This document shows positions 1 to 64,000 of a stretch of 64,000 nucleotides of DNA, piece by piece (positions within the stretch are counted from its first letter, which is position 1; every line of letters begins with the position of its first letter). A model generated the notes under the pieces. That model made no database searches and was not told the origin of the DNA. It was given only the letters and a program-made list of their open reading frames with translations. The position numbers and the translations under genes are program-made. The stretch spans positions 319,672,001 to 319,736,000 of the forward strand of contig OZ024742.1 of the NCBI GenBank assembly GCA_964016885.1. The letters run 5' to 3'. This stretch comes from Eledone cirrhosa (lineage: Eukaryota).

Positions 1-600
1 TAGTAGGAGAAGTCGCCTCGAAGAAGACTGTTTATTACTGCAGGGGTGACCGAAAGAAACGAACTCTAGTCTCAGCGGCGTGTGGCGTGATTAGATCTTT
101 GAGGGGGCCAGGAAGGATCTCAGGGTAGCTATTACACCTTCACTGAACGTTGTCAAGGCGATGTCACTGGCAGGAGCTTGGAATTATTTGATATCAGTTG
201 GTGGATCCGGGTGCTTGAGGCGGAAAGCGGACAGGACGCCCGCACTAAGCCGGAGTACCGTGTCGCTCGAAGCTAGTGAACGCACCGCAGCTAAGGCGTC
301 ACTCTCAGTTAGTTGGCGGTTAATCCTGTGACAGAGGTGTTTGGAACTGTTGGGATGGGGGATGTGAGTGTGGTGTGCAGCAGGGGAGAAGGGGGAGCAC
401 AGTCAAAGTGGAGTGGCCGAAGGAGGCGATGTTACCTCTGAGCCTCGAAGTAAGAGAGGGGACCGAGACCTCCCTAACCATTGGATCCCCTGCGCAAGAG
501 TCACAAAATTGAAAAATCGGTTCCAGTTTTGCGGGCTCTTGATGTCTAGCGCTAGGTCGAATGATGACGCTAGTGCTTTACAATTTTGTAAAGTTATAAA
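1..600 (-). mobile_element. CRE-clade (RLE-type non-LTR) retrotransposon relic, pre-RT region; runs off the window start
   Basis: Minus-strand translation with frameshifts: RINRQLTESDALAAVRSLASSDTVLRLSAGVLSAFRLKHPDPP...VIATLRSF...LKDLI...INSLLRG, matching the CRE pattern AVR.LSS.D...L..KHP...SF...LKDL. Confidence 0.7.
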
Positions 601-1049
601 GGCGATTAAGTTGTTAAGGGTGGTTAGTTATAAGGGCGATTAAGAAAAAGGGGAAATATAAACAGCTGACACCGTTTAAAAAAATAAGTAATTCTATTAG
701 CTACTGATTTTAGAATGTTACTGATAGAAGATACTTTGTCTTAAATGTGAATTATCTTTGATGTTGCCGTTTTAAGAAAAGAATAATTTTCCCCCCAATT
801 CAGTTCCAAATGTGTATCTATCTAGGTACAATAGGACCTCAAGTATAACGTAAGGTTGGTATGATTCGGGTTATACTTTTATATAAAGGGTCTACGATAT
901 TTCTGTTTCCTTTTGTGTTTGTAAGTTCATTTTGAGTTCTAATCCTTGTTTAAATTTAATGCGTTATGCTTTAAACATCTCTTCCAGATTTAGTTTTATA
1001 ACGGCGGCGAATTTCCAGGTATATGTTATTAAAATAGTTTTGACGCTTC

Positions 1050-1350
1050 ATTTTATTATTGTTTAAAAATAAATAGAAGTACATACATACAATCAATTAA
1101 TAATTGCTAGGAACTCAACAAAGTGAGATAGAAAAAAACAAAAAAACATCAGTTCCACATAAACTGTGTCAATCGGTCATACACCACACGAGTCATCAGA
1201 AACTGTTGAGACAAGTCAACACGTTCGCAGCATTACCGCGAGTGATGGCGAGGCTAAGACTCTGAAACAACCAAGCACCCTCACAGGCATCAGCTGATAC
1301 CTCGGTAAGGCGAGCCGCTAGCGATGACAAAAACTAGTTATCCCAAACGT
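1050..1350 (-). mobile_element. CRE-clade retrotransposon 3' end (RLE endonuclease C-terminus and 3' UTR)
   Basis: LAARLTEVSADACEGAWLFQSLSLAITRGNAANVLTCLNSF* (TGA 1196-1198) matches the CRE terminal motif FQRLS.A..RGNAA.V; T-rich UTR and AATAAA follow. Confidence 0.75.
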
Positions 1351-1734
1351 TCCAGATGGATTTGAAAGCTCGATCAGTAATTGGGGCACCAACGGAGCAC
1401 CACACTGATGAGGGTGGTACTGTGATAGCAGTTAAGCAATCTGTAAACAGGTTTACAGTCTGTTGGTATGCAGCTGGGAGGTTGAAGAGCCAGAGCTCGC
1501 ATTTAGAACTATTGACATGAAGGCTCCTATGATGAAGTTGTTGGTTAATGTTATGGACAAGTGGTGGTGGTGTTGAAAAATGATCAGGGGGACAGTTTTG
1601 ATACTTCTGCGGTTCCATATTTAAATATGGGCCAGATAATCTTTATCGTAAACAACTAAACTAGAGAAATTCTTTCAATCTCTACGGGCATATTCCTTTA
1701 TCTAGATTACATTCACTGATAGCACGCAGCACAC

Positions 1735-1898
1735 ACTCTAAATGTGGTTGGCGTTAGGAAGGGCATCCAGCTGTAGTACCAGGCCAAAATCTGCCCCGGG
1801 TGGTCTAAACATGGTCCTCTGACCTGATCCTCTCCCTAAGGGTCAACCTGTCCTACCCATGCTAACGTGGAAGATGGACGTTAAACGATGATGATGAT
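1735..1898 (+). mobile_element. RTE-type 3' tail / RTE-related SINE fragment; related pieces near 4395-4600(-), 5485-5550(+), 6110-6320(-), 10440-10530(+), 13190-13350(+)
   Basis: GGTTGGCGTTAGGAAGGGCATCCAGCTGTA...CCCATGCTA...GGACGTTAAACGATGATGATG; the same tail ends the RTE ORF at 11185-11976. Confidence 0.7.
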
Positions 1899-2735
1899 AA
1901 GTTCTACTTTTTTAGATTTAGGTTTAGGCTTGATTGGAGTTAAAGGTTCCTTTGTGTGTGTATGAACGCACAAAGGATACCTCTCATCATGAAGAAATCG
2001 GTTCATGAACAATTTTTCTGAACATAAAACATCTTGGTTGACCAACAGTGTCTCAAGTAACAAACACACAAGCCAGCAACTACAGTTGACAACAAACTGA
2101 GAGTATCAACAGGAAAGCTTCACTTGCTGTGTACTTAGTTGCTATAGTAATATCTATGTGTCTTTCACACAGTCTCGCTCTCACTATATTTCTCTCTCAA
2201 CATGTATAGGGAAAATAGTTTCAGTTTACAAACATTTTGGATGTTGAACTGCTTTCAGGAACGAATTAAGTTTGTGAACTGAGGTTCCACTCTATGAGTA
2301 TATATATATATAATACCGGTGCCACAATATGGAATATATAAGTGAAATGTAGTTCTCCAACACGTCTAATCTTGGACTGGGATACACTGTCCAACCCATG
2401 CCAGCATCAAAAGTGGATATAAAATGGTGACTTGAAATTGTACCTCAGTTTATAAATAAAAAGACTCTACACAAAGTTATGTGCTATAATTTGTTTAATC
2501 TGTCATAAAATTCAGGGCACATCTTAAAATAAAGGTAAATTACATTGATAATGTGTTTCTAGATACCTCAGAAACTGGGTTTGGTCCTGACTGGAACACC
2601 TTTCATTGGATATCTGCTTGATCAAGACATATGAGACTAAATAATAACCAGCTGTACAGAAATGTTAAATTTTTACTGTTGTATCTTTACATTTTATGGA
2701 TCTATTATATCTAATACTATTTCTTATTTTTTCAG

Positions 2736-4385
<1,650 letters not shown>

Positions 4386-6349
4386 TTATAATCATTATCA
4401 TCATCATCATTGATTAATGTCCATCTTCAATGCTAGCATGGGTTAAACGGGTCCCATTTAGAGGCAAGTTGTGTCGGGTGACCGTGTCTCACTCATATAG
4501 GGATGTTTCTGGCTGGATGTCCTTCCTAATGCCAACCACATTGACATTGTGGGCAGGGTGCTTTTTGCCGTGTCTTTTACATGTCCACTTTACAGTGTGG
4601 GCTGGAGGAGGGGGGATACCGTACATACGCTTCAGCTTGTGCTCATGGGAAGTTGGGTTTTCTGTATTACTGCATATTACTAATATCTGGTAAATCATTC
4701 TCTAACATATAGCTTAGCTCTGCACATATTCCTATAAGAGATAAGCCAAATCACTCTCAGTTTGGGTTACTGGCTAGTGGTGCTTTAAATTAAACCACAA
4801 ACATTTCCGCAAATGTAAACAAGTTGCAGATTGCTTCTACACCAACAATGTCAACTCTTCTTAAAAAAAAGCTACAATTTTAATAAATTTATGATAAATA
4901 AAATGAATTTATCTTCACTTCCTTTTGTTTTTAAAATGTATTAAATAGTTCAACAAAAAATATGATGAAAGGAATTAAGTAAATTTATTTTCATACTTCA
5001 TGTTTTAAAAATGCACTAAAATATGACAACTAAAATTATGATGTAGAATGATAAAAAATACCATGTACAAACTTTATACCCTTCATCTGACATTCATAGT
5101 TTAAACCCATATATTTTTTATTTTTTTGAAAATACCTGCTCAAATTGAGGTGCGGCTTATAAGCTGTCAAATATTGTATGTTTTTCCATGCTTATATCGT
5201 TCTTTTCCAGTACAACTTTTTGCTACTCATTACTTTCTTTTGTCATCTCTTCTGGAAGGTTCAGCATTTTGAGATTAGCTCTCACAACTTCTGCTTAAGT
5301 CTTCCTCTACTGCATCTTACTTCCACTGAAATGTCTTGGCAATTCTTCACTGTGAAGTAGTTGATGATGGGAAGGGTATTCAACCGTGGATGGCTTACCA
5401 AATAAAGTGTTGGGAAGACCCTTCAGTTGTGTCAAGGACATGACAGCCTCTCTAATGTTGGTGATCTAAAAGATAAACACACCCAATACATGCTGTAAAG
5501 TGCTTGGTGATAGGAAGGGCATCCAGCCATAGAAATCTTGCCAAAGAAAAGGGTTGGGAGGACTCTTCAGTTGTGTCAAAGACATCACAACCTCTCCTGT
5601 GCCCTCAGTGAAGCGTTAACCGTACATAAAGTGAAAAACTAGTATACTTCCAACCTGATCAACCTCTGGGCTCAAGACCAACTTTAACTTTAGCGAGCTG
5701 CTGAACACTGTCATTGGAGCCTTTGTGAATTAAGTCTGCAGCTAAATACCAGCTGCATCAACCAGTCCACCTCATGGGACTCCTTCATCAGGTGTGAAGC
5801 TCTCTTCACAATTTAGCAGAGTAAAGCAGTAGTCCGGAGACAAAGGAAAGTATGCAGAGTTGCAACTTTAGTAAGTTTTTATTTAACTAAAACAATAAAG
5901 AAAAATACTTAGAATATTATAGAGAATCACTACAAAATATAGTTTGTAATTAAAATGTTTTTAACTAATTGTCAGATCTGGGGAGTATACTTCACAGTTA
6001 AATATTTCACATATCTAGAGATTATCAACAGATTGGAAACCTATGACTTAAGATAAAAATAAGTTATTTCCCTGTATTTGCAGGTTTAGGGATAGTTGTG
6101 GCATGCAAATCATCATGATCACCGTTTTACATCCATTTTTCAACATTAGCATAGGTTAGATGAATTGTCCTGTTGTGAGCAATGCTAGGTCAGGTGACTA
6201 TGCCTTGCTTATACAGAATTGATTTTGGCTTGGTTTCTACAGCTGGATGCCCTTCCCAATGCCAACCTCATTTACTGGGTGCTTTTTGTTGTGATGCCTA
6301 CACGACTGCTTTACAGTGTGGACTTACTCTGACTACTGTACTTTCAGAA

Positions 6350-6975
6350 CACCCACCTCTGCTGCTCATTCGGTCACCCAGGTAGCATAAGTTGTCTACT
6401 GTTTCTACTGAGCCCTCCCAGAATTTGATAGCATTTGTTTCCTGTGGTCATTTGCTGTTTACTGTCCTCGTGCAACTGCTACATGTAAAGCCTACATTCT
6501 TAGCTAAACTTCCTGAGATCCCACTACATCTCTTGTGTACCCATAGTTTGCATATGGGACAGAGGATGGAGTTTCTACTTACACTTTTCCTACATACTGA
6601 GCAAGGTCATTTTTCCTGAGGGGATCTGGGTTCTGTTTTCTTTTGTACTTACTAGGACCTTAGTCTTTGTCAGGTTGACTTTAAGACCCCTTCTTTCTAG
6701 GCCCTGCTTCCATGTTTTGAATATCTTCTCTAGTTCTACCATAAATTCAGCTATGAGTGTAAAATCATCCGCGTACAGAAGTTTCCATGGACAGCCAGTC
6801 TTAAACTCCTCTGTTATAGCCTGCAAAATGATAAACAGGAGAGAGCTAATAACAGAGCCCTAGTGGACACCAACTTGTATTCTAAATTCCTCGCTATAGT
6901 GATTGTTAATCCTAATTTGGCCGACTGCTCCTCTATACATGGTTTGTACAGCCTTCACTGCCACTCATCTACTAG
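6350..6975 (-). mobile_element. RTE-clade LINE reverse transcriptase fragment
   Basis: GCPWKLLYADDFTLIAE...GLKVNLTKTKVL. Confidence 0.85.
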
Positions 6976-8514
6976 ATGCAAATGACTCCACAAAAGAAAA
7001 GATAGTTGAAAAAGTGACTTGGTAAGTTGAAAAGTCTAGCTGGGTTTCTCAAATTTTTTGGCCCACTATCTTCAGATAAAATCAATATATAGCATAATAT
7101 ATAAGCTTCATCTTCATAAATACTAGTTGAGCTATTGGTTTGGACATAATCATTTAAATTTATATAGCATTATTTGCAGTTACACTATAGTAAATAAAAT
7201 AGGTGATGGTGCAGTCAGTGTTTGGTGGCTTAGAATTGGAGGACGATTATGAAGGTATTTCTGTTTCAAATGAAATTGTGGCAGTTATAAATGTTGCAGA
7301 GGAGAAGGGTCGTGCACATTTTTGTCCCTTATAAAGAACAATTGGAGCAAGTTGTGTCTAATGAAATGAAGTGTAAGTCACAGAGCATAGTCCAGGTGTA
7401 GAGAACCTTTTTATGCTAGAAGGCTGCATTAGTAAAGATAATTTTACAGAAAGATTTTTCTTTTTTGATGAGCCATAATCAGTAGAAAAGATAAAAAATA
7501 TACAGTATTTTCGAATGTTGTGCTTCTTTAAGAAAGCCTCACAGTTGCAGGTTCCTCAGTCATCATATAATCCATTGATGCAACATAACTGACAAGTGGA
7601 AACTAGTAGAATAGGAAACCCTGTCTTCAGCAGTATGTGATTTGGGGTAAGAATCCTGACGCTGATAATACAGGATAATCCTATGATTAATACCGCCAGA
7701 CCCTGGAATTTCCTCTTTCAATATTTCATCGTAGTTTCAGAGTTGTCTCCCTTGCCTTGTATAAGAAATATCATTAACGCTAACGTTATTTTGATTGATG
7801 CATTACAGGTGTAATTTTAATCACTGACTAGCTACATTAAACGATAGCTTTCACATACCTATATTTTTTACCTTTGAACTCACTATCATTCTTAAGCCGT
7901 CGACGCCAATCTCATCTGTTTACCAACCTCTAACTTTATCTCCCATCTCATACAGCTGTTAATCATTTTCGCTACCATTCGCTGAATCTAAGACTTTCTA
8001 CATATAATATCTTTGATAGGTTTCGGCTAGTATTGCCCCAGGCTATGTCTAACTTAATAGCATCACCTCTACACAATACAAACAAAGGCGGTAGCAACTA
8101 ATCACCAATGATTTTATTCAATACATCGCGACAAGTAGGAAAAACTGACGTGTCTCGGTTATAACCCTTCCGTGAAGTGTGTAATGAACGAAGTAAATAA
8201 TGGCCAGCTGTATCGATATGGTTAAGGCCAGAATCAGATGTAATAGTAACTATGGGTTCGCACTTAAATCTCATTCCCTACTGTTACCTTTCTCCCAACT
8301 ATTTTCTAACCTTTCCAACTACCCAATTCATTATCATGTCATGGAACACTGTATCTACCCGTAGCTCCCAGTGGAGTCGTATGGCTAGCGTAGTGACGTA
8401 CGGCATTTCTTAAGCATTTTAAAACCTGGTGGAACCCAACTCCTCTCTAGATCTGAACATAGTCCATTTCTTCTACAGGAGGAGAGAGAGTGAAAGGGAA
8501 AAAGAAATATAGAG

Positions 8515-8660
8515 GAAGAATCGACTCCAATACGGGACCAGTACTTTATTATTGACTTCGAAAGGATGAAAAGCAAAGTCAACCTCGGTAGGAGATAGCC
8601 AGAACGAACACTGCAAAGTATTCTATTCGGCGTTTTAACGACTCTGCCAATTCCCCACCT
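8515..8660 (-). mobile_element. tRNA-derived SINE with Meta/MESC-like core
   Basis: Reverse complement contains GAGGTTGACTTTGCTTTTCATCCTTTCG...AATAAAGTACTGG; related to 59641-59821. Confidence 0.65.
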
Positions 8661-8984
8661 CTCATAGAACACTACACTCCATTAAAGTGTCATAACCCAA
8701 ACTTGAGCGTAAACAACTTACCACTGCTTGTCCCAGAGGCGGGAAAGCTCAGATTCGGTTTCGAATCTTCGCCGCCGTTATATATTGTATATGTGAAGTC
8801 GGTTGCACGAGTGTTAGTGTTTGACAATGTTTTTGAAGACATTCAAAACAATATGATTGCCCAACTCTATCTTAACACAAGAAACGAAGATTTCATTACT
8901 ATCTATCTAACGCAATAAGGAAATGAAGAATCGAAAAAGAAAAATATGGCGCAAGTATTACCACGGAAAACGGCCAGCGACACC

Positions 8985-9610
8985 CATTGCAACAGCCACT
9001 GCTTCTGACGAGCCGAGGCCACTGAATATTACTGGGAGGCTTGCCTGTTGCCAGCTGGCACTGGTAAACCTGTCATTGCAGATAAGTTCAGTACTGTGTG
9101 GTATGGCAGCGTTGAGTTCGGCGAGGCGGCCCACAAAGACAACAAGGCGCACCACGGAGAGTGAAAAGGAATTTGGGGAGGGCAAATGATGCGCGTCACT
9201 GTGGTGAAGTTACTCCGTCATCCTCGTCAGGTCAGCATACTTACTCTCCAGGCTCTCTCGTATGGCTGAGTGGACTGAATGACAATGTCATCACAGTCAG
9301 CGCAAAGAAGTTCCTGATATCGGTTGGCGGATCCGTGTGCTTGAGGCGGAAAGTAGACAAGACTTCCGCTGTAGGCCGGAGTACCGTTATGGGGCTGTGT
9401 GTGTGGTGTGCAGCAGGGGAGAAGGGAGAGGACAGTCGAAGTGTAGTGGCCGAAGGAGGCGATGTTACCTCTGAGCCTCGAAGTAAGAGAAGGGACCGAC
9501 ACCACCCTAACCATCGGGATTCCATGTGCAAGAGTCACAAAATTGAAAAATCGGTTCCAGTTTTGCGGGCTATGTCGAATGACGATGATAGTGCTTTACA
9601 ATTTTGTAAA
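8985..9610 (-). mobile_element. CRE-clade relic, copy 2: pre-RT region joined to thumb region (RT core deleted)
   Basis: VLRPTAEVLSTFRLKHTDPP, then FALPKFLFTLRGAP and ASWQQASLPVIFSGLG (CRE motif W.QA.LP...GGLG). Confidence 0.75.
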
Positions 9611-10079
9611 GGTTTGGTTAGTTATAAGGGCGATTAAGAAAAAGGGGAAATATAAACAGCTGACACCGTTTAAAAAATAAGTAATTCTATTGGCTACTGG
9701 TTTTAGAATGTTACGGATAGAAGATACTTTCTCTTGAATTATCTTTGATGTTGCCGTTTTAAGAAAAGAATAATTTGTCCCCCAATTCAATTCCAAATGT
9801 GTATCTATCTAGGTACAATAGGATCTCAAGTATAACATAAGGTTGGTATGATTCGAGTTATACTTTTATATAAAGGGTCTACGATATTTCTGTTTCCTTT
9901 TGTGTTTGTAAGTTCATTTTGAGTTCTAATCCTTGTTTAAATTTAATGCGTTATGCTTTAAACATCTCTTCCAGATTTAGTTTCATTATTTTGTCAATTT
10001 CCAGGTATATGTTATTAAAATAATGTTTTAAAGAAGATATAGTTTTGACGCTTCTTTGTTATGAAATGCAACAATATCA

Positions 10080-10385
10080 TTTTATTATCGTTTAAAAATA
10101 AATAGAAGTACATACATACAATCAATTAATTATTGCTAGGAACCTTATAGATATATAGCACAATACTATACATTCAAAGTGAGATAAAAAAAACAAAAAC
10201 ATCAGTTCAACACAAACTGTGTCAATCGGTCATACACTACACGAGTCATCAGAAACTTTTGAGACAAGTCAACACGCTCGCAGCATTACCGCGGGTGACG
10301 GCGAAGCTAAGACTATGAAAAAACCAAGCTTCCTCACGGGCATCACCTGATACCTCGGTAAAGACTAGTTACCCCAAACGTTCCT
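10080..10385 (-). mobile_element. CRE-clade 3' end, copy 2
   Basis: TEVSGDAREEAWFFHSLSFAVTRGNAASVLTCLKSF* (TGA 10249-10251). Confidence 0.75.
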
Positions 10386-11184
10386 TTCGGCTATAGAAGT
10401 AGTGACCCTCACATTTACTGTGTGTTCGGGTGAGCTAAACATGGTCCTCTGACCTGATCCTCTCCCTAAGGGTCAACCCATTCTACTCATGCTAGCGTGG
10501 AAGATGGACGTTAAACGATGATGATGATGATAAGTTTTACTTTTTTAGATTTAGGTTTAGGCTTGATTGGAGTTACAGGTTCCTTTGTGTGTGTGTGAAC
10601 ACACAAAGGATGCCTCTCATTATGAAGAAATTGTTTTATGAACAATTTTTCTTAACATAAAACTGAACGGTAGAGAAATTCTTCAATCTCTACCGGCATA
10701 TTCCTTTGCTTGAATCATATTCACTGATATAAGTGCTAATTTTTCCATGACTACGAAATGATTCTATTCATTTTAAGCAAAGTCATTTTGAGCGAAGTTA
10801 TTTTGAGTAATGCTAGAGCTGACAAGTTCATCGGCTGACCAAGATACTCTCATGGAATGACCAAATGAGGTTTATTTTTCAACATAGTTCCTGGAAATAA
10901 ACAATGCAGCTATTAAGAAGAGTTGAAATTAATGCATACAAGATTTCACAGCTCTAGCATTATTCTTTTATAGGCATGGAATGATGAAATAGTCTTTGGA
11001 AAGAAACAATGCAGTTATGAATAAGAAAAGTTGAAATTAATGCACATATATATATGAACTGACATAGCTTAATAGGCATCACTCAAAATGCACATAATTT
11101 TAACTTCGCACAAAATGACTTCGCTCAAATGACTGGACACACGACCAAATTACCACCTGAACCTGGAGCTTTGATAGCCATCTC

Positions 11185-12005
11185 ATTCATCATCATCGTT
11201 TAACGTCCATCTTCCACGCTAATATGGGTTAGACGGTTTTGTTCCACTTGATGCGGGAATGGTTGGGAGACCATGTCTCGCTTGGACAGAAGCGTCTCTG
11301 GCAGGTTTTTTTTTTACAGCTGGATGCCCTTCGTAACACCAACCACATTTACAGTGTGGACTGGGAGCCTTTTCACCGTGTCTCCTACACGGCCACCTTA
11401 CAGTGTGGACTGTTGTGTTATTGACAAAGTAGACGGAACGGGAGAGGGAGGGTGGGGTAGGGTGTGGCGGTGGGGTGTACATTGAGTTAAGAGGTGCCTA
11501 CTGACTGTAGGTTTGTATGCAATGGTAGTCGGGTCTTCTGTACAACTGCATGGCGCCAAAGGTCTCGATCCAGTGTTAGAGAGGTGTAGGTGGGCAAGGT
11601 CAGTTTTTATCACCTCGTTCCAGGTTTTTCTTGGTCTACCCACTCCGCAGCTTCCATCAATTTTCATTGCCCTGCACTTTTTTATACAGCTGTCGTCCTT
11701 CATACGCATCACATGTCCATACCAACGCAATCTCTTCTCCAGAACACAACATTTGACACCTCTTATGCTCAGTCTCCCTCTTAGTTCGTTTATGCTTCGC
11801 CTTTCATGCACGTTACTATTACACATCCATCGGAGCACGCAAGCTTCATTTCTTTCTAATCTACGCAGGTCTTCAGCACACAATGTCCAAGTCTCATTAC
11901 CATGTAATATCGCCGTTTGTATACATGCATCATACAATCTGCCTTTCATTTTTAGAGAAAAAACCCTTGTGGCCAACAGCGGTATTAGCTCTCTGAACTT
12001 TTTCC
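11185..12005 (-). mobile_element. 5'-truncated RTE LINE (ORF C-terminus, 3' UTR, (GAT)n tail)
   Basis: KGRLYDACIQTAILHGNETW...RLRWYGHVMRM...GRPRKTW; tail GGACGTTAAACGATGATGATG; absent from duplicate copy 1. Confidence 0.9.
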
Positions 12006-13668
12006 ATTATGTTAACAAATAATTCTTATGAAATTGGATGATTGACAATAGAACTCGAATGAAGAAAATGAAAATATCTCATCTGATTCACTGGATTCAT
12101 ACAGGTTAGAATTAGGTTTAAGCTTGATTGGAGTTACATGTTCCTTTGTGTGTGTATGAATGAAGCATGCAAATAAATTGGGTGAATTGAACTAGATATT
12201 TTCACTTTCTTAATATGAAATCTATTGTGATTAATGCCTAAAACATGATATAAATTCGGTAATATGTTCTGTTAAAAGGATGAATTATCAACAATGTATA
12301 CATACAGGAATCATTTTTATTATAGTGTAGATCTACTCTGAATGGGCAGACCTATGATCCAAGATGTTCTAGCTGTGACTATCCCATCTTTTATATAGTA
12401 TTGTGCTTGCTCTTTTGGTAATAAAAACTGTAATAACAGTGCAAGCTAATAAATTGCAAGCATAAATAAATAAAAAAATACACAAAGTTGTAGCGAAATT
12501 ATCACAGGTAAATTTGTGAATATTGAAATATAGACCAAAATAGCTATAATGCTCTATTGCTTCTCTTCCTCTCTACTGGTTTCAGAGACAGTTGATGTCT
12601 AGTTGTAGTAGTCACTAATCATTGAGGCGAAAGTCATGTTCACTCCTGACACTGGAGATCTTTACTATGAACCATCAACACACACACACATGCATATATA
12701 TTGCACAAAACTACCTGTGGTTGAATAGTTCATTTACCTCGATAGTACACATTCACAATTTATCATTCCAAGATTCTTCTTTTTATAAAAATTACTGCGA
12801 AATCTCGGTTCATGAATGCCTCTCATCATGAAGAAATCGGTTCATGAACAATTTTTCTGAACATAAAACATCTTGGTTGACCAACAGTGTCTCAAGTAAC
12901 AAACACACAAGCCAGCAATTACAGTTGACAACAAACTGAGAGTATCAGCAGGAAAGCTTCACTTGCTGTGTACTTAGTTGCTATAGTAATATCTATGTGT
13001 CTTTCACACAGTCTCTTTCTCACTATATTTCTCTCTCAACATTTTGTATAGGGAAAATAGTTTCAGTTTACAAACATTTTGGATGATGAACTGCTTTCAG
13101 GAACGAATTAAGTTTGTAAACTGAGGTTCCACTCTCTATGAGTATGTGAGTATATATATATATATATAATACTGGTGCCACAATATAAAGCACTCAGTAC
13201 ATCCTACAAAGTGGTTAGTTTTAGGAAGGGCACCTAGCTATAGAAACCATGCCAAAATATGGATTATGATCAAGTTGTAATGCTTAGACACATCTAATCT
13301 TGGATGGGGAAACACTGTCCAACCCATGCCAGCATCAAAAGTGGATATAAAATGGTGACTTGAAATTGTACCTCAGTTTGCAAATGAAAAGACTCTACAC
13401 AAAGTTATATGCTCTAATTTGTTTAATCTGTCATAAAATTCAGGGCACATCTTAAAATAAAGGTAAATTACATTGATAATGTGTTTCTACATACCTCAGA
13501 AACTGGGTTTGGTCATGATTGGAACACCTTTCATTGGATATCTGCTTGATCAAGACATATGAGACTAAATAACAATAAACAGCTGTACAGAAATGTTAGA
13601 TTTTTACTGTTGTATCTTTACATTTTATGGATCTATTATATCATTATACTATTTCTTTATTATTTCAG

Positions 13669-17070
<3,402 letters not shown>

Positions 17071-17379
17071 AATATGATGAGTAAGATTTTCATACTGAAG
17101 AGTAACTGTATCACTGATATAGTTTCGTTGGAAGAACAACCATATTTAACCAAAGGTGTACTCACTTAAAATTGAAGGTATTATTGCATGGCAATTTTGT
17201 AATACTATTTTATATACCCACAAATGTGTATGTACATTAGTGAGATTATCCTATCAGTGTGATTTCAGAATACTTGTATCTCCTTTTTGGAAATTTCTAA
17301 AGGGGAGAAAAGATGCTAATATATTTGACATTGTGGGCAAATAACTGAGAAATTTATTTATCATAAATTATAGATTACA

Positions 17380-18750
17380 TTGATGTAGAGTATTGTCTTC
17401 CTCTACTGCAGTTTCCTTCTACTAGCATCTTCTGGCACCTCTTCACACAGCATTCAACATCTGTTCAATCATATCAGTGCAATCTTCTCCCTTGCAGAGT
17501 ACATCTGATATCTCTTATATCCAATTTTTCTTTCAGTTCATTTATACACACTAATATTATACATCCAATGGAGTATGTTCACTTCATTTCTCACCAGTCT
17601 GCATTTACTGCACTTCTTATGCAGGCATCATACAATCTCCTTTACTCAGAGAGAGTCCCTTTGTTGGCAACAGTGGTTGTAACTCCTTGGATTTTTTTCT
17701 AACCTGTTTTTATTCTAGTAGTTATTATGCTCCCAAAGCAATCTTCTCCATTGTTAATTAGGTCACCTATGTAGTAGAAACTATCGACTACTTCTATGGT
17801 ACTTTCCTGAGATTGGACAAGGTTTATTTCACTGCTGCTTCTACTACCAATTGCCCCTGTGCATTTGCCACATGCACATTTTATCTTATCTTTCTGTTAG
17901 CCTGCCAACAATCCTACTACACCTCCTGTGTATCTGTAGCTTACATTGTGTAATAATTCTACATATCAAAAACTGCCACTATCCTAATGGAATCAGAGTA
18001 CTATCCTCTTTACTACTTACTAAATATTTGGTCTTTGCTAGGTTTACACTGAGCCCTTTTTATTCTAAGTTCTGTTTCCACAACAGTAATTTATTCACAA
18101 GCTTTTCCACAAATTTGGCCATAAGAACCAAATCATCAACCTACAGAAATTCCCATAGACAGCCAGTCTTAAACTTTTGTATTATGGCCTGGAGAGTTAT
18201 GATAAACAAGAGGAAGTTGAGAACTGAACCCTGATGAACACCCAACCTTCACATTAAATTCGTTACTAAACTCATTACCTACTCTCATTCTACCATCTTC
18301 ATAACCTGATCTATTAGTCTTATGCCTCTAGTTGTTCCTTACTGGTCACCTTCCCTCATGTAACAGTTAATGAGTATACTGCTATATATGACATCAGCTT
18401 GTATTACTTGGTTGACTATGTGGGTGACTAGTTTGACTCCTACTTCTCTAGATGATTTCAGTATCACAGCAACTATCTCTGACAGTCAAGCAGCTTTACA
18501 ATTTTTCATTTTCCTCATTGTTTCTTTGACCCTATAACTGTCAATTTCAATAGCCAATCCCTGTTTTGAGTCCTCTGGAGGTAGTCCTTCCTTTCACTCA
18601 TTCTCCACATAACCATTCATAGTAGCATTTCCAGGTTTCTCTCTTCAGAGTATCAGTGTCATTTACAACACACTTCTCAATGACATCCTAATTCACAGTG
18701 ACACACTGGACTCCTTTGTATCTATTCTTGTGTATCATAATATCCTTGTC
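17380..18750 (-). mobile_element. Degenerate RTE LINE, RT region
   Basis: Reverse strand GVHQGSVLN..LFII...KTGCLWEFL.VDDLVL; homologous to 6350-6975 and 11700-12000. Confidence 0.75.
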
Positions 18751-19034
18751 ATCAGTCACTAATTTGTAGAGTTGATACTATTCCATTCATTCCTGCTTTC
18801 TGTTGAGGCTGGGCAGTGGAAGGTAGCGTCAGCCATATGGTTGGCTTCCTCAACCCATCTACACATTGTGACGACCGTGTGTGTGGATATGATTTTCATA
18901 TTGATGGTAGGACGCTGACAATTTTTTCTTGTTTTTGAATTCCCACTAGTCTCCTCCATTCTTCCTCCTACACTACAGGCAGTTTCTTTTATGTATATTG
19001 TGGACATTGTTGAATTACTGGTAAAAATCATATT

Positions 19035-19160
19035 TTCAGCTGTGTGAGCTAGAACAATGTAAAATAAAGTATCTTACTGAAGGAGACAATACGCTACAGG
19101 GAATCTAACTCGTCACCTTTCGATTGTGAGCTGAATACCCTAACCACTTTGCCACATGCT
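19035..19160 (-). mobile_element. tRNA-derived SINE fragment
   Basis: Reverse strand A box-like GTGGCAAAGTGGTTAGG, B box-like GAGTTAGATTCCC, then TTGTGTCTCCTTCAGTAAGATACTTTATTT. Confidence 0.6.
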
Positions 19161-20038
19161 TTCACAAAGAAGTATTTAAAAAATATATTGCTCTAAAAGA
19201 TAAATCGAATATAAAATTCGGGTGTGTAATAGAGCCAAGAGGTGTAAGGGAGATAACGCAAAGGTGTAAAAAAAAAAACAGTTGAAAATCTTTAGTGCAA
19301 AGAGGAAAATAATGGTGGTAAAAAAAACATTTGACCGGAAATAATCCACACTTTGAGACTAGGCATGGAATAAAGTAGTACATAATTCGGACAGAAAATA
19401 TTCTCTATTTCTTTCCAGTCAAACACCTTGTGAGAAATCAGTCAATTGGTTTTTTAACGAACATACTAAAGTGAAAAGCTCGGAATGGAATATCTTTTTT
19501 TTCAACAAAGATTATGAAACAATATATGTATTCAATAAGTTTCAATTGGATTATATGTTTGCAATAAAAAAAGGCGGGGGGATGCAGACAATTTAGCCGG
19601 CATATCTCAACTGCGCATCGCGGAGAAGAGCCAGTAATACCCACTGCATTAGCCACTTCACCTCACTGGGCTGTTTCCTTAGGCGGGATACACTCCTTGA
19701 AACTTACAAGCTGCAGTGTGATGGGAAACTGGCAGAGTTAAGGTTCCTTCTGACGACGTCGTTCAAGGCAGCGTGCCAAGGGAACCGACTTGCTCTGTGG
19801 TGACAAAAGAGCAGATGTAGTCCAAACTCGTCGACCATGGCTTAACCATTGCATTTGTGTGGCTTACATCGATGAAGCAAGGAAATTGCCTCGTGACTGC
19901 CCATTTAAGTTACTACTCCTACTACTACCAGTAATAGTAGACATGAGAAAGGGATATGGTATCAACACCAGTATATGTAAAAAACAAAGTCTTAGAAAGA
20001 AATGATATGTTTATTTGGAAGTTTAATAAAATACAAAA

Positions 20039-20140
20039 GGCGGTGAATTGACAGAGTCGTTAGAACGTCAGATAGAATGCTTTGCACCCTGAGTTCAAAA
20101 CCCACCGAAATCCACTTTGCCTTTCGAAGGTACCAGCCCA
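20039..20140 (+). mobile_element. Meta-core SINE fragment
   Basis: GGCGGTGAATTGACAGAGTCGTTAGA...CTGAGTTCAAAACCCACCGA...CTTTGCCTTTC. Confidence 0.55.
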
Positions 20141-20439
20141 GTGCTTTTTCAGTCCCTTTCTATTACTCTCACTTCTTTGGAAATATATATAAGTGTTTTG
20201 TTTATATATATATATATATATGTATAAACAAAACACTTTTATAATCAGCTAGACTTCTTATAACGAGCATCCCGTTCCCTGTCATTACTATGATGTGTTC
20301 AAGCTTCTTACATAAGAGGTAAGGTTAAAATGAAAAATGAAAATCGACGAAGTAAAGAACTAAGTAGAATATTTTTTTCTTTCTTGTTCCTGTAGTACTC
20401 AAACACATTTAATGGGTAGTTTTAAAATGCACTCAGATG

Positions 20440-20640
20440 CAGTGTGGAAGATGGATGACTAGTATGACAGCTGTATAAAGAAATCTCAGTGGATGAAACT
20501 CGTGGAAGAAGTCGATCTAGGAAGACGTGGGATAAAGTTCAACTTTAGGAAGCTGAAGTACAAGACAGATATGAAAATGACCGTGAGGATTGGCGACATG
20601 TAGTACTTGAGAAAACTTGCCGGCCAGCATAGAAATCTAA
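20440..20640 (+). mobile_element. RTE LINE C-terminal fragment
   Basis: Translates to ...TRGRSRSRKTWDKV...DREDWRHVVLEKT. Confidence 0.55.
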
Positions 20641-21059
20641 CCTGACCCACGTTTCCTCCACCATCTCTTCTTAGAAATCACTCCTACCATCACACAGAAT
20701 CACCACCTTCCCAACCTTCTCATTAAACTGTAAAACCCCCATCACACCTGTCTTACACCTATGCACATAATTTCTTCACTCTTCTCCCCCCACATCGAAT
20801 CTGTCATTTACCTACCCCCATCTCATTTCCACCCTACATCTCCCATGGGATAGAAAAGTATTTTCAGTTGGCTCTATGATTGACAATCTCCGTAGTTCTG
20901 ATGCTCCGATAAAATGTACGCAACATAATCTGTAAGGTGGTTGGGGCTATTAAGGGCTCCCAGCCGTAGGAAAGTTGCTGAAAAGTGGTTGACACGATGA
21001 CCTCTCTAGTGTTGGTGTCACGTGGAAGTTCTTCTGACCGCATTGTCCGCCTGGTAGAG

Positions 21060-23285
21060 GGTAGTGAATGCCTGGCAACATTCCAGATGCCAGTCACCCA
21101 GTCTCGGTCTCTTCTTGACTCAGGACTGCTGCTCAGTCAAAGAGACGAGCTGCGGAAAGGTCCGTCTGACAAACGGCGACCACATCTGTTCACCGTTCAT
21201 GCAGTATAGCTGGAGATGCCGCAGCCTCAACGCATCATAAGTCACGGCATGCCCAGTCCTCCGCGTAGAGGATGCTGACAGCAGATGGATCACCTCAACA
21301 ACGGAACCTGTCCCTCCACAAGAAGTTGAAGAGGAGCCGTTCCAGCTTGGTGAGGTGCGAACCAAACCTCGAGCAACTTTACCGGTCCGTCCGTCCAGCG
21401 CCCAACAGCCCTGTTGGACGGCATGGACTTGACTCTCCAGGTGCCGAGCTGCAAGCCCACCGACTTTTCCGGGTTAAGTTTCGCTCCCGTCAACCTTTCA
21501 TATTCCTCCAGTAAGGTACCGAGCACCTCGATTTCCGAGGTGTCCGACACCATTACGGTGATGTCATCTTCATAAGCCGATATAGCCTTTCCGCGTCCCG
21601 GTGCGAGCAGGAAGCCCTGCAACACCTCTAGCTTCCCCAGTAAAGGATTGAGAGTCAATACGTACAGAAGGGAGGAGAGAGGGCACCCATTGACTGACTG
21701 ATCGGGAGATCTGAAACGGTTCCGAGACGTGGCCATTACCTTTGACCACCGAGCAGATGCCGCTGTGCATTGCAGCGATCCAGCTTCTAAAGACGGGGTT
21801 GAAGCCAGTCGCCTTGAAGACAGCCTCCTGGTATTGAAGGTCGACCCTATCGAATGCTTTCGATTGATCTAAATTGATCGGAGCCCCACCGAAGCCAGGT
21901 TTACACCCTTCCCTCTCTATGATGTATCGCATGAGGTGGTGGTTGTCGTGTATGGACATGGTCGGGATTGCCCAAGTTTGCGCCTCCTCACCCAATTTCT
22001 CGACGACAAGCGCCAACCTCTTTGCTAACACCTTAGCCAAATTCTTAAACTCTCTATTGAGCAGAGTTATGGCCCTGAAGTTATCTCATGTGTTCCTCTT
22101 ATTCTCGTCTTTCCTTATCAGCGTCACTACGCTCCGGCTCACAGAACTGGGAATACTCCAGTTCTGCTGCCAGTTGCAGTAGAGCGCTTCGAGGAGATCG
22201 GAGAACACACCTGGTATATTTACGAAAAGGTCGTAGGGAAGACCATCCAAACCCGGTGACTTGTGCAGCGTGCATCCGACAAGGGCATCCTGAATTTCGG
22301 CTGAAGTTAGCATTTCGCAGCGCTCAGCCTCGGCCATCGAGAGGTGCGGCAAGACGTCGAGGTAGGGAACTGAAGTCCGCTACCGTCTCTGACACGCCAC
22401 TTGCCCCGAACAGCCAAGAAAAGTGCTGGCGAAAGGCGTCACACATCCGCCTGGAATCGCTCAGCTCGTGTCCGTTTCGGTGCGTCAAAGGCTGAATTGT
22501 CGTTTTGTTACCACGCTGCGCCTCTTCCACGCGGGCCCATCGAACAGCTTTGGTTCCCTCGTTTCTCAGAGCATGCACCTTAGCTCTGACAATGCAGCCT
22601 TCGTGTTTCGCATTGAAGAAAAGGTTTAATGCCATTCTCGCCGCTAGCACGTCAGCTGCAATGCCACTACAAATAACCTCGTCTAACTTAGCTACCAGCT
22701 CCCCTCCTTTCTATTTTTCTCTAACGCTACTTCTTTGCTAAACCCTATCGAAATTATTCTAATCTCTCTTTTGAGAGCGCCACCACCTGTTTCGATGACT
22801 ACCCCTGTCAACTTTTGCTTAACTAAATTGTTGACCCAATCTATGTAAGCCTTACATGCTGGAAACGACATGTTCAGCTTCCAGTAACTAGGTTTTAACC
22901 TACGCATCTTATCTAGGTCGACCATTCAGATCACAATCTTGTGATCTGAATAGGTGTCCGTTTTAAAACGCGGACAGCCTACACTATTTCTATCTATTTT
23001 CCTAATGAAAATCCTGTCTATATACAATCTAGATGTCCCTATGCGGTTGGTCCAGGTCCACACTGGCGCATTAGGGAAATCTAGTCGGTACCTGTCAGAC
23101 AGTTGGAACAGGTTGATCAGGTACTCGAGGCTTCTGCACCCCCCGTTCCTATCAGCTACTCCCATATAATCCCAGCGTGCGTCTAAGTTGCCGTTCCAAT
23201 CCCTCGCTAACAGTAAAGGGCGAGGCGTACCCAGAAAAGCTTCCACGCATCTAAAGAAGTCCGGCCGTCCGGCCCCAGCAGGGGC
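21060..23285 (-). mobile_element. Older frameshifted Tx1/L1-clade LINE ORF2 (APE endonuclease and RT)
   Basis: YSDHKIV, SYWKLN, KSPGLDGLP, DQSKAFDRVD, SAYEDD; colinear with 41252-44083. Confidence 0.92.
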
Positions 23286-23509
23286 GGTGGTTTATAATAG
23301 AAACTGCATCGAACCATAAAAAACTTGCTAAACCAAGAGTCAGGTGGACTCATCAGCCGTGTCAAAGACATGACATCCTCCCTAATTTTGGCGCCATGAT
23401 ATATTCTCGTTTCTGTGCAATATTCTGTCTATAACAGAGAATAACTTATGATATTATGCAATGGGCTGCGGTGCATCTTCACGGATTTACACAGACGTGT
23501 GTGCGTGTA

Positions 23510-24884
23510 TATATAACAAAAAACTCAACCCCTATGGAAGAAATAACCTAGACATCAGTGGAGAGCCGACCTGGAGGTGTAACTCCCCTGATAGATCAAC
23601 GTGTCGCCTCAACAACAAATGCCGAGAACGTAACGTGATCTATCAGTGCAACGTGAGGACGGACACCGCCAACAAAGCTTATATAGGATTAACCGCGTGT
23701 GACTTCAAGACCCGGCTCTACCAACACCGACATACTTTCCGAAACCGGTCCGGCGACATGTCACTACACTTTCGGGCCACATTTGGGACCTCCAAGATAA
23801 TAATATAACCTACAATCTCACTTGGAGCTTACTGTCCAGAGTTAACTCTTACACGGGAGGACGCCGTCCGTGTAACTTATGCTCGGAGGAAACATTACAA
23901 ATGCTGTTTTCGAAGGACCAACTCCTAAACAAGAAAGACGAACTGGTAACCGCATGCAAACACGGATTGCGTAGGACTTACCTCGCCCTCAAACCCCATA
24001 ACCACCCGGGTGGGTAGACAAGGGCTGATACACCCCTACTTGCCGAATAAGTTAGGGGAAACCCCAGCTTACTTAGGTAGATATATCTCTTTTCTTTTCT
24101 TTACCTCTTTGTCTTCTTCTTCCCCCTGTCTCATCCTATCACTTCCTTCCACCCCCTATTTTCTTCCTCGTCTGCTTTTCCCCTTTCGCCTACCCCGATG
24201 CAGCCCATCGGGCCTCTGTAGCATCAGTTCCCCCCACCCCTGTAATTTTAAGATAGAATTGGGCGAATACGTTTTACTAACTACTTATAGCAGACGTGTT
24301 AAACCCCTTTAATTTTGTATCAGTTCTGGTACTACTCAATTCCTACAAGTTTTTTCTATTCTCAACTTATTAACCTGTAATTGTAAGATAGCATTGTGAT
24401 TTTTTTTATTCATTTCTCACTATATATATTTTTTTTTCTATTATCTTTTATTGTCTCCTACTCTCATTCGATTTACCTATTCTATAACCTCCCTCCGCCA
24501 CTTCATACACTATCCTTAGAATCTGCTGTATACATATCACTTTCAACGCTTGACCGCTCCACTCACTCCCCTATTGTTCTACAGGCAAGTTCAGCCACCC
24601 CTACCTCCCACCAAATGCCATGATAGACTTATTTGTGTTTACAACAAATTTTAACCAATCCTCTTGACAACTACAATCTTCCCATATAAGGAAGTACCCC
24701 CTTGACAAGTTCGGCTATTTATTCACCAGGCTAAAAATTCTAATTTAGTCCAGAAATAGCCGTCGAAACGGGTTGAGCTCTGCCGTCGGGGTCATACTTT
24801 TTCCTATTTCCCACTCTACTACCCTAAGTATTGAGTACTCTGGTGCGTTATGGTACATCTGGTTCCTTACCACAATTCCTTTCT

Positions 24885-24885
<1 letters not shown>
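23510..24885 (+). mobile_element. Penelope-like element family C: GIY-YIG endonuclease and 3' region, ending in (TA)n
   Basis: CNSPDRSTCRLNNKC...NVIYQC...YIGLTACDFKTRLYQH, then shifted HIWDL...W...CNLC..E...LLNKKDEL...CKH. Confidence 0.85.
24698..24791 (+). ncRNA. Type I hammerhead ribozyme, U3-A8 core variant
   Basis: Stem I CCCC/GGGG; core TTGACAA; stem II G-C plus CGGCTATTT/AAATAGCCG; GAAA; stem III ACGG/CCGT; GUC site (cut after 24787). Confidence 0.75.
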
Positions 24886-24915
<30 letters not shown>

Positions 24916-25104
24916 CTAAAGAAACGTAACCCTGGTGGAGTCGAAGGGGTACTCTAGAGACATACAGTGTTTCTTGGGTATTTGTTAAACCCTGATGGAG
25001 CCTATCTCCTTCAGGTCTGAACACAATTGATATCTGAATAAAACTTGAAATGAAATCAGATATTGTATGGTTTCATATAGACTTGTAACTCCTGGTCTAA
25101 ACAC

Positions 25105-25285
25105 AGCTGATTGTGAGGTTATGAGTTCGATTCCCGGACCGGGTGATGCGTTGTGTCCTTGAGCAGGACACTTTATTTCACATTGCTCCTTCTGCCTGGA
25201 GTTGCGACCGATAGATAGTATCAGCAATGGAAAGATCAATGGAAACATTGTTTCCTTGGTCCGATTTGACGAAAGTCGATCGAAA
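25105..25285 (+). mobile_element. tRNA-derived SINE (same family as 48161-48372)
   Basis: B box GAGTTCGATTCCC, GTTGTGTCCTTGAGCAGGACACTT, shared 3' domain. Confidence 0.8.
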
Positions 25286-25327
25286 GAAAAAAAAATAAAT
25301 ATATATATATATATATATATATACATA

Positions 25328-25536
25328 AATGGAAGTACAGAATATTCGAAGCTTGAGCCGCAGCTAAGCCGACAAAAGCATTAAGCAGTGCAGCCAAGCA
25401 CTCGATAAGGTATAAAACCTCAGAGTAATAACATACAGTTTAAAGGGCTTTGCAAAATGAAGATAGCGACCGGTAATTCAGCCGCGGGGTCCGTAGCAAC
25501 GAAAGAACTGACTCGCGAGAAAAAATACACACATAT

Positions 25537-25604
<68 letters not shown>

Positions 25605-26118
25605 AACCTGGACCATCACTTCGATATTTTGCAATATCTCAGTTAGGTTTCTGTAAATCCGAAATCAACAAAATCCGCTAGCAGTGTATGCAAGTTAAGT
25701 TTCTGGAAGATCGAACAGTGGATTTACTTTCTAAACAGGCTTTCGTTCTGACACCAGTCCGGTTGTGAGGGCACATGTTACTCCAAAAGGAGCTAACCCC
25801 AGTTTATGGCGGTCAAATTCAAATTATGAGCAATGGAATAGGTTCCGTACACAAACTGAATTAAGCACTCAACCAGACCGTTATTAAACAAACTTAAATA
25901 ATTAACCAATCAATGGAATTGTCAAATTAAATTAATCAATTAATCATTAGGTCTAGGAGATAGTAATACAAATGGAAGTACAGCATATTCGAAGCTCGAG
26001 CCGCAGCTAAGCCAACGAATGCCTTCAGCAGTGCAGCCAAGCACTCGACAAGGTATAAAACCTCATAGTAATAACATACAGTTTAAAGGGCTTTGCAAAT
26101 TGAAGATAGCGACCGGTA
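25328..26118. repeat. About 148 bp direct repeats (25328-25475, 25970-26118) flanking about 500 bp, embedded in (TA)n
   Basis: AAATGGAAGTACAG...GAAGATAGCGACCGGTA present twice with scattered substitutions. Confidence 0.85.
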
Positions 26119-26121
26119 TAT

Positions 26122-26370
26122 ATAGGGAAAAGGTCAGGACCCGACGGCTGAGCTCCGGCCGTTTCGACAGCTATATCCGAGTTTTTTCCTACTACCCACT
26201 TACTTTTTCCTTATTACCCACTCTACTACCCTAAGTATCGAGTACTCTGGTGCGTTATGGTCCACCTAGTATCTTAGTACACCTTCTTTGTTATATATAT
26301 ATAATGTATATATGTTCGGTTCTAGCTGTCGAAACGGCCGGAGCCCAGCCGTCGGGGTCCTGACTCTTTT

Positions 26371-26375
<5 letters not shown>
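26122..26375. mobile_element. Rearranged family C PLE 3' ends: two inverted half-hammerheads around a terminal fragment
   Basis: TAGCTGTCGAAACGGC-loop-GCCGTCGGG(G)TCC on - at 26122-26181 and on + at 26316-26375; 26220-26270 matches 24812-24860. Confidence 0.75.
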
Positions 26376-26429
<54 letters not shown>

Positions 26430-27641
26430 TCACACACGTATGTGTGTGTGATACTTCATGTTTCATGTCTACTTTTACATTTGTATCGGCATTTGTGTTT
26501 ATCTCCCGTAATATTGTAGTGCGAGAAAATACTGACTGATAAAATATGTACTGGAGTCGATATCATCGACTAAAGATATCTTGACGGAGAAGCCCCAGAA
26601 TGGCGATTGACTAATGACTAAAAACAGTAAAAGAAAATAAACAAATAAGTAAATAGCTAAATCAACACATAAATAAATAAATAATAGAATATATTTCGTC
26701 ATTTTTATTACCAAGGTGATACCTACCTGTAAATGGCGTCAGTATATGTCTCCTAGGTTTTCACCTGACGTAATTAATAGTAAACAATTTAACCAGCCGT
26801 TGACTTGCTACATTCATAATAAAATTCTCTTCGAAACACGAAGCTTTAATGTCAGAGACGACGCCTACGTATATAGTGCCATTGACTAGCTCTACAATGT
26901 GTGTTTACTTATCGACTAGCTTTACCATGTCTCAATGTATATAGCACCATAGGCTAGCTTTACAAAGTGTGTCTGTGTCTATGTATATAGCGTCCTAGGC
27001 TAGCTCTACAATGTGTCAACGTATAAGCCACAGTGCCAAGAACATCCACACTGTTGATTTTACGAAGAATTAGTACAGGCCCTTGATGCCAGACACTGCA
27101 AGTTTGCAGTTATCTGTTTTCAAGAAGGACACTCTAGAACACAAGTTAACCACTTTCTTGTTTATATATTCTGCAGGGACACCTATAGAGTAAGACAGTG
27201 AAAAGACCTCCTCAGAAATCCAAATGTCAGATTTTTAAGAAATAACTTACGCCGAGGCCACAGGAAAATAACAAAGAATCAAGTGAATTGTATGATTGGT
27301 TTGCGTGAATACTGTAATAGTCTGACAAGATGCCTGGAAATAACCTTAATCGAATTGCTAACGCTGGCGAGAGTGTTGGCATTTTTTTGTTAAGTCTACA
27401 CCCCTCTGTTTGCTGGATCAATTCTATGTGAAGTGTCTCTTTTGTGAAACGAGAGTAGAATGGCTTAAAGAAAGTGTTATCTTTGACAACCTGCAAATGA
27501 CTCTAGTGGGATGCTTTCCCCAGACTGGTTAACGCCAAAATTTGAAACAAAGGAAAAATGAACACCGTATTGTCCAGGGGTCAGCATACGTGGTGACACT
27601 GATCTACTTTGCTGACATCAGCACAAGAGTTCAAACTACTG

Positions 27642-27677
<36 letters not shown>

Positions 27678-27744
27678 ATATTTATATATACAGGTAAAAT
27701 CTCATTATAATGAATACCATTATAACGAATTTTTCAGTATAACG

Positions 27745-27826
<82 letters not shown>

Positions 27827-28089
27827 CGTAATCCACCCTGTTGTAGTGAGGCTGATAACGGTGTTGGAGCTCAATGTGTCCTTGTAAGGATGGTTGCAGC
27901 GAGATTCGGCAGTGTGACCAGTAGTTTTTATGGTAGGTGATCACCGCCTAAGGTATCCTCGAAGTCAATCAGTCCGGGTTACAGAGTTATTTTCAAATGT
28001 GATTGTGCATAGTACAATAAAAAAAAAACAGAAGCCAGTTGTACTATCTACCTACACCTGGCTTTTTTTTTATATGCCCCCCCCCCCCC

Positions 28090-28146
<57 letters not shown>

Positions 28147-28159
28147 CATACATAATAAT

Positions 28160-28278
28160 AGTTGTTGCTACTTTTGGCACAAGGCCAGCTATTACCCCAG
28201 TGTATTACTGGTACTTTATTTTATCGACCCCGTAAGGATGAAAGGCAAAGTTAACCTCGGCGGGATTTGAACTCAGAA
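28160..28278 (-). mobile_element. Meta-core SINE 3' part
   Basis: Reverse complement of CTGAGTTCAAATCCCGCCGAGGTT...CCTTACGGGGTCGATAAAATAAAGTACCAG. Confidence 0.85.
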
Positions 28279-28294
28279 TGGATAATTATTATAC

Positions 28295-28336
<42 letters not shown>

Positions 28337-28527
28337 CAGACGATTTGTTATGTCTTCATTGCGTTTATTGAGTAGTGAAGCGCGTTTCGCTATTGGCCAG
28401 CTCAAGGTTCGATCTGTATCGATCTAGCCCGACCGTGGAATCAAAAGCTCATCGGACCTCTATACTTACTGGAAACTACGCATTGAGTGCTGACTCTGGT
28501 GAACCTACAGTAACTGGACGTTACAAT

Positions 28528-28570
<43 letters not shown>

Positions 28571-28921
28571 TAAACGGAATAGAAAATGCTGACAAATTGT
28601 TCACAGTTGAAAAATGGTTTAATTAGGAATAAAAGAGTATTAGTGATTGTATGGGTTAGTATTCAGTTGTGGTTTTAAGTTTTTAAGTTTTTACCGGTTG
28701 CGCTTTTCAAAAATAATTTTGAGATAGAGTGTCCGTGTTGTTTGCTCTGATCTGATTAGTTTTGGGAATTCTACCTGTTTTTATGTTAACAAAGTGGCTC
28801 CAGCGCTACTTTGGTGTTGCAAAAGTTCTTGTGGTCAAAACAATTTTGATTGGTCGGTAGAGGTCATGCGAATAAAAAATTGATTTTGCGCCAAGACTGA
28901 GAAATGACTCTTTCACAACAA

Positions 28922-28959
<38 letters not shown>

Positions 28960-29199
28960 TAGTAGTAAGGTGTTCGATGTTGTGATAATGGTTAGCAGGG
29001 ATGTGTGTCAAATGGTTATTAAGATAAGTGTGTGTGTGTGTGTGTATAGCAGAGTAATTCGTGGTAGCAGGGATGGTCAGTAGAAATGTGTCTGTAAGCA
29101 GTGTGTGTGTGTGTGGGGGGGGGGGGGGTATTTTAGCATGTCAAAAGATATTTTTCAGCTTTTGTCTTATACGGAAAAGTGTGTGTGTGTGTGTGTGTG

Positions 29200-29231
<32 letters not shown>

Positions 29232-29376
29232 AGAATGTCTGTGTGTGTGTGTGTGTAGGTGGACCAGTATTTTTTTCCCCCTGGTAAAATGGTGTACATT
29301 ATTCGATTTTTTCAGTAAAATCGGTTCTCTTAATAGAACATCAAAAATCTTAACAATAAAAGGTGTGAAATGATAT

Positions 29377-29414
<38 letters not shown>

Positions 29415-29727
29415 TTCACTACATATATATACATACATATACATACATATATATATATACACATATATTTTTTTGTGTTGCACCATAGAGAATGTGTGTT
29501 TACGTATGTCATTATATATATATATAACTATCACAGACGTCACTCGCAATCGAGTATGACCTGGGAGTAAGTATCATGCTTTCGCAGAGAGAGAGAGGGG
29601 GAGGGAGAAAGAGAGAGAGAAATTTCGTATTCAAGATGGAAGCCGGTAGAAATATAAGAGAATAATGAGAGCGAAGGAGAGTGATAGAGGGAGGAGGAGG
29701 AGGAAGAATAGAGAGAGGGGTAGTGTC

Positions 29728-29761
<34 letters not shown>

Positions 29762-30115
29762 AGGCGGCAGTTTTGATATTTCGCTTTCAAGATGGAAGCC
29801 GGTAGAAATATAAGAGAGTAATGAGAGAGAGGGAGAGTGATAGAGGGGGGAGGAGGAAGGAGAGAGAGAGAGAGGGGAGAGTCAGAGAGATAGTGGAGGA
29901 GGAAGAGAGAGAAAGAAAGGGTGAGAGTGAGAGAGCGAAGGAGGAAGAGAGAGAGAGAGAGAGGCGGCAGTTTTGATATTTCGTATTCAAGATGGAACCC
30001 GGTAAAAAAATGCCGGCCGGCCGGCATTTTTCCATCAGTTTCCGGCATTTGTCGCATGACGACAGTCGTAATTGTCGTCTTAATTATATCTTACTGCCTT
30101 CAAATCGATATGTAG

Positions 30116-30150
30116 CCCCCCCCCCCCCCCCCCTCCTCCTCCTCCTCCTC

Positions 30151-30210
<60 letters not shown>

Positions 30211-30475
30211 GTTGCTATCGTTCCTTCGAAGTAGTAATGTTAGTAGTGGTAAACGTTGTTGTGGTTGGTTATGGTTGTATCGTCCCCTACATGTCGTCCC
30301 TTGTGGCCAATAAATGAAATTATTATTCTTATTCTTTTTATTATTATTAATAGTATAAGCAGTTGTTGTTATATATATGTAAATATATGCATACATATGT
30401 ATGCATGCATATATATATATATATATATATGCATGCATACATATGTATGCATATATTTACATATGTATAACAACA

Positions 30476-30518
<43 letters not shown>

Positions 30519-30997
30519 CAAATATGCATGCATTCATATATATATATACATGCATGCATGCAATCATGTTAACATACATATATACATACATACGCATATA
30601 CATACATATGTGTATGTATGTATGCATGTATGTATGTACGTATGTATATACGTACATACATACATACACACGTATATACACATATACATACATACATTCA
30701 TACATACATGCATTCATGCATGCATGCATACATACATACATACATACATACATACGATATACATACGTATAATCATACGTATATACGTATATACACATAT
30801 ACACATATACATACGTATATACACATATACATACATTCATACATACATTCATGCATGCATACATTCATAAATACATACGTATATACATACATACATAAGT
30901 ATATACACACATACGTACATACATACATACAACATACGTACATAAATACATACGTATATACATACATACGTACATACATTCATGCATACATACATAC

Positions 30998-31057
<60 letters not shown>
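30116..31057. repeat. Compound microsatellite: (C)n, (CTA)n, (TA)n, (TACA)n
   Basis: Direct inspection. Confidence 0.95.
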
Positions 31058-31061
<4 letters not shown>

Positions 31062-31293
31062 AATGAATAATAACAGGTAGACATCATAAAAAGGTAATTT
31101 ATTCCGTGTGCTTACAAATGTTTCCACGGTTGAGGATACAGTGGTCACAGCATTGGATATTTGAGTTCTGCAAATAGTTGTAAATTTGCACATAGCATAA
31201 CTAGACTGTAGTACTACCGTGGAAACATTTGTAAGCACACGGAATAAATTACCTTTTTATGATGTCTACCTGTTATTATTCATTCTTTATATA
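31053..31293. repeat. Perfect 78 bp inverted repeat with 85 bp spacer
   Basis: 31053-31130 is the reverse complement of 31216-31293. Confidence 0.9.
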
Positions 31294-31429
31294 CACTCCG
31301 GAATACAGAAGGATCAGGAACTAAGTTTCTTCAACAATTCTTCCATAACTCGTAGAGTAACCTCCCACCGTACGTCAACCATATCCAGTGTAGTAATTAA
31401 CCATTACTACATCTAGGATAATCCTATAC

Positions 31430-31495
<66 letters not shown>

Positions 31496-31780
31496 TACAC
31501 ATATATAGACACGTACATACATCGAATTAAGTTGAATTATAAAGGCATATATGAAAGCCTACATAATATATTTATGTATAATAAATATATATCTCGCTGC
31601 GGTTGTTTTAAGCTGTCACAGTTACCTCAGTAGCTGTGTGAGAGTGCAAGGCCGTAGTGTTTTTATTTATCTTCGCTGAAGATGGATAAAAATCCTGAAA
31701 TACTATTGTCTAGCGTTCTCACACGGATGCTGAGGTAGCTGTGACACAGCGTGAATAATGTATGTTTTATATTTATTAAA

Positions 31781-32042
31781 CAATGGCAAAAGAGCCCGTC
31801 AGTGCAGGGTACACCTTTCGCCACTGTAAATAAAGATCCCCTCTCTCCTCAACATGGTAGCCTTTAAATAGCCCAAGAACTCTGCTATTTTAGGGGAGCG
31901 AAAGATTTAAACTATATGTTGACATGCTCCGGGAGCTAAATGACCTATGTATCAAATTTGAACAAAATTGGATGGAAACTGTGGAAATGCATCGCCTGCA
32001 TACAGACAGATAGACAGACATTTTCGTTTATATATAGAGAGA
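31781..32042 (-). mobile_element. Short non-autonomous Helitron-like element (degenerate)
   Basis: Minus start TCTCTCTATATATAAACG followed by (GTCT)n as in 47075; GC hairpin CCCTGCACTGACGGG near the other end; CTAG decayed. Confidence 0.5.
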
Positions 32043-32316
32043 TAGTGTATAAGTTTTCATATTGTATAAGCATTCATATTCGCCTCTATTATGAATGACG
32101 CCATGTTAGTACTACTGCTAATTAAGCTAAAAGATACTACAACGTAGTATATAGCCTTCACTGCTATAGAATGTCTGAACCACGCCGTATATACTTTTCA
32201 GCAGAATATACTATCTGCCTGATCATATGTTTGGTTGTCTGTCTAGAATCTATTGAACTATCTCCATTTTAATTGCTTTCTCTTTCATTCAATCACACAC
32301 ACCCCCCCTCTTACTT

Positions 32317-32369
<53 letters not shown>

Positions 32370-32647
32370 CCACACGCACTCTCACCCCCACATCCCTACA
32401 CGCGTACACACACACACACACACATGTTGCACGTTTATTTACATGCATACACACAAATATACATACATACACGCATATACAAGGGTTCATACATATACAC
32501 TCACACATACACAAATACATACATAAAATTCAGCATGTAATAACGTATACACACGTATAGATACAGAAACATTTGCACGTGTGCACATATAACTCAAGAC
32601 ATTCATCCATACCTGCGTGCGCGTGCACACACGCACACACACGCACA

Positions 32648-32720
<73 letters not shown>

Positions 32721-32884
32721 GCATTTACCTAGTTGACGTCTAGATTCCACTGAAAGAGTCTTGCGTCTATGTTAGAAACCGACTCTCTCTCTATTGGTGA
32801 ACATTTATAAAATAATGTAACCAGAAGTACATACATGCATACATGCATATATACGTACATACATACAAGAGAGAGAGAGAGAGT

Positions 32885-32975
<91 letters not shown>

Positions 32976-33039
32976 ATATGGATAAGCATAGTCTATCTTG
33001 GACCAATAATCGCTATATTGGCTTTCACTTTGAATGATA

Positions 33040-33509
33040 TGGTTTTGCAACCCAAAATAGGAAATAACTCAAAATACCTCAAAATAACTCAAAAGAGATA
33101 GGGATGCAAGCAAAACGCCTATATGTGACAACAAATACAGACTCTGGAATTAACATTGAAGATGTCACCCATATAATAAGTAGATATCCAAAGATGTCAT
33201 GATGGTACTATCTACTTATAAGACATGATATAGTGGCCAAAACACTATAGAATGCAATCCCTAGAAAGCATAGCCCCGACAATAAACATAAAAAGTTAAA
33301 GCAATATGGAAGACATATACATATATAATATGAAAGAGTACTGATGGAATGTTCCAGTCAAAACCCCAGTAAAATGCAAGCATAACATATCAGATATAGT
33401 GATACGGGGCAGGGAAAAGAAGGCATACACAGTAGTTGAAGTCAGCTCCCCAGCAAAGGGGTAAGAATACTTTGTTGTACAATTAAAGAGCTCAGGATTT
33501 CTGGAAAGC

Positions 33510-33510
<1 letters not shown>
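33040..33510 (+). mobile_element. R4/Dong-like (RLE) non-LTR C-terminal relic
   Basis: EDVTHIISR.PKMS...RHDIVAKTL (CCHC region) and WNVPVKTPVKCKHNISDIVI...TVVEVSSP (PD..D/E nuclease region). Confidence 0.7.
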
Positions 33511-33583
<73 letters not shown>

Positions 33584-34061
33584 GTTAATCACGGTGTTAT
33601 TAAATTATATATATATAGGGGTTAAAATCCAAACGGTCAAACGGTGAGCCTAGCATTTCAACTTGTTTCTACGTTTCCACTTGGAAATAAGTTGAAACGG
33701 ATGGGTTCGCCGTTGGGATTTTACCTCTTCACTATACCCACACTTCATCTCATCATGCATCGAGTACTACCCTGATTTGTGGTCTTCCCGCTTCTCACGC
33801 TGTAGACACTCCACATACACTCACACAAACTCGTGTACACACACATATGCACTTTTGTTAAAAGTGCATATTTTAGGTTTTGTTTTTTGCTTCTACATGT
33901 GATTGTGTGTGTGAATGTATGTGTGCCAGCATGCTCAGGCATGCTCCAGCTTATCTGTGCGTGTATATGTGTATGTGCATGTGTGTACATGTGTATGTGT
34001 GTGAATGCGAACGTCTGTGTGCTTTGTAAGCAATTCAGATAACAACACTCTTTTGACATTA

Positions 34062-34281
34062 TAGGTACACCACCGATTCTTCAATAACCTTGTTTTCAAA
34101 CCCATGCCGGATTATCCATTATGCTGGACGAGAAAATAATTTATTAGAAACATATATGAAGGTGAAAATGAAAAGAAATTAATCTGGCAGGTTATGGGAA
34201 ATTCATTTATCTATCCGTAATTATCTACGGATCAAAAGAGGTGCCGGATAATCAGTTGCCGGAAAATCGGTGGCTCACCTG
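34062..34281. mobile_element. Tc1/mariner-pogo-type MITE
   Basis: Imperfect TIRs TAGGTACACCACCGATT / CAGGTGAGCCACCGATT with TA on both sides. Confidence 0.65.
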
Positions 34282-34367
34282 TACTACTTCATAGACCACG
34301 TATTTATTTTTTTCGTGACCTGTGTATGTTATTTGTATTTATCTTAGTATTGTATTGTGTGAAGATT

Positions 34368-34635
34368 CGTGGCTTTGTGGTTAGGATGTTAGGCTCATAA
34401 TCATATGGTCGTGAGTTAGATGTTCCAGTTCACACAGCTGGCAAAAATGTACTTTAATTTAAAAAAATACCCGTAATTCAAAGGGTCAGTCACTGTGCCA
34501 CACTGAATCGCTCTTTAGAACTACGCTATGGGTACGCGCCTCTATGGAATACTCAGCCATTTGCACGATAAATTGATGAGTAGGCTGTTCCGTTGATTGC
34601 ATCAACTGAAACATTCATCCTCGGAACCGACGGAG
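34368..34635 (+). mobile_element. tRNA-derived SINE
   Basis: GTGGCTTTGTGGTTAGG A box-like and GGTCGTGAGTTAGA B box-like head. Confidence 0.55.
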
Positions 34636-34794
34636 GTCGAATACATTGAATTGTGATACAAGTACCGGTACTTTTGAGGTTCCTCAAATCAAAACGTGGT
34701 GGTCATGGCCGGAACGCCTTTGACCATACGTTTGCTGAATCAGGATAGCCTTGGGTCAAAGCTACTACTACTATTACTACTGCTGCTGCTACTG

Positions 34795-34867
<73 letters not shown>

Positions 34868-35233
34868 ACGCACATATGCACACATATGTTCGCTCGCATT
34901 ACACTAAGATGGGAATACCTTACCAGCGGCATATATGCATACCAGCATAACAACACCTCATAACAGTATTAGTATCTGATGATGTCACATGGAGACTGTC
35001 AATGATGTAACCCTTTCATAACAATATCATTGAAATATATATTATGAAGTAAAACAATTATGTAAATGTAACTCTGTCTTAATATTTCGTAAATGGGAAC
35101 TCCGTCACACTTAATTACCAACATTTCACTGGAGATACACTACTGACGTAGAGTGCTTTTGATGCATAAATCGGTTTATCCTCGCGGCGTTACAACGTAA
35201 CCTTCACGGATAAGCACCTTAATTATCTGCATA

Positions 35234-35411
35234 TGGATTGGCAGTATCGGTAGAGGGTCGGACGCCATGCTTTCCAGCATAGTTACGTCCCTTTACGATC
35301 TGAGTTCAAATCCCGCCGAGGTTGACTTTGCCTTTCATCCTTACGGGGTCGATAAAATAAAGTACCAGTAATGCACTGGGTAATTGCTGGCCTTGTGCCT
35401 AAAGTAGAAAC

Positions 35412-35415
<4 letters not shown>
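35234..35415 (+). mobile_element. Full-length Meta-core tRNA SINE
   Basis: Nearly identical to 59641-59821. Confidence 0.9.
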
Positions 35416-35453
<38 letters not shown>

Positions 35454-35460
<7 letters not shown>

Positions 35461-35641
35461 CAGCAGTGACATAGACAGGTACTCAAGTTTTGTTGGGTTC
35501 TGGGCTCCAATTTCTTCAGCCTGTCATGAGAAAAATGAAAGTCTTTCATTTGTCTTTCATTTTTCTCATGACAGGCTAAAGAAATTGGGGCCCAGAACCC
35601 AACGAAACTTGAGTACCTGCTTATGTCACTGCTGTAATTAT
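35454..35641. ncRNA. Palindrome of two divergent PLE-type minimal hammerhead motifs (35474-35525 -, 35570-35620 +)
   Basis: Consensus GACAGG CTGAAGA AATTGGG..CCCAAC GAAA CTTGAG TA CCTGTC; each arm has one core substitution. Confidence 0.65.
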
Positions 35642-35863
35642 TTATACTAAACTCGTCCTATGGACTGAGTGCTATTACTCTTGGATATTTCCACTCAACA
35701 TTTACTTCAGTATATATATAAGGTATAAACCGAAGTTTTAGCTGTTGTACAGCAAGTATTATACTATTCGATTTGTTTGAGGCAATCACAAATAACTCAA
35801 TGAAGCGAATATATAAAAGTATGCATATATATATATATGCATGAATGCATCTATATTTATCTA

Positions 35864-35920
<57 letters not shown>

Positions 35921-35930
35921 GTATATGTAT

Positions 35931-36657
35931 CTACCGAGGAGCTCTACCGGTTCGTGACAAGATCTACAGGCACGGACGCCCTGGCAGGGATCCTTCCAAG
36001 AGGACGTGTCCAAGATGTGCGCAGGACATTGAAACAGTTCTGCACGCAATTGTACACTGCCCGAGCGTAAGCGACCTGTGGAACTATGCAGAACAACTGC
36101 TGTCGCGTATGGGACAAATACAGTTGACTGCCGAGTCCATAGTAAGGATCAAACCGCCAGCCTCTTTCAAAAACGAAAGAGAGGCGGTTTTCCTCTGTAC
36201 GGTGGCTATGGTGAAAGAAGTTATATGGTGGACGAGGTTGAGAGGACTGAGGACAGATGCCTTTCTCTCCGGACAACAATTGATTCCATTCTTTAAGTAT
36301 CACTTTAGAAGGAGAATCAGGGTGGAGAGAGAGGCACTGCACCCCAGTAAATTTACTGAAAGGTGGGTGAATGAAGCGAAAATGGCCCGAGTGATTGGGC
36401 CTTCTCTGTTTATAAGCCTGTAGGTTGAGGAAGAGAGCAAAAGGAAGAAAGGAGCACTTGCACAACACGCTCCTTGAGTTGAGGGTTGTTCTATCGACGG
36501 GGTATTAAACAACCCATTTGTGGCGCCTCCCCCCTATTGGGGATTTCGATTGTTGAAATTGTTTGTTTTTATATTTTTTACACGACTGTATGTAAAATCC
36601 CCGGCATGTCTTTGTATTGTCCCCTTTCTTGTTGCGCCCTTGTGGCTAATAAAGAAA
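35931..36657 (+). mobile_element. 5'-truncated Tx1 LINE (CCHC region and 3' UTR)
   Basis: YRGALPVRDK...CPRC...HAIVHC; stop 36423; AATAAAGAAA then TCTATCT; (TCTA)n upstream. Confidence 0.92.
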
Positions 36658-36665
36658 TCTATCTG

Positions 36666-36697
<32 letters not shown>

Positions 36698-36800
36698 TGT
36701 ATGTATGTATGTATGTATGTATGCATGTATGCATGTATGTATATATGTATATATGTATGTATGTATGTATGCATGAATGTATATATGTATGTATGTGTGC

Positions 36801-36914
<114 letters not shown>

Positions 36915-37312
36915 GAGAGATGGTGTGTGTACACGTGTCTATGTATTAAAATGAAGGTTTCCAAGAGCCTGCGAACGCCATGAGCAGTGCTCCTTCTTCA
37001 ATCATAGCCAAATATAAATAAATAAAAAGACGATCATTATAGTGCATATGTAAACCTTTATACGAGTGGCATCGTGTATAATATATACACTACACTCATT
37101 GCATTAATGTATGCATTAATACAGTTGGCAGTAAGACAATAATTACCGGTCAGTGATAAACACCTATCGACATGTACATGTACACACATAAAGAAAAACT
37201 CTTGCAACCACACATGCATACACATGCACACATGCATACATGCACAAACGCACGCATGCATGCACACAAACGGACACACACACACACACACACACACATA
37301 CACACACATATA

Positions 37313-37381
<69 letters not shown>

Positions 37382-37502
37382 GTGGGCGGGTGCGTGCAGA
37401 TGGAGAGAGAGAGAAATAGAAAGAGAGATTTTGATGTATAGACAGACCGGTATATAGACATACAGACAGATATTGAATATATATATATATATAAATATTA
37501 TA

Positions 37503-37933
37503 GATATCTTTCTTTATTTGCCACAGGGGCATTACAAGACGTGACGGCGGGGATTTTACATAAAATTTTTAACAATGATAACATTTTTAACAATGATAAA
37601 TAACAATAAACTATATAAAAATAAAACAATTGAAATCCCCATTAGTGGGGGGGGGGGGGGGGGTTAACGCTACTGCGGGGTTGTTTTACACCCAACGGAT
37701 AGAACAACACTCAACACCAGGAACACGTTTTGTAGGTGTTCCCGTCATCCATCTCTTTGTCTTCCTCAACCTACAGGTTTATATACATAGAAGGCCTATT
37801 CACCCGGGCCATTTTCGCCACATTCACCCACCTTTCAGCGAATTTACTGAGGTGTAGCACTTCTCTCTCTCCACTCTCACCTTCCTTCTGAAGCGGTACT
37901 TAAAGAAGGGGATAAGTTGTTGTCCGGAGAGAG
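37503..37933 (-). mobile_element. 5'-truncated Tx1 LINE 3' end
   Basis: LSGQQLIPFFKYRFRRKVRVERE; ends AATAAAGAAAGATATCTA. Confidence 0.88.
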
Positions 37934-38109
37934 ATAAATATGCGTACTTGTGCAGAAACGTAAGCTGACATGTCACGTATACATCGATTTGTGCAGTCAG
38001 ATATACACTCATACAAACATTCTACGCACATTTTATTTGTGTTTAGATAAACACCTGTTTATCGCCGTCTATAGTTCAAACACGTATCCCCAGCATTTCA
38101 AAGGCTTTA

Positions 38110-39260
38110 TTGTTGTTGTTACTATTACTGTTGTTGTTGTTGTTGTTACTGTTGTCGTTGTTACTGTTGTTGTTGTTGTTGTTGTAACTGTTGTTGTAAC
38201 TGTTTTTGTTGTCGTTGTTGTTGTTGTTACTGTTGTTACTGTTATTGTTGTTACTGTTGTTGTTGTTACTGTTGTTGTTGTTGTTGTTACTGTTGTTGTT
38301 GTTGTTACTGTTGTTGTAACTGTTTTTTGTTGTTGTTACTGTTGTTGTTTTCTCCACTTGGACCAACTTTCTTTCTATCTTCCTTCATTGCTTTCTTTCT
38401 TTTTCGTTTCTTTTTCTTCGTTTCATGTGTGTATGTATGTATGTATGTATTTATGTGTGTATGTGTGTATGTATGTGTGTGTGTATGTGTGTATGTATGG
38501 ATGTGTATGTATGTATGTATGTATGTATGTATGTATGTATGTATGTATGTATGTATGTATGTATGTGTTTATGTATGTATGTATGCATGCATGTGTATGC
38601 ATGTATGTATGTATGTATGTGTTTATGTATGTATGTATGCATGCATGTGTATGCATGTATGTATGTGTATGTATGTGTATGTATGTGTGTGTATGTATGC
38701 ATACATGTGTGTATTTTAGTATGTGTGTATGTATACGTGTATGTATGTATGTATGTATGTATGTATGTATGTATGTATGTATGTGTTTATGTATGTATGT
38801 ATGTATGTATGTGTTTATGTATGTATGTATGCATGCATGTGTATGCATGTATGTATGTATGTGTTTATGTATGTATGTATGCATGCATGTGTATGCATGT
38901 ATGTATGTATGGATAGACGTATGTGTATATGTATGGATAGACGTATGTGTATATGTATGTGTGTATGTATGTGTGTGTATGTATGTATGTATGTGTTTAT
39001 GTATGTATGTAAGGATGGATGGATGGATGTGTGTATGTATGTATGTGTGTTCATGCATGTATGTATGCATGTGTATGTATATACGTATATACATATGTAT
39101 ATATATATATATATACATGTGTGTGCGTGTCTATGTATGTGTGTGTGTGTACGTGCGTGTATGTGCACGTGTGTGTCTATGTATGTGTCTATGTATGTGT
39201 GTATATATATGTGTGTGTGTGTGTGTATGTGTGTATGTGTGTGTGTGTCTGTGTGTGTTG
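38110..39260. repeat. (GTT)n and (TATG)n/(TG)n low-complexity tract
   Basis: Direct inspection. Confidence 0.95.
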
Positions 39261-39554
39261 TATTGGAATCGCATATACTTATCCTTCTATTCTTTCAAGC
39301 ACCCCACTAACAAATACCTCCACCCCCCAACAAATACCTCCACCACCACCCTTCTAAGACATACTGTAGTCACCTACCTTTTAATATATATATACACATA
39401 CACACACATGTATAATATATATACATACATGCATAGCTGTCTATCTATCTACCTATCTACATACCCCTCTATCTATCTGTCTATCTGTCTATCTGTCTTA
39501 TACCTTATGGTAAATAAAGAAATATATCTGTCTATCTGTCTATATACCTTCATA

Positions 39555-39930
39555 CCTGGTTGAGGAAAAAGAGGAAGAGAGGAAAGGTGTACTCACTCTT
39601 CGTACTCCTGGAGATGAGGGTTGCACATTTTTTCGGGGGTATGTGTTACCTATATGTAATTGGGGAAAATCGATTAATTTTTAAATTGCATTTGTGATAA
39701 TATTTTACACGTTTTTATAGTATGTAAACTTCCCCCTTTGTATTTGTCCCCTTCTTTTGTGCCCCTGTGGCTAATAAAGAAACATATCTATCTATCTAAA
39801 ACATATCTATCTATCTGTCTATCTATTTGTTTGTTAACATTTTTCTTTTTACACGACTGTGTGTAAAATCCCCGTCACATGTCCTTGTATTGTCCCCTTT
39901 TCTTGTGCGCCCTTGTGGCAAATAAAGAAA
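39555..39930 (+). mobile_element. Two tandem Tx1 3' UTR fragments (39555-39783, 39826-39930)
   Basis: Match 44083-44320 and 36560-36657; each ends AATAAAGAAA plus (TATC)n. Confidence 0.85.
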
Positions 39931-39986
39931 TATATCTATGTATCTATTTATCTATCTATCCATCCATCCATCCATCCATTCATCTA

Positions 39987-40057
<71 letters not shown>

Positions 40058-40059
40058 GT

Positions 40060-40952
40060 CTGGAGACTCCACCGCAACATTCTATAGAGGGCTGGTACGC
40101 AGCAGGTGCGACGACGCCCTCGGAGAAGCTCTAGACATGGAGGAGGACGAACTGGCCAGCCTGTTCGGTAGGACATTCAGCCCGGGACCTATGGACAACT
40201 TCCAGAAGTCCCTGGCCTGGCAGTGTTACCGAGGGGCTTTACCCGTTCGAGAAAGGCTCTACAGACACGGGCGCCCGGGTAGGGACCCCGCCAAAAAGAT
40301 CTGTCCCAGATGCGTGTGCGACGAGGAAACCGTTGCACACGCATTGGTACACTGCTCGGGCGTAGCCGATCTGTGGGGTTATGTCGAACAACTGCTGTCA
40401 AGGGTGGGACCGATCCGGTTGACCACCGAGTCTATTGTAATGATCAAGCCGCCTCCCCCCTTCAAAGATGAAGCAGAGGCGGTGTTTCTGTGCGTAATAG
40501 CCATGGCGAAAGAGGTTGTATGGTGGACGCGTCTGAAAGGACTGAGGTCAGGCACCTTTCTCTCTGGCCAACAACTGGTCCGTTTCTTCCGATATCATTT
40601 CGGAAGAAGGATCAGGATGGAGAGAGAGGTGCTGCACCCCAGTCGTTTTTATGAAAGGTGGGTGAAAGTGGCGAGAATGGCCCGTGTGAATGGAAGGAAT
40701 GGAAGGAACGAGGGAGCACCCCCTCTCTGTGCTCCTGAGGAAAAGGGTTGCACACTTTTTTCGGGGGTGTGTGCGACCCCCCAAGGCGCCTCCTCTCTAT
40801 TGAGGATTTTGTTATAAATTTTATTTTTTGTTATATTTTATTTTATTTTTATATTTTGTTATTGCCTCCTCCTTATTGAGGACGCCTTTTTGTGTAAACT
40901 CCCCCCTTTGTACTTGTCCCACTTTTGATGCCCTGGTGGCAAATAAAAGAAA
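40060..40952 (+). mobile_element. 5'-truncated Tx1 LINE
   Basis: GDSTATFYRGLVRS...CPRC...HC...RWVKVARMARVNG; flanked by (TATC)n. Confidence 0.92.
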
Positions 40953-41006
40953 CATATCTATCTATCTGTCTGTCTGTCTATATGTCTGTCTATCTATCTA
41001 TCTATC

Positions 41007-41183
41007 TTGCACATTTTTTTTCGGGGGTATGTGTTACCCATATAAACTGTCTCCCTCTATTGGGGAAAATCGACTAACTTTTTAAATTCCATTTGTGATA
41101 ACATTTTACACGTTTTTATTGTATGTAAACTTCCCCCTTTGTATTTGTCCCCTTCTTTTGTGCCCCTGTGGCTAATAAAGAAA
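41007..41183 (+). mobile_element. Tx1 3' UTR fragment
   Basis: Near-identical to 44146-44320; (TATC)n on both sides. Confidence 0.9.
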
Positions 41184-41185
41184 TA

Positions 41186-41251
<66 letters not shown>

Positions 41252-41252
<1 letters not shown>

Positions 41253-44083
41253 TGATTCTAGTTAGAAATAAGGATAGGGACATGTTAAGCTGTCCACAAA
41301 TGTTCATGGTTGCCTATTCAGATCACAAACTAGTGACCTGCATGGCCAACCTTGATAGAACCCATAGACAAGGACCCGGCTACTGGAAGCTGAACTTGTC
41401 GTTACCGACAAGCAAAGCCTACAGTAGACAGATTAGCACTTTAGTTAAACAGCACTTGACAGGGGCCATTGTCAACAACAGATGGTGGTACTCTCTCAAG
41501 AGGGCAGTTAGATTAGACTCGATAGTTTTTAGTAAAGAATTAGCGTTAGATAGAAATAGAACCGAGAAGGAACTGGTAGATAAAGTAGAAGAGGCAATTA
41601 GAAGTGGCAACGTCGCCAGCGTGCTAGCAACGAGAACGGCCTTGGACCAGTTCTTCGACGCAAAGCACGAGGGCTGCGTTGTCAGAAGCAAAATACGTGC
41701 TCTGGGAAACGAGGGAGCCAAAGCTGTTAGCTGGGCCCGAGTGACGGAGGCAAAAAGTGGCAACAAGTCCACGATTCGGTCTTTGAAGGACCAAAACGGA
41801 CGCGTGATACGTGAGCCGAAGCAGATGTGTGCGGCTTTTCAGCGGCACTTTGTTCGGCTGTTCGGGGGGAGCGGCGCGCCGGGAGAGGCTATGGATTTCG
41901 GTCCATACCTCGACGGCCTACCGCGACTCTCGGACAGCGAGGCGAAGTTCTGCGAAAAGCCGATTTCAGCCACTGAGATAGGGGACGCGCTGAGCCAATG
42001 CGGCAAACGCAAATCTCCAGGTCTCGACGGTCTACCCTACGAATTTTACGTAGCAATGCCGGACTTATTCTCCGGTCTCCTGGAAGCGGTCTACTGCAAC
42101 TGGCAACAGAACGGGAGAATTCCCAGTTCTGTAACCGGGGGCGTGGTCACACTAATCAGGAAGGACGAGAATAAGGGGGATGACATAGGCAACTTCCGGC
42201 CCATAACTCTGCTAAACACAGAGTTACAGATTTTGGCCAAGGTGTTGGCAAAGAGGCTGGCGCTTGTCGTCGAGAACCTAGTGGGAGAAGCGCAGACATG
42301 CGCGATCCCGACCAGGTCCATACACGACAACCTCCACCTCATGCGATACATCATAGAGAGGGTAGGGTGTAAACCCGGCTTCGGTGGGGCCCTGATCAAC
42401 TTGGATCAGTCTAAGGCTTTCGATAGGGTTGACCATCGTTACCTGGATGCGGTGCTCGAGGCGGCAGGCTTCGGACCCGTGTTCAGGGGCTGGATTGCTG
42501 CAATGCACAACAGCAACATCTGCTCAAGGGTCAAGGTGAACGGTTACCTCTCGGAGCCGTTCCATATTACGCGATCCATTCGACAGGGATGCCCTCTCTC
42601 CTCCCTTCTGTACGTACTGACTCTCGAGCCACTACTGCGGAAGCTGGAGCTATTGCAGGGCATCCCTCTGGAACCGGGACTGCGGAAAGCGGCGTCGGCC
42701 TACGCCGACGACGTGACAGTAATGGTGTCGAGCGCCTCGCAAATCGAGGAAGTCGGCACCTTACTAAAGGAATACGAAAGTCTCACAGGAGCGAAGCTGA
42801 ACCGGGACAAGTCCATCGGTTTGCAACTCGGATCGTGGAGAGGCAGACCGATGCCTTCCGATGGCGTCGTCGGACGCTGGACGGAAGGACCGGTAAAGCT
42901 GCTCGGGGTCTGGTTTGGTCCGGACCTCCAGGTGGAGAAGAACTGGAACGAAGTGACGGCCAAGGTGTTTGCACTCACCCAGAAGTGGGCCGAGTGCAAA
43001 CTATCCTTGAAAGGTCGAGCGGAGGTGGCGAACACTTTTATAGCGTCCGCCATCTACTACCGCTTGACCGTCGTGCCTTGTCCAGCCAAAACGCTCGCCA
43101 AAATGGAGCGCGCCCTCTTCCGATTCCTTTGGAAGAGGCGGGCTCCTTTGGTAAGAAGATCCATCTGCTGCCAACACCCTTCTAACGGAGGGCTGGGGAT
43201 GCCGTGGTTGACGATGCGCAAACACGCGCTCAGGCTGCGGCATCTCTACGTATTCCTCACCGGACAACCGGTGTGGGCCCCGTTCGTGAGGCGAGCCTTC
43301 CCACGACTCGTCTCGCTGACCGAGCTGCAGTCCTGGGTCAAGCAGAGACCGAGGAAAATGGGCGACTGGCACATCGAATGTGCTCAGGCGCTCACAGCCC
43401 TCTGGCAGGCGGACCCGGCGATCAGTGGAGACTCCACTTCGTCATTCTATAGAGGGTTGGTCCGCAGCAAGTGCGACGACGCGCTCGGTGAAACTCTAGG
43501 CGTGGAGGAAGATGAACTGGCCAGTCTGTTCGGTAGGACCTTCCGCCCGGGACCGATGGACAACTTCCAAAAGTCCCTGGCCTGGCAGTGCTACCGAGGA
43601 GCTCTACCAGTTCGAGACAAGCTCTACAGACATGGGCGCCCGGGCAGGGACCCTGCAAAAAAGATCTGTCCGAGGTGCGTGCGAGACGAAGAAACCGTCG
43701 CGCACGCATTCATACACTGCCCGGGCGTCACTGACCTGTGGGGCTATGTAGAACGACTATTGTCGCGGGTGGGACCAATCCAGTTGACCACCGAGTCCAT
43801 TGTCATGATCAAACCGCCACCCTCCTTCAAAAACGAAGGAGAGGCGGTTTTCCTTTGTGTGATAGCTATGGCGAAAGAGGTTGTATGGTGGACAAGGTTG
43901 AAAGGGCTGAGGTCAGACACCTTTCTCTCCGGCCAACAACTGATTCTTTTTTTCAAATACCACTTTGGAAGAAGAATCAGGATGGAGAGAGAGGTGCTGT
44001 ACCCCAGCAAGTTTTATGAAAGGTGGGTGAAAGTGGCGAGAATGGCCCGAGTGAATGGGCCTTCTCTCTATATCAGCCTGTAG
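41252..44083 (+). CDS. Tx1 ORF2: APE C-terminus, reverse transcriptase, CCHC finger
   Basis: SDHKLV, WKLN, KSPGLDGLP, FRPITLLN, DQSKAFDRVDH, RQGCPLS, YADD, GGLG, CPRC..ET..H..IHC. Confidence 0.9.
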
Positions 44084-44320
44084 GTTGAGGAAAAGGAGGA
44101 GGAGAGGAAAGGAGTACAAGCTCTTCGTACTCCTGGAGATGAGGGTTGCACATTTTTTTCGGGGGTCTGTGTTACCCATATAAACTGTCTCCCTCTATTG
44201 GGGAAAATCGACTAACTTTTAAATTCCATCTGTGATAACATTTTACACGTTTTTATTGTATGTAAACTTCCCCCTTTGTATTTGTCCCCTTCTTTTGTGC
44301 CCCTGTGGCTAATAAAGAAA
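41252..44320 (+). mobile_element. Young Tx1/L1-clade LINE, 5'-truncated within the endonuclease
   Basis: Uninterrupted frame to TAG 44083; 3' UTR ends AATAAAGAAA plus (TATC)n. Confidence 0.95.
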
Positions 44321-44372
44321 TATATCTATCTATCTATCTATCTATCCATCCATTCATTTATCCATCTATTTA

Positions 44373-44441
<69 letters not shown>

Positions 44442-44624
44442 GTGTCTGTTTTCCACTCCTTCCATCATATACCGTCTCGCCTGGGAAAGAAAGTCATCCG
44501 GGCAGCTTGTGTGCAATGGAGAAGAAATATAGTGACAACCAAATATGGTAATAGCAATAGTTTTGCCGTAACGGCGGAGTCGAACAACACTCCTCCACCA
44601 CAACCAGTACAATCGTCATTATTT

Positions 44625-45600
44625 CTATCACCATCGCCACCGCTATCACCATCACCATCATCAGCACAAGCACCAACGTCGCCATCACCATCATCATCAT
44701 CAGCACAAGCACCAACGTCGCCATCACCATCATCATCATCAGCACAAGCACCAACGTCGCCATCATCATCACCAGCACAAGCACCAACGTCGCCATCATC
44801 ACTATCACCATCACCAGCACAAGCACCAACGTCGCCATCACCATCAACATCATCAGCACAAGCCCCAAACGTCGCCACCATCACCATCACCACCATCAGC
44901 ACAAGCCCCAACGTCGCCACCATCACCATCACCATCACCACCATCAGCACAAGCTCCAACGTCGCCACCATCACCATCACCATTACCATCACCATCACCA
45001 CCATCAGCACAAGCTCCAACGTCGCCACCATCACCATCACCATCACCATCACCACCATCAGCACAAGCTCCAACGTCGCCACCATCACCATCACCATCAC
45101 CACCATCAGCACAAGCCCCAACGTCGCCACCATCACCATCACCATCACCATCACCACCATCAGCACAAGCTCCAACGTCGCCACCATCACCATCACCATC
45201 ACCACCATCAGCACAAGCCCCAACGTCGCCAACATCACCATCACCATCACCATCACCACCATCAGCACAAGCTCCAACGTCGCCACCATCACCATCACCA
45301 TCATCATTACCGTCATGAACGCCACCACTGTTACCATCACCAATACCAACATCGCCACTATTACATCATCATCATCATCATCATCAACAACAGCAGCAGC
45401 ACCAGCACCACCACTGTAATCACCATCACTATCTCTATCACCATTATAACCACCAACACCATCACCAGCACAAACACCTACCTCACCTCATCCTTCTCCT
45501 CCTCGTCATCATTATCCCCATCATTACCCTCCGCCTCCTCCTTCTCTTCCCCCTCCCCACTACCATCATCATCATCATCATAATACCCACTGCCGCTTTA
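44625..45600. repeat. CAC/CAT-rich minisatellite with unit ATCAGCACAAGC(T/C/A)CCAACGTCGCCA plus (CCATCA)n
   Basis: Direct inspection. Confidence 0.9.
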
Positions 45601-45616
45601 ACAACCTGCTATATCA

Positions 45617-46640
45617 GTGGTTGTTGTTATTACGGGTGCTGCTGTTATTGTTGCTGTTGTTGTGGTGGTTGTTGTTGTGGTGGTAGTGGTTGTTGTTGTT
45701 GTGGCGGTGGTGGTTGTTGTTGTGGTAGTGGTTGTTGTTGTTGTTGTGGCGGTGGTGGTGGTTGTTGTTGTGGTAGTGGTGGTGGTGGTTGTTGTGGTGG
45801 TAGTGGTGGTTGTTGTTGTGGTAGTGGTGGTGGTTGTTGTTGTTGTGGTAGTGCTGGTTGTTGTTGTGGTGGTAGTGGTGGTTGTTGTTGTGGTAGTGGT
45901 GGTGGTTGTTGTTGTTGTGGTAGTGCTGGTTGTTGTTGTGGTGGTAGTGGTGGTTGTTGTTGTGGTAGTGCTGGTTGTTGTTGTGGTAGTGGTGGTTTTT
46001 GTGGTGGTAGTGGTTGTTGTTGTGGTGGTAGTGGTTGTTGTTGTTGTTGTTGTGGTGGTGGCTGTTGTTGTTGTGGTAGTGCTGGTTGTTGTTGTGGTGG
46101 TAGTGGTGGTTGTTGTTGTGGTGGTAGTGGTTGTTGTTGTGGTGGTAGTGGTGGTTGTTGTTGTGGTGGTAGTGGTTGTTGTTGTGGTGGTAGTGGTGGT
46201 TGTTGTTGTGGTGGTAGTGGTTGTTGTTGTTGTGGTAGTGGTGGTTGTTGTTGTGGTGGTAGTGGTTGTTGTTGTGGTGGTAGTGGTGGTTGTTGTTGTT
46301 GTTGTGGTGGTGGCTGTTGTTGTTGTGGTAGTGCTGGTTGTTGTTGTGGTGGTAGTGGTTGTTGTTGTGGTGGTAGTGGTGGTTGTTGTTGTTGTTGTGG
46401 TGGTGGCTGTTGTTGTTGTGGTAGTGCTGGCTGTTGTTGTGGTGGTAGTGGTTATTGTTGTGGCGGTGGTGGTGATTGTTGTTGTTGTTGTGGTGGTGGC
46501 TGTTGTTGTTGTGGTAGTGCTGGCTGTTGTTGTGGTGGTAGTGGTTGTTGTTGTGGCGGTGGTGGTGGTTGTTGTTGTTGTTGTGGTGGTGGCTGTTGTG
46601 GTAGTGCTGGCTGTTGTGGTGGTAGTGATGGTTGTTGTTG
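45617..46640. repeat. (GTT/GTG/GTA)n trinucleotide array
   Basis: Direct inspection. Confidence 0.95.
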
Positions 46641-46831
46641 AAGCACACCAGTGATAGTTGTAGTGATGGAGGCTGTAGTAAGGGTAGAGCAGTGGTGGTG
46701 GTTTTGGTAAAGTTATACCTGTAGTAGTGGTACAGCAGAGGTGTAAGTAATGGTTTACCATTGGTAGTGTTATACCAGTGATTGTTGTAGTGCTATACCC
46801 GTGTCAATCTTTCTACGTCTCTAACCATCTA

Positions 46832-46912
<81 letters not shown>

Positions 46913-47020
46913 ATATATATATATATATTCGAAACCGATCGGTAAAGGTAACTATAGTAGGCAAAGTCAATTTTTTAATTAAAATTAATTTTGAAACTTT
47001 TTCGTTATTTGCTAAACCTT

Positions 47021-47074
<54 letters not shown>

Positions 47075-47075
<1 letters not shown>

Positions 47076-47990
47076 CTATATATATAAAACTGTGGTTGTC
47101 TGTCTGTCTATCGATTTTTGGCACACATCTCCTCTTAGAATCTCTCACGGAATTGCACCGAAATTGCTATACTTGTACATTGAGCCCTAGCGAAGACATC
47201 GGAAAAAAAAATTTCAAATTGACCCACCCTATGTGACGAAATCGAATATAATGTATCGATTTTTGAGCGTAAGTTATCAGTTATTTCCCTTTGTTCTGTT
47301 TACATTGAGCGTCTTACGTAAAAAATTACGCTGGCTTTCTCAGCGTTTAAAATGACATTAACACAATACACGAACAAAATTCATCAGTTCGAACACTAAG
47401 CTTCCGTTTTGCTTCATTTCCATTTAAAAGCATTTTAAAACAATATTTTTACTTGAAAACAAGTCTATTTAAAGACTACGTAAAACAAGCAAATATTTCG
47501 TCGTTAGGCGTGCAGACAGACAGTCGTGCAGACAGACAGTCGTGCAGAGAGGTGATATACGCGTGCAGACAGATAGTCGTGCAGAGAGGTGATATAGGCG
47601 TGCAGACAGACAGTCGTGCAGAGAGGTGATATAGGCGTGCAGACAGACAGTCGTGCAGAGAGGTGATATAGGCGTGCAGACAGACATAACTGATAATTTG
47701 GTTACGCTAATGTTTTTCTCTGCGTTGCAGTGTTTACATTTTCGATCTTTGTTAATAAATAACCAGTGCAGTTTCTATCCCCAGCATCCTCTTTTGTTAT
47801 AACATTCGGGTTATCGTTATGTTTTCTTAACTTCATAAGGCATATTGTTGGTTGAGGGAATATTAATCAAAAACACCACATGCAAGTCTGCACAGTAGAC
47901 ACTACAGTTTTTAAGCCAAGAAAGAAACTTAACATTGTAACTTTAACACAGCTACTGAGCGACCCCGAGCAACGCCGGGCTTTACTGCTA

Positions 47991-47991
<1 letters not shown>
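47075..47991 (+). mobile_element. Non-autonomous Helitron with internal tandem repeat of about 37 bp (47507-47685)
   Basis: A|TCTATATATATAAAAC start; hairpin CCCGAGCAACGCCGGG 47964-47979; CTAG|T end; no TSD. Confidence 0.85.
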
Positions 47992-48054
<63 letters not shown>

Positions 48055-48071
48055 ATATCTATATATATATC

Positions 48072-48160
<89 letters not shown>

Positions 48161-48162
<2 letters not shown>

Positions 48163-48463
48163 CGCGTGGTTGAGAGGTTAGAGAATTGGATTCGCAATCG
48201 TAAGGTTGTGAGTTCGATTCACAGACTGGACAATGCGTTATGTCCTTGAGCAAGACACTTTAGTTCAAGTTGTTCCTTCTACCTGGAGTTGTGACCGATA
48301 GATAGTATTAGCAATTGGAAAGACCAACGGAAACATTGTTCCCTCGGTCCGATTTGACGAAAGTTGATCGACAAATTTGCCTTTCATCCTTACGGGGTCG
48401 ATAAAATGAAGTATCAGTAATGCACCGGGTAATTGCTGGCCTTGTGCCAAAAGTAGAAACAAT
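48161..48463 (+). mobile_element. Composite SINE: tRNA SINE (48161-48372) joined to Meta-core SINE 3' half (48373-48463)
   Basis: First part matches 25105-25285; second part matches 59735-59821. Confidence 0.85.
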
Positions 48464-49069
48464 TATTCTTATTCTTATATATACATAGAGAGAGAGATGG
48501 GTGGAGGGTTAGAGACGTAGAAAGACTGACACTGGTATAGCACTACCATAACCACTGGTATATATATATATATATAGCTATATATATATAGCCTCACTGT
48601 CTGTCTTTCGCCCCCGCCTCACTGTCTGTCTTTCTCTTCAGGACGTCAAGGTCAAAATATCGTCTTCACTCTCTTGTTTTAATACCAAGTCTCAATCATA
48701 ATTACAGTGCTATTTGTAGATCTACATACAATGGTATTTGCAGTGGTTTGCAGTGGTATTTGCAGTAGTGATTGTAGTGGTATTTTAGTGCTGTTTGCAG
48801 TGATAATAACTGCCGTAATTACAGTGATTATTGCAATAGTTATTGTAGTAACATTTTCAGTAATGGTTGCAGTACTATTTGTAGCGGTACTTGCAGTAGA
48901 GATTACATTGACATTTGTGGTGCTATTTGCACTACTATTTGTAATGATATTTGCAGTGGTGAGTTCGGTGGTTTTTGTAGTGTTATTTGCAGTGCTATTT
49001 ATAGTGGTACTTGCATTGGCTTTTGTAGTGGTGCTTGTCGTGCTAATAGTTGCCAAAATTGCAATGGCG

Positions 49070-49435
49070 ATTACAGTGGTGCTTGCAGGGTTATTTGTGA
49101 TGCTATTTATTGCCATATCTGCTGTGGTGCTTGCAGGGGTATTTGTGTTGCTATTTATTGCCATATCTGCTGTGGTGCTTGCAGGGGTTTTTGTGTTGCT
49201 ATTTATTGCCATATCTGCTGTGGTGTTTGCAGGGTTATTTTTGTTGCTATTTATTGCCATATCTGCTGTGGTGCTTGCAGGGGTATTTGTGTTGCTATTT
49301 ATTGTCATATCTGCTGTGGTGCTTGCAGGGGTATTTGTGTTGCTATTTATTGCCATATCTGCTGTGGTGTTTGCAGGGTTATTTGTGTTGCTATTTATTG
49401 CCATATCTGCTGTGGTGCTTGCAGGGGTATTTGCA
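49070..49435. repeat. 48 bp minisatellite, about 7.5 units, with degenerate extension to about 48730
   Basis: GCTATTTATTGCCATATCTGCTGTGGTGCTTGCAGGGGTATTTGTGTT. Confidence 0.92.
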
Positions 49436-49899
49436 GTGATGCAGCCGAAATAATTTATCTTCCAGTTTTTATTACAAAATTTCATTCACACATGACTTAA
49501 TTTCTTTGTTTTCGTCTAACTCTCTCCTTGTATATAATCTTAAACAGAGCTGAAGCCTGGGTATTTAACGCCCTAGACCAGCTCAAAAATATGCGACCCA
49601 TTCTCCCATATTATATAATTCCAACTTACAGTTTGCAAAGATAACGAACTTGGTGTTTGACACTTTTTCCTCTGACTACACGAAGAAACTTAATAAGCCT
49701 GCATTTTCTATTACACACTCCACATTTTTCTTCACTTTGGATATTTCTACAACGCTGCTACGCGGCAACGATTTATTTATTGATCGCAGGAAATTATATA
49801 TTTAATATTTATTTATTTTTTAATAAAACTGTGATACTTTAAGGTTCAGTAATACATTTTCTAACTAATTGGCTGCCTAGTTAGCCTTAATAGGAGCAC

Positions 49900-50700
49900 A
49901 GGTCCAGCATGTAGCACAATTTTACCAACTAAAAAACAAATCACTGTGGAAATGCATTACTTTCATCTCACTTCACTCAGTAAAAAAACACAAACAGTTC
50001 ATTCTTCAAAGGGAATATTATTTCAAGTAGTCTTCCGCATGGCAACCATCGAACGGAGAATCATGTAATCTGTAGACATATCGTAACATAGCTTTGAACA
50101 CAGTAGGCGCATAGCATTGCCAATTTTCTCCACATCTTGCAAACATTCTCACAATTCAGTTTTCTGGTCATTCTAGCGAGGGTTCATTTTGTTTAGGCAA
50201 CTGTGTAAAAAGATGCAATTCTTGGATGTTTAATCAATGTGAACAGTCTGCTAGCACCATTATAACAGCAACCCCGACTGTAGTCACAGCCACACACCTG
50301 CTCCTTTATAAATTTTCATTTTCCATAAATAAATTCATCTGTAGTATTCTCTCCGACTAGCAAGCAAAAGAGATAATGCTCAACAATTTCCCCCAAGCTT
50401 TAATCCAGAAAACAACAATGCACGATGTTTTTTGCATCTTTTTTAATGTCTGTGTTTTCATCAAATTGCAGTGTAAAAAAAAAGGTGCTCCCAACAGTTT
50501 CGCTATTGAATGATGCTTCAGATCTTCAGATATTATAGTAGATCGAAGTTTAATTGGCATTAGACCAAGGAATTTGCACTGTTTTTTTAACGGCTTACTT
50601 TTTACCATATAGTTGTAGTAAATTGACAATGATTTTTCAAATATGGTTTCAGTGACAAATTTCTCAGCTTTTGTGTGTTGCTTTATTTTCTTTCAAGAAA
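49900..50700 (-). mobile_element. Degenerate hAT (Buster/Charlie-like) transposase
   Basis: Reverse strand LQFDENTD, CVAVTT.G and VRWLPCG motifs across frameshifts. Confidence 0.6.
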
Positions 50701-50829
50701 CTGTGTTTTCTATTTGAAGAAGTGATAGTGTCTTTCTGTAGCATCCAATGGAAAGAAATGTTACTGTTTCACCAAATATTAAAGAATAGTTTTGAAAAAC
50801 TGCATGGACTTGTTTTGATAATTGCTTTT

Positions 50830-52180
50830 CTTTGTGAATATTTGGTCGGCTGTGCTGCGTCTGGGGCGAAAACCACACTGTTCGTCAGTTAGCTTGAACA
50901 CGACAATATCTCGACATCTCTTTCCCAGACACATAGCATAGACTTTACCGGGGCGGCTTAACAAAGAGGTCCTTCTATAATTATAGCAATCTCACTTATT
51001 CCCTTTTTGAAAATTGGGATTATCACTCTCGATTACCATTGTTTATAGGCCTTTCCAGAGATCCAGCCCGTACGGCACACGCGAGTAAGCTAGAAATATA
51101 TCTTCTATATCGTGGGTTGAGTTTCATCCTTCCCGTGTCCTTGCCATATTTGAGCTCTTTAATTACTCTGGTGACTTCAGCCACCGAGAGGTTAGTCATC
51201 GCTCCCAGATGCACATCGTGTACATCAGAAGATGTTGTGATTGGGTTTAGAAGATCAGCAACGTATTCTCTCCACCTCGTGAGTATGCACCTCTCTGAAG
51301 AGAGGGATCCCTAAACGCGTTCTTATTACGGAGTTGGCAGATGGTCTACCAGAACACTCTATTTGTTGATCTGAACTCCAATTCCGACTTAACTTCCAAA
51401 TTCTTCCATGTCTTATCTTTGGACGCCTTTACTGTCTCTGTTGTGGTCTCTGCTGTGTCTTTTTCACGCCTACTTGTACCGCAAGTGCAAGAAAGAAGAC
51501 TTATTTCCAAGCCAAGCTTTGTAACCCTCCTTCTTTGCTTGGATGACATTTTTGATTGACCACTTGATTGGACCAAGGATCCTTCTTCTACACGGCGCCA
51601 CACGAAACCGCGTTTGCCCGCAGCATTTAACAGCTGAAGCAGAAATGGCTGAGCTGAACAGGCTCCACTCCGTTTCAACGTCCTCAGCGACTTCATGAAG
51701 GAAGTATCTGTGTTCAAGCTATCTGTTTGGTGCATAAACTTGTACCACCCACAGAGACCTTTCTTTCAGCCAAAGCTTCAAGAGGCAAATCCTCCCTCCC
51801 AAAGGAATCCAGTTCATAACACATTCTGAAAGTCAGGGACATTTGAGTATCCCCACTCTCGCCTGTGCAGTCATTTATGGTGATATTGAATTTTCCAGCC
51901 TCCATCTAAATCTACCAGAGTCACGGAGCTTTGTGGAGGAAACCCTGACTATATCTAGCCGGTAGTATCTGGTCTCCTTTACTTGTTTCTGCTCCTTACC
52001 TGTAAGGGATGTAACGTTCCAGTTAACAATTGTCAAGATTTGCTTTGTTCCTGACCCTCTTTGGTTAACGGGGTACGTAAGATTTGTACGTCCATCCTAG
52101 GTCTCCCAGAACAGTTCACAGGCACTCTGCCAGTTCTTGAAATATATATTTTCGTGTAGGCCCCTCTACGTAAAGCCTGA
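50830..52180 (-). mobile_element. RTE/Expander-like LINE 5' part (APE start to RT N-terminus)
   Basis: IVNWNVTSLTGKE...LDIV..SST; EVTRVIKELKYGK; DEQCGFRPRRSTADQIFT. Confidence 0.85.
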
Positions 52181-52189
52181 ACCCACCCC

Positions 52190-52955
52190 TTGATATCATG
52201 CGCGAAGGACGGTACGGTATAACTGCCCTGATGTCTCTATAAGAATGCCTTAGTATTTGTGTTCGGATAAATGGTGTTTAGTCGAAACCATTCAATGGGT
52301 GTCGGACTCCGCCAAGGGTGCGCACTGAAACATCTCCTGTTCATAATATTCCTGAACAGGATTGACATGTGCAGCTGTATTGGAAGTGGTATTAAGACTA
52401 AAGGGTGGAGGATCAGTCAGTTGGAATTTGCGGACGACATAGTACTACTTAACTCGTCAGAAGGTGCTCTCCGACATGCATTTGATATATTCGCTGCCGT
52501 GTGCCACACGACAAGAATGAAAAACAGTCCTCTGAAGGAAGCTTGCGCACTGCACTCTACATGTGAGTGGAGTTCTACTGAAGCAGGTGGAGAAGTATCT
52601 CGGGGCTGCGTTCACGAGTGGTGGGAAGCAAGAGTCTGAATTAAGAGCAAAAACTGCAGGAGCTAGTGCAGTAATGCGCTAGCTTCAGCATTCGGTTAGA
52701 AGAACGGAGGTAAGTGTAAAAGCCATACTCGCTATCTTCGGTATTCATGCCAACCCTTATCTACTGTTATAAATCTTGGAATACGATCGCGAATAGAAGT
52801 GGCCGAAATAGGGTTCCTCCGAAGGGTCTTTGAAGTAACGTTACTCGATAGAGTTTGTTGTTCGGAAATCAGAGAGTCGTTCCAGATAGAGTAGCTCCGA
52901 ATTGAGAGTTTACAGCTCAGGTACTACAGACACGTGGTTAGAATATCCCAGGAAA
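52190..52955 (+). mobile_element. RTE LINE 3' part (RT core and C-terminus)
   Basis: VRING...VGLRQGCAL..LLFIIF...EFADDIVLL...QLRYYRHVVR. Confidence 0.85.
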
Positions 52956-53514
52956 GTTGGCTTTGGAGAGGTCATTTGTTATTGTATTTTACACTGCAAA
53001 AAAAAAAAAAAGATAAATAGCCACTGAGCTGTGAAAGTGTGTAGGATTTATTAGTACATCTTGTTCCACTTTCTTTTCATGATTTCGTTTTTGAAATGAA
53101 AGAATGACCTGGATTAACGATTAAGTAAAATAAATACATACATTAAGCTTCAAGCAAATAGGGGCCACAAAATAATCAAGACATGTTTTAATTTTGGGTG
53201 AGACCTTCTGGTGTAATAATTTGAACGAGGGTCTTCCAAGCTTTATAAAGCTTAAGACATCACCAAAATTTAATCCGAAATTGGGAAAGGGTACTTTGGT
53301 TGTATTTCCTTTTGAGATAACACGGCCATCAATAGTAACATACGTAATTGCATTTTTAAGCTCATTGACTTCAGCTCCATTGTCACTTTTAACAAATGAT
53401 TTGTTTCCTGAATCTGTCTCTGCTTCAGTCCTGTTTTTTCACTTTCTTTCAGAAATGAACTACTTCCTTCTGCACATTCTTTCGTTAGAGTTGTCCTCTT
53501 TAGTTACTTCAACA

Positions 53515-53632
<118 letters not shown>

Positions 53633-53837
53633 GTTTTGAGGTTCCAGTTTATACAACTACTATCTGTTAACTGCTTGCTTTTGCTGATGGATGCAGGTGT
53701 ATGTACAAATAATGGAGGTTTAGGCAACGTATCGAAAAGTATAGGCATCTGAAGGTGCTGTATTTTCATATAGCTGTATTTCCAGTTTTGGTCTGACTAC
53801 GCCGTATACCAATTCGTAGAGCTGTGTCCAGAGGATG

Positions 53838-55845
53838 ATGGAATTATTACAGTGGTGGTGAAATTACTTAAAAAAACAAACATTTCATTTATTCACCTTT
53901 TTACACGTATTTCGTTGTGTAACTGTCCCAGCATCATAATGGAGCGGAACTATAGAAGTTTAAGCTGTTCAATTTCAGTGTACTGGACAGACATTCGTAA
54001 ATATGGCGCATCTCTTCTGAAAGAAAATGAAAGTTCCGTTCGGTCACTGGATATGTTGTACGTTTAGGCATTGGTGAACTTGTGGGCGGATATTATGGTG
54101 CAGAGAATTAGAGGGATCAAATGGACCAATCAACGTGCTAAATTTAGTAGATTTTATGGTAGGGGAGTTACCGATAGTATTCAGACAAATCAACATTTGA
54201 CATCTGCTTCGGGTTTGTTACTTTAGAAGCGGGTGGAGGAGGCGCACGGGTTATTCTCTAATTGTATTAAGTTTAGTTATTTATTTATTTATTGATTAAT
54301 ATCCTGGAAACTTCGGATACTACTTTATCTATATCGTGTCTCATTATTTCGTCTGTATTTGGAATTTTATTACTTGTTGCTTTGTACGTTTCAGGATAGA
54401 TTATTAGGAGCTTATTTGGTTGTGAATTCAGGTTAGGGGGATCAAGACAACAGAAAGTTACTTATTTTATATAGGTAATGAGTTTAAGTTCTAGCATAAT
54501 AGAGATAATTATCCGAACGGTGTTACAGAGAGTATAAAGGTTAATGTTCCAGGTAAGATATTTATTTTAGAATAGTTACTTATGAGTATAAATTTGTCAC
54601 TGTTTTTGGTGTGGTGCTGGGTTGCCTCCATGTGGAAGCCAGTGAGTTATAACGATGTTGGTGTTGATTACAAATGTGTTCATTATTTTATTTTATTCCA
54701 TTTTCAAGCTTTTATTAGTTATTTTAGTCGTAAATGTCCGGCTAGCTGAAGTTGGCTGTTTTTAGATTTGTGGTTAAAGTAAGTTTGTTGTGTTGATCGT
54801 CGTTTAATTATGATTATCAAATATTTGTGTTGTGAGTTATTAGATAGTTTCAATATATAGACTTAAGGTTGTTCGAAGTCGTATTTTTATGTTATTTCAC
54901 TAACTAAATTATTGTTTTGTTTTATCTAGATTGATTTTAATAATTTTGTTGGGGTTTAGTAATTCCTGTTCAGGCTGCTGAAGTGTTAAGTGTTTTGTTG
55001 GGGCAATTAAATGTCCAGTCTTACCTAAAGTTTAGTATGATCGCCAGTACTTTCACAAGGAAAAGGTCGCATCCCTGCCTCCACCCTTATAGGGTTTTGC
55101 AAATATTATTATAGACCATGATATTTGATATTCCGTGTTGTTCCTTGTCAAATCCCATTATTTTCTCGCTAAGGCAGTTGTTTTGTACAGGTTTTGCGTT
55201 TTGCGTATGGACTTAGAGGCCTTTTGAATTGGTCGTTGTCGCATTGATGTAGTTATGTGTGCCGCTAATGGATGTTATCTTACTTTCATCTACAATTTTG
55301 TTGTATAGGCACATACTCCCCAGAGGGAAGCTCTCGGGTTGCCTACACTTACAGCCTCTTATGTCATGTTTGCTACAAGGTGGTGTTCTAGTATTAGGTG
55401 GGATCGGGGATATTGGTGTTGAGGTAGTTGCTATTGCCTGTGTTTCCCTATGTCCTATGATTTCCCTGTCAAATGTTGATTTGTTCGAACACTATCAGTA
55501 ACTCTCCTGCTACAAATTTTCTAAATCTAGCACGTTGATTGGTCAATTCGATTCATTTATTTCCCTCTAGCACAATACCCGCCCACAAATTCATCAATGC
55601 CGAAATATACAAATATACATTGACTCAACGAAACCTTCATATTTCTTTCTGAAAAGCTGCATTATACATGCAAATTTCTGTCCAGTGCACTGAAATCGAA
55701 CAGCTTAAACTTATAGTCCCGTCCCAGTAAAATGGTGGGACAGCTACGCAACTGGTGCAACGAAAGATGTGTAAAAAGGTGAATAAATAAAATGTTTTTA
55801 AAAAGTAATGCCATCACCTCTGTAATAATTCCACCATCTTCTCTC
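53838..55845 (-). mobile_element. Penelope-like element family B: truncated GIY-YIG and 3' end on - (55475 to 53838), with inverted terminal copy on + (55475-55845)
   Basis: GCKCRQPESFPLGSMCLYNKIV...TTALARK.WDL...YQISWSII..AKPYKGG; 53840-54200 is a diverged reverse complement of 55475-55845. Confidence 0.75.
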
Positions 55846-55855
55846 TCGCTCTCTG

Positions 55856-55923
<68 letters not shown>

Positions 55924-56069
55924 ATACTTTGGGAGGGTCATGTTGCCAATAAGAAACACACGCACCAGTTGCTTTCACTTCAATTTATTATAATAAATTT
56001 ATAAATTTAGGAATTTACAAATTTCTGGTTGGTTGGTTGGTTCCACAACCAGATAGTTGTTTATATATT

Positions 56070-56112
56070 GTCAAAGTTCTTTCGTCACACATTCTGTGAC
56101 CTCTTCAGTGAC
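56070..56112 (-). ncRNA. Minimal type I hammerhead ribozyme (inverted twin)
   Basis: Reverse complement of 60962-61004. Confidence 0.75.
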
Positions 56113-59100
56113 TGGGGATTCTTTTCTTTGTTTTTGTGCCTCTCCTTTGTTCTGTCCTACGCCATTTTGTTTCTGTGTGTGTGTTGTGTGCTCAGTCTGC
56201 GCATACGCCACATCCAGGTGTCTGTGTGTGTTTATATTTGTTTATTTATTTGTTTATTTACATGTTACCGGTTGGTTGTTTGTTCTATGTGTGTGTGTGT
56301 TTTCATTTTGTCCTTAATTGTAAATTGTGATGTTGCTGTTCCACTCATATTTTCTATTTAATTTTGGTTGTAATTCTTTTATGTTTATTGCCTCTGTGAT
56401 TTGTCTAAACATTGCGTCTTTTCTGTGTGTAGATTCTATTTTTATTTCTATGTTCTCTAATTTACCCTTGTGTTCTATCTTACCATGTTGGTAGAGTACA
56501 GATGATTCTTTACTATCTTGAAGGTCTCGCCAGTGTTCATTTATCCGTTCCCCTATACTACGAGCTGTCTCACCTATGTACACTATATTTTTGTCTCTAC
56601 ATTGTCCTTCAGTACATCTTATGCTATACTCTACATTTCTAGTTTTACAGTTAATATGGGGGCTTATTTTACAGGTTATACATTTCTTATCTATACAGGG
56701 GGGGGGGTCTTTGGAAAGGGTATGTCTTGCTAATAAGTGTTTTTACGGAGGTACCTGGTCTTTCTACTATCTTAATATTGAGTTTATGTATATCTAGGGC
56801 CCTTCTAAATTTGTAAGCTAATTCACCTCTAGGGGTTGTATCGATGAACATTACACTCTGGTATTTATTGCTATCATACCATGAGTTTATTCTATTAGCC
56901 TTATTCCTAGTTCTTTCTATTCTATTCCAAAATTTGCTCCTATACAAGGGGCAGGTCCCATTTGTGTCATTATTTACCATTTTTTCCCATTTGGTTCTGG
57001 CTCCTCTATACACTCTGATTTTATCTCTGATTGTAACCAGAGAACTGCATACGGTGGATGAAGTGTTGTATGTGTCTCTCTAGTTCTTCGGGGTTGCACA
57101 TGCGGGACACGTTTCTCATCACCCGTACCAAATCCGCAATCAGTATGTTGATTTTGGTATGGTCCGAAACAGCCGAGTTTCGGTGGATCAGATGTTTGGA
57201 AGTCATGGGTTTGGCATAATGGGAATGGAGGATTTGTTTTTTGTTATTAATGGTATCTAACCAGAGCTCTGTGTCTAGTACAGGTAATCGATGGTTGGGG
57301 TGTTTACTTGGGTAGTCTATAGTAACTCTAATACTCTGGTGGTATAAAATTGACGGTATAAATATACAAAATTGACGGTATAAATATGGCCGACACCTCA
57401 TTAACAGATGAGTTCAACAACAACAACAACAACACAAATATATACGGCAACACGGCAATAGATGACGATGAGTTTTCTGTATTACTTCTACCACCGAAAT
57501 TTGCGACATTCAAGAAGGTAAATATGATTAGTTGTCTGTCAGAAATAGAAAAATCATTTACAAAATTACGTTGGAGTCTCAAAAATAAAAACAAAAACAA
57601 AAACAAAAACAAAAGTAACAATATACGCACACACATATACAACACACATCCCAACAACAACAGACACACAGACACAAACAAAAATAACAACAACACACAC
57701 ACCAACAATAATAACATACCCAGAAACAACAACAACAGACACGCAGACACAAACAACAATAACAACACACACAACAATAATAACACACACGGAGACAACA
57801 ACAACAACACACATCAACAACAGCACACATCAACAACAACAACAACACACACATTCAATGCCTCTCACCACCACCACAATCTTAACAAACACACAGACAC
57901 AGAAAACAAGTAATGACAGTAGCACAGAAATCACAGAAATAAGGGAAAGTAATAGGATTAAAAGGAGAAGGGAGACTATGGACAAAGAAAATAACCAAGA
58001 CGAACACACAGACACACAAAATAGAGTAGATAATAACAATGAGCCAGTGGAAAGAGACAGGAGTAATTATGAGAGACATAGAAACAACCATGAGGCTGTT
58101 GGTGGAAATAGAAATAGAAATAGAAACAACACAACTAACAATAACAATAGCACTAGTACACATAAAGCAGCAGCCTGTCACTCTACTTTTTATAATCCCT
58201 CCGATAAGTCGTTCGACCTGCGACGAGTCCACGCCACGACTTTACCATTTAACAAACGTACGCAATTGCCGTCGCAGGTCGATGAACAAACAGAAGCACA
58301 ATTTAGTATAGCTAAATCCGAACTTAGAAATATTATAGAACAGTATAGCAAGAAGCATAATAGAATGGAGGCCCAGCAACTGGGAGAAAAATCTGTAAAT
58401 GGCTTGCGTAAGCTGATGCAGCTCTCACGTAATGGAGAGATAGCATGCTTTCCAACAGACAAGTCTGGCAGAATGTCGGTTGACAGCCTGCCAAACTACA
58501 TCCACGCAATGCAACCCCACACCACTAACACAAAAGAGGTAACACCACAGGAGCATGAGGATAGAGAAAAAGCCCTCAATGCTCATATGGTGATGTGGAC
58601 GAATATAATGCAGCCCAACAAAAGGACTGCCAACAACTTCCAGGCCTGGAACAATGACGTGCCGGCGTTGTATGGGCTTCGAAAAGACCATAAAACGGGC
58701 AGTGACCCTGTCACGGGACCACCAACACGGCCAGTCTGTGGGGCTAACATTGCTAGTAACTACAGACTGTCCTACTTCCTCTCCCTGATCATACGCCCCA
58801 TCATTGAAATGTCCCCAGATGTATGTGACAGCACGGAGGACCTCCTCAGCAGAATCGGCGAGAGTAACCGATCTAGGGACTTAACAAACTGCATAATAGG
58901 TAGTATGAATGTTGTGTCCCTATATCCATCTATTGACGTGGATTTTGCTGTGGAGAAATGCGTAGAAATGATCAGTGAGAGCAATGTTGAGTTCCGTGGG
59001 ATTGATACCAGTGAGCTGGGACTCCTACTTAAACTTACCTATAGTAATAATTACCTAGACACATATGACCTTAGCAACCTGTGCCCTACAAGACCAGCAA

Positions 59101-59640
59101 GAGGCAGACCACCTACCATTACCTCAATGGCCAAGAAAACCCACACAGATAGATGGAACGGGTGGACCAGAGCCATACGGACACCCGAAAACCACGATGA
59201 ACTGAAGAAAATGATTGCACATGCGGTAGGGGCCAGCATAAAACTAACCCTTAAGGAACATATGTTCAAATTTAATGGAAAAACATATGCCCAAGAGGAA
59301 GGAGCAGCCATTGGTGTTAGCATTGCAGGCGACATAGCTAACTTATTCATGGTATGGTGGGACAGTAGACTTAAACTTAAACTCAAAGAACAATTAGAAG
59401 ACCCCTAAACCCTGATAATGTACTCCCGCTACGTTGACGATATAAACATCGTAGTTAAGACACCCCCACTAGAGAACAGTCAGGAACTAGAGAAAAACAT
59501 AATGGAAAGCATCCAGCAAATAGCTAACTCCATCCACCAGAGTATTAGAGTTACTATAGACTACCCAAGTAAACACCCCAACCATCGATTACCTGTACTA
59601 GACACAGAGCTCTGGTTAGATACCATTAATAACAAAAAAC

Positions 59641-59821
59641 GGTGGATTGGCAGTATCGGTAGAGGGTCGGACGCCATGCTTTCCAGTATAGTTACGTCCC
59701 TTTACGATCTGAGTTCAAATCCCGCCGAGGTTGACTTTGCCTTTCATCCTTACGGGGTCGATAAAATAAAGTACCAGTAATGCACTGGGTAATTGCTGGC
59801 CTTGTGCCTAAAGTAGAAACA
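59641..59821 (+). mobile_element. Meta-core tRNA SINE with 16 bp target-site duplication
   Basis: ATTAATAACAAAAAAC at 59625-59640 and 59822-59837; empty site in the inverted copy near 57236-57251. Confidence 0.95.
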
Positions 59822-60961
59822 ATTAATAACAAAAAACAAATCCTCCATTCCCATTATGCCAAACCCATGACTTCCAAACATCTGATCCACCGAAACTCGG
59901 CTGTTTCGGACCATACCAAAATCAACATACTGATTGCGGATTTGGTACGGGTGATGAGAAACGTGTCCCGCATGTGCAACCCCGAAGAACTAGAGAGACA
60001 CATACAACACTTCATCCACCGTATGCAGTTCTCTGGTTACAATCAGAGATAGAATCAGAGTGTATAGAGGAGCCAGAACCAAATGGGAAAAAATGGTAAA
60101 TAATGACACAAATGGGACCTGCCCCTTGTATAGGAGCAAATTTTGGAATAGAATAGAAAGAACTAGGAATAAGGCTAATAGAATAAACTCATGGTATGAT
60201 AGCAATAAATACCAGAGTGTAATGTTCATCGATACAACCCCTAGAGGTGAATTAGCTTACAAATTTAGAAGGGCCCTAGATATACATAAACTCAATATTA
60301 AGATAGTAGAAAGACCAGGTACCTCCGTAAAAACACTTATTAGCAAGACATACCCTTTCCAAAGACCCCCCCCCCCTGTATAGATAAGAAATGTATAACC
60401 TGTAAAATAAGCCCCCATATTAACTGTAAAACTAGAAATGTAGAGTATAGCATAAGATGTACTGAAGGACAATGTAGAGACAAAAATATAGTGTACATAG
60501 GTGAGACAGCTCGTAGTATAGGGGAACGGATAAATGAACACTGGCGAGACCTTCAAGATAGTAAAGAATCATCTGTACTCTACCAACATGGTAAGATAGA
60601 ACACAAGGGTAAATTAGAGAACATAGAAATAAAAATAGAATCTACACACAGAAAAGACGCAATGTTTAGACAAATCACAGAGGCAATAAACATAAAAGAA
60701 TTACAACCAAAATTAAATAGAAAATATGAGTGGAACAGCAACATCACAATTTACAATTAAGGACAAAATGAAAACACACACACACATAGAACAAACAACC
60801 AACCGGTAACATGTAAATAAACAAATAAATAAACAAATATAAACACACACAGACACCTGGATGTGGCGTATGCGCAGACTGAGCACACAACACACACACA
60901 GAAACAAAATGGCGTAGGACAGAACAAAGGAGAGGCACAAAAACAAAGAAAAGAATCCCCA

Positions 60962-61004
60962 GTCACTGAAGAGGTCACAGAATGTGTGACGAAAGAACTT
61001 TGAC
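60962..61004 (+). ncRNA. Minimal type I hammerhead ribozyme in PLE 3' end
   Basis: GTCA CTGAAGA G GTCACA-GAATG-TGTGAC GAAA GAAC TT TGAC: stem I GTCA/TGAC, 6 bp stem II, very short stem III, CUU site. Confidence 0.75.
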
Positions 61005-61150
61005 AATATATAAACAACTATCTGGTTGTGGAACCAACCAACCAACCAGAAATTTGTAAATTCCTAAATTTATAAATTTATTATAATAAATTGAAGTGAA
61101 AGCAACTGGTGCGTGTGTTTCTTATTGGCAACATGACCCTCCCAAAGTAT

Positions 61151-61190
<40 letters not shown>

Positions 61191-61997
61191 CAGAGAGCGA
61201 GAGAGAAGATGGTGGAATTATTACAGAGGTGGTGGCATTACTTTTTAAAAACATTTTATTTATTCACCTTTTTACACATCTTTCGTTGCACCAGTTGCGT
61301 AGCTGTCCCACCATTTTACTGGGACGGGACTATAAGTTTAAGCTGTTCGATTTCAGTGCACTGGACAGAAATTTGCATGTATAATGCAGCTTTTCAGAAA
61401 GAAATATGAAGGTTTCGTTCAGTCAATGTATATTTGTATATTTCGGCATTGATGAATTTGTGGGCGGGTATTGTGCTAGAGGGAAATAAATGAATCGAAT
61501 TGACCAATGAACGTGCTAGATTTAGAAAATTTGTAGCAGGAGAGTTACTGATAGTGTTCGAACAAATCAACATTTGACAGGGAAATCATAGGACATAGGG
61601 AAACACAGGCAATAGCAACTACCTCAACACCAATATCCCCGATCCCACCTAATACTAGAACACCACCTTGTAGCAAACATGACATAAGAGGCTGTAAGTG
61701 TAGGCAACCCGAGAGCTTCCCTCTGGGGAGTATGTGCCTATACAACAAAATTGTAGATGAAAGTAAGATAACATCCATTAGCGGCACATATAACTACATC
61801 AATGCGACAACGACCAATTCAAAAGGCCTCTAAGTCCATACGCATTCATCCCAAAACGCAAACCTGTACAAAACAACTGCCTTAGCGAGAAAATAATGGG
61901 ATTTGACAAGGAACAACACGGAATATCAAATATCATGGTCTATAATAATATTTGCAAAACCCTATAAGGGTGGAGGCAGGGAAAGTACTGGCGATCA

Positions 61998-62133
61998 TAC
62001 TACCCAAAGTATCGAGTACTCTGGTGCGTTATGGTCCACTTGGTTCCTTACCACACTTCCTTCGTTCTCTACTACCCTAACTATTGAATACTCTGGTCCA
62101 TCTGGTTCCTTACCACACCTCTTTCGTTATGTG

Positions 62134-62196
<63 letters not shown>

Positions 62197-63742
62197 TAAA
62201 ATAACAGATTAAAGTTTAAGCAAAGAATCGCTGCTTTCACCCTTAACGGGATCTTCTGAAACTAACAAAGTCAATATGTGAACGCAGAAGTGAATATTTC
62301 AAAAACGTTGCAGCCGGAGGAAGACAGGAAGACGATACTTTGGTTCGTGGAAACGTTCCCTGGCAAAGAACGGGAAAAAAACGAATATAATACGTCATTA
62401 ATAGGAGCGGTGAAAAACAATTATGCGCAAAGACAGAACCACGTTTATGGTATAAAAGAGGTCGTAGACTAATGTTCTCTTAGGTGGTTCATAGAGACGT
62501 TCTCTGGCATTGAACGGAAAAAACGAAGATAATACGTCATATGTGGAGCGTGGAGAACAATTGCACGCAAAGACAAAACCACGTAAATGGTATAGCTGAA
62601 GTCGTAGACTAAAATTCTAACTAGGAAACCGAATACCATTACTTATTTGCACAGGTAAGTGTATATTACCTGTATGTTTTGTGAAGGTACGTATATTTTC
62701 TCGTACGTATATTGAATGTATATGTTATGGCGTATAATTTTTTATATATTCTGGTACATATGGTTTGGTTATGTGTATACGGGAGTTTTGCGTCTGTGTG
62801 AGTATGCAGGTTCGTACGTTGTAGGGTGTGTGTATATGTGTACTTCATGTTTTGGCTGACTTACGTCTCCGAACATTTGTGTATTTACATGTAGGTATGT
62901 GTGTGTGCTTGTTTTATACGTATTTATTTATTTATATACGTTTATTTAATTATTTATTTATTTGTATACACGCATACACACACACACATATTTATATGTG
63001 CGTGGTTTTGTATACCCATGGCAAGTGTTTTCGCGTATGCTTGTGTATGTACGTATTTGCATGCGTGTATGTATTTATTTAATTTCTATTACCTCTGTAT
63101 TGTATTTTATTTACTTTATTCTTAACTCTGAAGCGGAGATTCATTCGGTTTGCTAGTTAGAATTTTAGTCTACGACTTCAGCTATACCATTTACGTGGTT
63201 TTGTCTTTGCGTGCAATTGTTCTCCACGCTCCACATATGACGTATTATCTTCGTTTTTTCCGTTCAATGCCAGAGAACGTCTCTATGAACCACCTAAGAG
63301 AACATTAGTCTACGACCTCTTTTATACCATAAACGTGGTTCTGTCTTTGCGCGTAATTGTTTTTCACCGCTCCTATTAATGACGTATTATATTCGTTTTT
63401 TTCCCGTTCTTTGCCAGGGAACGTTTCCACGAACCAAAGTATCGTCTTCCTGTCTTCCTCCGGCTGCAGCGTTTTTTGAAATATCCACTTCTGCGTTTAC
63501 AGATTGACTTTGTTAGTTTCAGAAGATCCCGTTAAGGGTGAAAGCAGCGATTCTTTGCTTAAACTTTAATCTGTTATTTTAATAAATATATATATATATT
63601 TATATACAAATAACGAAAGAGGTGTGGTAAGGAACCAGATGGACCAGAGTATTCAATAGTTAGGGTAGTAGAGAACGAAGGAAGTGTGGTAAGGAACCAG
63701 GTGGACCATAACGCACCAGAGTACTCGATACTTTGGGTAGTA
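61998..63742. repeat. Inverted duplication 61998-62634 / 63143-63742; each arm has two tandem units of about 140 bp
   Basis: Near-identical reverse complements around a TG-rich spacer of about 510 bp. Confidence 0.95.
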
Positions 63743-64000
63743 GAATGGGTAATAGGAAAAGGGTCAGGACCCCGACGGCAGAGCTCAAGCCGTTTCGACG
63801 GCTATTTCTGAACTAAATTAAATTTTTAGCGTGGTAATGATATAGCCGAACTTTTCAAGGGGTAATTCCATATATGGGCATGCGATAATCAGGCATTTCT
63901 GAAGGTTGTAGTTGTCAAAAGGAGTGGTCGAAGTTTCTTGTAAACACAGTTAAATCTTTCAAGGCGATGGGTAAAGTGGGGGTGGCTGAACTAGCCTGTA
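63605..64000 (-). mobile_element. Penelope-like family C 3' end; continues beyond the window
   Basis: Reverse complement homologous to 24580-24885. Confidence 0.85.
63769..63863 (-). ncRNA. Type I hammerhead ribozyme, U3-A8 core variant
   Basis: ACCCC TTGAAAA G TT CGGCTAT...ATAGCCG T C GAAA CGGC TTGAGCTCT GCCG TC GGGGT. Confidence 0.8.

Follow-up and report, generated by a model that had tools for sequence, protein, structure and literature searches.

The window, a 64,000-nucleotide stretch of the Eledone cirrhosa genome, raises the question of whether a hammerhead ribozyme can spread with an altered pair at core positions 3 and 8. An earlier note had described two type I hammerheads in this DNA with U3-A8 as their core pair. 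Both were present as described, with three stems around the core and stem I at the open end, and their cores differ at position 7 only. Copy 1 (24698..24791, plus strand; subfamily B) was identified from its sequence and a covariance model. Its stem I pairs CCCC at 24698-24701 with GGGG at 24788-24791, and its core contains U3 (24702), C7 (24706), A8 (24707) and GAAA (24765-24768); the palindrome of loop III lies at 24775-24780, and the predicted cut falls after C17 (24787). Five Cs precede U3 in its subfamily. Copy 2 (63769..63863, minus strand; subfamily A) carries U3 at 63858, A7 and A8 at 63853, with the predicted cut after C17 at 63774, and its minimum free energy fold displays all three stems.

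Two structural details had to be revised. The full stem III attributed to both copies is an intact 5-bp helix in copy 2, but in copy 1 the C found at position 15.5 in most sister copies is replaced by G (24772), which produces a G·G mismatch and thereby weakens the stem. The stretch of about 35 nt described as the loop of stem II is not a plain loop, as it includes a predicted upper hairpin. Two half copies reported at 26122-26375 also exist, but they lack the entire 5' core, so that they cannot act as ribozymes alone. One (26122..26180, minus strand) runs from the 3' strand of stem II to the short end and forms the left arm of an inverted pair whose right arm (26201..26292, plus strand) consists of tail only; the other (26318..26376, plus strand) lies within (TA)n and carries one point change in its palindrome. 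Both half copies at 26122-26376 are 5'-truncated and of the C/E type, with a stem II 3' strand and loop III matching those older subfamilies.

A covariance model of 35 family copies scored copy 1 at 134.7 bits and copy 2 at 142.1 bits, values that arise partly by construction because copy 2 itself and almost identical sisters of copy 1 went into the model; the half copies scored 46 and 36.5 bits. An Rfam scan of the window returned no hammerhead at E<=1, only microsatellite look-alikes, and a scan of four C3-G8 loci at E<=10 found a hammerhead in 0/4, which the long stem II may explain. Folding energies of five copies were not significantly different from those of shuffled sequences (z -0.14 to -1.78). 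With Rfam silent and folding energies not above shuffles, the case rests on the family.

The host element

The attribution of these motifs to a Penelope family was borne out by a GIY-YIG remnant upstream of copy 1 and by the order hammerhead, tail, ATG in tandem copies. The remnant (23515..24017, plus strand; stop at 24015-24017) is the 5'-truncated end of the element's ORF, encoding a CxCx5C-type linker and a GIY-YIG endonuclease with one frameshift, and it shares 83% identity over 75 aa with a 710-aa open frame at a sister locus (L316). The 3' untranslated part, or pLTR body (24018..24697, plus strand), is 90-95% shared with sister copies and separates the stop at 24017 from copy 1 at 24698 by about 680 nt. 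Copy 1 is followed by the short 3' end (~+22 nt) and a tail of ~80 nt that stops at (TA)n (24792..24886, plus strand). The 3' UTR of copy 2 (63864..64000, minus strand) continues past the window, where a GIY-YIG remnant lies ~810 nt upstream (L001), and on its other side a doubled tail (63597..63768, minus strand) stops at (TA)n. Another doubled tail, without a hammerhead (61998..62140, plus strand), matches the tail region of copy 2 at 98.7% in inverted orientation. Together with the flanks that follow them, the two doubled tails form inverted near-copies ~1.5 kb apart (61998-62250 and about 63490-63744). Between GIY-YIG stop and motif, the 3' UTR measures about 1050-1250 nt in subfamilies E and D and about 620-780 nt in A and B (L311-L317 versus L121).

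At the sister locus, a single open frame encodes a reverse transcriptase (RT) followed by GIY-YIG, with the motifs YRDD, VIYQC...YIG, DKT, LRWR, CxCx5C, CxxC and CxH. Atlas neighbours carried HTH_animal and GIY-YIG in 26-100% of members; Pfam scans of the ORF pieces and of this frame gave nothing useful. Tandem copies follow the order hammerhead, tail, 5' UTR and ATG, C17 lying about 190-195 nt before the ATG, and an insertion typically consists of two truncated copies in inverted orientation within (TA)n. The RT and GIY-YIG ORF, tandem pLTR, tail and inverted truncated copies are the features of an EN+ Penelope element. The DKT motif, CxCx5C linker, CxxC and CxH motifs and (TA)n targets are those of the Hydra clade, with RWR in place of RWK. 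By these motifs the element, which is present in high copy number, fits the Hydra clade of Penelope-like elements; published Hydra proteins were compared with it by eye. We dropped the Neptune label, which needs a CX2-5CxxC linker, since the linker here is CxCx5C. A non-LTR retrozyme was also rejected, because it needs short non-coding tandem repeats and the copies here are dispersed or in inverted pairs joined to ORF remnants.

Members of the Hydra clade described by Craig et al. 2021 (PMC8557442), including Hydra-1_Obim, share the C-terminal GIY-YIG, DKT, an RWK-like motif, CxCx5C, CxxC and CxH, (TA)n targets, a tail and inverted truncated copies. Unlike the element studied here, the Hydra rows of File S2 of that work are all C3-G8 (26/26, found with a descriptor requiring C3-G8), with a stem III of 3-4 bp and a loop of 1-3 nt. 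Hydra-1_Obim has another hammerhead than the present element and a protein that appears by eye related but distinct, so that the present element is another family. Several copies are adjoined by other Penelope-like families at 35-45% protein identity (L122:1708-2875, L125:1-1396, L129:1-1680, L132:1-600).

Four states of the 3-8 pair

We counted exact matches to core-plus-flank patterns over the 3.0 Gb genome, with the reversed patterns as control. The U3-A8 core gave at least 2368 matches and the mismatched C3·A8 core 1512, each against 0 in the reversed control, so the motif does not arise by chance. Cores with G8 gave 55 matches (45 U3·G8 and 10 C3-G8; reversed control, 0). These fixed-flank counts miss the five-C subfamily of copy 1 and underestimate old, decayed subfamilies. 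When the core was left free, 5031 matches were obtained against 63 in the control; of the first 100 matches listed, 80 were family members (48 U3-A8, 25 C3·A8, 3 U3·G8 and 4 with other mutations) and 20 belonged to an unrelated repeat. That abundant repeat fits the flank pattern (L193, L194, L201, L202, L210, L215, L216), and no hammerhead features were seen in it. A short canonical hammerhead pattern ending in the stem III of the window copies gave 44 matches, which on inspection were truncated copies beside a chance CTGANGA and were discarded as a family.

From 247 whole-motif copies, a non-random sample that includes copies chosen for G8, 242 were placed in 12 subfamilies by nearest seed and 5 remained unplaced. 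Subfamily E (n=27; 9.0% median divergence) contained 10 C3-G8, 12 U3·G8, 2 C3·A8 and 3 other copies, and U3·G8 was found in 4/4 copies of E2 and 8/8 of A2. The U3-A8 state characterised C (22/28), A (30/35), B0 (15/15) and B (56/58); the frequencies in A and B show that it is a subfamily state and not independent decay of the two window copies. C3·A8 occurred in 5/11 copies of B2, 3/6 of D0 and 16/30 of D, and U3-A8 again in the youngest subfamilies, D1 (8/9) and D2 (9/11), at 0.8-1.5% divergence. A Watson-Crick 3-8 pair is accordingly found in both window copies (U-A) and in old E copies (C-G), and not in B2, D0 and D (C·A) or in A2 and E2 (U·G). Eight of the ten exact C3-G8 copies sit in B2/D backgrounds, at a rate not above background A-to-G change.

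The C3·A8 state was present on both arms of single inverted pairs (L318, L319, L321). Read-derived contigs, compared after exclusion of low-depth pieces from two other organisms, showed C and U about equally at position 3, and G did not appear at position 8 in the list of differences of at least 5%. We therefore rejected an assembly artefact as the source of C3·A8, since these contigs, which may share the same sample, carry both states.

These results show that the four 3-8 states are states of subfamilies within one lineage. They do not support the description of U3-A8 as a rare compensatory swap: U3-A8 has already been published for Penelope hammerheads, and all four pyrimidine-purine combinations were amplified. 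With four states in amplified subfamilies, including 1512 copies of C3·A8, positions 3 and 8 do not behave as a compensatory pair.

Constraint outside the 3-8 pair

The rest of the motif is conserved. U4, G5, A6, A9, G12, A13, A14, the A15.1-U16.1 pair and C17 each have one majority state in 12/12 subfamilies, the exceptions being at flanking positions (11.1 in E, and 1.1 in E2, which has four copies). The large stem III with a palindromic loop proposed at the outset was confirmed: the stem has 5 bp, 94.7% paired, and its 9-nt loop consists of 2 nt, the 6-nt palindrome and 1 nt, with GAGCUC unchanged in 12/12 subfamilies and only its flanks varying. Over the whole family alignment, 90.6% of cells are paired. 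The check for stem covariation that the earlier note had suggested came out positive for stem II, where three pairs are altered on both sides between the old E/C and the remaining subfamilies, a single old/young split counted repeatedly, but stems I and III and the palindrome showed no two-sided change in the family alignment.

Among 11 subfamily majorities (E2 left out), 3/48 model-defined columns vary versus 59/86 others. Between B2 and D, the C3·A8 subfamilies, 18 changes were fixed, 0 of them in the 48 core, stem and palindrome columns (p=0.0003); the remaining columns are rich in A and T and may have a higher mutation rate, which would inflate this contrast. Core, stems and palindrome are thus fixed across subfamilies. 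In part of E (L242, L244, L247, L249, L253, L255), G10.1·U11.1 is combined with an A-U pair at the stem II base, a change that would disrupt the predicted off pairing described below, and E copies of this kind have C3 in 9/13 cases.

Order of change

The subfamilies form the ladder E/C, A2, A, B0/B, B2, D0, D, D1 and D2. Terminal branches of the proteins measured 0.19-0.28 in four E copies versus 0.024-0.045 in five D-group copies, and these longer branches indicate that E is oldest. Taken with the published Hydra rows, the copy ages suggest that the 3-8 pair passed through C-G, U·G, U-A, C·A and U-A. Two trees with distant Penelope outgroups placed the root on the young side and not at E (UFBoot 58-85), and a G8 root and an A8 root are equally parsimonious for E, C, A2 and A. 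Because the outgroup roots disagree and parsimony is equal, we treat this order of change as inferred.

Two 3' ends beyond the cut site

Of 681 copies spanning the cut site, sampled by targeted searches, 294 have their 3' end between +20 and +24, and another 292 reach at least +100, where the query stops. Two discrete 3' ends therefore lie past the cut site, and because these copies read through it, their templates must have been uncut or re-joined. This pattern agrees with another Penelope element, for which RT initiation at two internal positions and a hammerhead assisted by protein have been reported (PMC11167929).

Among the copies collected, truncations peak 40-50 nt before C17. Read-derived contigs cover the 3' half of the motif at roughly 10-30x the depth of the 5' core (L212:1540-1675), a contrast that partly reflects subfamily divergence. 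The majority of genomic copies may be half-ribozymes of 60-130 nt. A 10-nt palindrome directly upstream of stem I (63871-63880, minus strand) is kept except in B0, B and B2, which have one change, and some truncated copies start at it. The short 3' end, the putative first RT start, is also where a predicted outer extension of stem I (alignment columns 5-10 and 118-124) closes.

Predicted folding of monomers and dimers

The RNAalifold consensus of 35 copies was not the hammerhead but a fold in which both the cut site and the palindrome are paired to the 5' core strand. With U3 in place, the hammerhead fold is predicted to cost less with A8 than with G8 in 36/36 copies (0.1-5.5 kcal/mol). An A-to-G change at position 8 is predicted to cost 1.2 kcal/mol or more in 11/13 copies, and the same change at position 7 0.4 kcal/mol or less in 11/13. 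In predicted monomers, stem III forms with P 0.72-0.98 in the U3-A8 subfamilies A, B, B0 and C and with P 0.01-0.09 in D, B2 and A2. Dimers joined through stem III are predicted to be more stable in 13/13 cases, by 6.5-16.5 kcal/mol over two monomers at standard state, and a core-free dimer lies within 0.6 kcal/mol of the best dimer in 11/13. These models disregard tertiary contacts, protein and concentration; they predict a competing inactive fold that G8 would strengthen and dimerisation would remove.

A proposed slow self-cutter and its alternatives

We lean towards the reading that the motif is a slow self-cutter, assisted by dimerisation or protein, in the terminal repeat of the Penelope element, in which the 3-8 pair drifts and the rest of the fold stays fixed. 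In this model, a tandem transcript would be cut after GUC to give an ORF-bearing RNA beginning about 190 nt before AUG. On RNA that is uncut or has been re-joined, reverse transcription would start internally at about +22 and about +105, and these two starts could yield inverted pairs in which one arm has the short end and the other the tail. Since templates must span the cut site, fast cleavage would be disfavoured and a weak 3·8 pair tolerated. Within one molecule, the predicted off fold would set the 5' core strand against the palindrome and cut site; G8 would stabilise this fold, A8 would destabilise it, and a partner palindrome would abolish it. A8 may have been kept after it arose because it weakens the off fold.

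A bolder version of this reading is doubtful, though worth stating: a natural hammerhead without a Watson-Crick 3-8 pair that is detuned and self-inhibited, is switched on only when two RNAs pair through the 6-nt palindrome, and moved by single steps through C-G, U·G, U-A, C·A and U-A under selection. If true, thousands of datable copies would remain for each step. Two published results count against the slow self-cutter. A deep mutational scan (PMC9901934) reported that only a G-C swap rescued the 3-8 pair and that other single and double changes in the region gave low activity; by those values C3·A8, U3·G8 and even U3-A8 could be nearly dead. In another Penelope element, insertion in vitro was not impaired in hammerhead-dead mutants (PMC11167929).

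One alternative we consider unlikely, though it deserves serious weight: catalysis may be lost or optional, the fold serving as a platform for protein binding or dimerisation near the RT starts while the 3-8 pair drifts unchecked. The spread of 1512 C3·A8 copies and the copies that span the cut site agree with this scaffold, as do the published findings that hammerhead-dead mutants of another element still inserted in vitro, with RNA ends not found at its cut site (PMC11167929), and that Naiad elements spread without canonical hammerheads (PMC8557442). A mere platform, however, leaves open why the unpaired U4, G5, A6, A9, G12-A14 and C17 hold the same majority in 12/12 subfamilies, and why subfamily states keep a pyrimidine at 3 and a purine at 8.

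A further reading, an efficient monomeric U3-A8 ribozyme whose C3·A8 and U3·G8 subfamilies are crippled passengers mobilised in trans, seems to us improbable. U3-A8 is indeed the commonest state (48/80 family members among the first 100 matches listed), the one that marks D1 and D2, the youngest subfamilies, and the one with the lowest predicted folding cost in most copies; natural U3-A8 covariation is also known, with in vitro activity reported in PMC3088659 on the strength of earlier work cited there. Passengers, however, should hardly cover the successive subfamilies B2, D0 and D, with long ORF remnants and unchanged constraint, and C3·A8 lies on the ladder to D1 and D2. It would be very surprising if the state were instead an editing switch, in which A-to-I change at A8 makes C3·A8 a C-I pair and turns the ribozyme on. 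A·C mismatches are favoured editing sites, octopus-like cephalopods edit their RNA heavily, and the predicted off fold puts A8 opposite C inside a duplex. Against this, G8 among young C3 copies stands at 8/1520 (0.5%), not above the 0.8% A-to-G background, so edited RNAs are not copied back, and an A8 edit would weaken U3-A8 copies.

Relation to known hammerheads

Among the closest known systems are the Cercyon elements of Schistosoma (Cervera and De la Pena 2014, PMC4209133), with about 1,300 U3-A8 matches published for Schistosoma. Their type I hammerheads lie in the pLTR, combine a long stem II with a short stem I, a palindromic region at helix III and a U3-A8 core, and occur mostly as truncated singles and inverted pairs. 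Unlike Cercyon as described there, the present element has a 5-bp stem III, a 9-nt loop, an upper hairpin in stem II and four Y3·R8 states; C3·A8 or U3·G8 families are not reported in the text of that paper. Natural U3-A8 hammerheads are also in print elsewhere (PMC3088659). Monomer-active fungal and protist Penelope hammerheads with a large helix III (PMC4209133) share the stable stem III but lack the endonuclease and are non-animal, and the text on them describes neither a palindromic loop nor 3-8 drift. We rejected the minimal, dimer-only animal Penelope hammerhead as a match, because its helix III is absent or 1-2 bp, against 5 bp here; known animal Penelope hammerheads have a smaller stem III. 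The PAc Poseidon element of Anolis (Frangieh et al. 2024, PMC11167929) resembles this one in having a hammerhead upstream of two internal RT starts that define the tail, AT-rich targets and extension of both strands. It differs in a canonical core that overlaps the start codon and a tail of 30-40 nt; here the predicted cut lies about 190 nt before AUG and the tail is about 80 nt.

U3-A8 alone is thus ordinary, and the novelty is a 3-8 pair that is not fixed across sister subfamilies. The retroviral dimer-initiation hairpin also has a 9-nt loop of 2 nt, a 6-nt palindrome and 1 nt; loop III is alike in layout only, its flanking bases differ, and homology is not claimed. In the literature searched, with incomplete coverage of papers on Penelope variants, no natural C3·A8 family or four-state lineage was found. 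Lunse et al. 2016/17 reportedly treated Penelope hammerhead variants and may describe 3-8 mismatches.

The 3-8 pair positions the general acid, and this lineage offers a ready series: one ribozyme, four versions of that pair (C-G, U·G, U-A and C·A), and a successful subfamily for every version. Amplified unpaired intermediates are one route by which a covarying core pair could arise. Searches restricted to C-G or U-A cores overlook whole subfamilies. Whether Penelope hammerheads need to cut at all is treated as an open question in PMC11167929 and PMC8557442.

Other features of the window

A 619-aa Penelope-like RT frame with a DKS motif (57549-59408, plus strand) was set aside as another family on its differing motifs; an endonuclease-like frame follows it. 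A 984-aa non-LTR RT frame (41129-44083, plus strand), which we take to be L1/Tx1-like, has fragments of the same family at 39867-40817, 35845-36423 and 21290-22085. The window also contains microsatellites and C2H2 zinc-finger arrays, which together suggest an octopus-like host; the arrays lie at 3282-4274 and 14611-15090 (plus strand).
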